Source: a virus (taxonomy: Duplodnaviria; Caudoviricetes). Taken from it: a DNA stretch of 56,614 bases. This document shows positions 1 through 56,614 of the stretch, one piece after another; the stretch's first letter is position 1, and each line of letters begins with the position of its first letter. Below the pieces are notes generated by a model. That model worked only from the letters and a program-made list of their open reading frames with translations. It did not search any database and was not told the DNA's origin. The stretch lies in the IMG/VR virus record IMGVR_UViG_3300005537_000031, positions 1-56,614 of that record, one strand, 5' to 3'. A program made the translations under genes and the position numbers.

Positions 1-1635
1 TGCCGCTTGACGCTTCAGGGATTCCGTGTGCGCCTTGGCCTCGGCTACGCGATCCTTCACGCGGGCAGCGGTGTTTACATCACGCTCGGGAGCCACGGCT
101 GGAGGCTCACCGGAAGCTCCACGACGCAGGGACTCGATATCAGGCTCAGTCTCAGGAGCGCGTTTCGTCTTCGCCAACGGCCCAAGCTGCCGTCGAGGAA
201 TGCGATGCCCAATGTCTTCGTTGAACGCTTTCCTCACCGCACTGTTGGCCTGAGTCTCCGGCCCACGGCGCAGAACCTTCGGTAGCTTGATGTAGCCGCG
301 AATGCCGTGCTGAGACGCTACCCCGTGAATGTCCTCGCCACCGGGACCGCCTTTGAACTTGGCCTGCGCGGCTTCTAGTTTCTCCGCCTGGCCCTTCTCC
401 ACCTTGCCTGTGGACTTGTTATACTCGCCCAGCGTGTCGCGGAGGTTCAGTATCTGCTCCTGACGCATGCGCATGTCGCGGAGTCCCGAGCCTGGATGCT
501 TGGACTCCAGGTAATCCATGTAGGTATCGCGGAGCGACTTCCGCAGGATGTCGTTGATGGCCACGCTCGCGCGGGTCTTGGCCGTGGACAGTTCGAGAGA
601 TGTCTTCCCGCCGTGTGACCCCCAGAGCTTGTTCTGCTGCCGCATCTCCTTGCCGATGTCGCGCAGGCTCCACGGCTTGCGATAGTTCGTGGCCTCGGCG
701 CGCATCTCAGCGGCTTCGGCGGCGGCTGAGGGGGGTAGCTCGCGGGCAGCGGCTTCGAGAGCGTCAGCGGCCTTCGAGGGGATAATTTGATCCCCGGCGA
801 ATGGTTGCTCAGCAAGTGCGGTCTGCGTGTTGAACCGTTCGTTGGTAGCCTCGACCGCTTTCGCTAGATCACTCACGGATTTCAGCGGGAGCTTGCGCGT
901 GCTGACCGTCTCCATGATATCCGGGATGGTCATGCGGAAGGCGTTCGGTGTTCCGGGAGTGCTGCCGCTGGCGTAGGTGGCCTTGGCGATGCGAGATTCC
1001 ATCTCGGACTTCGCGGTGCCGAGACGACCGGATTTACCGAGGGCCACGGAGCCAGCCACGCCGGAGAGCGACGATAGAATGCGCTCCAGTCTGTCAGCGT
1101 CGCTCTCCCCCGGTTGCGGGATGAACAATTCCTTCCCCGATTTCATCGCGCCGTAGGCCCCGATGATTGGCCTCGCCTGTGGGATCAGTGACGCGGCACC
1201 GAGGGCTGCGGACTTCCCCCCGAGTGCTCCGCGTGTGTACTTCGCCACGTCGGCCATCACTAGCGGAGCATACTGCCGAGTCGTGCGGAAGAACGGTGAC
1301 CGCGATGGGCTGGCTGAGTCCTCAGACTGGCGGGTCGCTGCGGTCTTTCGCATCGAGTTCTCAAGGTCTTCCAGCAGCGTGGTCTTATTCTGATACTGCG
1401 GCCCACGTCCGAGGATGAAGTTACCCACCTTGGAGATTCCCTCGAAGCGGGTGCCACGGGCGGGGTCGGGCGGGGTTGCTGGCTTAGCCTGTGCAGATGG
1501 AGCCGTGATCCCCAGCCGCTCACGCACCTGGCGTTGCAGCTCCGCTGGCGCGGATTGGAACTCCGGCGATGCGAGGATTTTAACTATATCCTGGTTACCG
1601 TATTGTGGAGATTCCTGATTACCTTGGAGAGGCAT
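1..1635 (-). CDS. Large internal virion/ejection protein, N-terminal part (runs off the window start; absent from the ORF track)
   Basis: I read the frame from ATG at 1635 (MPLQGNQESPQYG..., GGAGG upstream) to position 1 with no stop. Ala/Lys/Glu-rich, and it follows the other ejection-like genes. Probably continues at 56614-56149. Confidence 0.7.
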   Translation of the reverse strand, partial: MPLQGNQESPQYGNQDIVKILASPEFQSAPAELQRQVRERLGITAPSAQAKPATPPDPARGTRFEGISKVGNFILGRGPQYQNKTTLLEDLENSMRKTAATRQSEDSASPSRSPFFRTTRQYAPLVMADVAKYTRGALGGKSAALGAASLIPQARPIIGAYGAMKSGKELFIPQPGESDADRLERILSSLSGVAGSVALGKSGRLGTAKSEMESRIAKATYASGSTPGTPNAFRMTIPDIMETVSTRKLPLKSVSDLAKAVEATNERFNTQTALAEQPFAGDQIIPSKAADALEAAARELPPSAAAEAAEMRAEATNYRKPWSLRDIGKEMRQQNKLWGSHGGKTSLELSTAKTRASVAINDILRKSLRDTYMDYLESKHPGSGLRDMRMRQEQILNLRDTLGEYNKSTGKVEKGQAEKLEAAQAKFKGGPGGEDIHGVASQHGIRGYIKLPKVLRRGPETQANSAVRKAFNEDIGHRIPRRQLGPLAKTKRAPETEPDIESLRRGASGEPPAVAPERDVNTAARVKDRVAEAKAHTESLKRQAA

Positions 1636-2968
1636 TGGCACCGCCTCCCTTGAGGATTCGGTCGATAAGCGACTGCGCAGGATCAGCGTCGCCAGCGTTG
1701 CCTGAGTCGGTGAACGTCCCCTTCTTCATGGCGAGGTTGATCTCGTCCATCAGGCGTTGCAACCGCTCGTGAGCGTCCTTGGAATCCCGCGTGTTCGTGG
1801 GATTCGGCAGCTCGGCCTTCAGTCTCTCGATGGTTGCTTCCGTAGCGCGCCCCGAGCGCACGAGCTGCGCCATGCCGGAGATGGTCCCGACCAGTTGGTT
1901 ATACGTCTGGAGGAACTTCTTCTGCGAGTCGCTCATGCCGGACGCGGCTCCCAGTGTCATGATGCGAGGCAGGAAGCCCTCTTTGTCTGGACTCTGTGCT
2001 ATCTGCTGAAGTCGCAGACGCGACATCCCTCCCTCGTCCAAGGCTTTCATGGAATCGTCATTCATCGCCCGCTGAATGAAGGTCGAGGTCTCGCGCAGCA
2101 TGACCTGCTCACGGGGAGTGAACTTCCCCTGCTCCCAGCCGTAGCGGCGGGCGAGTTGCGACGCCACGGGGATGAGCTTTGAGTACTTCACCTTGTCCAT
2201 GTCCTTGCCGTCGAGGAGTTCGTTGGCGGTCTCACGGACGTAGGGGTTCACGGCGGCAGAGGGTGGGATGTGACCGTCTGCGTCGAGGGGGAGCGCACCG
2301 GTGGCAGGTTTAATGTCTGAGCGTTTCGCCAACGGCCCGGCACTGCGACGCTTTCCCGCTAGCTGAGGCTGAGATGCTGCCCCAGTAGGTGCAGCGGTCA
2401 ACGCGGCCAGCGGGCCTGCGGGAGAGGCCGTGGCAGCGGCGGGCGGGGTTGCTGGCTTGGACTTGCCATTGCTACCACCGCTGAGACCTCCGATGAGCGG
2501 CTTCCGGCGTGTCACCGTAGTCAATCCCGTCAGCGGATCAGTAGTATCGGTCTCACTCTCGATCAGCCCCCTCTGTGGCGGCGCGTCCAGCTGCCGCGAG
2601 TACTCCTGTCCAGACAGCGGATCATAACTGACATAGCTCCATCCGGTCTTGGAGTTCTTGTCCTGCTCCAGTTTGGTGACGACTTTTCCTGCGATTTCCT
2701 TTGGTGCGACGTTGAAGTACCGCTGCTTCTCCAGATCCGTTAGCTTCCTGCCGATAGCCGCTTCCACGTCCGCAATCTGCTTGGCCTGAGGATTGCCCTC
2801 GGCCAGTCGCATGATCTGACGGAGGTGATCCCGCTGGAGGGCTGCGGATTCAAGCTGCGAGTACACCTGCTTGTTCCTGATGTCCTCTTCCGACAACTCC
2901 TCCTTCGCCTTGGCGTAGGAAGTCCCCACACCACCCAGCGTCTGGAGCAGGGATGCGAGGGTGGCCAT
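1619..2968 (-). CDS. Putative ejection/internal virion protein
   Basis: 449 aa with a Gly/Ala-rich N-terminus and helical Q/E/K segments; podovirus position after the nozzle and GNAT genes. Confidence 0.55.
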   Translation of the reverse strand: MATLASLLQTLGGVGTSYAKAKEELSEEDIRNKQVYSQLESAALQRDHLRQIMRLAEGNPQAKQIADVEAAIGRKLTDLEKQRYFNVAPKEIAGKVVTKLEQDKNSKTGWSYVSYDPLSGQEYSRQLDAPPQRGLIESETDTTDPLTGLTTVTRRKPLIGGLSGGSNGKSKPATPPAAATASPAGPLAALTAAPTGAASQPQLAGKRRSAGPLAKRSDIKPATGALPLDADGHIPPSAAVNPYVRETANELLDGKDMDKVKYSKLIPVASQLARRYGWEQGKFTPREQVMLRETSTFIQRAMNDDSMKALDEGGMSRLRLQQIAQSPDKEGFLPRIMTLGAASGMSDSQKKFLQTYNQLVGTISGMAQLVRSGRATEATIERLKAELPNPTNTRDSKDAHERLQRLMDEINLAMKKGTFTDSGNAGDADPAQSLIDRILKGGGANASPR

Positions 2969-2971
2969 CGC

Positions 2972-3601
2972 TTAGGCCCCCGCGAACTGCGACATGAGGG
3001 AATCGAGGTCGAATCCACCGCCGACTCCGCCAGTGCCGGGAAGGTCAAGCGGCGGCACCGGGGCCAGTGGAGAATCATCTGGCTTGGGAATAATGCTCCC
3101 GCCGGGATCGTTGAATGGCACCACCTGCGGAGCGGGTTTGCCACCGCCGAGGAGCTGCTTAATCAGAGCAGTTATATCAAACGGCTGTTCACCACCCAGA
3201 TTGGGATTAGCCACGGGCAGTCCCAACGAGGTCATCGCCTCATTAATCGCCATCTGCTGCTGGTTCTGCTGCAATGGGCCGAGTGCCTGCGCTTCGATCT
3301 GCTGCATGATTTGCGGGGAAGTGGACAGCCCGCGCTCGGCACCGAACGCCTGCACTTGGTTGTTCACTCCCGAGACCAGTCCCTGATCCAGTGGCTTCTC
3401 AAATCCCTGTACATAGGCTGACATCTTCGCCGGATCGGTGGACAGTGACCGGAGGTACTTCTGATAATTAATCTGGTCCTGAAGGTATTTATTCTTCGTG
3501 CGATTGGTGAGGAAGTTGGATAGTGTACTGATTCCCGTGCCAATGGCTCCAAATGGACTCTTGCTGAATGCGCTGCCGATTTGAGAAAACACCTGAGACA
3601 T
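2972..3601 (-). CDS. Putative DNA pilot/ejection protein
   Basis: 209 aa, Gly/Ser hydrophobic N-terminus followed by a Q-rich helix; synteny. Confidence 0.5.
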   Translation of the reverse strand: MSQVFSQIGSAFSKSPFGAIGTGISTLSNFLTNRTKNKYLQDQINYQKYLRSLSTDPAKMSAYVQGFEKPLDQGLVSGVNNQVQAFGAERGLSTSPQIMQQIEAQALGPLQQNQQQMAINEAMTSLGLPVANPNLGGEQPFDITALIKQLLGGGKPAPQVVPFNDPGGSIIPKPDDSPLAPVPPLDLPGTGGVGGGFDLDSLMSQFAGA

Positions 3602-3984
3602 TAACTGCCTCCTGACATGGATAGTCCCGGCTGCTGCGTCTGTGACGATGCGGGATCATTGTCCATCCCCAGCGCGCGCAGGGCTTCCTGAATATTCCCG
3701 GGCGTTCCGGCGATGGAAGACGTGAGCGACGCGAAAGGGGAATCGGTGAGCGATCCTCCGGTCTGGGCTTGTGCATTCGGAGCTGCGAGTCGCAATGCCT
3801 GTGCCCTCTGCGCAGCGTCTGCTTCTTGTTGCTTCTTCGCGTCAGCAGCAGCTTGCGCCTGTTGCGCCTGCTCTGATTTTTTAATAGCGTCGTTTGGATC
3901 GGGAGCTGTGAGTGCTTTCTCTATGCCCACACCACCGCTGGCTGCAGTGATCGCGAGTGTAATCCATGGTATGGCGGCAGGCAT
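3601..3984 (-). CDS. Small internal virion protein
   Basis: 127 aa, hydrophobic N-terminus then a QA-rich coiled coil; TAATG overlap with the next gene. Confidence 0.5.
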   Translation of the reverse strand: MPAAIPWITLAITAASGGVGIEKALTAPDPNDAIKKSEQAQQAQAAADAKKQQEADAAQRAQALRLAAPNAQAQTGGSLTDSPFASLTSSIAGTPGNIQEALRALGMDNDPASSQTQQPGLSMSGGS

Positions 3985-3996
3985 AAATTACTGTCC

Positions 3997-4440
3997 TTAG
4001 AACTTCCCATATGCCCACGCCCCGGACACTGGCAGGAGGTCGCCCCGGCTGCGCTGCACGATCCTCATCAGCTTGGTCTCAGCAGCGGCTGAGTCCGAGA
4101 GGAAGGTAAGGTAGCCGAGCAGACCGCGACGCCTCGCGTCCGAGAAGGCACGGCGCAAGAGTAGCATGGAGGTCAGGGGCGGGGCCTTGGGAACGACAGA
4201 GATGCGGATTAGCAGGAGCATGGATTGCATCTCGCCTGCGATGAGCACTCCGATGATCTGGGCGTCGCGGATGGCTACCCAGGTGTGCGATGGATCAGGA
4301 GGGAGTTGCTCCGGCCAGAAGGAGGATTCGCCGTCGCGGAGGGATTCGTAGGGGATTACATCCGTATCGCGGAGGAGACGTACCTGCATGAGTGGCAGGA
4401 TAACACAGGGGCCGCATGCAAGAGTCGAACTTGCGGACAT
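3997..4440 (-). CDS. GNAT-fold acetyltransferase-like protein
   Basis: WVAIRDAQIIGVL strands and LLLRRAFSDARRRG helix; GNAT-like genes often precede podophage ejection genes. Confidence 0.5.
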   Translation of the reverse strand: MSASSTLACGPCVILPLMQVRLLRDTDVIPYESLRDGESSFWPEQLPPDPSHTWVAIRDAQIIGVLIAGEMQSMLLLIRISVVPKAPPLTSMLLLRRAFSDARRRGLLGYLTFLSDSAAAETKLMRIVQRSRGDLLPVSGAWAYGKF

Positions 4441-4541
4441 TGGAGGTCGTGAGTGTAGCGCCTCACTCCAATGTCTACGTCTACCTTAGGTATAAACCAC
4501 TCGCCCAATGCGGCCCCACGATTGTGGAGTATAACACAATC

Positions 4542-5075
4542 TTAGCTGATAGTCGTGGCCGGATTCGCCGCCGACACCATGGTCGTGGCTCCAACCACCG
4601 CCCCGGCAATCGTGCAGGCCAGAGTCACGTCGGGAATCTTGTCCCCGCCGGAGTCTCGCGTGCTGATGGTCAGGTTCGCGGTGCCGAGGGTGTAGGTCAC
4701 TGTGCACGAACTGCCGGAGGTTGAACCCACGGCCACCGCCGGACCGTCGGAGGACACGGTGTAGGTGCAGCGGGAGGTGATGTCCACAGGCGGCGTGGAG
4801 CTGTCAAACGTCTGGAACGTCAGCGTATCGGTCCCAGGGATGGATTTCAGAGAGGTTTGTGCCATGTTGATTACTCCTGTGTCGGAAAAGATTCTGGTAC
4901 TGGCGCGCCCACGCGGATGCGATGTCAGGATGCGGAGGATTTGCTCCACACGCGATGCTATCCGTCGCAGCTCGTGCCGGATTTCTTCAATATCATTCGG
5001 CTTGGAATTTCTGTGTCTTGTCACGAGGGGATTGTAACGCAGGACACGCTGGATTAGATGTCTTATTTTAAACAT
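4542..5075 (-). CDS. Hypothetical protein with a C-terminal Ig-like Thr-rich domain (alternative start MAQTS at 4865)
   Basis: Beta-rich C-terminal half; AGGAG precedes the internal ATG. Confidence 0.45.
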   Translation of the reverse strand: MFKIRHLIQRVLRYNPLVTRHRNSKPNDIEEIRHELRRIASRVEQILRILTSHPRGRASTRIFSDTGVINMAQTSLKSIPGTDTLTFQTFDSSTPPVDITSRCTYTVSSDGPAVAVGSTSGSSCTVTYTLGTANLTISTRDSGGDKIPDVTLACTIAGAVVGATTMVSAANPATTIS

Positions 5076-5087
5076 GACGATTATGCA

Positions 5088-7667
5088 TCAGGCGAACTGC
5101 GGAGGCACCGACTCCGGCAGCGGCTCAGTCTCCCAGTCCAGCGCGTCGATGTCCACCTGTCCGGTTCCAGCCACGGTGGCGTGGGATGTCAATGCGGTGG
5201 TGAACAGATCCACCCACGCGAGGAATCGCGACTGTCCGAAGGTGTAGGTTACAGGCGATTGCGCTGGATCGTCCACGTAGTCATAACTCGGAGTGACGGT
5301 CATGGTGGCGAGGTTCGCGGGAGTGGCAATCCCCTTGATGGCCACGCGCTCGTAGAACACGCGAGAAGTCCCGCCGCCTGCGAGCAGTTCCGCCGGGCGC
5401 ACGCTCCACTGGATGGGAGTGCCATCCCAGGTGAGGTCTCCAGCCTGCAACCGCCGCATCGTGCCGTCGTTGAAACTTCCGGCGATAGTGATGGGCTGCG
5501 TCCCTGGCGCGCGAACCTGCCGCAGCACTGAGATGGAGAACGGAAGGTCAATCACCGTCCAGCATTTCTGCACGAGGTCATAGCAGAGGATACGGGTGAG
5601 GCCGCCGATTCCAGCGTTCAGCGTTCCCACGGTGGTGAATGCGGACGGGCCGTGGAATATCACCCCAGCGAGTAGCTGCGCGGGAGTTATTTCCACGTAG
5701 GCCGAATACGCCAGCGACGCGAAGCCGAAGTACACACGATACTTGGTCGCCAGCGGATTCGGCGTTCCCTGTATCTGCGCGGAACTAACCAGGAACTGAG
5801 GCAACAACGTGAACTGCGCGGAGATATTGGTCTCCTGCTGTACTCCATTCACCAGCGTGAACGCCGTCACCTTGAAGAACGCGGTGCCGCTCCCGATGAA
5901 CCAGCTGGAGGTTCCATCCGCCACGAGGGTCATATTGACCTCCGGGGCCGGGCCGAGCGCGATTGGCACCGCAAGCATGTACATCGGTGGGTCGGCGCAC
6001 TGCGCTCCCTTCGAGAAGTAAATGAAGTTCCAGTCCACGGGCTGGATGTCTGGAAGCGTGGCGTCGCCGAACAGCCACGGGCGGATGTCCTCGGAGATGA
6101 GTCGGTCCCGCGTGCCGTCGAAGATAGCCACTCCGAGGTGGGTCAGCCTGCCCACGCCGAACCCGGGGAGGAACTGCGTGCTTCGCGGGGCGATGCATCC
6201 CATGTCGGTCTGCGCGCGCTGGATGGAGAAGTCGCTGCTGCCGAAGACTCCGTTGATCTGGAACGTGCTGAAATTCTTGAACGCGATGAGTGAGCCGGTA
6301 GGAGGGATTCCCGCCTCGGCGATGGTGTACGGCTGGAGCGCAGTGCCATAGTCGCTGTCATCACGATCGAGGAATGCTATGTTCAGCGGGTTCCACGAGT
6401 TCGGATTGTTAATATCGGACATCTTCAGGCAGCTCGGGCCGTCGAGTTCGTCGGTGGTTGTCGTGGGCTGGGTGTTCAGCAGCCAGAGGGAGCCAGCGTA
6501 GACGCAGACGTGCGCCGCTCCGCGAGGGGCGATGTTAGCGTTGGTGACTCCGGTGTTGACCCAGATGATGTTGTTGTCCGCTACGATCTGGTTCTTCACC
6601 TGTGGCCAAGTGGGAGCGGCTGCCGCGCTGACCCCGCCTTGCGTGGCCCGGAACACGAAATGTCCAGCATTCGCTGCCGACGGGAGGATCACATCTCCCA
6701 CCTGATGCGTAGCCGAAGCCACGAAATCCGGATACGATGCTGTGAATGTGTTCTGGAGTATCGCCATCGTGGGTGGCGCGCCATCGGTAATGGCCTGCGG
6801 AGGGAAGGCATTTCCCGGAGCGATAATGATGCGGTTGTTGAACTGCACCATCTGCGGGAGCGGGGAGATGTTGCCAATCACGCCGCCAGATGCGTTCGGC
6901 GGGCCTCCGGAACCAGCTCCGGTGCCACCTGTGCCACCACCGCCTGAGCCGATGTGACCGGGAGTGCCGTCCTGCGGAGCGATGGCATCGGCAGGTAGCG
7001 TGGCGATAATCTGCGCGGCCCCATAGCTGGGAGCGGTGATCTGATACAGCGGGCACTGCTGGGTGTTGTTTCCCGCGGGGAGTGGCTGCGTGCCGAGAGA
7101 AAGGCCGTTGTCTTGGAAGGTAGTGGCCCCGGCAGCCGCGGAGCCTATCTTCAGCCATCCGGAAGCGGTGTTCACCGGAGCACGGTAGATGTTGTATCCC
7201 CCGGCGGCGTTGACAGCGGCCGTCCAAGTGAGATTGATAAGGTGATTGGCCACGATGGTAAGGTTGTTCGACCCCACAGCGGGAGAGGATTCACCTCCCG
7301 CGCCGTCGAGGGAGGTAATAGCGTAGTTGTACGTCCCGGCGCCGAGAGTGCCACCCGCGCCTCCGTCGGCGGCGGTGAGATTCGTGGCCGAGGCTATGTG
7401 CGAGGTGTAATCCTTCTTGATGCCTACGTAATAGCGATTCGCATTGGTGGGTTGAAACAGCGCTATTTCCGTCCACGGTCCGGTGCCAGGCTGGAGCGCG
7501 GAGTTCAACTCGGAGATAATGAGCGAGCCATCGCAGGTGACGAGGGAACCACGCTTGGAGTAGACCAGGTTGGAGATACGGGAGACAGAGCCGGGAGGCT
7601 GGGACTGGTCGCCGGTCGTGCCGACGAGGCCTTTCTTGAAGTTCTTCTGTGAGATGGTCTTGCTCAC
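5088..7667 (-). CDS. Tail nozzle / DNA stabilisation protein (tubular protein B or P22 gp10-like)
   Basis: 859 aa with propeller-like segments (SDINNPNSW, MGCIAPRS, LCYDLVQKCW) and Fn3-like inserts; follows the adaptor. Confidence 0.65.
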   Translation of the reverse strand: MSKTISQKNFKKGLVGTTGDQSQPPGSVSRISNLVYSKRGSLVTCDGSLIISELNSALQPGTGPWTEIALFQPTNANRYYVGIKKDYTSHIASATNLTAADGGAGGTLGAGTYNYAITSLDGAGGESSPAVGSNNLTIVANHLINLTWTAAVNAAGGYNIYRAPVNTASGWLKIGSAAAGATTFQDNGLSLGTQPLPAGNNTQQCPLYQITAPSYGAAQIIATLPADAIAPQDGTPGHIGSGGGGTGGTGAGSGGPPNASGGVIGNISPLPQMVQFNNRIIIAPGNAFPPQAITDGAPPTMAILQNTFTASYPDFVASATHQVGDVILPSAANAGHFVFRATQGGVSAAAAPTWPQVKNQIVADNNIIWVNTGVTNANIAPRGAAHVCVYAGSLWLLNTQPTTTTDELDGPSCLKMSDINNPNSWNPLNIAFLDRDDSDYGTALQPYTIAEAGIPPTGSLIAFKNFSTFQINGVFGSSDFSIQRAQTDMGCIAPRSTQFLPGFGVGRLTHLGVAIFDGTRDRLISEDIRPWLFGDATLPDIQPVDWNFIYFSKGAQCADPPMYMLAVPIALGPAPEVNMTLVADGTSSWFIGSGTAFFKVTAFTLVNGVQQETNISAQFTLLPQFLVSSAQIQGTPNPLATKYRVYFGFASLAYSAYVEITPAQLLAGVIFHGPSAFTTVGTLNAGIGGLTRILCYDLVQKCWTVIDLPFSISVLRQVRAPGTQPITIAGSFNDGTMRRLQAGDLTWDGTPIQWSVRPAELLAGGGTSRVFYERVAIKGIATPANLATMTVTPSYDYVDDPAQSPVTYTFGQSRFLAWVDLFTTALTSHATVAGTGQVDIDALDWETEPLPESVPPQFA

Positions 7668-8932
7668 GGCACGATAACCCCGCCGAAGAAACTTCCGAGG
7701 CCGGGGTAGGTTTCAATTCCCCTCGCACCGCCGATTTGAATCTGCCTCGGTCCTCCCACTGGCTTGTTCAGCGGAGACGACTGGATGATGGTCTCGAACA
7801 GCTTGTACTGCTCAGATGCACCTTTGTAATCACGCTCCGCTGTCTTGAACCTGTGCAGGAGATAATGATCCAGCGCGGACTTCCATCCCGGCGGGACGTT
7901 GAGGATCGCCGTGGCCTGGCCGATCTTATAGCGCGGCGGGATACGCAGCCCGTGGAAGAAGATGTTAAGCTCGGTCACGGGAGTGTTCGCTGCCCACGCG
8001 CGCGCAATGGTTCCACCCATTCCACGTATTGCTAAGGTTATAGACGATCCGCCAACGACGAAGGAATAATATGCGATCTCTATGTTCCCTGCCGAGTCCG
8101 GCCCAAGTAGTACCAGTCCCATCGGCAGCACGAAGGACGTGGCCCCGGCAGCGCATGCGATGGTCCCGGTCTGCGCGGCGGTGATAGCGGGGGTGAGGGT
8201 CATCACTCCCGACGTACGCGATGGCTGCGGCCACGCTTCTATGATTACGCGCTCGGAGACCGATGACACGACGAAGGACATGGCGTAGTTCCCAGTGACC
8301 TTGTTCTTGCGGAAGATGGTGTCGGTTCCCGAGATGGACATCGGGTAGCCGTCGTACCACGCCTTGTCTGCCTTCCACCAGTTGCCGGTCAGAGTGTAGA
8401 TTCCCTGCCCCGCGACCGACGCAACACCAGACATATCCGGCAGTCCGCCGCCACACTTCGCCGCTCCGTCCTCCAGGCCGTCGTTGATCCAGCGGTACAC
8501 CGCGAACGCGGAGATCGCCTTGCCGTCGGAGTCCGGCATGAAGGCATTGTTGCGCACGTTCGGAATGTCGGAGTAGCCTCCGGTCGTAGAGGTGATGACC
8601 AACGGGAGGGTAGTGGAACTGAAGCAGAAGTTCTCCTGCCCGGCGGCGACTCCGACGTAGGCTGCGATCTCGGTCACTCCCAGAGGGAGGGTTCCGGTGA
8701 CCTGGATTCCGTGGCTTGCATCCACCGCGAGGGGACCAGTTTCAGCACCGGGAAGTGTTTCCCCCCACGACGTACGGTAGGCCAGCTTGACGAAGTAGTT
8801 TCCCGTGGGGAGGGTGTTGGCTGTGGCGATGAGAGATACGATTACTTCCGCGCCGGGAGAACTGAGCGTGCCTGTGGCTGCGTCAACAGCGGCTTCACGC
8901 AAACCGAGAATTAAGTCTCCAACGGTTGGCAT
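7664..8932 (-). CDS. Head-tail adaptor (tail tubular protein A-like) with extra domains
   Basis: VYRWINDGL, IIEAWPQPS and LNVPPGWKSALDHYL adaptor-like segments; synteny. Confidence 0.55.
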   Translation of the reverse strand: MPTVGDLILGLREAAVDAATGTLSSPGAEVIVSLIATANTLPTGNYFVKLAYRTSWGETLPGAETGPLAVDASHGIQVTGTLPLGVTEIAAYVGVAAGQENFCFSSTTLPLVITSTTGGYSDIPNVRNNAFMPDSDGKAISAFAVYRWINDGLEDGAAKCGGGLPDMSGVASVAGQGIYTLTGNWWKADKAWYDGYPMSISGTDTIFRKNKVTGNYAMSFVVSSVSERVIIEAWPQPSRTSGVMTLTPAITAAQTGTIACAAGATSFVLPMGLVLLGPDSAGNIEIAYYSFVVGGSSITLAIRGMGGTIARAWAANTPVTELNIFFHGLRIPPRYKIGQATAILNVPPGWKSALDHYLLHRFKTAERDYKGASEQYKLFETIIQSSPLNKPVGGPRQIQIGGARGIETYPGLGSFFGGVIVP

Positions 8933-8949
8933 CGAGTGTCCCTCCTGTT

Positions 8950-8983
8950 AAAACGGCCACGCGATGAGAGGTGCCGCGTGGCC
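8950..8983 (-). terminator. Putative intrinsic terminator after the capsid-associated genes
   Basis: GGCCACGCG/CGCGTGGCC 9-bp stem followed by GTTTT on the minus strand. Confidence 0.5.
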
Positions 8984-9006
8984 TGAGTGTAACATCGTTG
9001 TCCCTC

Positions 9007-9264
9007 TTAGGCGGTGCCTAATAGATCCACTACCGAGGTTGCGGCCTCAATCGCGGTGATGTCCGCCGGATCATAGGCCACGTAGACGGTCACCGTGTCA
9101 CCCACGTTCCACTGTGCGATACAGGCCGGGGCGATGGCCAGCACGACTTGGGGATTGGCCGCGCTGCGGGCGGACTTGGAGGTAATCGTGACGGAGGTGT
9201 AGCCGCTCCTGCCAGGGGCCTTGCCGAGTATTTGTCCGGTGATTCTGCCTACGATTCCTGCCAT
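9007..9264 (-). CDS. Small virion protein (hypothetical)
   Basis: 85 aa, beta-rich, GGAG RBS. Confidence 0.5.
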   Translation of the reverse strand: MAGIVGRITGQILGKAPGRSGYTSVTITSKSARSAANPQVVLAIAPACIAQWNVGDTVTVYVAYDPADITAIEAATSVVDLLGTA

Positions 9265-9280
9265 GAGGTTTCTATTGCTC

Positions 9281-9712
9281 CTAGGTCAGGGCTACTTCAA
9301 CGTCCGCCGTGGCCTGTGTCGTAGTGCCTGACTGTGCGAAGGTGAAGGACACGCTGGTGATTCCCAGATCGGTGTTGAACTCTCCGCTGTAGTCGATGCC
9401 AGCTCCAGCCGTGGTTGGCCCCATGATGTCCACGGTGAGGGTCGTGGTGCCGTCAGTGACGGTCACGGTCACGGTGTCTATGGTGGCTGCGTTGACCGCA
9501 GACGTACGAATGCGGAACTTTCCGCGCGTAGGAGCGGGGCCGCCACCTGTATTGAAGGCAGTACCTCCAGCGGGGGTTGTGGCACCAGTGGCGGGAATGA
9601 CGATGGCCGCAGGTGCCCCGCCCGTGAGGCTGGTTCCGATTACAAAGCCGTAGTTGGACGCGGCACCGTAGCCGGTGAAAGACTCTTTTATTGTCCTAAC
9701 AAATGCAGGCAT
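9281..9712 (-). CDS. Putative capsid decoration/cement protein
   Basis: 143 aa Thr/Gly/Ala-rich beta protein downstream of the MCP; AAGGAGG RBS. Confidence 0.5.
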   Translation of the reverse strand: MPAFVRTIKESFTGYGAASNYGFVIGTSLTGGAPAAIVIPATGATTPAGGTAFNTGGGPAPTRGKFRIRTSAVNAATIDTVTVTVTDGTTTLTVDIMGPTTAGAGIDYSGEFNTDLGITSVSFTFAQSGTTTQATADVEVALT

Positions 9713-9836
9713 CTCATGCCTCCTTCAATCTTGCAATCTTATGTAACCACCCCTGCGGTTGTTGCACCGGAGGGTGATGCAGTGGCACCCCCCGGCTTTC
9801 CCTCCAGAGGTGTTGCCACCGCTGGCCCGGAAGTTA

Positions 9837-10334
9837 TTAGTGAACCGTGTCCGTCACGGGAGCCGGTTCAGCTACTTCTTGAATCGGCCGCTCCCACGGA
9901 CATTTTTCAAACCGCAACTCTTTGCGAATGATCTCTCGCTGAAGTATTGTCTCTACAGTCAGGGGAGTACGACCCTTGCCTAGAGTGCGGCGGTATTCCA
10001 AAATCAACTGTGCCTGGCGTCCCTTGACGAGGAAGAACGGCATACAGCGCGCAAGGATTTCGTCGATGTCCGCACCATTGACGTGCCAGTACCACATCTG
10101 CGAATTGGTTCCACCGCCGCCCTTGTGATAGTTCCCACCAAACGTGTCCTTCAACCAACGCATAGGAGCTTCGCAGGACTGCACCACGTTTATACGTGCG
10201 GCATGGTACGTGTTCTTCCTAGCCTTGCCGCTAGGGATTATGAGCAGACACCCTTCGGTGTCAATCCAAGTGGCAAGACGTGCGAAGTCTATGTCAGGCA
10301 CCTGATCGTAATTTCTCGGTTTCGTTTTGCTCAT
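9837..10334 (-). CDS. Free-standing LAGLIDADG homing endonuclease
   Basis: FARLATWIDTEGCL motif; WLKDTFGG; MPFFLVKGRQAQL. Confidence 0.8.
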   Translation of the reverse strand: MSKTKPRNYDQVPDIDFARLATWIDTEGCLLIIPSGKARKNTYHAARINVVQSCEAPMRWLKDTFGGNYHKGGGGTNSQMWYWHVNGADIDEILARCMPFFLVKGRQAQLILEYRRTLGKGRTPLTVETILQREIIRKELRFEKCPWERPIQEVAEPAPVTDTVH

Positions 10335-10359
10335 ATAAACTTAGCGATTGTTAGTCAAA

Positions 10360-11346
10360 TCAGGCGATTCCTGTTATTTTTATCCCCATCCTGGGCGATA
10401 TGTTTGACAATTGCCAGGTTAAATAAAGTGTGGAGACCAAAACTCGCTGATTTGTAGGTTTCATGAACGGATCGACGTTAAAATAATCCGCTTCATGAAA
10501 CACCGGGAACATGTACTTCGAGTTCAACAGATACGCCACGTTCGCGGGGCAGAAGAAATCCGGAATCGTGATGGCGTTGTTGAACAGGAAGTGGTTGCGG
10601 AACCCCACCTGCAAGGCTTCGTCGTCCTGCATGCCCTGGCCGAAGCGGATCAGCCCGGTGAATGCGTTCTTGAAGTTGGCGTACCGCGTGCGGTCCATCG
10701 GGAACATGTCCGGCTCGTCGTAGCCCCAGGTCACGGTCTGGTAGGCGACTTCGGCCACGGAGGCTTGGAGGTTGCCGCCGCCGTTGGCCTGGTTCGCTGG
10801 CGGCTGGAAGAAAGCGTTCGCAGCCTGGGAGCGGTCGATGCCCGCGATCACGTTGGCCGTCTGGCCGACCCAGCTGTCGATGTCGTCGATGTCGTTGGTC
10901 GTGTTCTGCGGGGCGGTGTGCCAGAGCGCGCGGGAGAGTTTTTGCAGGAAGCTCGCGGATGCCGTCTGATACTTCGCCCGGATGATGTCGAGGTTCCCGG
11001 CCCCGCCGCGGTTCAGGATGATATCGGTGATCGGAATCACGATCGGCTGCCGGATCGGACGCCACTGCTGGTTGGCTGGCTGGATCGAGTCCACCACGGA
11101 GGTGTCCAGGAGCTGATCGCCGAAGTAGGATCCACCGGGGGTTTCTTCCTGGTTGATCTCGGGGAAGATCAGCTCGCCCGCGCCGAACTTCTTGCCCTCG
11201 CGGGTGAAGCCCCAGAACACGGGGGAGGGGCGGAACACGTTGTCACCGAGCACCGGGACGATGTACTTCTGCGAGATGGCGTTGACGGTGTTCGAGAGTT
11301 GGACCGGCGGGGAAGCTAGTCCGAGTCCTACGACGCTGGGTGCCAT
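10360..11346 (-). CDS. Major capsid protein (HK97 fold)
   Basis: 328 aa with IAGIDRS, DFFCPANVAYLLNSKY and LTWQLSNISPRMG; follows the scaffold; strong RBS and GC3 bias. Confidence 0.85.
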   Translation of the reverse strand: MAPSVVGLGLASPPVQLSNTVNAISQKYIVPVLGDNVFRPSPVFWGFTREGKKFGAGELIFPEINQEETPGGSYFGDQLLDTSVVDSIQPANQQWRPIRQPIVIPITDIILNRGGAGNLDIIRAKYQTASASFLQKLSRALWHTAPQNTTNDIDDIDSWVGQTANVIAGIDRSQAANAFFQPPANQANGGGNLQASVAEVAYQTVTWGYDEPDMFPMDRTRYANFKNAFTGLIRFGQGMQDDEALQVGFRNHFLFNNAITIPDFFCPANVAYLLNSKYMFPVFHEADYFNVDPFMKPTNQRVLVSTLYLTWQLSNISPRMGIKITGIA

Positions 11347-11382
11347 GTTGTTGCTCCTTCGCTTGCGCTGAGTAAATTCTTT

Positions 11383-11428
11383 GCTGCGTTATTGTGTTAC
11401 TGCGTTATTGCACTATTACGTTATTACT
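11383..11428 (-). repeat. Short AAT/CAA-rich repeats in the MCP leader
   Basis: CAATAACGCAG twice plus TAATAACGTAA on the minus strand. Confidence 0.5.
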
Positions 11429-12281
11429 GCACGCCGCCTGCGGGAACGCCCGCCAGCATGCGCTGGATGTCTGAATCGTTCAGTGCCTCGTGAAGCTGGT
11501 GCTCAATAGTATGGGTGCGTCCCTTGCCATCGACTGGAGGCTTCATGTGCGAGTGGCCGGGAGCGCCCGCTCCGGGGCGAACACTGTCAGCGAGGGCTTG
11601 CTGCCTCGCACGCTCAGCTCCACGGGCCTCGGCGGCTTCGATCTCCTTCTTATGCCGGGCCTCATAGGTCAGGTCTTGGACTGCCTTGTTGATGTTGTAC
11701 CTGCCGGTCTTATCGCGGAGGTTGTTCTCGTCCGCGTACTTCAGCGCGGTCTGGAGATCGAGCTTCACGCCTTCGGGGATGTCCTTGGAGAGATCACGGA
11801 ACGACCGCTCGTAGTGATCGTCCATGTTCACCTTCAGCGCGATGCCGAGGGCCTTGCGGGTGTCGGCCAGCTCCTTGGACATCTTGTCAGCTGCGGCCTT
11901 GACCTCAGCGACGCCGAATTTCTTTTCCAGAGCGGTGATCACTGCCGGGTCGATATCGGCGAGTGGATCGTCGGAGGGTTTATTGTCACCTCCGCCAGCC
12001 GCACCGCGAGGCTTGATGTCGTCCAGCTGCCCCTCGATCAGCTTATCAATGGGGATGCCCATCTTGTCGGCCACGGTCTGTAGCGTATTCGCCAGCGCGG
12101 ACTGCGCGCGAACCAGATTCGCCTCGCGGGCTTCGAGTTCGGCGGTCGAGCCGCCTTCCGATTCCGCGTCCATCGAGCGGAGTTCGCCCACGGTGAAGGA
12201 CTCGTCCCCGACGGCGATCACGAGATCGTCCTTCAGGGATTTGTTTTCGATGATTTTCTGCAATTTTCCGGGCTTCTTCAT
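11424..12281 (-). CDS. Capsid scaffolding protein
   Basis: 285 aa, acidic and helical, directly upstream of the MCP. Confidence 0.65.
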   Translation of the reverse strand: MKKPGKLQKIIENKSLKDDLVIAVGDESFTVGELRSMDAESEGGSTAELEAREANLVRAQSALANTLQTVADKMGIPIDKLIEGQLDDIKPRGAAGGGDNKPSDDPLADIDPAVITALEKKFGVAEVKAAADKMSKELADTRKALGIALKVNMDDHYERSFRDLSKDIPEGVKLDLQTALKYADENNLRDKTGRYNINKAVQDLTYEARHKKEIEAAEARGAERARQQALADSVRPGAGAPGHSHMKPPVDGKGRTHTIEHQLHEALNDSDIQRMLAGVPAGGVQ

Positions 12282-12302
12282 TGTCGTCTCCTAAAACTTG
12301 TG

Positions 12303-12731
12303 TTACATTCCGCCGCCGCCCATGTCATCCCCGCCACCACCACCCGCCTGTTGCATCATCCCCGGAGGGAGATTCGCCGAGTTGGCGATCTGCGGTCGCA
12401 CCGCGTTGAGCGTGGCTGCCGCCTTCTGGATGGGTTCCTTGGCCTTGGAGATGGCTTTCTGGGCGTCGGCGATCTTCTGCGCCGCGTCGGGGACCTGGGT
12501 AATCATCTGGATGTAGAGCGATGACAGCGCCTGGTTGATCTTGTCCAGGATTTTGATTGCGGCCTGAGGGTCTGCGCCCTGCATGCCTTGGTACTGGGAC
12601 TGGAGCTGGTCACCCGCCACGTCCGGTGAGGCTACGCCAGCCGCTCCGCCACCGGGGGATCCACGCTGGGCGAGCCGCTCCATGATCTTCTGCGTTAACA
12701 GAGCGGACATCGGACTGGTGCCAGCGGCCAC
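12303..12731 (-). CDS. Gln/Gly/Ala-rich hypothetical head-module protein
   Basis: 142 aa, GTG start with a GAGGGG RBS. Confidence 0.55.
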   Translation of the reverse strand: MAAGTSPMSALLTQKIMERLAQRGSPGGGAAGVASPDVAGDQLQSQYQGMQGADPQAAIKILDKINQALSSLYIQMITQVPDAAQKIADAQKAISKAKEPIQKAAATLNAVRPQIANSANLPPGMMQQAGGGGGDDMGGGGM

Positions 12732-12734
12732 CGG

Positions 12735-12851
12735 TTATCCCCTCTTACCCTTGCGCATGGCGCGCTTGGAGTTGTGGGACTTGTGGCGGATAGTGCCGCG
12801 CATGCCATACTGGCCACGGCCCATCAGTGATTTTCCCTTGCGGTGAGACAT
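12735..12851 (-). CDS. 38-aa basic peptide MSHRKGKSLMGRGQYGMRGTIRHKSHNSKRAMRKGKRG
   Basis: Translated by hand; GGAGG RBS; no acidic residues. Confidence 0.65.
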   Translation of the reverse strand: MSHRKGKSLMGRGQYGMRGTIRHKSHNSKRAMRKGKRG

Positions 12852-12861
12852 CGCGGGCCTC

Positions 12862-13023
12862 CTATTTCTTACCCTTCTTGCCGGGGATGAAGCCGAGCGG
12901 GTCGCCAGGCTTCAGGACTGGCGAGTTGTTGACTCCCGGACCTTTTTCGCCCTTGGGAGCTCCCACGGTCAGCGGGGACTTCAGGATTTCCTTATCGAAT
13001 GTGTTTCCGAACCGTTCCGGCAT
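12862..13023 (-). CDS. 53-aa Pro/Gly/Lys-rich peptide MPERFGNTFDK...FIPGKKGKK
   Basis: Translated by hand; GAGGAGG RBS; GC3-biased codons. Confidence 0.65.
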   Translation of the reverse strand: MPERFGNTFDKEILKSPLTVGAPKGEKGPGVNNSPVLKPGDPLGFIPGKKGKK

Positions 13024-13134
13024 GATGTACCTCCTCACGCAATCGGTTGATGAATCCCGCCCCGGCAGGTGCGTGGCCTGCCGGACACGAGATAACTAAG
13101 CTGTGTTTCCCCTTGTTAATTCTCGCTTCCGGAA

Positions 13135-13188
13135 TTACTTCCGTCCGCGATGCTTACGATGACCGCCACGTTTGTGCTTTCTCGCCAT
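13135..13188 (-). CDS. 17-aa basic peptide MARKHKRGGHRKHRGRK
   Basis: Translated by hand; AAGGAGG 9 nt before the ATG. Confidence 0.6.
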   Translation of the reverse strand: MARKHKRGGHRKHRGRK

Positions 13189-13293
13189 GGTAGTGATCCT
13201 CCTTCGCTGGTATTAGCCTGCGTACTGTGCTTGCTGCATACCGCCCGAGGCGCGAAGGCCAGCGCTAACGGGAGGTTCCGGGGAACTTGGATT

Positions 13294-13575
13294 CTATGTG
13301 GCCATCGCCATCTCCATCTCGGGAGTCACCGCCGGATTCGGATATCTCGCGTCGCCGTAGAGATCGATCATCGTCTGCGCGGAGCGCAGGAGATATGCCT
13401 CGAACTCATCGTCGCGAGGATATTGCTCCCGGCACGATGCGTGGATTTCCATCGAGGGTGAGAGTACTCCGTCGATGGCAACCTGCACGTCGAAGTACTC
13501 GCCCTCCTTGCGGAAGCGGATGATCTCGAACTGCGGAGGCCGTGCTGCTGTGGTCACGGGGAGAGCATACAGCAA
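13294..13575 (-). CDS. Hypothetical protein
   Basis: 93 aa with coding-like codon usage. Confidence 0.55.
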   Translation of the reverse strand: MLYALPVTTAARPPQFEIIRFRKEGEYFDVQVAIDGVLSPSMEIHASCREQYPRDDEFEAYLLRSAQTMIDLYGDARYPNPAVTPEMEMAMAT

Positions 13576-13626
13576 GGGTGGAAGGATTATGTATTGGTTA
13601 TGACAGTGATGCGGAACGCGGGAGGC

Positions 13627-13842
13627 TCAGATGATGTTCTGTATCCACAAGCGTCCCCGTCGATCTCTCATGTGCGGGATGGAGAACGCGGAGAGGCGAC
13701 CGGTGCGGTGCCACATGTAGACCGTGTTCAGCGGGCGGTGGACAGCACGGGCGTATTCAGCTGGAGTAAGCCAGTGGTTACGCCACTCCATGCGGAGGAG
13801 GGTAGAGCAGTCGGCGATGACGGGGAGGATGGATTCGCTCAT
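13627..13842 (-). CDS. Small HTH (Xis/MerR-like) DNA-binding protein
   Basis: WLTPAEYARAVHRPLNTVYMWHRTGRL winged-HTH pattern. Confidence 0.6.
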   Translation of the reverse strand: MSESILPVIADCSTLLRMEWRNHWLTPAEYARAVHRPLNTVYMWHRTGRLSAFSIPHMRDRRGRLWIQNII

Positions 13843-14030
13843 GTTAACTTGTCACCATTAAGCCAATCTGTCATTGGCTTCAAGCCACTCACGTTGTCGA
13901 ACATTTCATATTCAAAATCTTCTGCAAGACAATTATTTGCCTGCTCACGTTCAAAGTCATCCACGGCTTCGCGTAATTTATTTATTACTTCTTTTTTGGT
14001 CTTACCGGATGCAGTAACCACGGCCATCAT
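13839..14030 (-). CDS. AT-rich 63-aa inserted gene (moron-like)
   Basis: ATGA overlap with the portal stop; AT-rich codons. Confidence 0.5.
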   Translation of the reverse strand: MMAVVTASGKTKKEVINKLREAVDDFEREQANNCLAEDFEYEMFDNVSGLKPMTDWLNGDKLT

Positions 14031-15772
14031 CGTCTCACTCCTTTGGCTCTTGATAACGCCTCCAGCGCCATTTCCTGCTCGTGCTCCCGCGCTATCTCCT
14101 CCGCATGCGGGAAGTTCAGCATGTTCAACCCACGGCGCACGGAAAGTATCTTGTTCTTCATCAGCTCCGGGGCCATCTTGCGGAGCACCGTCTGTGATAG
14201 TGGCTGGATGGAGGCCTCGTCCACCTCCACGTCGAAGATGTCCGGGCGACCCTGCATGAGGTAGTCCAGCGGCTTCCACTCGACCGGCTTGCGGCCTTCG
14301 TCGGAGGGCACGAGGTTGGTGCGGCGAAGGTGATAGAACCTGGCCATAGAGTAGAACCACAGTTCAGAGAACAGTTGGAACGATACTGCGCCGAGGCGAC
14401 CCCGTAACTGTGTCAACCCCTGCGCACGGAGCACGGACTCGTCATACAACTCTGGACTGAGGTTCCCTGCCCCGGGATTGCCCGAACGCGCGGGCGTAAA
14501 TCCCTGCAACGCCTTCTGCCGGTCGAGTAGACTCGCTGGTATCTGAGTGAAATGCGCTGGCATCTGCGACGGAAACACGCACTGCGGCACCTGCGACTGG
14601 GGATTGATGACGCAGACCTCGCCGGGAATGCCACCGAACGCCTCCACGTCGATGCCGGTGTTCGAATGGATGAACCAGATGCCGTTGTTCAGACGCACGG
14701 CGTTCTCAAACACTCCAGTCATCAGGCGTTCGGCCACGTTCTGGAGGGTCACGGAGTAGCGAATCGCAGGGACTCCCCAGATGCCGAACAGTGGAGGCAT
14801 GGACCAGAACGGCACCGTGGGGAACATGCCCAGCGGCCAGGGGTTGTCGCCGTCGGAGAGGATGCGCCCTTCGCACTCGATGATAAGGCGGCCATTCGGG
14901 TATTTCCATTCCAGGTCGGGGGAGGTGCCGTTGCCGCGGTTCTTGTCCGGGTCGGTGATCTCTCCGCCAGGGAGTTGTTTCTTTTCCACGCGACTGGCGA
15001 TGCGGGTGTAATCCTGGCAGTAGGTGTAGCGAACACGCAGGCGGGGGTCGAACGGCGCGGCTTTGTTCGAGGGCAGACCTCCGACGGATGACATCGGGCC
15101 ATCGGGCATCGTGAGTCCGGTTCCCGCTGGGCCGAGGAGAGAGTGTCGCGGTGTAGTGGTGGGCCGGGATTTCAATCCGACTGAAGTCAAGGGCCAGCGG
15201 CGACGGATTTCATCGACGTGGATGTAGTCTTCGAGAATTTCAAACGAGCGGTCGAGGTCATAGTCCGTCACCGGATCGGGATAGTAGCTGGCGGGATTCC
15301 TCGCCTTGGCCCAGAGCATGCCCTTGCCACCACGGGCTTCGGGGTTGAGTCCAATCTGTAGAACTCCCAGCCCGCCGAACAGCGACCACAGCATCGCGAA
15401 CATCGCGTGGTAATTCACCCTCGCCTTGCGCCACTCGGCTTGGAAGGTCTTCTCGCGGTCTTCCTCCTGCGCGCCGGACTGCTGATTCGTTATATAAACA
15501 CGCGGGCTGCTCTCGCTGAGGTCGTTGGCCTCGTAGAGCATCAGCGTTTGCAACTCAGGGATTTTTATGGACGGGCGGAACGTGGGGACAGGGCTGCCGG
15601 ATGCTCCGCTGTCGGAAAGGGTGTAGAACTCCTGAATGTCTTGGAGATAATTCTGGCCGAGTACCTTGTCACGCTGCTCCGCTGATAATCTTTGCCACTC
15701 GTCCAGGTGGCGAGAAAGTGGAGAGATATCGGCGGAGTCGCCGGACTTCTTCGTGGTGAATGCGGTTGCCAT
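14027..15772 (-). CDS. Portal protein
   Basis: 581 aa with RNPASYYPDP, ILSDGDNPWPLGMFPTV and FDVEVDEAS; downstream of TerL. Confidence 0.85.
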   Translation of the reverse strand: MATAFTTKKSGDSADISPLSRHLDEWQRLSAEQRDKVLGQNYLQDIQEFYTLSDSGASGSPVPTFRPSIKIPELQTLMLYEANDLSESSPRVYITNQQSGAQEEDREKTFQAEWRKARVNYHAMFAMLWSLFGGLGVLQIGLNPEARGGKGMLWAKARNPASYYPDPVTDYDLDRSFEILEDYIHVDEIRRRWPLTSVGLKSRPTTTPRHSLLGPAGTGLTMPDGPMSSVGGLPSNKAAPFDPRLRVRYTYCQDYTRIASRVEKKQLPGGEITDPDKNRGNGTSPDLEWKYPNGRLIIECEGRILSDGDNPWPLGMFPTVPFWSMPPLFGIWGVPAIRYSVTLQNVAERLMTGVFENAVRLNNGIWFIHSNTGIDVEAFGGIPGEVCVINPQSQVPQCVFPSQMPAHFTQIPASLLDRQKALQGFTPARSGNPGAGNLSPELYDESVLRAQGLTQLRGRLGAVSFQLFSELWFYSMARFYHLRRTNLVPSDEGRKPVEWKPLDYLMQGRPDIFDVEVDEASIQPLSQTVLRKMAPELMKNKILSVRRGLNMLNFPHAEEIAREHEQEMALEALSRAKGVRR

Positions 15773-15905
15773 TAGTCTAACAAGAAGTAGTAACGCCTCT
15801 CTGGCAGGTAAACTGAGAACCCCACCGCTTCCTCGGGAAGATAACAGTTAAACTTCCTCAAGGCCTCGCGCCGCGTTATCGCTCTGCCAATGGTTCTACA
15901 CATGA

Positions 15906-16043
15906 TTATTTCCGCTTCCCCGGTCGCGGCGGAGTCATACGGTTCGGTGACTTCGTGCCGTGACGCAGCCGTGGCCCACGCTGGGCCTCTTCGTTCGTGC
16001 CTCCGTAGTTGTTGTCCGCGATGACAATCGGCCCCTTGGCCAT
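15906..16043 (-). CDS. 45-aa peptide with a basic tail (MAKGPIV...RPGKRK)
   Basis: Translated by hand; GAGG RBS. Confidence 0.5.
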   Translation of the reverse strand: MAKGPIVIADNNYGGTNEEAQRGPRLRHGTKSPNRMTPPRPGKRK

Positions 16044-16045
16044 GG

Positions 16046-16627
16046 CTACTTCACCTCTGCGGGGATAGTATCACGCTTCCCCGATTCAGCAACATCGAAT
16101 TCGTCAGTCGCTGCTTCCTCGCCGCGCAGCCACGCTCCCACCAGCGCCGCCGCGTCCTTGCCAGAGTCCTCATCGCCGGACGATCCCATGTACTCCTCCA
16201 GTTTTTGCATCGTGTCGATCATCTGCGGGAGGGTGATCTGGCCGGACATGATAAGGACTTCGGCGTTCGAGGAGAGATCGCGCTGGAGCTGGCGCCACGC
16301 GGCTCCCTTGCGGGCGTCACGTTCACTGGAGAAGGCGGCGAATATCTTGGATAGAACCGCCCGCGCCGATGTGATCTTCTCTGGCTCTATTGCTTCCGGT
16401 TCTGCCACGGGTACTCGCGGTTTGAGTTTTCCCTCTCCTGCGCCTGTCGCCTGGCGTTGGCCGTTCTTTTTACTGTTTTGTCCTGCTCCAGCAGGTAGAG
16501 ATCGAGGTCGCTCTTTGTGGTCGGAGCGCGGTTGTTCAGTGTGTTCACTGCCAGAACCTCCGGTGAGGTCATGGTAGGCTTGGTCTGCCCAGTCGGCTGT
16601 GGTGGCGGGTTCGTTGGCGTCGGGCAT
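16046..16627 (-). CDS. Hypothetical protein (possible small terminase subunit)
   Basis: AAGGAGG RBS; helical C-terminal half; overlaps the upstream ORF. Confidence 0.5.
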   Translation of the reverse strand: MPDANEPATTADWADQAYHDLTGGSGSEHTEQPRSDHKERPRSLPAGAGQNSKKNGQRQATGAGEGKLKPRVPVAEPEAIEPEKITSARAVLSKIFAAFSSERDARKGAAWRQLQRDLSSNAEVLIMSGQITLPQMIDTMQKLEEYMGSSGDEDSGKDAAALVGAWLRGEEAATDEFDVAESGKRDTIPAEVK

Positions 16628-16821
16628 TCGATGGCCTCCTTCGATGGTACGTAGTAGATTCTGGCTCCAAGGCGCAGCGTCAGCGTCGCGGCGTTGTCGG
16701 AGCTGATGTTCTGGAGCGATAGCTCAAGGCCAAGCTGCTGGAGTTCGGACAGCGGACAGGTGAATGTGCCGCCGTACTGGGCCAACAACTGTATGAGAGC
16801 TTTAAGGAACTCTGAATTCAC
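16387..16821 (-). CDS. Hypothetical protein
   Basis: GTGA overlap with the TerL stop; GGAGG RBS. Confidence 0.5.
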   Translation of the reverse strand: MNSEFLKALIQLLAQYGGTFTCPLSELQQLGLELSLQNISSDNAATLTLRLGARIYYVPSKEAIECPTPTNPPPQPTGQTKPTMTSPEVLAVNTLNNRAPTTKSDLDLYLLEQDKTVKRTANARRQAQERENSNREYPWQNRKQ

Positions 16822-18584
16822 ACGCCCTCCAGATTAGCGCCAGCAGTCTTTTTCTTCCCCTTGTTGATCGCGTCCAGCGCCTTCAGATGCCGGTTCCCGT
16901 GATCAAGCAACATTCCCATGTCGGTGGTGAACGGATCAAGCGCCCAGCTCACACCGGGGATTTGGTTGCCATCACCGGATGGCTTGTCCAAGGTCTCCGC
17001 CCTCCCCTTGCCGATCCTCGCCGTGTGATATTGCTCGACGGCGATCCACCCGAGCAGTCCCGCCATGAAAATGTCATCGTGTCCCTTGATGACCTGCCAG
17101 TTCCATGCCATCTCCATCTGCGCGCGGGACATCTGGGCGAGGAATTGCTGGTCGGTAACGTGGGCCTCACCTCTTCTCAATGCCAATCTAAACCTGTCGA
17201 ACAGCATGCGCCGCGAGCGTTGCGTGGTTTCCCATCCGAGAGCAGTGGAGGCTTTCGCATGGACTTTATCATCACGGGACCCACGCCAGAGATATTGCTG
17301 TGGGTAGTAGTAGCGATCGCGGAGTTCCTGCGCCGCCGTGGCCCCCCAACCGCCGGTGAACTCGATGTTTATCATTGCGGAATTGTAATAACGTCCCAAT
17401 CCGTTGAGGAAATACGCGAGAGTCTCAGGAGGGATGCGTTCGGCGAATCGGAACGCCATTCTACCAGTATCACCGTTCCATCCGACAATAGCCGCGAAGT
17501 CACCAGTTCCCACTCCCTTCGCAGCGTCAGCTCCAATGTAGTATTGTCCTTTTTCTGTTGGCAGTTCCCAGACACGGATTTCTCCTTCCGGACGTTCCTC
17601 GAAGATTGGAATCCCGCCCTCGGTGGTAATGATGGTACCACGCAGGATCGGCTTCTGGTTGTCGCGCTTGGCCGCGGATAGTTCAATCGAGTCGAACGCC
17701 GGACGACCACTGGAGATGAATCCCTCTTCAGGAGTAGATGGGTAATCCTGCTTCATGAGATCGTGGTTACCCGCGCAGGCTTTGGCCATGGTCCAGCGAT
17801 ACCATGCGATCTGGTTCTTGGTGCAGTTGAATTCCCGCGCCAGCCATTTCTCATACTCTCCCTTGGGAGCGTCCTTGGCGAGAATCCGCGTTTCCTCATC
17901 CGAGAGCGAGAACCCCGGATCCTCATGCCACGGCATGAATATCGGGATGAATCCGTTGGCCCCGTCCACTGCGTCATGCCAGTAGTTGTAGAACGCCTGG
18001 CCCGGGCCTTCGATGCCGTTCGGTGTGGTCTCGATGATGATAATGTTGTCCGGGTCCTTGGAGACGGTGTTCACCATGGAGACGAAGGACTCCTCTCCGG
18101 GGTAGTAGCTCGCCTCAGATAATAGAACCGCGCTGGCAGTGAGCCCGCGGCCACCGATCACGGTCTTCGCGGTCGCGCGAGTCAGCTTGGAGTAATGCCC
18201 ACCCTGAAAGTTATAGGTGATCTGCGTCTTATCGGATTTGATGTCCACACCACGACGTTGCATCGCCTCCGCGAACGGCTGCGCACGCTCCTCGTAGAGT
18301 TCCTTGGCGGTTTTATCCAGCTGCGCGACGATGACGGACTTGCCCCCGCGCTTGGCCATGTTGTGCGCAGTCAGGAGCGCGACGGCCCAAGTGGATCCTC
18401 CCGTGCGACGGGACTTGTAGAGGATGACCTGGAGAGGCATGTTCGGACGGTAGTGCTCGCGGATCTCGCGCATGATGCGTTGTTGCGAGGGAGCAAAGTG
18501 GAACGGCACCGTGCGTCCGGTGTCGCGGTCGCGTATGGGGAGGCGGCTGCAAAAACTCTCGAATCTGGATAGATCAAGTGGCAA
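16818..18584 (-). CDS. terL: Terminase large subunit
   Basis: Walker A LYKSRRTGGST, Walker B VLLSEAS, coupling motif ETTPNG, RNase H-like IGADAAKG...GDF...GHDD. Confidence 0.92.
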   Translation of the reverse strand: MPLDLSRFESFCSRLPIRDRDTGRTVPFHFAPSQQRIMREIREHYRPNMPLQVILYKSRRTGGSTWAVALLTAHNMAKRGGKSVIVAQLDKTAKELYEERAQPFAEAMQRRGVDIKSDKTQITYNFQGGHYSKLTRATAKTVIGGRGLTASAVLLSEASYYPGEESFVSMVNTVSKDPDNIIIIETTPNGIEGPGQAFYNYWHDAVDGANGFIPIFMPWHEDPGFSLSDEETRILAKDAPKGEYEKWLAREFNCTKNQIAWYRWTMAKACAGNHDLMKQDYPSTPEEGFISSGRPAFDSIELSAAKRDNQKPILRGTIITTEGGIPIFEERPEGEIRVWELPTEKGQYYIGADAAKGVGTGDFAAIVGWNGDTGRMAFRFAERIPPETLAYFLNGLGRYYNSAMINIEFTGGWGATAAQELRDRYYYPQQYLWRGSRDDKVHAKASTALGWETTQRSRRMLFDRFRLALRRGEAHVTDQQFLAQMSRAQMEMAWNWQVIKGHDDIFMAGLLGWIAVEQYHTARIGKGRAETLDKPSGDGNQIPGVSWALDPFTTDMGMLLDHGNRHLKALDAINKGKKKTAGANLEGV

Positions 18585-18783
18585 TGGGGTTTCCTACCTT
18601 TCTATCCCATGCCCGCAACATCATTTTACGTACCGTTATTAAAATGTGGGGAAGTTCTCTGAGATCGCAGTTGTCGTATTTACATATACGGTTCCAATGT
18701 TCTACCAGAAAGTCGTATCCTCCCAAGTACCACTCATAGGTACCGTCATCACAGGACTCGAAGCGGGCGAGGTCGAGGGGCAA
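18574..18783 (-). CDS. 69-aa inserted ORF beginning with a copy of the TerL N-terminus
   Basis: MPLDLARFES versus TerL MPLDLSRFES; AT-rich body. Confidence 0.55.
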   Translation of the reverse strand: MPLDLARFESCDDGTYEWYLGGYDFLVEHWNRICKYDNCDLRELPHILITVRKMMLRAWDRKVGNPIAT

Positions 18784-18791
18784 GGCAGCTC

Positions 18792-19436
18792 CTACTTTTT
18801 ATTCTTTCCCGCTCCGGTACCAGCGGCGAACTCTGCATCCTTCCGGATGTGCTCCTGGTAAATCTGCTGCTTGGACTTCTGGGTGGACGGCGCGTCTCCA
18901 GGCAACATCCCACGATCCTGCATCGCCGCGATGCCATGCTTGCGACGGTTCTCCTCCACGATACAGGCGTCGGAGCAGAAGTACTCGGTGATGAAGGCTC
19001 CGGTGGCGGAGTCTTTGCGTGGGCGCACCATGCGCCAGTTGCGATTGCCGAGCTGGCGTTTCGTGGTGCCGCACATGAGGCAGGCAGTGTCGAGGGTTTC
19101 CTGCGTGCGGCGGATCTCAATGGTACGAGCGGCCAGTTCACAACGAGCGCGCATCTTGGCCAGGAGGACGAAGCCTTCCTCGATGTCGATGGTCGAGAAG
19201 AAGTCTCGGACCTCCGTGTCGTACTCCGCCTCCGTGGCCCAGCGCGCATAGGCGAGTATCGACGCAGCTGCGGATGCCTTGGCCTTGTCGCCGTTGTGCG
19301 AGGCGTGGTTCAGCTCGGTCGCGGCCTCGGAGGGAGTGAGATCGAGGTCGTTGGCACTGAGGTCTCCGGGAGGGAGGACGGGTTCCGGGACTGCGGGGAC
19401 GGAGACTGCATGTTGTTTGGCCATTACGTGTGTCAC
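18792..19436 (-). CDS. Hypothetical protein with a TRASH/MYM-like zinc motif
   Basis: CLMC...YFCSDAC. Confidence 0.6.
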   Translation of the reverse strand: MTHVMAKQHAVSVPAVPEPVLPPGDLSANDLDLTPSEAATELNHASHNGDKAKASAAASILAYARWATEAEYDTEVRDFFSTIDIEEGFVLLAKMRARCELAARTIEIRRTQETLDTACLMCGTTKRQLGNRNWRMVRPRKDSATGAFITEYFCSDACIVEENRRKHGIAAMQDRGMLPGDAPSTQKSKQQIYQEHIRKDAEFAAGTGAGKNKK

Positions 19437-19442
19437 CTTTCG

Positions 19443-19711
19443 TTATCTGAAATACTTAATCTGTAACTATCAATCTATCCTCGGAAACCGAAACCCTTGA
19501 CTCCAGCCTCAATGCTGGTTTGTTATGATCCATTAATATGCTAGACGTTAACCTCTCCAACTCTTGTTATGAATCCTGCCAGCGTTTGTAGTACGTGTTG
19601 CGGACGGCTATTTGGTCAGTTAAATCCGACCTCTCCTGTTTCGATAAACAAATTATCGTAGGCTCACTACATAAGAACATAGATCACACTCCTTATCTAA
19701 AATATTTAATC
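19443..19711. repeat. 19-bp imperfect direct repeats flanking an AT-rich insert
   Basis: TTATCTGAAATACTTAATC (19443-19461) and TTATCTAAAATATTTAATC (19693-19711). Confidence 0.7.
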
Positions 19712-19965
19712 CTACCCAGCTTGTCTTTCTCCACCGAGCGTGCCCGCTTGTACTGCTGCATCGAAGGATGCTCGGCCACGAACCGCTTGAACTCCAGCGC
19801 GGTGCGCACCTGCACGGAGATGATCTTGCGGATGTCCCGGCAGGCGGTGCAACCGAAGCAATAATGAGTCACGTATCCGCGCTCGCGGTGCTCCTCTACG
19901 AGGATCATGGAATCGCGCGGGGCTTCTGGCGGGTGATCGGGTGATTTACAAAGTGGAGTGTTCAT
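19693..19965 (-). CDS. Small Cys/His protein
   Basis: 90 aa with C..H and CxxCxxC. Confidence 0.55.
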   Translation of the reverse strand: MNTPLCKSPDHPPEAPRDSMILVEEHRERGYVTHYCFGCTACRDIRKIISVQVRTALEFKRFVAEHPSMQQYKRARSVEKDKLGRIKYFR

Positions 19966-20102
19966 TCATTCACCCACTGACGAAACCAGTACACGGCAGA
20001 CATCCACGTAGGAAAGTATGTGTTACTTCCCTCCGGACGCGACAGCCTCCAAGGCTTCCCCTGAAATAATGGGCTTGGCATGTAAAACAGTTTCCATTTC
20101 AT
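19962..20102 (-). CDS. 46-aa Trp-rich hypothetical protein
   Basis: MKWKLFY...WFRQWVNE, translated by hand; fills the gap with an ATGA overlap. Confidence 0.4.
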   Translation of the reverse strand: MKWKLFYMPSPLFQGKPWRLSRPEGSNTYFPTWMSAVYWFRQWVNE

Positions 20103-20103
20103 G

Positions 20104-20829
20104 TCAGTGCCTCGCTCCGAAGCGACGAATCACTCCGCTGCCACGGCACACCGGACATGGAGCCTGAGACACGCCACCGTCGGGGAGTGCTACCTGCATG
20201 GTCCCGCTGCCACCGCACCTGCCGCAGGGATCGCTCGCCTGTCCTGCCTCGGCCCTGCGGAGATTGTTCATCGCCTTGCGTCGCGCGGCGGGAGTGTCGG
20301 CCATGTTCACCTGTACGGAGGCTTCCTCTACGAGGTCAGTGGAGTGCGCGTCTAACTCTGCTTCGGCTTCCGCTGCGATGCGAGTGGCTTCCGCTTGCGG
20401 GTCTTCACCCGCTTCAGCTTCCATCTCTTCCGTGGCCGAGGACTGAATCCTATCAGGTCTATGAGTTGTAACGTTGGCATGTTGCCCTCCTCCCGCAGCG
20501 TTCACCGCAAACATCTTCGTGTCTGTCGGTGTCACCAGCATCAGCGACTCCACATCGGCGGGGAGAGACTGCACCACGGCGGACACCACGCCCGAGAATG
20601 CCAGGTCGTGGATGCGCAGCACCGCGATGGCTCCGTGGCGAAAGAGAGACAGTACGGGTGGAGCAGCTTCGAGGGAGCGCGGGCCAGCGGTCGCGGATGC
20701 CGCTGGCTGAGAGGTTACGCTCCCACTGCGCGGGATAAAATGTCCCCACGAGTTACGTTGTCGTGGCGTCGTCGGCGGCGGTGCTGTGTTGGTCGGTGTC
20801 TGCATGGTTGTCTTCTTCCGGGTTGGCAT
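20104..20829 (-). CDS. Hypothetical protein with a C-terminal DnaJ-type zinc finger
   Basis: CGRCGGSG...CPVCRGSG. Confidence 0.6.
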   Translation of the reverse strand: MPTRKKTTMQTPTNTAPPPTTPRQRNSWGHFIPRSGSVTSQPAASATAGPRSLEAAPPVLSLFRHGAIAVLRIHDLAFSGVVSAVVQSLPADVESLMLVTPTDTKMFAVNAAGGGQHANVTTHRPDRIQSSATEEMEAEAGEDPQAEATRIAAEAEAELDAHSTDLVEEASVQVNMADTPAARRKAMNNLRRAEAGQASDPCGRCGGSGTMQVALPDGGVSQAPCPVCRGSGVIRRFGARH

Positions 20830-21196
20830 TGGGATACTTTACTCCTTCGTGCAACTGCATGGTGTTGACATCGCGCAGGAGGTCGTCCAGTTCGCGGTCG
20901 AGGCCCGCGCCTTCGACGATCTTGAATTCCTCCGTGAACTCTGGCACCGCGTTCCCCGCCGTCATGAAATCCTTCATCGTGCGCCAGTCATGTCCCGCTG
21001 GGGCGTCGGTCATCAGCCCGGTCTCTAGCCGTCCGGCTACGGTGCCGTCTTTGTGATAGCGGACGAGGGAATCCTTACGCAAGGTTTGATGAATCCGCTG
21101 GCGATTGGCCTCGCGGTACGACTCGCGGAGTTCTTCAAAACTGCGCTGTCCATCGGCGGGAAGGACTATGCCATCGCGCTGGAGGGAGTCGCTCAC
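20753..21196 (-). CDS. Hypothetical protein
   Basis: 147 aa; GTGA overlap. Confidence 0.55.
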   Translation of the reverse strand: MSDSLQRDGIVLPADGQRSFEELRESYREANRQRIHQTLRKDSLVRYHKDGTVAGRLETGLMTDAPAGHDWRTMKDFMTAGNAVPEFTEEFKIVEGAGLDRELDDLLRDVNTMQLHEGVKYPNANPEEDNHADTDQHSTAADDATTT

Positions 21197-21534
21197 GGCT
21201 GCGCTGCCTCGGACATCTCGGGGATAGCGGCTCCGGTATCGGCAGCGACTGGTTCCACCACCGCAGGTTCATCCATCTGTGCCGTGACCACCGGAGCAAT
21301 CGTCACCGTGATCTCATCGCCGATCTCCAGCGTCCCGCGCTGGAGTGATTCCATGCCCACCACGAAGATCGAGGCTGGCGCGCCGGGTGGATAGATCGTC
21401 ACCGCCAGGCGCACGTCCTGATCGAACTCGTGATCCACCGGATTTCCCAGCACGTCCACCGGGCCGTTGCGATGCGCGCGCCCGGTGATCCAGCCGCGCA
21501 TGGTGATGGATCCATCTTTGTTGACAGGATTCAT
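21193..21534 (-). CDS. Hypothetical protein
   Basis: 113 aa within the operon. Confidence 0.55.
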   Translation of the reverse strand: MNPVNKDGSITMRGWITGRAHRNGPVDVLGNPVDHEFDQDVRLAVTIYPPGAPASIFVVGMESLQRGTLEIGDEITVTIAPVVTAQMDEPAVVEPVAADTGAAIPEMSEAAQP

Positions 21535-21538
21535 GAGA

Positions 21539-22111
21539 TCAGTAGCCTCCGAAGATCATGATTGAGCTACCAGCGAGGAAGCTGTTGGCCCCGAGGCACT
21601 GCACGCTTAGGGAGATGATCTGCGCGGTGGTGTTGACCCACTCAATGCTATCGTGCAGGAATCCCAGCGCGGCAGTACCAGCGGCCCCGGTTGCCTGAGT
21701 CACACGCCCAGTGAAAGTCTTGGACTTGGCCAAGGCATTGATGCCGGTATACACCGCCGATATGGGAAGCGTGTTCGACGCTGCCGGGCCTCCGATGCGA
21801 CCGGCGGTGATTGAGGTGTTACCCGCCGCATCCACGACCACAACGCCTCCAGCTACTGCGGTCAGGTGCCTATCCGCGTAGTTGGCCCCGGTGTCGCCGT
21901 TGAATCGGATGGTGGCCTGGTCGGCTCCGGTGAAGCCAAGGAGGTTGAGTCTTATCTCCAGCGACGGATAGGCTCCGAAGGGAAGCGTGGGGAACGCGGC
22001 GGCATTGGCCGTGAGTGTAGCCCCGGTGATGTAGAACGGCGGGATCACGCTGTCAAAGCCGTAGGACTGGCCGAGGGCGGCGGTGAATTGTCCGGGGTTG
22101 ATGGTTGCCAT
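21539..22111 (-). CDS. Beta-sandwich virion-like protein
   Basis: IRFNGDTGANY and WVNTTAQIISL..FLAGSSIMIFG resemble phage tail-fibre tip modules; AGGAG RBS. Confidence 0.5.
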   Translation of the reverse strand: MATINPGQFTAALGQSYGFDSVIPPFYITGATLTANAAAFPTLPFGAYPSLEIRLNLLGFTGADQATIRFNGDTGANYADRHLTAVAGGVVVVDAAGNTSITAGRIGGPAASNTLPISAVYTGINALAKSKTFTGRVTQATGAAGTAALGFLHDSIEWVNTTAQIISLSVQCLGANSFLAGSSIMIFGGY

Positions 22112-22178
22112 GGCGGGGGCTCCTAGTGTTGATTCGATTGCTGCATCGCGATGAGCGTACTACTATTGTGGGGCGGGG

Positions 22179-22376
22179 TCAATGGGAATCCTCCTGCCGC
22201 CGTGATTCTCTTGCCTCGACCGCCGCGTACAGCAGCGTCTCACACAGGTTGTTCAGCGTTCGGTTCGTGGCCTTGGCGTAGTCCCGCAGCCGGGTTATGA
22301 GAGATTTATCGAGGCGGATGTGAACCGACTCGGAGACGCGGATGCGGCGGGGCGTGGATGTTGGAGCGTGGGTCAT
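22179..22376 (-). CDS. Ribbon-helix-helix regulator
   Basis: SVHIRLDKSLITRLRDYAKATNRTLNNLCETLL, Arc/CopG pattern; GGAG before ATG 22376. Confidence 0.7.
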   Translation of the reverse strand: MTHAPTSTPRRIRVSESVHIRLDKSLITRLRDYAKATNRTLNNLCETLLYAAVEARESRRQEDSH

Positions 22377-22618
22377 ATTAATCTCCACATAATTAAAACC
22401 AACAACAGGATCATACCACAGCCGACCACCCATGGAATATTTATTTTATATTGAGATGACCTTGCGCCGCTCTCACCTGCCGTAGCCCTCGCGTGCGACC
22501 CCCGGGCTCGGGATCGCGGGCAAGGGTGGTCATTGCAGTCGCAGGCGAATGAATAGTACCGCGTCAAGTCACACACGTAGCGAGATGACTACAACAACAA
22601 CTCACTCAGATCTGGTGA

Positions 22619-22825
22619 CTACTCCAGCGGCAACGTGGTTGGAGTCTTAGCCCTAGCCTTAGCAGCTGCCTCCGCCCGTCGCTGTTCCCGTGTGAGCGGC
22701 ACCGGCGGCGGTGGTTGTCTAATCCCCTTGCGACGCATGGCCGCGCGTGATCGCCGCTGCATCATCCAGCGTCCCCAGGCAGAGGAGTGCTTATCTTTCG
22801 GCATGTCGGACGGTCGCCAGCCCAT
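22619..22825 (-). CDS. Small basic hypothetical protein
   Basis: 68 aa; TGGTAGCTT extended -10 lies 8 nt upstream (leaderless candidate). Confidence 0.45.
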   Translation of the reverse strand: MGWRPSDMPKDKHSSAWGRWMMQRRSRAAMRRKGIRQPPPPVPLTREQRRAEAAAKARAKTPTTLPLE

Positions 22826-22922
22826 CGCTTAACAAGCTACCACGGATTCTTATACCGATAACCATATTCTTGTGACAAAAAGTGCTACTTCCCGCGTGTT
22901 TTCCACAGACTGCCATTATTTG

Positions 22923-22969
22923 TCTAAGGTGATTTTGTTATTGACATGGGATACTCCCGGCGCAATAAT
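22923..22969 (+). promoter_or_regulatory. Sigma70-type early promoter with an operator-like palindrome in the spacer
   Basis: TTGACA-17 nt-AATAAT; GGGATACTCCC in the spacer; 17-bp upstream box shared with 28656. Confidence 0.75.
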
Positions 22970-23160
22970 AGCGCTTGTATGGGATTCAATATCGCAAGCT
23001 GCTGACCATTGATCGCAGGGCAGCTGCTAGCTATTAGGAATTCATCCAGTATTCCTTCCCTTGCAGTCAGCAGAGTTTCAGGTCTATTGAGCACATCGCT
23101 GAATCATTCAAGCGGTAATGAGAACCAGTCGGACAGACTTTAAACGGAGGATTTTTCACC

Positions 23161-23361
23161 ATGTCAGATTTCACGGTCAACATGCCAGTGCGGTACACAG
23201 CGGCGTACCGGGCCAAGTTCGCCAGTATCAAAGACGACACGCGGACGTTTTATGTTGCGGCCATTAAGGACAGGGGAAATTATGTTCCTGTGCTCACGCT
23301 GGCGGACGCGGGAGGGAAGGTTGTTTCCAGCATACTCGCTGAGAATGTGGAAGCGGCTTAG
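23161..23361 (+). CDS. Early hypothetical protein
   Basis: GGAGG RBS; first gene after the promoter. Confidence 0.6.
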   Translation: MSDFTVNMPVRYTAAYRAKFASIKDDTRTFYVAAIKDRGNYVPVLTLADAGGKVVSSILAENVEAA

Positions 23362-23421
23362 CCGTCGCTAGGACGCAGCCGGCCAGCACGCGGGCTGCGT
23401 CTTGTGGGAGGGCTAATCATC

Positions 23422-23631
23422 ATGGTGTGGATCAATGAGAACGAACGTACCGGGCAACGGAAGATACAAGAGGTAAGGGACGGTAAACGAGTAGCCGCTT
23501 TCCTTCACTTGAATGATCCGTTTCAGGATGCGGTCCCGTGCTGGCATCCGGACAAGATACATCCACGCGAACCGCATCCGTTGGAAACGCTGGCCTCCCG
23601 CATGGGCAATAACAACGCATTCAGGAAGTAG
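23422..23631 (+). CDS. Early hypothetical protein
   Basis: GGAGG before MVWINE. Confidence 0.5.
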   Translation: MVWINENERTGQRKIQEVRDGKRVAAFLHLNDPFQDAVPCWHPDKIHPREPHPLETLASRMGNNNAFRK

Positions 23632-23677
23632 AGACGGCGCAATTCCGCGCAACGACACGGAGGGAGGAGCACGCACA

Positions 23678-23821
23678 ATGAAGGAATATAGAGTCACGTT
23701 CTTAGTAGAAGCTGACAACGAACAGGCGGCAGTTGATGCGGTTTACGACCGTCTTGGCGATGGCGGCGAGGCTGACGAGGTAGAAATGAACTTTTCATCC
23801 GGGCCGATCGAGACGAATTAA
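23678..23821 (+). CDS. Small acidic early protein
   Basis: GGAGG before MKEYRVTF. Confidence 0.55.
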   Translation: MKEYRVTFLVEADNEQAAVDAVYDRLGDGGEADEVEMNFSSGPIETN

Positions 23822-23858
23822 CACGGGGGACACCCATTTAAAACGGAGGATTGGGAAA

Positions 23859-24047
23859 ATGACGGACACGCCTAAAGTAAACGATCAGTTCAAAGACGAT
23901 AATGGCAAGCTGCACCGCATTGAAGAGGTGACAGGCAACGCTTTCCGCATCACCTTTGCAGGCACACCCGCATGGTTCATGTTCTCAGCCTGTGAGATTT
24001 ATTCGCACGGCGCGGGTACGATCAACTACTGGCAGGTGAAGCCATGA
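23859..24047 (+). CDS. Early hypothetical protein
   Basis: TTTAAAACGGAGGATT leader, nearly identical to that of 23161. Confidence 0.55.
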   Translation: MTDTPKVNDQFKDDNGKLHRIEEVTGNAFRITFAGTPAWFMFSACEIYSHGAGTINYWQVKP

Positions 24048-24250
24048 CCACGACGAAACTCGCCCACGAACCAGAGACGCAAGTAGTTATATACGAATGT
24101 GGTATCTGCTCCTGCTATCACCCTTGGGACTGGGATGGAGATTGCCGGGATGATGACAACCGGATTACCGATCTTGAACCATTGGAAGCTGCATTCGGCG
24201 TTAACAACGTGATTGTGCGCAGCTGGGAAGAGAGATGCGCCAATGACTAA
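24044..24250 (+). CDS. Small Cys-rich hypothetical protein
   Basis: YECGICSCYHPWDWDGDCRDD. Confidence 0.6.
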   Translation: MTTTKLAHEPETQVVIYECGICSCYHPWDWDGDCRDDDNRITDLEPLEAAFGVNNVIVRSWEERCAND

Positions 24251-24650
24251 CACTAAAGCCAAGTTGGAATTCGTGTGGGCGATGGCCCGCTACACCTCCG
24301 CGACTGTGCGGCAGTGCGAGGAGTTGATGCGGTACGCGGGAACACTATGGAGGTTGGAACGATATCATAGTCTGGCGTCTATCGCCAAGCGGGAGCGACT
24401 CCGGGGGAGGGTGACGGAGCTTTGCTGGGAGATTACCGAACCTCGCGCACATCAGGTTTGTACCAATGCGTTGGCATGGTGGCACAGTGACGCGAGGCGA
24501 ATGCTGGCGAAGGAACCTGCATGGGTGGAAGTCGCCAGAGAAATTCACGGCAAGAAACCTACCACATACAAAGAAACGTGCATTCCTAGATTCAGTGAAC
24601 GCTTGATAATCTGCGTCCCTGGCGGCGAGGGAATCGTGGTGCCGGCATGA
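24243..24650 (+). CDS. Hypothetical protein
   Basis: Overlapping start MTNTK. Confidence 0.5.
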   Translation: MTNTKAKLEFVWAMARYTSATVRQCEELMRYAGTLWRLERYHSLASIAKRERLRGRVTELCWEITEPRAHQVCTNALAWWHSDARRMLAKEPAWVEVAREIHGKKPTTYKETCIPRFSERLIICVPGGEGIVVPA

Positions 24651-24878
24651 CCGCCTTTGACCGCTTTATGGCCCAATGGCGGGAACAGAACTACCGGCTG
24701 TTGGAACAGGAACACAATTCAACAAAGGAGAATGAGGAACATGAACAGGATCACGATTGACATAGCGCTGTGGCTGGGGTTCGCGGCGGCGCTGGCGCAC
24801 GGTCACATAAGGCTACACCTGCGGCCACCGAGCCAGGAACCACCGCCGGTGGTCTGCCAGTTCTGCAAGTGAGAAATC

Positions 24879-25067
24879 ATGGCCAGGCGAGCGACCAATC
24901 CGGAGATCATCGCGGCCATGAACGTGATGTGCCAGCGCGAGGCGGAGGTCACGGCGGAGGAGCTGGAGAGGATCACGCGGGAGTGTCAGCGCAGTCGTAG
25001 GGATGATTATACGGAGTTTGACTGGAGGGAATATGCAGTGGAGTGGATATCAGACGGCGATTTATGA
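24879..25067 (+). CDS. Hypothetical protein
   Basis: 62 aa within the operon. Confidence 0.45.
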   Translation: MARRATNPEIIAAMNVMCQREAEVTAEELERITRECQRSRRDDYTEFDWREYAVEWISDGDL

Positions 25068-26736
25068 CGCATTTGAGCATGGCGGGGAATCGCTGCTCAT
25101 CGAGGCGGTCGCTGGCAGCGGGAAGACTACTGTGCTGGTGGAACTGTCGCGCATCATGCAGCGAGCGTTCCCCCAGCAGCGAGGCGTGTTCCTGGCGTTC
25201 AACAAGTCCATCGCGATGGAGCTGCAATCCCGCATCGACGCGAGGAACGTCCAGGCGATGACCCTGCATAGCGCAGGATGGGCCGCGTGGCGCAGGGCCG
25301 GGGGACTGGACTGGACACCGCAGCTGGACAGTCTCAAGACCTCGAAGATCATGCGGGAGGTGTTGAGCTATGAGGAGAATAAGCGATGGGGTGAGACGAC
25401 GCGGAGGCTGGTGGGGTATGCGAAGGGGATTGGGCTGGTTCCTCAGCTGGCCACGGTTAATTACATCGAGAATTACGCCTCTGGCGTGAGTGGCGGCATT
25501 CCCTGCCGTGGGCTGGTGGAAGACACTCCCGAGGCGTGGGAAGGTCTGATGGATCACTATTCGCTCGATGCGGATGAATGCAACATTGACTGCGTGCGGA
25601 GGGTGCTGGCTAGGTCGATTGAGGTTCTGCGCGATGTCTGTGATTTTGATGATATGTTATTCGCCCCAGTGATAGCTGGCGTTCCTTTCGACAAGTACGA
25701 TGTGGTGCTGGTGGACGAGGCGCAGGATGTCAGCGGGATTCAGATGGAGATGATTGGGAGGATGGTTGGCGGTGAGCATCCAAGGTGTGATTGTCCCCCC
25801 TACTACGCCAAGGAGGATGCTCCGCTGGCTGATTTCTGTCCTGTGCATGGGCTGGAGGAGTATCGCAAGGCAGCAGGAGGCAGAGTCATAGCCGTCGGTG
25901 ACCGCGCGCAGGCCATCTACGGCTTCCGTGGTGCTGGGACTACCAGCATGGATGAGTTGCAGCGGCGGTTCGGGATGAAGGAGCTGCCGCTGTCGGTGAG
26001 CTATCGCTGTCCGCAGGATGTGGTGAGCTGGGCTCAACAGTGGGTGCCGCAGATTGAATGGGCAGACACGGCAGACTTTGGCTTCGTAGGGAAGGAAGGC
26101 ACGGATTGGAAGGGACAAGCAGAGATCGCGCTGGAGGGAATATCCAAGTGGAAAGGGATTGGGGATTTCCAGCCAGGCGACGCCATCCTCTGCCGGCTGA
26201 CTCGGCCGCTGGTCGCCGCGGCGTTCATGCTGATCAGGAATCGTATCGCCTGCCGGGTGCTGGGGAGGGATATAGGAAAGGGACTGGTTGACCTCATGAA
26301 GAAGGCCAAATCGCTACAGAATGCCCAGCTTGAGGCGTTTGACCGCTGGCTGGAGGATTACGAACACCGAGAGGTTCAGCGCCTCAGGAACAAGAACAAG
26401 CACGCACAGGCTGGGCTGCTGGTGGATCGCATAGATACTATTCGCGTGTTTATGGACCAACTGGGGGATGCTACGGTGCCGGAGCTGATAGCGGAGATCG
26501 AACGCCTGTTCGTGGACAATGGCGGAGCCTCGGGGATGGTGACATTGGCGACCTGCCATAAGGCGAAGGGTCTCCAATGGCCTAGAGTATTCATTTTGGA
26601 TGCTTCAAAATATATGCCTTGTCCCTGGGCCCGTGGAAGTGGCTGGGAACAAAATCAGGAGAAAAACCTCCAATATGTAGCCGCGACACGCACTATGCGC
26701 GAGCTTCGTTATATAACATCGGAAGATTTGAGATAA
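25033..26736 (+). CDS. UvrD/Rep-like SF1A helicase
   Basis: AVAGSGKT, LVDEAQD, VGDRAQAIYGFRGA, SYRCP, TCHKAKGLQW, YVAATR. Confidence 0.93.
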   Translation: MQWSGYQTAIYDAFEHGGESLLIEAVAGSGKTTVLVELSRIMQRAFPQQRGVFLAFNKSIAMELQSRIDARNVQAMTLHSAGWAAWRRAGGLDWTPQLDSLKTSKIMREVLSYEENKRWGETTRRLVGYAKGIGLVPQLATVNYIENYASGVSGGIPCRGLVEDTPEAWEGLMDHYSLDADECNIDCVRRVLARSIEVLRDVCDFDDMLFAPVIAGVPFDKYDVVLVDEAQDVSGIQMEMIGRMVGGEHPRCDCPPYYAKEDAPLADFCPVHGLEEYRKAAGGRVIAVGDRAQAIYGFRGAGTTSMDELQRRFGMKELPLSVSYRCPQDVVSWAQQWVPQIEWADTADFGFVGKEGTDWKGQAEIALEGISKWKGIGDFQPGDAILCRLTRPLVAAAFMLIRNRIACRVLGRDIGKGLVDLMKKAKSLQNAQLEAFDRWLEDYEHREVQRLRNKNKHAQAGLLVDRIDTIRVFMDQLGDATVPELIAEIERLFVDNGGASGMVTLATCHKAKGLQWPRVFILDASKYMPCPWARGSGWEQNQEKNLQYVAATRTMRELRYITSEDLR

Positions 26737-26744
26737 TGCTTGCA

Positions 26745-26780
26745 ATGGTGACTCTCTCATATTAAAAAGAGAGTCACCAT
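26745..26780 (+). promoter_or_regulatory. Hairpin covering the endonuclease start
   Basis: Perfect 13-bp stem ATGGTGACTCTCT/AGAGAGTCACCAT with a 10-nt loop. Confidence 0.7.
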
Positions 26781-27303
26781 GAACGAAAAACGTTGCAATA
26801 AATGTGGAGAAACTAAGTCAGCATCAGAATTCGGGCTCAGAGTTAGAAACGGTAAATCGTATTTGATGCCCAGATGTAAGCCTTGTAGGTATGTCGAGGC
26901 TCGCAAATGGCGAGCGGCTAATCCCGATAAGGTGAGAGAGCATGGAAAACGCTGGAGAACCTCCAATCCCGATGCCGTGAAGCGACTAAAGAAGCTATAT
27001 CGGCTTCACCATCCTGATCGGGTAAAAGCGCAGATAAAAGCCTCTTTAGCGAAACGCTGGGAAGATAAGTATAAGCCAGAGCGTTGGCGAAAATGGCTAC
27101 GAACTAAATATGGGATTACTGAGGAACATTTCGATGATCTGGTCAAGAAGCAGCACAATAAATGCGCTATCTGCAAGAACGGACAGAGCCAGGGGCCGCG
27201 CCGGCGGGAAGAAGCAACGGGAACTGGAGACAGGAGATTGTTCCAAGGCAATAGAACAGGTATTGAACGGGTGGCTAGAGATGGAAGTGATGAATGTGGT
27301 TAG
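26779..27303 (+). pseudogene. Truncated Endonuclease VII-like HNH homing endonuclease
   Basis: KRCNKCGETK...CKPC and LRTKYGITEE...QHNKCAIC are present, but the expected DH...GLLC..CN catalytic part is absent. Confidence 0.7.
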
Positions 27304-27416
27304 GAGTGTACAGTGAGCGGCCACCTTCACATCCGCGCCGGATGGCTGATCGCGGGCGCAGCTCTCCTGTGGGTATTACTGCGAGGGTGCTAGATGTGGG
27401 CGGGAGCGGTGAATAT

Positions 27417-28469
27417 TCACGCCGACGGTGGAGCATTATTCATGATTATCCATTTCAACTGCTTCAATTCAGCGGCGGGAGCATACCGGCTTACCCAGTC
27501 GGACACCTCAGTCATCTCGTTTCCACACTTCTTACAACATTTACGAGGTGTGATTGGCTTCTGTGAGGCGTTGGTTACAGTATCAACCTCCTCTGTAACT
27601 GACGCCTCGGCAGCCGCCACTCCATCTTCAACTTGCAACGTGTCCTCATCCAGCAGGAGGTCTTTCTTGAGCATCTGGCCGTGGGAGCGGATGAGCCGGA
27701 GGTTGTTGGCTACTAGTTCGATCTGTGCGCAGGTCTCAGGCGACTTAGGAGGGCGGTGGGACATTACCTCCTTCACTCCCTCGCGGATGTATCCTCCCGG
27801 CTGGACGGAATGTGTGTTGCATCCAGGCGCCACGCCACGGGCGAGGGCTGAGAAATACAGCTCCCCCCACCAGAGGACGCGAGCGGCAAGGCGGAAGCGT
27901 CCGGGATCGAGGCCGTGGTCGGAAGTCTCAATGGTGACGTGGGATATTGCGCCGGTGCCGGGGCGGGGATCTCTGAATTTCTTTATCCACTGTGAAATGG
28001 ACTGGTTGAAGGCTTGGATTTCCTCGCGGGAGGGGACGGTATCTTGGCTGGGAAGGTGCATGTATATGCAGTGGTACTGCTTCAGCGTTCGCATATACGG
28101 CTGGTTGTCCCAGAACTTTGTGATACGTTCCTCAGAGAGCCGAGGCGCGCAATCATGGCAGGTCTTCAGCCTGCAAGTGCGATGCTGCTCCTCTGTCTGG
28201 TCGGGATGGTCCTTGCAGCGGAAGAACCGCTTGGAGCCGCATTCGTCGGCGCGTCGGGATTTGGACTCCAGACCGAGGGCGAATAGGGCTTTGGCGAAGG
28301 GGGACTTGGGCTGCCATATGGATTGCGTCTCGGATTCCAGGGCGAGCATGATCTCCTCGTGCGAGGGTTCAGGCGCGCGGCAGGGCTGCACGGAGTCGAG
28401 GGAGGGGTCGTTGATTAAGGGGAGGGCGGGTGTAATCGACGTGCGAGGGGTGTTGCATGCGGTTTGCAT
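27417..28469 (-). CDS. HUH Rep/IS91-transposase-like protein with degenerate catalytic motifs
   Basis: N-terminal ECG..C...CRLKTCHDC zinc domain, LRLIRSHGQML and terminal CKKCG; no HUH and no YxxK. Confidence 0.55.
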   Translation of the reverse strand: MQTACNTPRTSITPALPLINDPSLDSVQPCRAPEPSHEEIMLALESETQSIWQPKSPFAKALFALGLESKSRRADECGSKRFFRCKDHPDQTEEQHRTCRLKTCHDCAPRLSEERITKFWDNQPYMRTLKQYHCIYMHLPSQDTVPSREEIQAFNQSISQWIKKFRDPRPGTGAISHVTIETSDHGLDPGRFRLAARVLWWGELYFSALARGVAPGCNTHSVQPGGYIREGVKEVMSHRPPKSPETCAQIELVANNLRLIRSHGQMLKKDLLLDEDTLQVEDGVAAAEASVTEEVDTVTNASQKPITPRKCCKKCGNEMTEVSDWVSRYAPAAELKQLKWIIMNNAPPSA

Positions 28470-28631
28470 ACACTTTAGTCCTTTCTGATTGTAAGAACCC
28501 GTTTTTGGGAGCTTGCACTAATCCTCTCAGAAAACGGGTGGGGAAGCAGGTTACCCCACTTCCCCGGTTCTTATCGAAAGGACGTGTATGTTCCCGTTGT
28601 GAGATTAAGCAGGAGAGGGAGAGGTTGTCAA
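28467..28631 (-). promoter_or_regulatory. Promoter and structured leader of the Rep-like gene
   Basis: TTGACA (28631-28626), 18 nt, TAATCT (28607-28602); nested inverted repeats cover the SD and ATG. Confidence 0.65.
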
Positions 28632-28655
28632 GCCTCTAAGGTAATTTTTATTTGA

Positions 28656-28703
28656 TCTAAGGTGATTTTGTTGTTGCGGGGGAGTATCCCGTTGTGGTAG
28701 GTT
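28656..28703 (+). promoter_or_regulatory. Second promoter with the shared box and inverted operator
   Basis: TCTAAGGTGATTTTGTT, then TTGCGG, GGGAGTATCCC and TGGTAGGTT, 8 nt before ATG 28712. Confidence 0.6.
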
Positions 28704-28711
28704 ACCAACTT

Positions 28712-29614
28712 ATGCCGAAGATTAAATACCAAGATATAAACTTCAAATCGGGGTCGCTGGCCCTGATTGCCAAGGCCAATGAGATCATCGCCAGCTATCA
28801 GTCCCAAGGGTATGACCTGACACTCCGGCAGCTATACTACCAGTTTGTGTCCCGCGATATTATCCCCAATACCCAAGCCAGTTACAAGAATCTCGGCAGC
28901 GTGGTCAATGATGCGCGCTTGGCCGGGATGATCGACTGGAACGCGATTGTGGATCGCACACGAGAGTTGCGGAGCCTGCCTCACTGGAGTAATCCGGGCG
29001 ACATCGTGGATAGCTGCTCGAAGCAGTTCAATATCGACAAGTGGAAGGATCAGAAGTACCGCCCGGAGGTATGGATCGAGAAAGATGCCCTAGCAGGAGT
29101 ATTTGAGCGCGTATGCAATGAGTTGGATGTCCCATTGTTCTCCTGCCGGGGATATACCAGCCAGAGTGAAATGTGGGTCGGCGCACAGCGGATGCTTCGG
29201 TATCGCAAGCAGAAGCAGATTCCAATGATCCTGCATTTTGGCGACCACGATCCTAGCGGCAAGGACATGTCGCGGGACATTCAAGATAGGCTGTGCCTGT
29301 TCACTGGCCGGGAGATTGAATTTGAGCGGCTGGCCCTGAATATGAATCAGGTTGAGGAATATGATCCGCCGCCGAATCCAGCGAAAGTTACTGATTCGCG
29401 TGCTAAGGGTTATATCGCTGAATTCGGTGATGAGAGCTGGGAACTGGACGCGCTGGAGCCAAGTGTACTGGAGGAGTTGGTTCGCGGAGCTATTGCTAAG
29501 GTGGTAGACGCTGACGTGATGGATGCTGCCGATGAAGAACAGGATCGTCATCGTGAGACGCTACGCCTGATATCCGAGAGATTTGACGATTGTGAAGAGT
29601 TGGTGAGGGAATGA
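28712..29614 (+). CDS. Topoisomerase VI-A/Spo11-like Toprim protein (Mini-A type)
   Basis: TLRQLYY winged helix with Tyr, WIEKDAL, GDHDPSG and WELDAL. Confidence 0.8.
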   Translation: MPKIKYQDINFKSGSLALIAKANEIIASYQSQGYDLTLRQLYYQFVSRDIIPNTQASYKNLGSVVNDARLAGMIDWNAIVDRTRELRSLPHWSNPGDIVDSCSKQFNIDKWKDQKYRPEVWIEKDALAGVFERVCNELDVPLFSCRGYTSQSEMWVGAQRMLRYRKQKQIPMILHFGDHDPSGKDMSRDIQDRLCLFTGREIEFERLALNMNQVEEYDPPPNPAKVTDSRAKGYIAEFGDESWELDALEPSVLEELVRGAIAKVVDADVMDAADEEQDRHRETLRLISERFDDCEELVRE

Positions 29615-29949
29615 CCAAGCCATCCCAGAAAATCCTCCCCCCGGCGGAACTCTCCGCCAGGGTGGTGCCTCTGTCCGACGAGCAGGTGGCGATCGAAGAC
29701 TCGCGCCGCTCCTCCATCCAGGCGGCGGTGATCCGCTGGCGTGACCTGGTGCTGGCAACGTGGCAGCTCGCGGATGATAAGAAGTATCGCGGGAGGCTTC
29801 CGGAGGGCATGAGCAGTCAGCAGTTCTGGGCGAAGGTCACGCGCGCGGCAGGGAGGCTGGGTGGGAAGGTCGGGGTTGCGGTGCGAGGGAGGGAGTGGTG
29901 GGTGTGGTCGGTGCGGAGGCCGGGGGCTAAGGATTCGGAAGCTGAGTGA
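29611..29949 (+). CDS. Hypothetical protein
   Basis: ATGA overlap. Confidence 0.5.
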   Translation: MTKPSQKILPPAELSARVVPLSDEQVAIEDSRRSSIQAAVIRWRDLVLATWQLADDKKYRGRLPEGMSSQQFWAKVTRAAGRLGGKVGVAVRGREWWVWSVRRPGAKDSEAE

Positions 29950-29988
29950 TCGGGGGCTCGTCCCCCAGAACAGAAGAAGAAGGAATTT

Positions 29989-30336
29989 ATGGCAACTGAA
30001 AATAAAACTGGTCGCACGTTGGGGCCATTACAAGTTGGCATGGTGGTAGCCTTTGCGGAGCATGACAACCATGGAGCGCACGGGAAAAAGACTGCGATAG
30101 AACTTGATGACCGCACAGGAGAAACCGTTGCTTATATCATCAAGCCGGAGCATGTCGCTTTATTCTCTGCCGCGCCTGACATGCTTGCCGCGCTGAAGGT
30201 ATTGTCAGCAAATGCAAAAGAGGCGATTGCCTTCATTCCGACTGAGCCGCAAGACAATCCTTCGCGGAACGTATGGCACGATTTGGACATTGCGATAAAA
30301 GCCTCTGACCGCGCCATCGCCAAGGCAGAAAAGTAA
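29989..30336 (+). CDS. Phage accessory protein
   Basis: TLGP...SAAPDMLAALK...AIAKA pattern common in phage early genes. Confidence 0.6.
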   Translation: MATENKTGRTLGPLQVGMVVAFAEHDNHGAHGKKTAIELDDRTGETVAYIIKPEHVALFSAAPDMLAALKVLSANAKEAIAFIPTEPQDNPSRNVWHDLDIAIKASDRAIAKAEK

Positions 30337-30380
30337 CCTTTGCGGGCCCCGTGCCCCCAGATAAGAGAGAAGAACAAACA

Positions 30381-30590
30381 ATGCTGATCCGGCCAGTACA
30401 ATCACGACCATCGCCGCCACCGCTGGAATCGAAAGCCATCGCCTCCGGCTGGCAACTCTACCGCTGCCAGTGCTGCGGTCCCGCGTGCCGTCGCTTGCGG
30501 AACCGTGGAGAGGTCGTGGAACCAAGATATTCGTCGACCGTTCGCGCATTATCGAGCGCGAGCAAGGAGGACAGTGATGGCAGAGAATAA
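30381..30590 (+). CDS. Small Cys-containing hypothetical protein
   Basis: CQCCGPAC. Confidence 0.4.
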   Translation: MLIRPVQSRPSPPPLESKAIASGWQLYRCQCCGPACRRLRNRGEVVEPRYSSTVRALSSASKEDSDGRE

Positions 30591-30930
30591 AAGCATGCCG
30601 TTCGTGTTGCCGCTGAAGATTTCCGGCTGGAGTGGTGAGCATGATGAAACCGGAGCGTGGATCGTAGATGCTACCGGAAAGCAAGTGTGCTCCACGCAAG
30701 AGGTAGAGGAGAACACACTTGAAGCGTGGTATGCCTACCAGAAAATTCCAGCAGATATTGTGGTTGCAGTCAACAATTATCAGCAGCTGATAGATGCACT
30801 AACGCGGCTGACTGGTCTGGTGCGTGATTGCCATAACGTGTTCCAAAACCACTCTGCCAGCTGGATTATGAAGCAGCCATCGTTCCTGAATGCGGAGGCT
30901 GTATTGAAAGCAGCGAAGGAGACATCATGA
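30577..30930 (+). CDS. Phage accessory protein
   Basis: AAGGAGG RBS; IVVAVNNYQQLIDAL. Confidence 0.55.
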   Translation: MAENKSMPFVLPLKISGWSGEHDETGAWIVDATGKQVCSTQEVEENTLEAWYAYQKIPADIVVAVNNYQQLIDALTRLTGLVRDCHNVFQNHSASWIMKQPSFLNAEAVLKAAKETS

Positions 30931-32627
30931 CAACCAAGATTTTTATAGATAGGTCGCGCATCATAACCCGCGAGCGTTGTGATCGCCGTCGTTGGCTTGA
31001 GTATCACGAATCCGGAACCGGCATCGTGCCGAAGCGGACGCCGCTGGCCTTGGGAGTGGGGAGCGCGGTTCACGCTGGTCTTGCTCAAATGTTGCTGGAT
31101 GCTCAGCAATGGTTGTGGGATCATCCACAACTAGGGCTAGCCTATTTCTTCTCCAATTTTGATATGACCTATGAGGAATCTTGGGTGGCAGCAGCCCTAG
31201 CCGACTTCTCCGCGCATGCCTCTGGGCTGGAGCTGGACGCCAATGAATCCGCAGCGCTGGGGGCCATGACCACCGACGCGAAGCAACTGGCCGAACAGAT
31301 GATCGCTCAGGCCAGGGAGCTAGGGATGTCCGAGCAGGACATCGCGGGGATCGCGCAGGGGATGGATCCAGCGATCGCGCGGTCGGAGTTCGAGCGGTAT
31401 CTATTCGCTGAGCAGTCGGCGCTGGTCGAGGCGTTGGTCCGAGCGTATGCGCGGCGGAGGTTGCAGCCGTTGCTCTCGGAGTTCGAGGTGCTGGAGGTGG
31501 AGCGGGAGGGGGAGTGGAAGCTATCGTCGTGGAAGCCAGGATGGCCAATGGCCCCGGAGGATGAGCACGACTATGAACTCTGGTTCATGTCCCGCCCGGA
31601 TGCACTGCTGCGCCATCGCCAGTCGAATGAACTTTACTTACTGAGCTATAAGACTACTGGACAGTGGGACGTGCGGAAGGCGAGGGACATTGAGCATGAC
31701 ATGCAGGGGCTCAGTGAAGGGGTAGAGGTTGAGCGGAGACTCGCCAAGTGGTATGAGGAAATACAGGAATACTCTCCTGACCTGAAGTCATGGGCTGAGG
31801 CCACAGGTACAAGTGTAGCTATGGCCAAGTATCTGGCCACTGTCGGTGCTGCACCGCGAATCCACGCCATCCGCTATGAATTCCTGCTGAAGGGGGAGCG
31901 GTGGAAGGACAAGGAGCTGTCGGCGCGGCTGGGGATCGAGTGTCGGTCGCAGCAGTCGCATCTTATCCGGCAGTACGTGGCCACGTCCACACCCAAGAAG
32001 GGGGATGGTGGGTACAGCGTGGGGGACGTGTGCTGGAGCTGGGATTTTTACCGCCCGGAGGATGATAAGGACTCGAAGCTGGCGTGGCAGAACTGGAAGT
32101 CACGGGCGGTTTTCTTTGAGTCGGAGTGGGAGAGTGGTGCCATTAAGAAATGGATCGACAAGCTAGACCAATCGGAGATCCTGATGTCCGGCGAGGACTC
32201 CACGGTGGGCCTGGTGCCACGGCAACTCGGGTGGAAATCCGCCGCCCAGGCGATGGGAGTGACGAAGGAGCATCCGCTGGACAAGGTGTTCGTGCCGGCG
32301 GTGACGATCTATCGCAATGATGACCAGCTCCGCGACTGGGTGGAGCAGGTGGAGCATGCGGAGCGGGAGGTAGCACAGCACGTAGCTGAGGTGAACGCCA
32401 CGAGTGATCCCGGCGAGAAGCGATCGCTGCTGAATCGCTATTTTCCACAGGTAAGACAATCCTGTGAATATCCGGGTACGTGTCCCTACGCGAGAGACCG
32501 AGTCAGCGTATGCTGGGGCAGCGCGGAGATGCAGGCTGATCCCTTGACTGTAGGTGGCGGGGAATATGTGAGACGTGTTCCTAATCATCCGGTTGAAGAT
32601 CAATCGCTGGTACAGATCAACAAGTAA
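30927..32627 (+). CDS. PD-(D/E)XK (RecB/Cas4-like) exonuclease
   Basis: CDRRRWLEY, GSAVH, EVERE, RPDALL..SYKT, and a C-terminal C..CPY..C Fe-S pattern. Confidence 0.75.
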   Translation: MTTKIFIDRSRIITRERCDRRRWLEYHESGTGIVPKRTPLALGVGSAVHAGLAQMLLDAQQWLWDHPQLGLAYFFSNFDMTYEESWVAAALADFSAHASGLELDANESAALGAMTTDAKQLAEQMIAQARELGMSEQDIAGIAQGMDPAIARSEFERYLFAEQSALVEALVRAYARRRLQPLLSEFEVLEVEREGEWKLSSWKPGWPMAPEDEHDYELWFMSRPDALLRHRQSNELYLLSYKTTGQWDVRKARDIEHDMQGLSEGVEVERRLAKWYEEIQEYSPDLKSWAEATGTSVAMAKYLATVGAAPRIHAIRYEFLLKGERWKDKELSARLGIECRSQQSHLIRQYVATSTPKKGDGGYSVGDVCWSWDFYRPEDDKDSKLAWQNWKSRAVFFESEWESGAIKKWIDKLDQSEILMSGEDSTVGLVPRQLGWKSAAQAMGVTKEHPLDKVFVPAVTIYRNDDQLRDWVEQVEHAEREVAQHVAEVNATSDPGEKRSLLNRYFPQVRQSCEYPGTCPYARDRVSVCWGSAEMQADPLTVGGGEYVRRVPNHPVEDQSLVQINK

Positions 32628-32667
32628 CCTACAACCTGTAGCGTTGAAAAAATAATTGAAATAACCC

Positions 32668-32697
32668 TTGACAAGATTATCGTAATAGGACTAGTCT
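32668..32697 (+). promoter_or_regulatory. Sigma70-type promoter
   Basis: A-rich UP region, TTGACA-18 nt-TAGTCT. Confidence 0.6.
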
Positions 32698-32714
32698 TAG
32701 GCTCTCGAACATGG

Positions 32715-32900
32715 ATGTATACATCAATGGCAACAGGTAATCATAACAACAACGGCAACCTGACTCCAGCTTACAGGCTGCGCACGAACCGCATTCACTC
32801 GAAGCTGAAGACGTTGTGTCACAAGTGGATGCGGGACAATCGTCCGGAAGTAGTGGAGCGGCTGCGGAAGCAAGCAAAAAGGGAGACGGCAAATGGCTAA
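32715..32900 (+). CDS. Small basic hypothetical protein
   Basis: First ORF after the promoter. Confidence 0.45.
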   Translation: MYTSMATGNHNNNGNLTPAYRLRTNRIHSKLKTLCHKWMRDNRPEVVERLRKQAKRETANG

Positions 32901-33192
32901 GAGAATCACAGAAACCATCACGTTGGAAGTCACGGGCGTAGACCAGCGCACCTATTATCCCAATGGTTATGCAAAACCTACGGAAGTCATCACACAGATC
33001 ACGCTTAGCGCTAAGGAATCTCCTCTGCGTTCGGCGAGTGTGACCATTCCGGGAAATCTGCCGCTAGGCACGCGGTTCAAGCTCACGATTGAGCAGGTAG
33101 ATGATGTGACCCCGGCCACAATCCATCGCGGCGCGTTGCCGATCATCGAAGACCACAAGCTGATCGAGGGTAGCGACGGCGGGGTGAACTAG
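32893..33192 (+). CDS. Hypothetical protein
   Basis: 99 aa, GGAG RBS. Confidence 0.55.
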   Translation: MAKRITETITLEVTGVDQRTYYPNGYAKPTEVITQITLSAKESPLRSASVTIPGNLPLGTRFKLTIEQVDDVTPATIHRGALPIIEDHKLIEGSDGGVN

Positions 33193-33194
33193 CT

Positions 33195-33362
33195 GTGGCT
33201 AAGATTCGCATAACGCGCACACTTGTATTCGAGGGTGAAGAGGCGTGGGTTCGTGTCAGTGTTTCTCCGGAGAAGGCGCTTGTAGGACCAGATAAGCCAT
33301 TCCACGCTGGTAGTGGAACCATAATTGAGACTTCACGAGTAGAGGAGAAAGTCGATGGCTAA
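33195..33362 (+). CDS. 55-aa hypothetical protein
   Basis: GTG start, translated by hand; fills the gap. Confidence 0.45.
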   Translation: MAKIRITRTLVFEGEEAWVRVSVSPEKALVGPDKPFHAGSGTIIETSRVEEKVDG

Positions 33363-34401
33363 ATCCATCTGCCTCTATGCCGCGACCGGATGCTGGAAGT
33401 CCACGCAGATCAAGTTCTTCGCAAGGAGAATAGCTGAAGTCACCGGCAAGGCCACGCTCCTGCTCTCGACCGACGGCGGCGGCTGGGCACCGTGTGAGCC
33501 GGAGATCATCGCGGGGATGATTATTCCTTGGCGCTGTGAGACGGCGAATACTCCGCTGTCGCTGCTGCGGAAGGTATCGCAGGGCTACTGGCCGAAGAAC
33601 GTGGACGCGATCAACGAGGCGATTGCGGGGCTGTTCTCGGGATCACAGGATTTCGACAGCGCCAGCATGATCCCGATCAACTGGAACGAGATCGGCGGGA
33701 TTGCGGTGGAAGGCCTGACCTCGATTGGCCAGGTGATCATGAGATATCTCCCGGATAAGGGGCAGGCGGTGGGCGGGGAGAATCGCAACGGCGCGAACAT
33801 GAGTTTTCAGCAGGGAGTGGTAGTGAATGGCACTCCGACTATTGAGACCTTTGGGTCAAATACTCGGGGCGATTTTGGTTTTTCGCAAAACACCCTCTAT
33901 GGCCTGGTGAATAACTTCAACTCCCTCCCCTGTCATGCGGTGATGTACACGGCGCTGGAATCGAAGACCGAGGACGACGACCGCTCCACGATCTATGGTC
34001 CTGCGCTCCCAGGGAAGAAGGCCACCGCGCAATGTGGCAGCTGGTTCGGCGATCTCATCCACGGGCAGGACTATGCAGTCCCCCGGGTGATTCAGGTGAC
34101 TGATCCGGCGGACGCCACGAAGCAGGTCCCGCAGACGGTGATCGATGTGCAAGTGCGGATGTTCTATCGCAAGCATCCCGATCCCAGCACTGGGATTATG
34201 TTCCCGGCTAAGCCACGCTGCGCGCCTGAGAAGATTGCGGAACTGGAGGCGGAGTTTCCCGGTGGCTTTTTTGCTCCGACCACCGAACACGGCTTAGACC
34301 TCTACATGGCTGCGGTGGACAGGCTGGCGGCGGACGCAAGCAAGGGGGAGTCGCTCTTAAATTGGAGAGATCGTGCCGATAAATTATTGGGCCGGAAGTA
34401 G
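33355..34401 (+). CDS. Sak4/AAA_24-like P-loop recombination ATPase
   Basis: LYAATGCWKST (variant Walker A), IAVEGLT, YGPALPGKK; lies between the exonuclease and SSB-like genes. Confidence 0.65.
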   Translation: MAKSICLYAATGCWKSTQIKFFARRIAEVTGKATLLLSTDGGGWAPCEPEIIAGMIIPWRCETANTPLSLLRKVSQGYWPKNVDAINEAIAGLFSGSQDFDSASMIPINWNEIGGIAVEGLTSIGQVIMRYLPDKGQAVGGENRNGANMSFQQGVVVNGTPTIETFGSNTRGDFGFSQNTLYGLVNNFNSLPCHAVMYTALESKTEDDDRSTIYGPALPGKKATAQCGSWFGDLIHGQDYAVPRVIQVTDPADATKQVPQTVIDVQVRMFYRKHPDPSTGIMFPAKPRCAPEKIAELEAEFPGGFFAPTTEHGLDLYMAAVDRLAADASKGESLLNWRDRADKLLGRK

Positions 34402-34415
34402 AAAGGATAAATGCA

Positions 34416-34805
34416 GTGAAGGTAAAGTTTAGCCGCAACAAGCTCATCGCCGCTCTGCGTAAGTCCAAGGAGACTGCCTTGGCGCAGTATCGCAAGGACG
34501 TACAGGCGTATCATTCCAACAACGAGAAGGCCAAGGAGCGTCTGATCCAAAACACGGAGAAGTATCTGTCGGAAGTTCGCCGCACTAAGCCAAACGACAT
34601 AGAAACCAGTAATCATACTGTTGGCAATCGTTTGTTTAAGGGAGCTGATTTTACTAATCATCCCAGAGAGCCAAGGATGGAGTTTGTTGAGAACCTCATC
34701 CAGCAGTTGGAATTGAGCGTGGATGACGTGATCGTGTGCGACACCAAGGAGGAGTACGTTCGCCTCACGAGTGCATGCCAGATACTGGGAACCTGCAAGA
34801 TTTAA
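34416..34805 (+). CDS. Hypothetical protein
   Basis: 129 aa, helical. Confidence 0.55.
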   Translation: MKVKFSRNKLIAALRKSKETALAQYRKDVQAYHSNNEKAKERLIQNTEKYLSEVRRTKPNDIETSNHTVGNRLFKGADFTNHPREPRMEFVENLIQQLELSVDDVIVCDTKEEYVRLTSACQILGTCKI

Positions 34806-34865
34806 CACAGCCCGCCCCTGCGCGGGAGAGTCACACGCAGCGGAATCTTAAATTGAGGAGACATC

Positions 34866-35744
34866 ATGTCAGCAAGCAATCCATTCGCAACCGGGGGCGC
34901 AGCACCTGTTACTGGAGCGTCACCCTTCGGAACCACATCCAACCAGCCAGCCACGGCCGCCAACGGCCTAGCCGCTGCACCGCTCGACAATCAAACCCAG
35001 CACGTCCCTGAACCCCTGCCATCGCTCGACGATCCGGGGCTCACGTCTGAATCTCTCACTGCGAAGGAGGGAGACGCCTTCGCAGCGCCACCGCCGGCAC
35101 CGGATGGAATCTATCGCGTGAAACTAAAACTGCGCGGGGTCAAAGCCGAGGACGTGGGCGGAGCTGACATCTCGCAGTACACCAACGGCGCGGAGGTCGC
35201 ACCGTGGGTGACTGGCGTGGCCAAGGACCGCCAGGGGAATGTCACCGGCACCTTCGCCAAGACGATCATGGACGTGCAGATCATTGATCCACGGTTCCCG
35301 GAACTCGACGGCACGTTCCTGCAAGTGCCATTCAAATGGATGGACACGCGGAGCAGCCAGAAGGGACTGTCCAAGATCATGACGATCCTGACGCTGGCGG
35401 GGAAACGTCCGTCGGGCGAGCCGTGGGTCATCGTGGGGCAGAATTACTCCCACCGCACGCTGATGGAGACGTTCGTGAAGTTCCTCGCGGGCGAGCCGGA
35501 GCTGTTGGCACGGTCGGAGTGGTCGGCGCAGTGTGATGTATGCGGTCAGCTGGCCAAGGCGAGCAATGGAGCAGTGGCCTATCCTAAGTCCACGGATGGC
35601 ATGAACCGATTCCCACCGCTCAGCGGGAAGCCAGGGCAGTTCTCACCGGATCTGCCGTGCCTGGTCAACCGCGCGCACGGGACGACCAAGGCGCGGGCGA
35701 TGGTGGTGCAGTATTACGCGCTGGATCATCAGCATAAGAAGTAG
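34866..35744 (+). CDS. Putative SSB-like protein (DUF669-like)
   Basis: PPPAPDGIYRVKL OB-fold-like start; follows the Sak4-like gene. Confidence 0.45.
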   Translation: MSASNPFATGGAAPVTGASPFGTTSNQPATAANGLAAAPLDNQTQHVPEPLPSLDDPGLTSESLTAKEGDAFAAPPPAPDGIYRVKLKLRGVKAEDVGGADISQYTNGAEVAPWVTGVAKDRQGNVTGTFAKTIMDVQIIDPRFPELDGTFLQVPFKWMDTRSSQKGLSKIMTILTLAGKRPSGEPWVIVGQNYSHRTLMETFVKFLAGEPELLARSEWSAQCDVCGQLAKASNGAVAYPKSTDGMNRFPPLSGKPGQFSPDLPCLVNRAHGTTKARAMVVQYYALDHQHKK

Positions 35745-35748
35745 CTTC

Positions 35749-35955
35749 GATGGGTTGTAGGGTAGGTAGGGCTGGAACCCCGCACCGGGCCGTGCAACTC
35801 GGCCAACCCATCACAGGTTTCCAGCAGGGGAGCCGACTCTCCTTTTCTCCCGTAATCTCATATGTGAGATCAGGACGGCGATGATCCTGTTGGATTGATG
35901 ATTCCAGCAGCCACCGTGCGACTGCCTGCTCTGGCGATTCCGGTGGCTGCTGGAC
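35749..35955 (+). ncRNA. Candidate structured RNA with a tRNA-like 5' domain
   Basis: 8-bp GATGGGTT/AACCCATC stem, T-arm-like GGCCG-TGCAACT-CGGCC, and several further hairpins including a perfect 14-bp stem. Confidence 0.4.
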
Positions 35956-36063
35956 GTGGGGACAGGAAACACCGCCTGCGGCATCCGCACCCCCGGGTGG
36001 TGCTCCTTCCTCGGTTTTTATTAGTAATTATTTAACTATCTATTTCTATTAAGGAGATTCACC

Positions 36064-36450
36064 ATGGACATCGCAACACTGCTGGAGTCCCATCGCAAAC
36101 ACCTCTTGGATATCGTATCCGAGCAGGATTACGATTCGGAACAAGATCTGGCCAATTCCCGTTTCGCCATAGCACATTCGCACGACCGCGCAACCACCAA
36201 GACACTGCTCGATCTGTATCGCAGCGGACAGACGAATGGTCAGCAACCAGTCGGTCAGGCCAGCTCTACGACCAACACAGTCGCAGCTGCCTCGCGCAAG
36301 GTGAAAGCCGGGAGCAAAGCGGCACGCGCCCGCGCGATCAAGGCGGGGGAGACGCGGCGGAAGAATCTGGAGGCCAAGCGTCGTGAGGAGACGGAGAAGG
36401 ATTCTGGCGCGCAGGATAGTCCGACTGCAGTGGGAGGGGGTGCGGCATGA
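36064..36450 (+). CDS. Hypothetical protein with a basic C-terminal helix
   Basis: AAGGAG RBS with an AT-rich leader. Confidence 0.6.
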   Translation: MDIATLLESHRKHLLDIVSEQDYDSEQDLANSRFAIAHSHDRATTKTLLDLYRSGQTNGQQPVGQASSTTNTVAAASRKVKAGSKAARARAIKAGETRRKNLEAKRREETEKDSGAQDSPTAVGGGAA

Positions 36451-36650
36451 GCACCCGTGTAACTCCTGATGAATACTCATCACTCCTGCCGGTGCCTTAC
36501 CAGAACTACCGCGGAGTCATGTTCAACAACCTCGGCCCATGTGATCTCTCCCCCGCGCATGGCCGAGGCAACATCATGCTCCAGACGGAGGATCACCGGG
36601 CCATCGTCCTGTGTGGGGATTGTTACCAGAAGATACTGAGGGAGGCATGA
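36447..36650 (+). CDS. Small zinc-binding protein
   Basis: C..H...LCGDC; ATGA overlap. Confidence 0.5.
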   Translation: MSTRVTPDEYSSLLPVPYQNYRGVMFNNLGPCDLSPAHGRGNIMLQTEDHRAIVLCGDCYQKILREA

Positions 36651-36868
36651 TGCCACCGCGCTCAGACCTCCATCCCCGAGGCAGCGGCTACCACTCTGCC
36701 AAGGAGCTGGAGAGTATTCGCCTCATGGCTAGGCGCGACCAAGACTCGCGGATCACGGTCTGTCCGGACTGCGGGCGGGAGCGGACGAATATCAAGAGGC
36801 ATAGAGGGAGCAAGCAGTGTCAGCGTCCGAGAGCAATGTTACTTGTGGAAAGCCAGCCGCTTCGCTAG
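36647..36868 (+). CDS. Small C2HC zinc-finger protein
   Basis: CPDCG...KRHRGSKQC. Confidence 0.5.
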   Translation: MMPPRSDLHPRGSGYHSAKELESIRLMARRDQDSRITVCPDCGRERTNIKRHRGSKQCQRPRAMLLVESQPLR

Positions 36869-37038
36869 TACCCCGATGGGATTGGTGGTTCGCTTGTGTA
36901 CTGCCATCCGGACATGAGGGTGACTGCTGTCCCGGTGGTGAGTGCGTGGCTCATGGGAAATATGTAGGATCACCGGGTGTACCGCCACAATGCCCACGAT
37001 GGCCAGATTGTATTGTCGATATATTACCGAGGATATAA

Positions 37039-38400
37039 ATGAACGACTATGACATCGACGAAGGCCTCTCCGAGGAGCAGGTCGCGAGGGCTGAGACTCC
37101 ACCTCCGTGCAAGTTCACCACTGGCTGCGCAGGCACAGGCAAGACCTACAACGCAGTCAAGTCCGTGCAGGCCGATCCCAGCAGCGGAATCCTGAGTTCT
37201 ACTACCGGAATTAGTGCAGTGAATCTCGGCGCAATAACCATTAATAGTTTGCTCAAATACTCAGATGTCCGCGTAATGCGCGACCACTTCCTCACCGGAG
37301 CACTCTCCCGCGTGCTGCATCCCCTGGCGAAGGCCCACCGCTGGCTGACCATAGATGAGATCTCCATGTACGGCGGTGATGCCTTGGACATTCTCTACCG
37401 CGCAGTGGAGGAGGCGAACCGCTATGTGGATGTGCCGGTGCCGATGGGGATTCACATCATCGGGGACCTGGCGCAGCTCCCGCCGGTGAAAGCACCGTGG
37501 GTGTTCACCGCCGCGTGCTGGGAGCGATTCCGCGAGAACACGGAGACGCTGACGAAGGTCTGGCGCCAGGGCGACGCTCGGTTCCTCTCGGCGTTGAACC
37601 TGGTGCGCCGGGGTGAGGGAGCCGCCGCTGCCGAAATCCTGATCTCGCTCGGAGCCGTGTTTCACTCGGCACTGGACACCGAGTTCGACGGGACCACGAT
37701 CCTTCCCCGCAATGATCAGGTGTCGCGGTACAACGCGCTGGCGCTGGATCGTGTTCCCGGCGGGAAGTTCAAGGTCACCTCCCGCCGCTGGGGACAGCAG
37801 CGCAGCGAGTGGGGGCAGAACATTCGTACCAAGGAGTGGGGGATCCCGCCGGAGGTGGAGCTGAAGGTCGGGGCGTATGTGATGCTCTTGGCGAACGCTC
37901 CGGATTTTGAGTATGTGAACGGCGATTGCGGGACAGTAGTTAGTTATGAACCCTCTACTGTTGAGGATGACCATGCCTGCATAATCGTTAAGCTGCTACG
38001 AACGGGAACACATATTGCCATATTCCCACTCGTCCGAGGAGTCGAGTCCTCCGACCGTCCCGCCAGCTGGAGTTCCACCGCGCAGAAGGTCCCGGCATCG
38101 CAGGATGACGGCGGATGGTTGCCCCGTCCGCACTATCGCACTCGCGTGAAGCGGTATGTGACTGGGCAGATCGAGTATTTTCCTCTGCGCTTGGCTTATG
38201 CAACTTCGGTGCATAAGTCGCAGAGTCTAACCTTGGATCGTGTCCAATGCGATTTCAGGAATCACTTCTTTGCTCAACCTGCCATGTTATACGTGGCCCT
38301 AAGCCGCTGCCGATCGCTCCAGGGACTGCGGCTCGTGGGACAGCGTGAGACGTTCGCCAAGCATTGTAATTTCGATGAAATAATTCGTGAGTGGCTGTGA
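37039..38400 (+). CDS. Pif1/RecD-like SF1B helicase
   Basis: TGCAGTGKT, IDEISM, GDLAQLPPV, VWRQ, LAYATSVHKSQSLTLD, YVALSR. Confidence 0.92.
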   Translation: MNDYDIDEGLSEEQVARAETPPPCKFTTGCAGTGKTYNAVKSVQADPSSGILSSTTGISAVNLGAITINSLLKYSDVRVMRDHFLTGALSRVLHPLAKAHRWLTIDEISMYGGDALDILYRAVEEANRYVDVPVPMGIHIIGDLAQLPPVKAPWVFTAACWERFRENTETLTKVWRQGDARFLSALNLVRRGEGAAAAEILISLGAVFHSALDTEFDGTTILPRNDQVSRYNALALDRVPGGKFKVTSRRWGQQRSEWGQNIRTKEWGIPPEVELKVGAYVMLLANAPDFEYVNGDCGTVVSYEPSTVEDDHACIIVKLLRTGTHIAIFPLVRGVESSDRPASWSSTAQKVPASQDDGGWLPRPHYRTRVKRYVTGQIEYFPLRLAYATSVHKSQSLTLDRVQCDFRNHFFAQPAMLYVALSRCRSLQGLRLVGQRETFAKHCNFDEIIREWL

Positions 38401-38496
38401 ATCCGCTTCGTTCCAGAAAAAGTCCCTTGCGGCAATAAAGGGATGTGGCCATTGGGTCTGCAATGAAGGGCTGGCGGATTATCTGGGAGGAGTTCA

Positions 38497-38904
38497 GTGA
38501 GCGTGGCGGAGCGGGGAAAGATGGAGCGGAGGTATCCAGAAATGTCAGATTCCATTCCAGTGAAATGCGAGACTTGCCGATTTTGGACTGAGCATGTTGG
38601 CAATCAGAAGCCTTGGGGTTCGTGTGGGCTCATTGGTTCGGGCAGTAGAGAACAATGCTCCGCTTACTTGACTGGAGAATTTGCTAGCGAAACGCTCCAT
38701 ACGCTTCCCCATTTCTACTGCTCTCTATGGGCAGAGAAATTAGCCGATACCGTCTGTCGATGCGGAGAGCAAATAACCTTCGTTGCGCATATCGCTAAAT
38801 GGAGGCACATCAAAACGGGATTATGCGTGTGTGCGGGAGCCAAATTAAATAACGGGGAATACGACAAATGGGCAGAGCCAGCGAGAGGGGCGGTGACCCG
38901 ATGA
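38497..38904 (+). CDS. Cys-rich hypothetical protein
   Basis: CETCRFW...C...FYC. Confidence 0.5.
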   Translation: MSVAERGKMERRYPEMSDSIPVKCETCRFWTEHVGNQKPWGSCGLIGSGSREQCSAYLTGEFASETLHTLPHFYCSLWAEKLADTVCRCGEQITFVAHIAKWRHIKTGLCVCAGAKLNNGEYDKWAEPARGAVTR

Positions 38905-38931
38905 CTGACTCAGGGCGGAAGGGCAAATAAG

Positions 38932-39498
38932 TTGAATAGCGTTGTCGAAATCTCGTCAGCCGAAGCCGTGGAAGGGCTGTTGTCTCTGGTTAATGCCCAG
39001 GACGCAGTTCTTGACGCGACTTATGGCAGCGGCGATTTCTGGCGAGGTTCGACGCGTAAGGTCATCGGTTGCGACATTGACCCATTACGGGCTAAAGATC
39101 ATGTGGCCGATTTCAGGCAGCTTCCGTTTGCAGCTGGGGAATTTCCGACCGTGATATATGACCCGCCATTTCATCCATATGTGGGCAGCGCGGAAGAAAA
39201 ACAGTTCAAAGGAATGGGCCGCAACGACAAGGAATTACGCTGTCAGTTCGACGCAGGGTTGCGCGAGTGCTGGCGTGTCACATCACGGCATCTGCTGGTG
39301 AAGTGCCAGGGATTCATTCACAACCATGCGCCTCAGTGGATGCCCTTATGGTGCGTGGCTATTTGCGGAGAGCCGTTCGAGTGGCTGATCGTGGCGCGAG
39401 ATCACAAGCGAATCAGCGGACGTTGGAAAAATACGCTGTCACTTCGTAGGAACCATGCGGACTATCTGTTGTTCGACAAGAAAGGCAACAAACGATGA
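38932..39498 (+). CDS. DNA amino-methyltransferase (m6A/m4C)
   Basis: LDATYGSG SAM motif and IYDPPF catalytic motif. Confidence 0.75.
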   Translation: MNSVVEISSAEAVEGLLSLVNAQDAVLDATYGSGDFWRGSTRKVIGCDIDPLRAKDHVADFRQLPFAAGEFPTVIYDPPFHPYVGSAEEKQFKGMGRNDKELRCQFDAGLRECWRVTSRHLLVKCQGFIHNHAPQWMPLWCVAICGEPFEWLIVARDHKRISGRWKNTLSLRRNHADYLLFDKKGNKR

Positions 39499-40022
39499 CC
39501 AAACCAGCGGACGAGCGGACAGCGAAGGCGCGGGAGCCAGGATTACAAGCGAGAGCGGAGAAGCGGATGCGTGAGCTTTTATTTCACGCCCAATCTTCCA
39601 ACGGCACAATACCGCGAACTTTTTCGGAGAACCAATTAACTGATGTGCTGTACAACTTTGCCGAAGAAACATTGGCCGATGCCCAGCACAAAGTAGTGTG
39701 CTCGTTCTGCGGAACCATCACGGAATACGATCACACGCAACAACACGCTCAAGCCGATGCGATTCTGGCACACATCGAAACATGTGAGAAATCGCCAGTC
39801 AGGCAACTCTTGGGCGCGCTGGCTGAAATTGACAGGTTAAACGCCAAACGTTCCTCAGCCATAAAGGAAGCAAGAGAGATGCCCAGCCATGAGGAAATTA
39901 AAAAGGTTCTTGGAAATGGTTGGAAGGGATTCAAATTGACCGACGAAGATGACCTTGATTTCGTCATCGGCCAAATACGGCTGGCAATTATGAAGTGTGA
40001 TTTGATTCGCGGCGAACGGTAA
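39495..40022 (+). CDS. Accessory protein with a C2HC zinc finger
   Basis: CSFCG...HIETCEKSP. Confidence 0.55.
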   Translation: MTKPADERTAKAREPGLQARAEKRMRELLFHAQSSNGTIPRTFSENQLTDVLYNFAEETLADAQHKVVCSFCGTITEYDHTQQHAQADAILAHIETCEKSPVRQLLGALAEIDRLNAKRSSAIKEAREMPSHEEIKKVLGNGWKGFKLTDEDDLDFVIGQIRLAIMKCDLIRGER

Positions 40023-40043
40023 AGGGGAGGAGAGAGGGAAACA

Positions 40044-40469
40044 ATGCGGACTAAGAGAGTAAATCGTTACTACTGTGATTTTTGCCGCAAGGCTGGCATG
40101 TCAAAGTTTTGGATTGCGAAGCATGAAAAGGGATGCACGGCGAATCCTGCCCGCGTTTGTGGTCTCTGCGCTCACACGGAACAAGAGCAGAAGCCTATCG
40201 CTGAATTGATGGCCTGCCTCTCTGGCAGCAAGGAAGATTGCGGGATGGCAGACCTGCGGGCGATGTGCCAGAACTGCCCAGCCTGCATACTCGCCGCGAT
40301 CCGTCAATCGGGCCTGCAAAAAGTTGAGATAGACGAAGACGGAGTAAACAGCGGACTGGAATTTAATTTCGACTTCAAAAAGGAAATGGGCGACTTCTGG
40401 AGAACACGCGGATCTCTGACGCTGGGGGAATGGGGTAATGGAAAAGAAGATGACGGAACTCACAGATGA
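40044..40469 (+). CDS. Cys-rich hypothetical protein
   Basis: YYCDFC..HEKGC..CGLC..CPAC. Confidence 0.6.
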   Translation: MRTKRVNRYYCDFCRKAGMSKFWIAKHEKGCTANPARVCGLCAHTEQEQKPIAELMACLSGSKEDCGMADLRAMCQNCPACILAAIRQSGLQKVEIDEDGVNSGLEFNFDFKKEMGDFWRTRGSLTLGEWGNGKEDDGTHR

Positions 40470-42483
40470 AGCAATGCGCGAAATGGATCGAAAGATAGGG
40501 AACGCTGTAAACCCTGAATTAGAGGCAATCAAACTTTTGAGCGACCTGGGGGCCGCAGTCTCAGCTTCTCCCCAGCCGCGTTGTCCGAAGTGTGGCGGCG
40601 CTGATTTTGACGATGCAGGATTATACGAGAACGCAGATGGTGACAGTTCTGGCGAAGTAGTGTGCAAATCGTGCAACTCAAGATATACGCCAGAAGAATT
40701 GATAAATGCCTCCCCCTACGCGGCCCCGCAATGTTTTTATGTTATCGAACGTTTTGAAAATGGCAAGAGTCTGGGATATTGGAACGGCAATAGTTCGCGG
40801 GACTTCGATACGAACATTGAGCAGGCAATCCAATTCCGTCGCAAGGAAGATGCCCAACATATAAGGCGTGGTTGGCACTGGAAAGACACACAGGTAACTG
40901 AGCATTTGTATATTCCAGGAGCTTTCTTTGCCCCAGCCCCAGTTCAGGAGCCGCCGAAGGGAACGTGTCCGTGCTCAAAAGATCATGGGCCACACGAAGG
41001 TAAACTTATTAATATTTCGCGGCATGGCCTTAATCTTACAGTGTGCGAAAAACATGAGCCGCTGTACCGGCCACTTCCACCCATTGATGCCATGGCCGAA
41101 TATCGCGCCGCGCAGCCCGTGGAGAATAGCAGCAGGTGCGGGAAGATAATGGCGCACAAGTTAGGCAATCAGAAGTGCGGCGGAAACAGGGACCATGAGT
41201 TGCACACGGACAAATCATCCATTTTCTACCACGAATTTGAAGCCGAGCCCATCTCAGGCGGAGCATCCACAGGGGAGCAGCCGCCGCACGTTCCAATTAT
41301 GACTATGCGCGAAATCATTGAGGCAGAGGGACCATCCGCGCCCAAGGTTGAGCCGCTCGACTTCGATATGGAATTTGCCCGCAAGGTAAAAGTAATTGGC
41401 GAGCGGTTTAACTGGGACATACAAGCATTCTTTGAGCACGTTCAAGCTGAGCAAACGCAGCCCACCCAAGCAACGGAGGCGGCCTCCGCGCCACAGACTG
41501 AGTGGCACTGTCAAGAATGCCGTGAGCCTATAAAGTTTAATGGCAGGCAGTGGCTTCATGCCGATGGAACTCCTACCTATCCACGCTGTACTCGACCAAA
41601 ACCCGCCGCTCCCTCCGTGGCAGGAACGCAGCCCGAGCCAATTAGATGCTCACAATGTAAGTCTCCGCTATGTGAATGCATTGCAACCAAACTTTTGGCC
41701 CAAGGGATGCCACAGGTGGAAGAGATCAGCCGTGCTATTCAATGGGAATGGACGAATGGCGACAGCGTAACTGTGGAAGATGCTGCAAAGAAAGTTTTAG
41801 CGAAGCACTTACCAGGCGCACCTGCTCAGCTGGGGCCGGACTTTCTCACGCGACTGCGTTGCATCGGAGGCAAACTGAGAATGAACCTAAAAGACGCGGC
41901 CACATTAAATCCAGAACATTTTAACCAGAACGGCATAAATCAGCTCATCGCCGAATGGGACGAAGTTGTAAGCGATGTTGTGAAAGAAATGTGCGTGCCC
42001 TCTCCAGCGCAAGGAACGCCGGAGCCGCCAAACGTGTACCAACTTTTTAAGCACAAAGCAGGATGCTTATGGAATTCCGCGTTGCCAACTGGCGAAGGAA
42101 CGTTTGGATGCACATGCGGCCTAGATAAATTGCTATTGGACTTGGAAGATTTTGAAATTGATCCAAAAGTTGCGCTGGCCGGGCCGCAGAACGGGCAAGG
42201 GTGGGTCGCCACAAAAGATTCATTGCCTGATGACGACTCAGAAGTTTATGCGGCAATCGCATGGACACACTCACCGGGAGTGAGAAAGTACGTCATTCAC
42301 GATTGCAGCTACTACGAAGGCGGAACTGGCTCAGGGCAGAAGATATTCGTCGATTGCGAAGGCGAAGAGTTTGAAGCCCATGAAGTTGACTACTGGATTT
42401 ACAAGCACAGGCTGGCAGAGCAATTACCCGAACCGCTCCCCGCTCCACCTACCGGGGACGCGCCACATAAGGAGAAGCCGTGA
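40438..42483 (+). CDS. Mosaic multi-module accessory protein (Ea22/Eaa-like, DUF551-like C-terminus)
   Basis: Zinc-ribbon modules separated by Pro/Ala/Gln linkers; GWV...LP...VDYW...LPEP end. Confidence 0.55.
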   Translation: MEKKMTELTDEAMREMDRKIGNAVNPELEAIKLLSDLGAAVSASPQPRCPKCGGADFDDAGLYENADGDSSGEVVCKSCNSRYTPEELINASPYAAPQCFYVIERFENGKSLGYWNGNSSRDFDTNIEQAIQFRRKEDAQHIRRGWHWKDTQVTEHLYIPGAFFAPAPVQEPPKGTCPCSKDHGPHEGKLINISRHGLNLTVCEKHEPLYRPLPPIDAMAEYRAAQPVENSSRCGKIMAHKLGNQKCGGNRDHELHTDKSSIFYHEFEAEPISGGASTGEQPPHVPIMTMREIIEAEGPSAPKVEPLDFDMEFARKVKVIGERFNWDIQAFFEHVQAEQTQPTQATEAASAPQTEWHCQECREPIKFNGRQWLHADGTPTYPRCTRPKPAAPSVAGTQPEPIRCSQCKSPLCECIATKLLAQGMPQVEEISRAIQWEWTNGDSVTVEDAAKKVLAKHLPGAPAQLGPDFLTRLRCIGGKLRMNLKDAATLNPEHFNQNGINQLIAEWDEVVSDVVKEMCVPSPAQGTPEPPNVYQLFKHKAGCLWNSALPTGEGTFGCTCGLDKLLLDLEDFEIDPKVALAGPQNGQGWVATKDSLPDDDSEVYAAIAWTHSPGVRKYVIHDCSYYEGGTGSGQKIFVDCEGEEFEAHEVDYWIYKHRLAEQLPEPLPAPPTGDAPHKEKP

Positions 42484-42743
42484 ACTGGCCTGAAATAGTT
42501 GAAAAAGTACGCACTGATCACAATGGCGTAATGTCGGTCGAATTGTTCTTCGGGCATGACGGGCATAACGTCTGCCGATTCAAAAGCTACGATGAATTGC
42601 TGGGCGAAGGTGATTCTGGCCGATCCATACAGGAAGCAGTAGAACGCTGCTATGAAGACTGGCAACTGGAAAGTGGCGCACGTTGGTTCGCAAAGAATCC
42701 AGAAGTTGCGACCGGGGACGCGCCAACGGAGAAGAAGCTGTGA
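42480..42743 (+). CDS. Hypothetical protein
   Basis: GTGA overlap. Confidence 0.55.
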   Translation: MNWPEIVEKVRTDHNGVMSVELFFGHDGHNVCRFKSYDELLGEGDSGRSIQEAVERCYEDWQLESGARWFAKNPEVATGDAPTEKKL

Positions 42744-43513
42744 AGCGAGTGGTGGTTTGGTTTTCGTGTGGGGCTGCCTCTGCTTGCGCTGCTAAGTTGG
42801 CTATTGAGCGTTTCGGGGGTCACTTCCCGGTGAAGGTGGTTTACTGCGATACGTCAATCAATGAGCACCCGGACAATAAGCGGTTTGCCCAGGATGTCGA
42901 GAAATGGCTTGGCACTGAAATTGAGCGCATATCCTCAAAGATGTATTCCAGTGTGGATGAGGTCATTGCCAAGAATAGCTACTTCGCGGGAGTCAGGGGA
43001 GCGAGATGCACCACGGAATTAAAGAAAAAGCCTCGCCATGAATATCAGGAGCCGGGAGATTTACACATCTGGGGCTACACGGTTGAAGAGCCAGAGCGGA
43101 TTATCCGTTTCAAAGAAAACAATCCGGAAACGAAATCATATTTCATCCTTGCGGGAAATGGGCTGACTAAGGATGACTGCAAAAACATGCTGCTAAATGC
43201 AGGAATAGCCCTCCCTGTCATGTATGGGTTGGGATTCAACAATAACAACTGCATAGGCTGTGGAAAGGCTGAATCGGTCGAATACTGGCAGCACATCAGA
43301 AAATACTTTCCTGAGATTTTTGCAAAGCGTTGCCAGCAAAGCCGGGATATTGGATGGCGACCACTGCGCCTGGGCAGAAAGAGAACCCGCTCATATTTGG
43401 ATGAACTGCCAATAGAAGAAACGGGTGAACCTATCACGGAAGACATTAGCTGTGGGCCGCATTGCGGAGTAGAAGGTTTGGCCGGGGACGCGCAGGGGGA
43501 GGGGCGGAAATGA
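42740..43513 (+). CDS. PAPS-reductase-like PP-loop protein
   Basis: VVVWFSCGAASA, CTTELKK, GFNNNNCIGC. Confidence 0.75.
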   Translation: MKRVVVWFSCGAASACAAKLAIERFGGHFPVKVVYCDTSINEHPDNKRFAQDVEKWLGTEIERISSKMYSSVDEVIAKNSYFAGVRGARCTTELKKKPRHEYQEPGDLHIWGYTVEEPERIIRFKENNPETKSYFILAGNGLTKDDCKNMLLNAGIALPVMYGLGFNNNNCIGCGKAESVEYWQHIRKYFPEIFAKRCQQSRDIGWRPLRLGRKRTRSYLDELPIEETGEPITEDISCGPHCGVEGLAGDAQGEGRK

Positions 43514-43577
43514 GCGTACTGCTAGATTTTAAAAACTGTCGGGTATCGCACTCCTGTTAGGCAGGAGAGGAAATTTT

Positions 43578-43790
43578 ATGTCGCAGATGAGAAAACGCGA
43601 AACGTGGCGCAAGAGGCAAGCCTACCTGACAGGAGTAGCGGCTCAGCGGCAATGTCCAGCATGTAAACGGAAGTCTGCCATGTCTGCGCTGCAAGTCGAT
43701 GCGGAGATGTTCATCGGCAAAAGAACCTGCCGATATTGCGGACATGTAGTTGAAGTTAAAGAGGGCGTAGCAGAAAGGACTGAGCCGTGA
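43578..43790 (+). CDS. Small zinc-ribbon protein
   Basis: CPAC...CRYC. Confidence 0.55.
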   Translation: MSQMRKRETWRKRQAYLTGVAAQRQCPACKRKSAMSALQVDAEMFIGKRTCRYCGHVVEVKEGVAERTEP

Positions 43791-44314
43791 GCATCTTCAA
43801 CAATCTCAAGAATGATATCGCCCCGGCAGTGGGAGAAGTGGAGAACCTGGTCCACCATCCCATTTATCGCACGCCGTGGTACGTGTCCGTGGTCGTCGAT
43901 GGGAAACTCTGGCGCGGCTCATGGCCGGATGCGGTCCCCCTGAAGATGCTGAAGTCGGGAGGCGTGGTAGCGTCGCTGAACTTCTGCTCCGAGCGTCAGC
44001 AGGATGACCTGATCCGCAGCTTTGGGATAGTGCCATATAACATTCCGGTGGAGGATAACACCGCGCCGACGGATGCGGATCTGGAGAAGGCAGTGGATAT
44101 ATTTGATTGGGTTACCGTTCCGGCCAATCCCATGATGCCCGGCGGCATCCTCTTCGCCCACTGCGAGCAGGGCATTGGCCGCACCGGCTGTTTCATCGCT
44201 GGCATCCGGGTGAAACGCTGCGGCTGGACTCCGCAACAGGCGCTGGATGAGGCGATGCATTATGGGCTGTCGCTGGAGAGTCAGAAGGCGTTCATCATGG
44301 GGCTTAAGGCATGA
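43787..44314 (+). CDS. Dual-specificity/tyrosine protein phosphatase
   Basis: HCEQGIGRTG (CX5R) and a PVEDNTAP acid loop. Confidence 0.85.
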   Translation: MSIFNNLKNDIAPAVGEVENLVHHPIYRTPWYVSVVVDGKLWRGSWPDAVPLKMLKSGGVVASLNFCSERQQDDLIRSFGIVPYNIPVEDNTAPTDADLEKAVDIFDWVTVPANPMMPGGILFAHCEQGIGRTGCFIAGIRVKRCGWTPQQALDEAMHYGLSLESQKAFIMGLKA

Positions 44315-44380
44315 GCCATCGCTGTCGTCCCATAAAATAAATGTGGCTCAAGCTGGTGGTGTTCTGGTATAGTGGACACC

Positions 44381-44935
44381 ATGAAAGAACGAAGCATTTA
44401 TCAGAAGGTTCTGCTGGCGACGCAACGCGATAGTCGCGGCATGGGAAGGCAAGATTTAGATGCCTACTTCGCAGGGTTTTTCGATGGAGAAGGCCACATC
44501 ACAGTCAGTCGAGATGTCAGGCGACCTTGGAGTTGTTATGTGGAAATCGGGGCCACGCAGAATGTCCTGACTCCGCTGCATATGCTACAGAAGTGTTACG
44601 GAGGTAAGGTTCATCTCAAGCACAGAGGAAAGCTTGATGTTAGCAAATGTAGTGTGTGGAGATGCAGCGGGAAGGATGCCATGTACGCGCTATATCGCAT
44701 GCTTCCGTGGTTGGTAGTTAAGCAGGAGAAGGCGCGTGTGGCCCTGATCGTGTTGCAGAATAGGCCCCTAAAGGAATCTGGGGGGCAGATATCTCCGCAT
44801 CAAAAGATGGCCATATCAAAGGCTCTAGCTAAGATAAAAGTAGTGGAGAGGGGAAAGAAGTGCCAGTTAGATGTAAACCAAGCTCCTGTGTTGGATGCCA
44901 ACTCCATTCCCACGGCACAGATTTCTCCGCTATAG
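44381..44935 (+). CDS. Free-standing LAGLIDADG homing endonuclease overlapping the pol start
   Basis: AYFAGFFDGEGHI; LPWLVVKQEKA; TGGTATAGT 7 nt before the ATG. Confidence 0.85.
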   Translation: MKERSIYQKVLLATQRDSRGMGRQDLDAYFAGFFDGEGHITVSRDVRRPWSCYVEIGATQNVLTPLHMLQKCYGGKVHLKHRGKLDVSKCSVWRCSGKDAMYALYRMLPWLVVKQEKARVALIVLQNRPLKESGGQISPHQKMAISKALAKIKVVERGKKCQLDVNQAPVLDANSIPTAQISPL

Positions 44936-47904
44936 AGGGAACAGGTGCTAACGGAGTTCTTCTTGTTGGGGAAGCCTCTGGGGAACATGAACAGAGGGAT
45001 CAACTCCCCTTTAGAAATTATGCTCCTGCTGGCGCTGTGCTCGAGCGTTGCCTGCGCCGTATGGGTCTCGACAGAAAACAATTCGCTATTACAAACTGCA
45101 TCCGTTGTCGCCCACGCAAGAACTGGCTGGAAGGCGCGCCGTGGGAATACTCCGCACTCCGCCAGTGCAGGCCGAACCTCGACGCCGCAATAGCCATGTA
45201 TAAGCCTCGGTGTATTATCGCGCTTGGTGGCGTGGCGCTGCGAGAGCTGACAGGGGAGGCGGGAGAGGCTAGGGGAGTCACGCATCTTGCGGGCTATGTT
45301 CTGCCTCTCGCCAGCGGAACCAGGCATAACTACATCTGTGGGATGTGTGAAGGTAAGAATAAACAATGCGACAACTGCATGGGAACAGGATGGGTATCTA
45401 GGTCAGCTACGACAGGGCAGATTCCCGTGCTGGCCGATTTCCATCCCTCCTATCTCCGCCGGGGCAAGGCCTCGCACCAGGGAGTGTTCAGCCGAATCAT
45501 CCAGCGGTCGCTGGCCATCGCTAGTGGTCGTGATCGTAACTTCATGTGGGGAGTTGATCCAGATGATTCGGCCACGTGGAACACCCCTGACGGTGGGCGA
45601 CTACAATACTGGACGCATCCCACGACCGATCAGGCGAGATCCGTGTTGCGATACCTCGAAGACAATCCCAATCTCCCGGTGGCGAAGGATATAGAAACCA
45701 GCGAATCGTCATCGCTGGACGAGGACGCGCGGGAGGGATTCAGCGACACGGAAGTGAGACTCTTCCAGCTGAGCTATCAGCCCGGGACCGGGATCGCGAT
45801 TCCCTACACGGGGGAGTTCAAAGACATCGTGAGACGAATGCTGCATCTCAGGAACCCGTTCTACGGTCATAACTGGGACAATTTCGATCATAAGGTGTTG
45901 CGCGCAGCTGCAGCGCGGGAGGGATGGGTTTATGCACCGTCGGTTAGAGTCTTTGACACACTTGATATGTTTCATCACTGGCAGCCTGATCTCCCAGCGC
46001 ATCTGCAATTTGCTTCCAGCTTCGTCAATTTTCCATTTCCGTGGAAGCACCTCTCAGGTACTAATATTGAGTTCTACGGTATATGTGATGTGGATGCTGG
46101 TCTTCGGCTCGGACAGTTCCTCGAAGCCACGCTGAAGAAGGACAATCTTTGGGGTTCGGGAAATGAATATTCCCTGACCACTGGCTACACCGGACAGGAG
46201 CGTGAGGTGAGGCCGGTGCTCGCAGCGATGGAAGATCGCGGGGTGCCGATTGACGACGCTGCGAGGATCAAGCTGGGAGCGGAGTTCGAGGCTGCGCAGC
46301 GGGAGCTAGGCGAGGAGTTGGCCAAGCGTGCTCCGGTGGAGTGTCAGAGGGTGCATCCGAAGGAGGGGTATAAGACTATTCCTCCCGAAGTCAGGCAATG
46401 GCAAAAGACTCAAGTGGAAATTATCATAGATAACGAGCTGCCTCTACATCGCTACATGGAAGCTGGGGAAGATGGAGAGTCATATACATACGCCATAAGG
46501 GAGTTTTATGTTGCTGGGTTGGATGAGTCTGGAAATCCCACTATAAATAAAGTCCGTCGCATTTGCCGCGTGTATGATTTTAACCCGAACTCGGCGCCGC
46601 AGCTGATAGCCTACATGAAGTCGAAGGGACACAAAGTCCCCAAGTCCAAGATCGAGGACGAGGAAGGCAACCAGAAAGACACCACCGCAGCCAAGGAACT
46701 CCAACGCCTGGCAGTGAAGACCGGCGATGACTTCTACCTGAAGGTGATCGAGTACCGCGGGCTTACGAAACTTCGCGGAACCTACGTGGATGGCTTCCGT
46801 CCCGGGAGTGATGGCCGGGTGCATACGACGTTCACGTTTCAGACGGCGATTGCGCAGCTCAGTGCGCGCAACCCAAACACGACGAACTTCCCGAAGCTCA
46901 AGCCCACGCCCAAGTTAGCCAAGGCTCTCCGTAGCATCGTGTGCGCGGATCCGGGTCATGTTCTCGCCGAGGTGGATTTTAAGTCCTGTCACGTCATCAC
47001 ACTGGGCCTGCTCGCGGGAGACGCTAACTACACTCGTCTCGGCAGACTGGACATTCACTCAGCAGTTGCTGGCCACTTCCTAGGACTATGGAACGTCAAG
47101 GAAATACTGAAGGAATCGGACGCAGAGTTGATGGCACGGTTTAAATGGTTGAAGTCCGATCCCGAGCGCAAGCGTGTTCGCGATGATCAGGCCAAGCACG
47201 GCATTCTCGGGATAGGTAACGGACTTCGCTCCAAGGGACTATTCGAGCGGTATATGGAGAACTTTCCAGCGCGCCAGTGTCCTCAGTGTGGAGGTAGTGG
47301 CAAGGTTTCTGGCCTGCGCGGGCTGAAACACTGTCCTGAGTGTAAAGCGACTGGCAGACAACCGGGGCAGCGCGTTGCAGACTTGGTATTGGAAACCTGT
47401 GAGGACATATTCGATAAGATATTTATATATCAGGAACTCCAACGCAAAGAGGCACATGAGACACAACGCCTGCGCACACCCTTCGGCCATCAGCGGAGGT
47501 TCTACGAGGTATATCGCTGGGACGGCAGGAAGGGAATCTGGAGTCACGGAGACCAAGCTGAGGAAGCCGTGGCCTATCGCCTCGCGAACACGGCCCATGC
47601 GCACATGCGTGAGGTAATGAAGGAACTATCGAGACTCGGGCTGGATGAGAAGTACGGACTTTTCAATATGGTTCATGATTCACTAATGTGGTCCTTCCCA
47701 GAACCGTTGCTGAAATCCTTCGCCAGAGAAGTATATCCCGTGATGACCGCCGAGTCCAAGGTGATGCCGGGGCTATGGCTGGGCGTAGAGGGATCATGGG
47801 GCAGACGTTGGTCGGAGATGAAGGATCTAGAGGTGCCTGTGGAGTTGACACCGCGGACTACAATAGCGGCAGCTACTCAGAACATGGAGGCATCCGCTGT
47901 ATGA
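44860..47904 (+). CDS. Family-4-like uracil-DNA glycosylase / 3'-5' exonuclease / family A DNA polymerase fusion with an atypical active site
   Basis: UDG: GEASG..E..PF, TN..RCRP, HPS. Exo: DIE, HN..FD, Y...D. Pol: GRVHT, DIH, VHDS. Confidence 0.88.
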   Translation: MPVRCKPSSCVGCQLHSHGTDFSAIEGTGANGVLLVGEASGEHEQRDQLPFRNYAPAGAVLERCLRRMGLDRKQFAITNCIRCRPRKNWLEGAPWEYSALRQCRPNLDAAIAMYKPRCIIALGGVALRELTGEAGEARGVTHLAGYVLPLASGTRHNYICGMCEGKNKQCDNCMGTGWVSRSATTGQIPVLADFHPSYLRRGKASHQGVFSRIIQRSLAIASGRDRNFMWGVDPDDSATWNTPDGGRLQYWTHPTTDQARSVLRYLEDNPNLPVAKDIETSESSSLDEDAREGFSDTEVRLFQLSYQPGTGIAIPYTGEFKDIVRRMLHLRNPFYGHNWDNFDHKVLRAAAAREGWVYAPSVRVFDTLDMFHHWQPDLPAHLQFASSFVNFPFPWKHLSGTNIEFYGICDVDAGLRLGQFLEATLKKDNLWGSGNEYSLTTGYTGQEREVRPVLAAMEDRGVPIDDAARIKLGAEFEAAQRELGEELAKRAPVECQRVHPKEGYKTIPPEVRQWQKTQVEIIIDNELPLHRYMEAGEDGESYTYAIREFYVAGLDESGNPTINKVRRICRVYDFNPNSAPQLIAYMKSKGHKVPKSKIEDEEGNQKDTTAAKELQRLAVKTGDDFYLKVIEYRGLTKLRGTYVDGFRPGSDGRVHTTFTFQTAIAQLSARNPNTTNFPKLKPTPKLAKALRSIVCADPGHVLAEVDFKSCHVITLGLLAGDANYTRLGRLDIHSAVAGHFLGLWNVKEILKESDAELMARFKWLKSDPERKRVRDDQAKHGILGIGNGLRSKGLFERYMENFPARQCPQCGGSGKVSGLRGLKHCPECKATGRQPGQRVADLVLETCEDIFDKIFIYQELQRKEAHETQRLRTPFGHQRRFYEVYRWDGRKGIWSHGDQAEEAVAYRLANTAHAHMREVMKELSRLGLDEKYGLFNMVHDSLMWSFPEPLLKSFAREVYPVMTAESKVMPGLWLGVEGSWGRRWSEMKDLEVPVELTPRTTIAAATQNMEASAV

Positions 47905-48056
47905 CTAAGTACGAGTCTCAGCAGGTGCAATACGTGGTGGCTGATCTTGAGGCGTTGCGGGAGTTCAATCCTCCCCTCGACCTGCACAAGCCGAAGCTGG
48001 ATCGTGCGATAGACAGGTTGGCACGGATGTTGAAAGCGAAGGAGAAAACTGCATGA
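47901..48056 (+). CDS. Small hypothetical protein
   Basis: MTKYESQ; ATGA overlaps at both ends. Confidence 0.5.
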   Translation: MTKYESQQVQYVVADLEALREFNPPLDLHKPKLDRAIDRLARMLKAKEKTA

Positions 48057-48508
48057 TAGACACCAAGGTATTTCTAACCAAGTGTAAACAGGCCGCGATG
48101 AACCTGGGACTGAGCTGGCCGGGGTACGTCGCTGCCGAGGCCGCGCTGGAGTCGCGCTATGGGCAGTCCGGGCTGGCTCTCCAAGCCAACAATCTCTTCG
48201 GCATGAAGGCGCATCATTCCACGCCGCCGGATCAGACGCTGGCACTGCCCACGAAGGAGTTTGTCAACGGGCAGTGGATCGCGACCACCGCTAGCTGGAT
48301 GAAGTATCCGGATTGGGAAGCATGCCTGCGCGATCGTCAGGCAACTCTGGTGCGACTGGGTTACGAGTATCCAGCTTATCAGGCCGCTCTCGCAGCCAGC
48401 GATGGCGAGACATTCATCCGCGAAGTGTCACAAACTTGGAGCACCGACCCCCACCGTGCAGATAAGGTTCTGGAGATTTACAACGACAATCAGGACGTGC
48501 TGGCATGA
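48053..48508 (+). CDS. Endolysin, GH73 glucosaminidase/FlgJ-like
   Basis: AEAALESRYG, NNLFGMKA, TKEF, WSTDP. Confidence 0.85.
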   Translation: MIDTKVFLTKCKQAAMNLGLSWPGYVAAEAALESRYGQSGLALQANNLFGMKAHHSTPPDQTLALPTKEFVNGQWIATTASWMKYPDWEACLRDRQATLVRLGYEYPAYQAALAASDGETFIREVSQTWSTDPHRADKVLEIYNDNQDVLA

Positions 48509-48873
48509 ACAACTTCATAGATCAACAACTCCCCATCGGCCTCGTGCTCGTGTTCGTCCAGAATTGGTTAAAAGGCCAGTCCTGGTTCCCCTGGCTGAAC
48601 TACCAATCCACCAAGGCCAACCACGCCTTCGCCATCATCACCACCGGCCTCGCCACCTTCGGCATTCACATCTCCCACACCGGGACCTTCGTCAGCGGAG
48701 GCTCCGTCCTGCTGACCTTCCCCGCCGGGACAGTGATCCTCGCGGGACTATGGCATTGGATACAGCAATACGCCGTGACCAAGGGAGTGTACACGGGATT
48801 GCAATCGCAGTTGAATCCACCCACGGCGCAACAACCGGCGGCGGTGGTTGAGACTAAGGATTTGAAAAAATGA
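48505..48873 (+). CDS. Putative holin
   Basis: Two to three hydrophobic segments; directly after the lysin. Confidence 0.5.
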   Translation: MNNFIDQQLPIGLVLVFVQNWLKGQSWFPWLNYQSTKANHAFAIITTGLATFGIHISHTGTFVSGGSVLLTFPAGTVILAGLWHWIQQYAVTKGVYTGLQSQLNPPTAQQPAAVVETKDLKK

Positions 48874-49328
48874 AAATCTGGTCAACTCCGCAGGATGTGT
48901 TCGACAAGTTGGACGATGAGTTCCACTTCGACATCGACGTGTGTGCGGACGACAACAATGCCAAGTGCCAGATGTATTACTCTCGCCAGCGAGGCCTCAT
49001 CGAAGACTGGGGCGGCGTGTGCTTCCTGAATCCGCCATACGGCAAAGAAATATCGCAATGGCTGAAGAAGGCCCTTGAAGTCGCGGCGAATCGAGATGCT
49101 ACTGTAGTCTGCCTACTACCTGTTCGATCTAATCCTCCGTGGTGGCATAACTATGTAATGAAGGCCACGGAGATCCGCTTCGTGCGAAAGAAATTATCCT
49201 TCACTGGCGGTATGGGAGTCCCGTTCTGGGGGAATGCCATTGTAGTTTTCAGAAAAGGCTCAGTCGGTCAATCCCCAGCGGTATCCAGCTGGGATCAGCC
49301 AAGACACATAAAGGAGAACAACGCATGA
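48870..49328 (+). CDS. Phage DNA N6-adenine methyltransferase
   Basis: WSTPQ..FDIDVCA..NAKC..FLNPPY. Confidence 0.85.
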   Translation: MKIWSTPQDVFDKLDDEFHFDIDVCADDNNAKCQMYYSRQRGLIEDWGGVCFLNPPYGKEISQWLKKALEVAANRDATVVCLLPVRSNPPWWHNYVMKATEIRFVRKKLSFTGGMGVPFWGNAIVVFRKGSVGQSPAVSSWDQPRHIKENNA

Positions 49329-49903
49329 TTCAACGCAAGCACATACTCACCCTGATGCTGCTGCTGACCGGACTCGCCGGAGTCATTAGCAGCGACGGAT
49401 GCAAGACCGCCAAGCCTAACCAGCCACCGCTGGTCGATCAGGTCATCACCGGGCTGAACATCGCCCAGGACGTGGCCAACCAGCTAGGGCCAATCGTCCA
49501 GCCGCTGAATCCGGAGGTAGCTACCACCATCGGCAAGGTGTCCACCGATCTCGGAGTGATCGTGAAGACTTACACGATTTACGATTCCGCCGCAGGGCAG
49601 ACGACGACGAACATTGATCTGCTACGCGCCACGGCGGGATCGATACAAACCAATCTCTCCGATATCCTCGCGGCGATTGGGGTGAAGAACCCGACGCTGG
49701 TCACCACCGTCCGCGTGGCCGTGCTGGTGGTGAACACAGCGATCACGGCGGTGATTGATCGATTGCCTCCGCCGACTACTCCAGCGGCGCAAGCGGCCCA
49801 TATCTCGCAGCTGGGAGTGCTACCGAGTGCAGGCGCTGCGGATTTGAAGAAAGCATGGAACGATGAAGTCAGTGGGAAGTATCCGAAGGCAGTAGTGAAG
49901 TAG
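49325..49903 (+). CDS. Putative lipoprotein/membrane-anchored lysis accessory
   Basis: Signal-like N-terminus followed by ..DGC. Confidence 0.45.
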   Translation: MIQRKHILTLMLLLTGLAGVISSDGCKTAKPNQPPLVDQVITGLNIAQDVANQLGPIVQPLNPEVATTIGKVSTDLGVIVKTYTIYDSAAGQTTTNIDLLRATAGSIQTNLSDILAAIGVKNPTLVTTVRVAVLVVNTAITAVIDRLPPPTTPAAQAAHISQLGVLPSAGAADLKKAWNDEVSGKYPKAVVK

Positions 49904-49928
49904 GCAGGGAAGGCGGGTAAAATAAATC

Positions 49929-49952
49929 AGGGGCCAGTGGATGGCCCCTTTT
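49929..49952 (+). terminator. Intrinsic terminator at the convergence of the two arms (possibly bidirectional)
   Basis: AGGGGCCA-GTGGA-TGGCCCCT then TTT; A-rich on the left side. Confidence 0.7.
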
Positions 49953-49959
49953 CAAATGT

Positions 49960-50088
49960 TTATTTCTTCTCCGGCGCCTTCCCAGGCTCAGTCGGCGGGG
50001 GGTTAGGCGTGGTGGGCGTTGTTGGTGTGCCGTGAGGCGGTTCCGGATCACCCGGTTTCCAGCCCGGCGGCTTGCTTCCATTTGACAT
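49960..50088 (-). CDS. 42-aa Pro-rich peptide
   Basis: MSNGSKPPGWKPGDPEPP...APEKK; AGGAGG RBS. Confidence 0.5.
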   Translation of the reverse strand: MSNGSKPPGWKPGDPEPPHGTPTTPTTPNPPPTEPGKAPEKK

Positions 50089-50092
50089 GGTT

Positions 50093-50608
50093 CTATCCTC
50101 CTGTGTAAACGATTCCCAATGGTTTGGGTGCTACATTCCAGCAGTCCACCGGATAATGTTCCACCGTGGCCGCTATGAACTCCACATGATATCCGTCGTG
50201 CAGGTCGGGTACGTATTTATCGCAAAATGTCTTGGGGAATGTCTGTCCTACTGGCCCGGACGCGCGCTGGAAATAGAACGTATTAGCAGCCACGATCTTG
50301 GGACGGCCGTTCTCGACCACCGTGTCACCTGGCTCCGCGACCACGTTCAGGTCCCACACCACGAACGTGTGATGATACTGCCAGAGATCAATCGTCGCCA
50401 TCCCCAGCACCAGCCCCAGAGCTACTTTTGCCATGTTCGTCAGCGTGGTGCGCGCAGCTTGCTTGAACCGGACGCTGGACGTGACGGTGGGAATGATGCT
50501 GCCGTTCTCTCTCTGCCTTCTCCAGACGACGCTTACGAGCCAGCCACAGCCCCACAGCCCAAGGCAGAGCATTGATAAGCGCAACCAGAAGTGTAGTGAA
50601 ATCAACAT
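50093..50608 (-). CDS. Membrane protein
   Basis: Two hydrophobic segments. Confidence 0.5.
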   Translation of the reverse strand: MLISLHFWLRLSMLCLGLWGCGWLVSVVWRRQRENGSIIPTVTSSVRFKQAARTTLTNMAKVALGLVLGMATIDLWQYHHTFVVWDLNVVAEPGDTVVENGRPKIVAANTFYFQRASGPVGQTFPKTFCDKYVPDLHDGYHVEFIAATVEHYPVDCWNVAPKPLGIVYTGG

Positions 50609-50677
50609 GAGTCATCGCCTTTCCTTCCCGCTACCTGAGTTCCTTCTCCCGAGTTACCCACTGCGCGGGTCACTTTG

Positions 50678-51067
50678 CTACTTCCTAAGAAATGTGAATA
50701 TACTTATGAGCACTAATATAAATCCCGCCGCTGCCACCAGGATTCCCCAGCCCTGCTTGAGTCCCTGTCCGGTTCCTTCATTCTTGGTAACTCGGTTTTC
50801 CAGTGTTCCTATACGGTCGATGAGGGCTTGGTGCGCCGATGTGTACTCCGTGCGCGGCAGGAACTTAACCTCCCGGTCGTCCATCGCCTGTCGCCACTCG
50901 TTGGCACTGTCCCTCCACTTCTCGGAGTTGTACTCTGCCTTGTTGACCGCCGTTTCTGCGGATTCTAAGGCTGTGGATACCGCTTCCTTCTGCCCATTTA
51001 TCAAGGCTGTGAAGTGGATGTACAGTGTCTCCAGAGTCCACCCGGTAGTGCTCTTGGGCTCCGGCAT
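50678..51067 (-). CDS. Coiled-coil protein with a C-terminal TM helix (holin/XhlA-like)
   Basis: Coiled coil, then GWGILVAAAGFILVLISIF. Confidence 0.55.
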   Translation of the reverse strand: MPEPKSTTGWTLETLYIHFTALINGQKEAVSTALESAETAVNKAEYNSEKWRDSANEWRQAMDDREVKFLPRTEYTSAHQALIDRIGTLENRVTKNEGTGQGLKQGWGILVAAAGFILVLISIFTFLRK

Positions 51068-51070
51068 TCG

Positions 51071-51862
51071 CTATCCGAACGTAACCGTCAGATTGTCAAT
51101 CGTCGCCTTGTACGGCTTCGCATCCGGTGTAGCGTCCAGCTGATACGCCGCGTTGCAGTACGGCGAGTTCGTCTGGCTCTGACTCACGGGATGGCTGAAC
51201 GTCACAGGAGTCGCTACGCCATCCACGATTACCTCGGTGAACCGCACCGTCTTGTCATCGCAGGTCGCGTCCACCTCCAGGTGGATCGACTTCCCGGCGG
51301 TGACCTTCGCCGTCACTCCGAGGGGCACCCACACCTTCTTCACGTAATCGAACCCCCGGATGATCCATCCCCCCGCGACCGGCAGGAGTTGCGGACCGAC
51401 GTTGATGACCACTCCGGAGGATTTGCGAATCTGATAATCCAGCTCCACCGCCTGCACGGACGTGAGCGGATCCATCGCGTAGTCGCAGGAAATGGAAAAC
51501 TTGCTGGCGGTTTCCATGATCGATTTCTGATCTGCGGTCAGCGTGGGATACAGCCTCCGCAGGTTATAGCAGTTGTCAGACTCGCCGCCAGCGAGCTTCG
51601 CTGGCTTGAAGTCAGCGGTGGCTGGTGATCCCGGCACGATGGCCACCGTCCCATGCGGGCCTGTCTTCGGCGCGCCAGGGGAGCGAGCCTCGTACCAGAG
51701 TGTTTCCGGCGCGACCGATTGAATGCTGGATAGCGTGACCGACTTCGGCGCGGTGAGGTCGGCGAGCTCCTGCTTGAGCTGCGCGATCAGCTGGTCTTGC
51801 GCGTCGGAAATCGTGGACGCCGCCGTCGCGTCGTCAATGATCTTCTGATATTCCGGTTTCAT
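51071..51862 (-). CDS. Coiled coil plus concanavalin-like beta-sandwich protein
   Basis: AAGGAG before MKPEY; beta-rich, with QAVELD. Confidence 0.45.
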   Translation of the reverse strand: MKPEYQKIIDDATAASTISDAQDQLIAQLKQELADLTAPKSVTLSSIQSVAPETLWYEARSPGAPKTGPHGTVAIVPGSPATADFKPAKLAGGESDNCYNLRRLYPTLTADQKSIMETASKFSISCDYAMDPLTSVQAVELDYQIRKSSGVVINVGPQLLPVAGGWIIRGFDYVKKVWVPLGVTAKVTAGKSIHLEVDATCDDKTVRFTEVIVDGVATPVTFSHPVSQSQTNSPYCNAAYQLDATPDAKPYKATIDNLTVTFG

Positions 51863-51980
51863 AAAATTCTCCTTCTGCCTGCGACCGTAGGGGACTTCCC
51901 CATAGCCATGACACAGCGGACACTTCCGCATCTTTTGAACATTCGACCTGGGCATGAGAGTTGCTGCATTATCTCACTCT

Positions 51981-52151
51981 TCACCCTTTGATGACGAATC
52001 CAAAGACGTGCCAGCCGAGGAGGAATATCAGTATCCCCAGCAGCAGGTGGCCGCCGAACGGACGCCAGTTGCCCGGAGCGGGTTGGTACATCCAGCCTCC
52101 AAAGAGAACCCACACGATGAAGAGAAACCAGAACAACATGCTTATTGGCAT
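51981..52151 (-). CDS. 56-aa two-TM membrane protein
   Basis: MPISMLFWFLFIVWVLFGG...LLLGILIFLLGWHVFG; GGAGG RBS. Confidence 0.6.
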   Translation of the reverse strand: MPISMLFWFLFIVWVLFGGWMYQPAPGNWRPFGGHLLLGILIFLLGWHVFGFVIKG

Positions 52152-52185
52152 AAAGCCTCCTTAGTTTTCGTCAATCGCTGCAGCA

Positions 52186-52431
52186 TCATGGGATGCACCG
52201 AATCTGCCAGCTGAGCGTGGCCGGTGTCAAGGCGATGATGGCGGTGATGCGGAGGGTCACGGTGTTGGCTGCGGATATCCATGCGATGTAGAGTGCCCCC
52301 GCTCCGAGGTCGCCATTCGGAGTGGCCACGCAGGCCATGCCTGGCTGTGCGCTAGTGACGGTGACTGCCTGAGTGGTGGAGGTTCCGAGGAGCATGGCCC
52401 CGGGGGACCACGATGGAAGAGTAGCATTCAT
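52186..52431 (-). CDS. Small beta-rich tail-associated protein
   Basis: VTVTSAQPGM...ISAANTVTLRI. Confidence 0.5.
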   Translation of the reverse strand: MNATLPSWSPGAMLLGTSTTQAVTVTSAQPGMACVATPNGDLGAGALYIAWISAANTVTLRITAIIALTPATLSWQIRCIP

Positions 52432-52434
52432 AGA

Positions 52435-55161
52435 TTAATTCCCCATGCACATCACAACGTACTTATATACGTTGGCGGCTGTCGGCGTTCCGTTTACGGT
52501 TACGACCAGCTGGGTCGCAGAGGTTGTCCAAGTGTGCGGTGGAGTGTTGAACGGAGTGGTAATGTCATTCCGCGAAATGATGCACTGCGGAGCCGCTGTC
52601 CACGTACCATCCTTGAATGTCACGGTGATGGTGGGATTTGCTCCCGGCGTGGTTCCAGCTGTCACGGAGAAGCTGAACGCCTGATCGAATCCGGTTGCGG
52701 CTGAGACCGCTGGCCCGGTTCCCCATCCGGCAGAGAGGACAATCGCTGCGTCCGCTCCGGAGAATGCCGTGCCTTGATTGGCCTTGTAACGACGCTCGGA
52801 CACATCGCTAGTGGCAGAGTTGCCAACCGCGCTCAGAACGCTATTGCCGAATGTTCCGTTGTTATAGGAACACTTCAGCGTGTGTGCCGTGGAATCCCCA
52901 TAACAAACTTCCTTCCCCGCCGCGCCGGACGGAGCAGTGGTCTCCGTAACCAGCATGTCGGTTGTGATGGCACAGGTGTCGCAGTTCTGGACTTTTAGAT
53001 TCGGCACGGCGGTGGTGCTGGCGACGATGAACGGCGCGGTTCCGGTCGTGACTGTGCTTTGAATCTGACCGCCGAATTGTGATGTCTCCGTGCCTATGGT
53101 CTTGATAGCGAATTTAGTTCCCGCTGTTGGGCCTGCTTCAATTCTTATACCATCCCATTCAGTGATGGTTGATCCTGCTCCCACGGTTGGAGTGTTGACA
53201 TGAAGCCCAGTATTCAATGCTTGGGTGAATGCCGCTGCTGCTGTGTCCGCTCGGGCGTAGATACCGGAACCTTCGGATGTGCTTGTAGATGATGTTACGG
53301 GCGCGGATTGGATGCCGATTTGAAATGCTCCGGTAAGATTTGAGTTGTTCTCTAAGATACCCGTTCCAGCCACGGCCCCCGCTCCAACTCCAAGGTTGGT
53401 CACGCGATAATTCCCTACTGTACTCATCCCTGTCGCGTCATAGACAGCATAATTAGAGGCTGCTGCAAACGTGTTGACCGCCGTGTCTGTCAGGCCTGGA
53501 GCGTAGATCGTGGAACCTGTAAGTGTAAGGTTGTTTGCTCCGGTGCCGCTGCCTGAATTCTTACCCTCATATAAAATACTTCCGCGAATCGTTGCTGTGC
53601 CACTTAGAACATTGAATAACGGCTGAAGTGTCCCATTGATCTGCGGCATGTTGAAGTAAGAATCCGATACCGTGATTCCATTGCCCACAACTATCAGTCC
53701 GGCAGCAGTAGGAGCCACAGCAGTCATGCGTGCATCCATGGCCTCGACCGTGGTATTGAGAGTGAGCGGGAAATCGAAGCCTTCATCCTGCCCCTGAAGG
53801 GTGATGTTGGTGGGAACGTTCGAGCCTGAGTTGATGACCACAGCCGAGCTGTGATTCGTGCCGATAACTCCGTTTAATATCTCAGTGTCCTTTTCAGATT
53901 CAAAATCAATGATCCCACGCAAATCCATTGCCTGTTTTGTCCATGCCTGTAGCACCACGCCATGCCCAATTTTTACCTCCGACATTGAAGTGGGACATCC
54001 CGTGAGAAGCGTTTGATACGGGCTGGCAAGCGATAAATCATTAGTGGCTGAAATGAACAGTGGTAGATCACCAATATATCCGCCGCCTATAATCTGAAAT
54101 TGTTCAGCTCCTACGTTGTAAACCGGAACAGTTCCGACCGCCGTTGCCGCTGGCCGCGTGTCCATGTAAACCCAGACATTTTCTAACTTATTTTCTTCTG
54201 AAAAACAGAATGTTCCGACTCCAGTTGATGAACCATTGCTAACTGCGTTGTCTCTTCCAAAGAGAAACCCAATTTCGCTTGGAGTTGGGAGTCCAGAGGG
54301 AACGCGAATACTAAAGTTCTTCAGACGGGAACGGCCTGATCCTGTAGCATCCCAGACCGGCGTAGAACCTGTATTGCCTAGCAACTGCGTTCCGGTTAAG
54401 CCGAAGTCCTGCCCTGCGAGAGTAGTGGAAAATTCTTCATTTGAGTTCGACCCGTACACGTCAAGATTGGTCTTGTTTGTATCATTGATCGTCGTATTGA
54501 CGCGACATTTTCCTGAAGGTAATTGCACTCCGCCTTGTCCCGCTGCATAGGCATTTACTAGGCAAGCTGTGATTGCTGCTGAATCATCCGTTCCTGTGAG
54601 CGTCGTTCCGTTCCACGTCGCATTACAGACTACCCCGTCTGTCCGGCAGTCACGAATTACCTTGCTCACGTTCAGGCCACCATTGGCCGATACTACTCCC
54701 GCGAATGTTCCCACACCTGTGAGGCTGACGCTCGTCCCGGTTGCTGCCCCGATATTTGGCGTTACGAGAGTTGGAGTGTTTGCGAATACGAGAGCACCAG
54801 TCCCGGTTTCGTCGCTGATTACGCCTAAGAGCTGCGCCGATGTCGTGGACGCGAATGCTCCAAGGTTGTTGGAGTAGCTGGCCGCTGAGAACACTTCCGA
54901 CGTGCTGACCGTGGTTCCATTGTCTGTCACGCTGGAATTCCCCAGCACTCCCGACGCGCCGTTCGTGTACTTCGGCAGCGTGTTGGTGGTTCCTGTGCCA
55001 GTGTTGATTGTCCCGGCGGGGAGGTTGGCTGCGGTGACGTTGCCATTGGCATTGATGTTGCCGTCCGCCTGGAGATTGTTGACATGCGTAGTCTGGGCGG
55101 AGGCCACCGCCATGGTGAGTAGCATGAACGCGAGCGCGATACTGCATGGTCTTCTTGTCAT
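52435..55161 (-). CDS. Tailspike/receptor-binding protein with a beta-helix and an N-terminal signal peptide
   Basis: ATGA overlap at 55161; GTDDSAAITAC...VQLPSG beta-helix start; lower-GC centre. Confidence 0.75.
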   Translation of the reverse strand: MTRRPCSIALAFMLLTMAVASAQTTHVNNLQADGNINANGNVTAANLPAGTINTGTGTTNTLPKYTNGASGVLGNSSVTDNGTTVSTSEVFSAASYSNNLGAFASTTSAQLLGVISDETGTGALVFANTPTLVTPNIGAATGTSVSLTGVGTFAGVVSANGGLNVSKVIRDCRTDGVVCNATWNGTTLTGTDDSAAITACLVNAYAAGQGGVQLPSGKCRVNTTINDTNKTNLDVYGSNSNEEFSTTLAGQDFGLTGTQLLGNTGSTPVWDATGSGRSRLKNFSIRVPSGLPTPSEIGFLFGRDNAVSNGSSTGVGTFCFSEENKLENVWVYMDTRPAATAVGTVPVYNVGAEQFQIIGGGYIGDLPLFISATNDLSLASPYQTLLTGCPTSMSEVKIGHGVVLQAWTKQAMDLRGIIDFESEKDTEILNGVIGTNHSSAVVINSGSNVPTNITLQGQDEGFDFPLTLNTTVEAMDARMTAVAPTAAGLIVVGNGITVSDSYFNMPQINGTLQPLFNVLSGTATIRGSILYEGKNSGSGTGANNLTLTGSTIYAPGLTDTAVNTFAAASNYAVYDATGMSTVGNYRVTNLGVGAGAVAGTGILENNSNLTGAFQIGIQSAPVTSSTSTSEGSGIYARADTAAAAFTQALNTGLHVNTPTVGAGSTITEWDGIRIEAGPTAGTKFAIKTIGTETSQFGGQIQSTVTTGTAPFIVASTTAVPNLKVQNCDTCAITTDMLVTETTAPSGAAGKEVCYGDSTAHTLKCSYNNGTFGNSVLSAVGNSATSDVSERRYKANQGTAFSGADAAIVLSAGWGTGPAVSAATGFDQAFSFSVTAGTTPGANPTITVTFKDGTWTAAPQCIISRNDITTPFNTPPHTWTTSATQLVVTVNGTPTAANVYKYVVMCMGN

Positions 55162-55838
55162 AATGCCTGCTGCGAGCTGAAGGCGACGAGGTTGGTTCCA
55201 TCGAACACTCCGGCCTGCGAATTTATAGTATTGGCTGTGGTAATCAGGGACAGGAACCCCTTGATGTTCGAGGGATAGGCGAACGTGCGACCCCCCACGG
55301 CGTCCTCGATCAGCTTCAACACCACAATCGCACCAGCGGGGATGCCGCTCAACACCGGAGCGGTGACATTCCCCGTGAGTGTCATCTGGAAGGTAATCAT
55401 CGGGACCTTGCTGTTTACTCCAGGGCCTGCGAGAGCTGGAGTGGCAGAGAATGGGACGACGGTGAGCACAGGCCCGCCTCCGGAGGTCACGAGGGACGCC
55501 GCTGCCGCTTGCAGAGCCGCGCTGATGTCCTGCGAGTTCCCGGTGATGGTGATGAGCGTGTTGAACGACACTGGCGGGGTCGTACTGCTGACCACGTTGA
55601 ATCGCCATTGCGACGGCGTGGGGGTGATGGTGTCATTCCCCGCGAGAGGCATCGACATCACTCCGAAGGAATCGGTGAACCCAGGGACCACAACCTCGAA
55701 CTGTCCCTGTGGCACGCCGCCGCTGGTGTACGGCCCCGCGCCGGGAGTGGTGTTCTGACCCACGAACGAGGCGATTACCTGCGAGTTGACGTAAGGATTA
55801 CCCGCTGGATCCCGTACTGTGGCCGTCACCAGTGTCAT
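55158..55838 (-). CDS. Tail fibre adaptor/structural protein
   Basis: TGATG overlap start MTLVTATVRD; QMTLTGNVT...EDAVGGRTFAYP module. Confidence 0.6.
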   Translation of the reverse strand: MTLVTATVRDPAGNPYVNSQVIASFVGQNTTPGAGPYTSGGVPQGQFEVVVPGFTDSFGVMSMPLAGNDTITPTPSQWRFNVVSSTTPPVSFNTLITITGNSQDISAALQAAAASLVTSGGGPVLTVVPFSATPALAGPGVNSKVPMITFQMTLTGNVTAPVLSGIPAGAIVVLKLIEDAVGGRTFAYPSNIKGFLSLITTANTINSQAGVFDGTNLVAFSSQQAL

Positions 55839-56143
55839 CAGTAGACGCTCGCAGTGTAGGCCCCGCCCCCGGCGGCTGCCTGCTGGAATATGCCGTTCGA
55901 CGCAGGCATGTCGAAGGTGATGACGGTGTTTGCCGCTGTAGCCGCAGGGATGATGCCGATGATCGTTCCGCTGGCTGCGGAGGCGTTGTCGAAGAACACG
56001 ATGGCGTTGGCCCCAATCACCGTAGTGACCAGTACCTTGCACAGCCGCGATTGCGCGGCACGAATGGCGATCCCCGCGACGGCCTGCGCGTTGGTTACCG
56101 CCACGGTGAGGTCGCCGCCTCCGGAATATTGATGGACTGGCAT
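55838..56143 (-). CDS. Small virion beta protein
   Basis: FFDNASAASGTIIG...FDMPASNGI. Confidence 0.55.
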   Translation of the reverse strand: MPVHQYSGGGDLTVAVTNAQAVAGIAIRAAQSRLCKVLVTTVIGANAIVFFDNASAASGTIIGIIPAATAANTVITFDMPASNGIFQQAAAGGGAYTASVY

Positions 56144-56148
56144 GGGTT

Positions 56149-56614
56149 CTAGTCTCCTGTCTTGGCTGGAGTATCTCCTTCCAGCTCATCCCAATAAACT
56201 GTCTTTGTACTTCCATTCGGCATGCGGACTGTAACCTTACCCGCTGGGAACGCCACGACGGTAACATCCTCGCCGTTCAATCTCACCAGCTTGCCATAGG
56301 AACTTACGATGTCCTTCTGTGACATCTTGCGTAGGCGGGACACGTCGCGGGAGGACTCTGCCGTCGCTGGTGATTCATCTGCGGGAGGTTTCTTCGTGCT
56401 CCCGAATTTCAATTCCAGCGATCGCTGCACGGCTTGGGACTGCTCGGCGGGAGTCAGTTCGTTGAACTTCTTTCCGGGGAACAGCTCTTCGGTCGCACGG
56501 GCGAGGTGGCTAGTATCTCCCTTTGGCTTGGCCAGTTCCTTAAGCCTCGCAGCCTCGGGGTCACCGCCGGACTTCGCCGCGGCGTCCGCTTTCGCCTCGG
56601 CGGCGCGGATTCGC
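56149..56614 (-). CDS. C-terminal part of the large internal virion protein (continuation of 1..1635)
   Basis: The frame is open to the window end; same composition as 1..1635. Confidence 0.55.
   Translation of the reverse strand, partial: RIRAAEAKADAAAKSGGDPEAARLKELAKPKGDTSHLARATEELFPGKKFNELTPAEQSQAVQRSLELKFGSTKKPPADESPATAESSRDVSRLRKMSQKDIVSSYGKLVRLNGEDVTVVAFPAGKVTVRMPNGSTKTVYWDELEGDTPAKTGD

What the first reader, a model, noticed from the sequence alone, without database searches (positions are those of the whole stretch)
46800..47700. Family A polymerase with the steric-gate and minor-groove network replaced
Seen, aligned by eye to E. coli Pol I: TATGRLSS becomes TAIAQLSA (R668 to Q), PNLQN becomes PNTTN, motif A DYSQIELR becomes DFKSCHVI (steric gate E710 to H), motif B KAINFGLIYG becomes KHGILGIGNG (F762 to L, Y766 to N), and RAAINAPMQG becomes EEAVAYRLAN (R841, N845 and Q849 lost). 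Both catalytic Asp, the DIH histidine, the motif B Lys and all exonuclease motifs are kept. Established: R668, E710, Y766 and Q849 form the network that reads the nascent base pair and excludes rNTPs, and they are highly conserved in PolA. Inference: coordinated replacement points to a new activity rather than decay. Options include rNTP or primer synthesis (no primase is recognisable here), modified-nucleotide use, or template-independent or abasic-site synthesis coupled to the fused UDG.
Basis: partly seen in the sequence, partly recalled or inferred. Interest (0 to 1): 0.85.

Follow-up and report, generated by a model that had tools for sequence, protein, structure and literature searches.

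The report
Phage DNA polymerase with histidine sugar-gate
The only recognisable DNA polymerase of this uncultured phage is a Pol I-type enzyme from a very large, unstudied group in which several normally fixed residues that check the sugar and the minor groove are replaced as one conserved set, and nobody has measured what this does.

Summary
Window 44860-47904 (+) encodes one 1014-aa protein: a family-4 UDG, a 3'-5' exonuclease and a family A polymerase. Both catalytic Asp, the motif B Lys, the motif C His and Exo I-III are kept.

This is not decay. Q and H are present in 120 of 120 close homologues, and in 130/142 and 135/137 more distant cluster representatives. Synonymous codons vary at these sites, and gene-wide dN/dS is about 0.1. 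Known UDG-PolAs (N4, SP-10, Nachito) keep the canonical residues. Only two related representatives carry R+E+Y, and the data favour them lying outside a single Q/H clade.

No tested phage record (GenBank phages) held a close relative, and I found no paper describing the clade. The claim of a new activity is untested: His is the presumptive sugar gate of E. coli Pol III, and no thymidylate-synthase homologue (5hmU route) was found in 24 related genomes.

Most likely this is an active proofreading replicase with a rebuilt pocket. The scan has reported this same clade several times on other DNA, with the same verdict.

The parts
44860..47904 (+). Gene for the UDG / 3'-5' exonuclease / family A polymerase fusion (1014 aa, GTG start, stop included)
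   Evidence: ORF list and translation; Pfam UDG + DNA_pol_A; homologues align from residue 1-4; GGAGAGG about 9 nt upstream of the GTG; AF2 model mean pLDDT 92.7
44860..45549 (+). Family-4 UDG domain with catalytic-looking motifs (GEASGE with E38, HPS with H195) and four Cys (10, 13, 83, 103) in the Fe-S positions
   Evidence: phmmer alignments to solved family-4 UDGs 4zbx, 1l9g, 1vk2, 1ui0; E38, N79, C83, C103, H195, P196 nearly invariant in 109 sequences
45307..45423 (+). Cys-rich insert (CxxC...CxxC) inside the UDG domain, poorly modelled
   Evidence: translation; pLDDT 52-54 over residues about 150-180
45688..46089 (+). Exo I-III motifs of the proofreading domain (D277/E279, N338/D343, Y406/D410)
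   Evidence: profile alignment to Klenow exonuclease domain; invariant or nearly invariant columns
46843..46887 (+). TGR-motif region reading TAIAQLSA...PNTTN; Q666 (46855-46857) stands for Klenow R668
   Evidence: Q 120/120 and 130/142
46975..46998 (+). Motif A DFKSCHVI: catalytic D706; H711 (46990-46992) stands for steric-gate E710
   Evidence: H 120/120 and 135/137
47194..47223 (+). Motif B (O-helix) KHGILGIGNG: K779 kept; L783 for F762; N787 for Y766
   Evidence: K 120/120, L 120/120, N 118/120
47278..47355 (+). DnaJ-like CxxCxGxG zinc-ribbon insert in the fingers just after motif B
   Evidence: weak Pfam DnaJ_CXXCXGXG hit at residues 807-832; C807, C810, C825, C828 nearly invariant in 25 close relatives; pLDDT about 95
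47560..47589 (+). Motif 6 EEAVAYRLAN: E901, A905, A909 stand for R841, N845, Q849; N910 is conserved next to it
   Evidence: E 118/120, A 95/120 (S 25), A 87/120, N 115/120
47671..47682 (+). Motif C VHDS: H939 and catalytic D940 kept, S941 for E883
   Evidence: H 120/120, D 120/120

Best explanation
This is the phage's replicative, proofreading DNA-dependent DNA polymerase. It is fused to a probably active family-4 uracil-DNA glycosylase. It belongs to a very large, uncultivated and apparently undescribed clade of UDG-PolAs in which the pocket around the nascent base pair was rebuilt once and then kept. Shown: homology, fold, retention of the catalytic and exonuclease residues, conservation and covariation of the substituted set, and its absence from the three known UDG-PolAs compared. 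Inferred: H711 takes over the sugar-gate role of E710 by packing against C2' of the incoming dNTP, as the presumptive His760 gate does in Pol III alpha. Also inferred: Q666 keeps a minor-groove hydrogen bond to the primer terminus in place of R668. The Y766 and Q849 positions then form a second, coupled layer with alternative solutions: F or N with A/S, L or Y with Q. By analogy with SP15-like enzymes, the UDG domain probably removes uracil from the template ahead of the active site. The enzyme most likely still makes DNA from dNTPs; how far fidelity or sugar selection is changed is unknown.
For: - **Homology and fold.** Pfam DNA_pol_A and UDG score above their cut-offs. The profile hits Klenow at E 3e-46. 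The AF2 model has pLDDT 92.7, with blocks of 96-98 at all motifs, and superposes on Klenow, Bst and Taq with TM (target-normalised) 0.74-0.81.
- **Catalytic residues kept.** D706, D940 and K779 are each 120/120, and H939 is 120/120. The Exo motifs are invariant or nearly so.
- **The substituted set is conserved.** Q666 and H711 are 120/120 among homologues of 53-82% identity. They are 130/142 and 135/137 among the 146 sequences taken from a search that found 640 clusters at E<=1e-30. 35 of 35 IMG/VR loci with a pol match carry H, and 34 of 35 carry Q.
- **Selection.** Synonymous codons vary at the sites: CAG 23/CAA 9, CAC 22/CAT 9, AAC 14/AAT 4, from a regex count that also caught a few off-target matches. 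dN/dS is 0.115 and 0.079 against the two closest loci.
- **Known UDG-PolAs are canonical.** N4, SP-10 and Nachito read GRLSS, D..(S/Q)LE, F...Y; SP-10 and Nachito also keep motif 6 (RQAVN.PIQ), while N4's motif-6 stretch did not align to it.
- **Coupled states.** The only two representatives with E711 also have R666 and Y787. A tree that holds the 138 H-rows together is 72.75 log-likelihood units better than the free quick tree, p-AU 0.864.
- **Second-layer covariation.** For positions 787 and 909 there are 19 independent pairs; 909 goes the same way in 12.5 and the opposite way in 0.5, median p 0.0005.
- **Intein-like inserts.** 19 inserts with C...N|C/S boundaries sit in or next to the rewired motifs: GQLS, PNxQN, motif A, and motif B in 8 representatives. 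This is what is expected of essential active-site motifs (recalled).
- **Precedents.** His is the presumptive gate in Pol III alpha. HDS occurs in the active Tt72 polymerase.
- **UDG domain.** Its catalytic motifs are conserved. In phiLo and YerA41 the fused UDG excises template dU and the polymerase bypasses the abasic site.
- **No other polymerase found.** None was seen among the 48 ORFs scanned with Pfam or PHROGs.
Against: No member of the clade has been assayed, so activity and selectivity are inferred. R668, E710, Y766 and Q849 substitutions in Klenow or Taq are reported to lower activity or change fidelity and sugar selection (recalled; E710 via the reference list seen), so an unchanged phenotype is not guaranteed. 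I could not read model coordinates, so no distance from H711 or Q666 to the substrate was measured. The lineage shows no recognisable primase or ring helicase in 29 records, which leaves room for an unusual role in initiation. The free IQ-TREE quick search nested the R/E/Y pair inside the H clade, and the FastTree node placing it outside is weak (0.39).
Confidence: 0.6

Rival explanations
1. The rebuilt pocket was selected for a changed substrate range. Weaker minor-groove checking or an altered sugar gate would let the enzyme copy or incorporate non-canonical nucleotides (minor-groove- or sugar-modified), or bypass abasic sites made by its own UDG more readily than canonical PolAs.
For: The replaced residues are the ones reported to read the minor groove and the sugar (passages of PMC10201439; details recalled). 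The set is clade-wide and coupled. The UDG domain looks active in the whole clade. In Taq the Y766-equivalent Tyr directs the A-rule at abasic sites (recalled; entry 3lwl appears), and here it is Asn.
Against: There is no thymidylate-synthase homologue in this genome or in 23 relatives. The neighbouring PAPS-reductase-like and phosphatase genes occur in 0 and 1 of 38 related loci. The conserved neighbours are only an exonuclease, Sak4, a 292-aa protein and an SF1 helicase. SP15-like enzymes do uracil excision plus abasic bypass with a pocket the authors describe in canonical terms (E710-type gate, O-helix Phe). Proofreading is intact, which fits a faithful replicase.
Confidence: 0.25
2. The polymerase makes its own primers or RNA (rNTP use or de novo initiation), which would explain a phage lineage without a primase.
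For: In six frames, 0 of 29 clade-bearing records (the window, 23 relatives and 5 more distant ones) have a Toprim_2 or Prim-Pol match, 0 of 24 have Toprim or D5_N, and none has DnaB_C above its cut-off. AEP DNA_primase_S was searched in the window only and gave no match. 23 of the 29 records are at least 90% complete. PolA and single-subunit RNA polymerases share a fold (recalled).
Against: His is as bulky as Glu and is the presumptive dNTP-selecting gate in Pol III alpha, whereas T7 RNA polymerase has Gly at this position and needs the motif B Tyr that this clade lacks (recalled). The 3'-5' exonuclease is intact. Pfam also misses almost every structural gene here (1 weak hit in 20 ORFs), so a divergent primase could be hidden, for example in the unassigned 681-aa ORF.
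Confidence: 0.05
3. The polymerase domain is a decayed or non-catalytic scaffold for the UDG and exonuclease.
For: Several residues usually called essential are missing.
Against: Both catalytic Asp, the O-helix Lys and Arg, and the motif C His are invariant or nearly so. dN/dS is about 0.1. The substituted residues are themselves invariant. It is the only polymerase found in a 94%-complete genome. Intein-like inserts target these motifs.
Confidence: 0.03

Closest known systems
SPO1-like UDG-PolAs (e.g. Bacillus phages SP-10 and Nachito)
   Same: Same three-domain order, with a family-4 UDG that keeps its catalytic motifs, a proofreading exonuclease and HDS in motif C. They are the best full-length cultured-phage hits of the canonical-state relative P0251, at about 22% identity over 88-96% of its length.
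   Different: They keep GRLSS, DYSQLELR, KA.(G/N)FGL.YG and RQAVN.PIQ. They sit next to a dUMP hydroxymethylase or thymidylate synthase gene, which is absent here and in 23 relatives. tblastn with the window's protein does not reach them at E<=1e-5.
N4-like UDG-PolA (cluster #17 of Czernecki et al. 2023, PMC10201439; phage N4 DNAP, EF056009)
   Same: N-terminal UDG-fold domain + exonuclease + PolA. Profile-profile match has probability 98.9%, E 2e-17, 638 columns. N4-like phage polymerases are among the best BFVD structural matches.
   Different: Identity is 21%. N4 has the canonical R, E, F and Y. Its UDG is reported to have lost its catalytic residues (passage), whereas here they are kept.
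SP15-like UDG-PolAs (YerA41, phiLo; Missoury et al. 2026, PMC13697223)
   Same: Fused active UDG. They give the best experimental model for what the UDG domain does: excision of template dU ahead of the polymerase, abasic bypass by the A-rule (sections read).
   Different: Those enzymes are described with a CTD of about 80 aa and two large inserts, with YerA41 at 1306 aa, and come from phages with hypermodified thymine. Their active site is discussed in canonical terms. Not aligned here; none appeared among the 60 listed sequence hits or the 50 rows printed of the Foldseek search of solved structures.
Bacterial Pol I large fragments (Klenow, Bst, KlenTaq)
   Same: Best solved-structure matches, Foldseek E 1e-22, TM (target) 0.74-0.81, with the same catalytic Asp, Lys and His.
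   Different: 16-20% identity, no UDG, and canonical R668/E710/F762/Y766/R841/N845/Q849.

Membership tests
Family A DNA polymerase (Pfam PF00476) | Significant match to the family profile and the Klenow-type fold | tested here: met
   82.7 bits against a cut-off of 34.3; profile against Klenow E 3e-46; Foldseek TM (target) 0.74-0.81
Family A DNA polymerase (Pfam PF00476) | Two catalytic Asp (motifs A and C), O-helix Lys, motif C His | tested here: met
   D706, D940, K779, H939 aligned to D705, D882, K758, H881; each 120/120
Family A DNA polymerase (Pfam PF00476) | Arg of the TGR motif (R668), marked as a highly conserved position in the 19-cluster scheme of PMC10201439 | tested here: not met
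   Q666; Q 120/120 and 130/142
Family A DNA polymerase (Pfam PF00476) | Steric-gate Glu (position A2, E710) | tested here: not met
   H711; H 120/120 and 135/137
Family A DNA polymerase (Pfam PF00476) | Motif B Tyr (position B4, Y766) | tested here: not met
   N787; wider clade F 83, L 19, N 17, Y 6 of 126
Proofreading 3'-5' exonuclease (DEDDy) | Exo I DxE, Exo II Nx(2-3)(F/Y)D, Exo III Yx3D | tested here: met
   D277/E279, N338/D343, Y406/D410 aligned to Klenow and invariant or nearly so
Family-4 uracil-DNA glycosylase | Motif A GE(A/G)PG-type Glu, motif B HPS His, four Fe-S cysteines | tested here: met
   GEASGE (Ser for Pro), HPSYLRR, C10/C13/C83/C103 aligned to 4zbx, 1l9g, 1ui0; phiLo catalytic E53 and H178 named. 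Activity itself is not testable here.
N4-like UDG-PolA (cluster #17) | UDG domain without catalytic residues; Phe at B3; clusters with N4 DNAP | tested here: not met
   UDG motifs kept; Leu at B3; 21% identity to N4 DNAP; no N4-like hit at E<=1e-5
SPO1-like UDG-PolA | Active-type UDG fused to a canonical PolA, in phages with a dUMP hydroxymethylase / 5hmU pathway | tested here: not met
   UDG part met; pol motifs differ from SP-10 and Nachito; no Thymidylat_synt match in the window or 23 relatives
SP15-like UDG-PolA | Insert 1, Insert 2 and an extra C-terminal domain of about 80 aa | not tested
   No SP15-like sequence was fetched. The length of 1014 aa against 1306 aa for YerA41 argues against membership.

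The most novel reading that the evidence does not exclude
The Q/H pocket is an adaptation that changes what the enzyme accepts: relaxed or re-aimed sugar and minor-groove checking. This very abundant group of phage replicases would then handle substrates that canonical Pol I enzymes reject (ribo- or sugar-modified nucleotides, minor-groove-modified bases, abasic templates made by its own UDG). In the extreme it would help a lineage with no recognisable primase to start or restart DNA chains.
Probability: 0.2. Interest if true: 0.85.

Novelty: new variant of a known kind. Interest (0 to 1): 0.6.

Why it matters
R668, E710 and Y766 are textbook residues of Pol I-type enzymes, and a 2023 classification marks them as highly conserved positions across 19 PolA clusters. 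A natural, abundant clade (hundreds of 50%-identity clusters) has replaced them as a linked set while keeping proofreading. This offers an evolutionary experiment on how sugar discrimination and minor-groove checking can be built differently. It also offers a source of polymerases with possibly useful substrate tolerance. The second-layer covariation (Y766 position with Q849 position) gives concrete mutant pairs to test.

Tried and rejected
- **Whole-length MAFFT of 150 representatives** timed out. I replaced it with an HMM of the polymerase domain and hmmsearch alignments.
I repeated it with the closer alignment A2.
- **Host clues are weak.** There were three MAG hits. Two are contigs of 2-4 kb. 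The third is only an exonuclease-domain fragment in a 2.5-Mb Acidobacteriota contig.
- **Cluster look-up** gave no informative names for 7 members; the one name given was 'uracil-DNA glycosylase family 4'.
- **Atlas searches.** The 681-aa ORF got nothing above lead level. The 566-aa ORF came out as a PD-(D/E)XK nuclease.
- **Pfam on seven long homologues** recognised a Hint domain only in P0029. The other inserts are called intein-like from their boundary residues alone.
- **Decay reading rejected**, and a specific link to 5hmU-type DNA rejected, for the reasons given under the rival explanations.
- **Free IQ-TREE quick tree** nested the R/E/Y pair inside the H clade. I do not rely on that, because the constrained tree is better.
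- **Literature searches** returned no paper, in the listings I read, that describes a PolA clade with His at the gate.
Full report
**What is there.**
- The window is a whole IMG/VR virus record of 56,614 bases. CheckV estimates it at 94% complete, and IMG/VR reports no end repeats.
- One ORF, 44860-47904 on the + strand, gives a 1014-aa protein.
- It carries a Pfam UDG domain (residues 32-204, 69.7 bits) and a DNA_pol_A domain (82.7 bits). It also matches PHROG 17, 'DNA polymerase'.
- The GTG start is preceded by GGAGAGG, and homologues align from residue 1-4. The 947-aa version on record in the protein collection (P0002) is therefore probably a truncated gene call.

**Are the equivalences right?**
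- phmmer against Taq aligns TAIAQLSA with TATGRLSS, PNTTN with PNLQN, DFKSCHVI with DYSQIELR, and DIH with DIH.
- A profile of 109 family members (A1) aligns to Klenow over the whole polymerase domain at E 3e-46. It adds motif B (K-x3-L-G-x2-[FN]-G against KAINFGLIYG), motif 6 (E-x-A-I-A-F-x-P-A-N against RAAINAPMQG) and motif C (HDS against HDE).
- The same alignment shows Exo I-III opposite Klenow's motifs.
- The AF2 model is confident (mean pLDDT 92.7, 96-98 around every motif). It matches Klenow, Bst and Taq structures with target-normalised TM 0.74-0.81.

**Conservation.**
- A word-indexed search with the polymerase half found 235 proteins. The 120 listed have 53-82% identity apart from the window's own entry.
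- I aligned P0001 with the 119 other listed proteins, leaving out P0002. Of 120 sequences: Q666 120, H711 120, K779 120, L783 120, N787 118, E901 118, N910 115, D706/H939/D940 120 each. A905 is A 95 / S 25, and A909 is A 87 / T 15 / S 12.
- An exhaustive phmmer search of 1.84 billion cluster representatives found 640 at E<=1e-30.
- Among P0001 plus the 145 listed representatives not already held, counting the sequences with a residue at each site: Q 130/142, H 135/137, L783 101/130. Position 787 is F 83, L 19, N 17, Y 6 of 126. Position 909 is A 77, Q 26, S 21 of 135.
- In 38 IMG/VR loci fetched with the close alignment, 35 of 35 with a polymerase match carry H and 34 carry Q. The two weak canonical PolA hits, L044 and L045, carry R and E.
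- A regex count shows both synonymous codons in use at Q, H and N, and four Leu codons. That count also picked up a few off-target matches.
- Gene-wide dN/dS (NG86) against the two closest loci is 0.115 and 0.079. dS is saturated for more distant pairs.

**Relation to known polymerases.**
- tblastn of the protein against 50,697 GenBank phage records gave only 11 records. None covers more than 31% of the query. Megablast of 10 kb gave nothing.
- The best BFVD models have 13-18% identity.
- UDG-PolA fusions as such are known. There is the N4-like cluster #17, with a UDG that has lost its catalytic residues. There are also SPO1/SP-10-like and SP15-like enzymes with an active UDG (PMC10201439, passages; PMC13697223, abstract and sections 15, 16, 19).
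- N4 DNAP matches the family profile with probability 98.9% but only 21% identity.
- N4, SP-10 and Nachito all read GRL(S/A)S, D(F/Y)(A/S)(S/Q)LE and F...Y. SP-10 and Nachito also keep RQAVN.PIQ.
- The rewiring is therefore not a property of the three known UDG-PolAs I compared.

**One origin, coupled sites.**
- Only two representatives (P0251, P0256) have E at 711. The same two have R at 666 and Y at 787. P0251 reaches 297 phage records by tblastn, the SPO1-like ones over nearly its full length.
- A FastTree tree of 143 polymerase domains rooted on N4 puts this pair outside a 138-leaf clade that is all-H (clade support 0.83; the node placing the pair has 0.39).
- An IQ-TREE quick search without the trait columns nested the pair on a long branch. 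The search with the 138 H-rows held together found a tree 72.75 log-likelihood units better, p-AU 0.864. A single origin is therefore favoured and not rejected.
- Within the clade, the Y766 and Q849 positions covary. The commonest pairs are F/A 69, L/Q 17, F/S 14, N/A 7, N/S 6. Of 19 phylogenetically independent pairs that differ at 787, position 909 goes the same way in 12.5 and the opposite way in 0.5 (median p 0.0005).
- The window has the N787/A909 solution.

**Other signs of a working active site.**
- Nineteen inserts of 120 aa or more in the representatives start with Cys and end in N followed by C or S. They sit after GQLS (4-5), after PNxQN (3), in motif A (2), in motif B after AKx (8), and once further on. 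Pfam recognised a Hint domain only in P0029, so the others are intein-like by their boundaries only.
- The UDG domain aligns to solved family-4 UDGs with the motif A Glu, the HPS His and four cysteines in place. These columns are nearly invariant across the clade.

**Context.**
- In the window's + strand arm the recognisable genes are: a UvrD-type helicase, an endonuclease VII-like protein, a PHROG 'topoisomerase', a PD-(D/E)XK nuclease, a Sak4-like protein, a RecD/Pif1-like SF1 helicase, two methyltransferases, a PAPS-reductase-like protein, a dual-specificity phosphatase, a weak LAGLIDADG match overlapping the polymerase start, and a glucosaminidase.
- Across the 38 related loci, only the nuclease (23), Sak4 (28), a 292-aa protein (21) and the SF1 helicase (28) recur. 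The PAPS-reductase-like gene is in 0, and the phosphatase and the 681-aa ORF in 1 each.
- Six-frame searches found no Prim-Pol, Toprim_2, AEP primase or thymidylate synthase in the window.
- They found none of Prim-Pol, Toprim_2 or thymidylate synthase in 23 relatives.
- They found no Toprim or D5_N, and no DnaB_C above its cut-off, in 24 records.
- They found no Toprim_2 or Prim-Pol, and no DnaB_C above its cut-off, in five more distant records.
- Caveat: of 20 further ORFs of this phage, including the presumed terminase, portal and capsid genes, Pfam matched only one, weakly. Absence by Pfam is therefore weak evidence in this lineage.

**Interpretation.**
- The evidence fits an active, proofreading replicase whose nucleotide pocket was rebuilt once and has been under purifying selection since.
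- Ser in HDS occurs in the active Tt72 polymerase (PMC9324360, passages).
- That the set creates a new activity is possible but has no direct support. Canonical UDG-PolAs already combine uracil excision and abasic bypass, and no thymidylate-synthase homologue (the 5hmU route) travels with the clade; other modification pathways were not screened beyond Pfam/PHROG scans of the window's ORFs.
- The statements about T7 RNA polymerase motifs, the Klenow R668/Q849 mutant phenotypes and Taq Y671 at abasic sites are recalled, not taken from a call.

**Earlier notes of this scan.** Look-ups made after I had formed this reading show the same clade reported many times on other genomes, with the same verdicts. 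Two notes say the swap arose more than once; in my sample a single origin is favoured. One note says it is not tied to primase loss; in my 29 records no primase was recognisable, with the caveat above.

**Verdict.** This is a new variant (an undescribed clade) of a known kind, the UDG-PolA replicases. It is interesting mainly as a natural re-engineering of a textbook active site whose biochemical effect is untested.

Noticed in passing
homologues P0122, P0125, P0185, P0250, P0242, P0159, P0212, P0200 (motif B); P0207, P0127, P0131, P0126, P0197 (GQLS); P0156, P0180, P0172 (PNxQN); P0243, P0162 (motif A); P0256: Nineteen intein-like inserts of 132-329 aa, with Cys at the start and N followed by C or S at the end, sit in or beside the rewired active-site motifs. 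Pfam sees a Hint domain only in P0029.
   Followed up: partly
window 47218-47220 and 47584-47586 (residues 787 and 909): Across the clade the Y766-equivalent and Q849-equivalent positions covary: F or N goes with A/S, and L or Y goes with Q. There are 19 independent pairs, sign test p about 0.0005.
   Followed up: yes
window 45307-45423 and 47278-47355: There are two Cys-rich zinc-ribbon-like inserts. One splits the UDG domain (low pLDDT). The other is a DnaJ-type CxxCxGxG pair right after motif B in the fingers. Both are conserved in the close family only.
   Followed up: partly
window 44372-44935 (+): A 187-aa ORF with a weak LAGLIDADG_1 match (E 0.0026) overlaps the first 76 nt of the polymerase gene. 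tblastn found it in 1 of 38 related loci.
   Followed up: partly
window 44860 versus database entry P0002: The protein on record for this gene is 947 aa, although homologues align from residue 1-4 of the 1014-aa reading. The shorter call would remove the first Fe-S cysteines and the UDG motif A.
   Followed up: partly
window 1-22111 and 51071-56267 (- strand): Pfam matched only one of 20 further ORFs at E<=0.001 (a weak DnaJ zinc-finger hit at 20104-20829). These ORFs include the long ones expected to be terminase, portal, capsid and tail genes. This is a very divergent phage lineage.
   Followed up: no
window 42683-44314 (+): A PAPS-reductase-like protein (PHROG 424, E 3e-46) and a dual-specificity phosphatase lie just upstream of the polymerase. 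They occur in 0 and 1 of 38 related loci, so they are not part of the conserved module.
   Followed up: partly
L003:10001-10510: A 2.5-Mb contig of an Acidobacteriota MAG holds only a 174-residue stretch (query residues 228-401, 49% identity) of this protein's exonuclease region. It may be a prophage remnant or a stand-alone domain.
   Followed up: partly
records behind L008-L043: 14 of 23 related genomes of 55-99 kb have direct terminal repeats. All 24 records tested lack recognisable Toprim or D5_N primase domains and DnaB-type helicase above cut-off; Prim-Pol and Toprim_2 were likewise absent from 23 relatives and the window. The recurring replication genes are an exonuclease, Sak4, a 292-aa protein, an SF1 helicase and the UDG-PolA.
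   Followed up: partly
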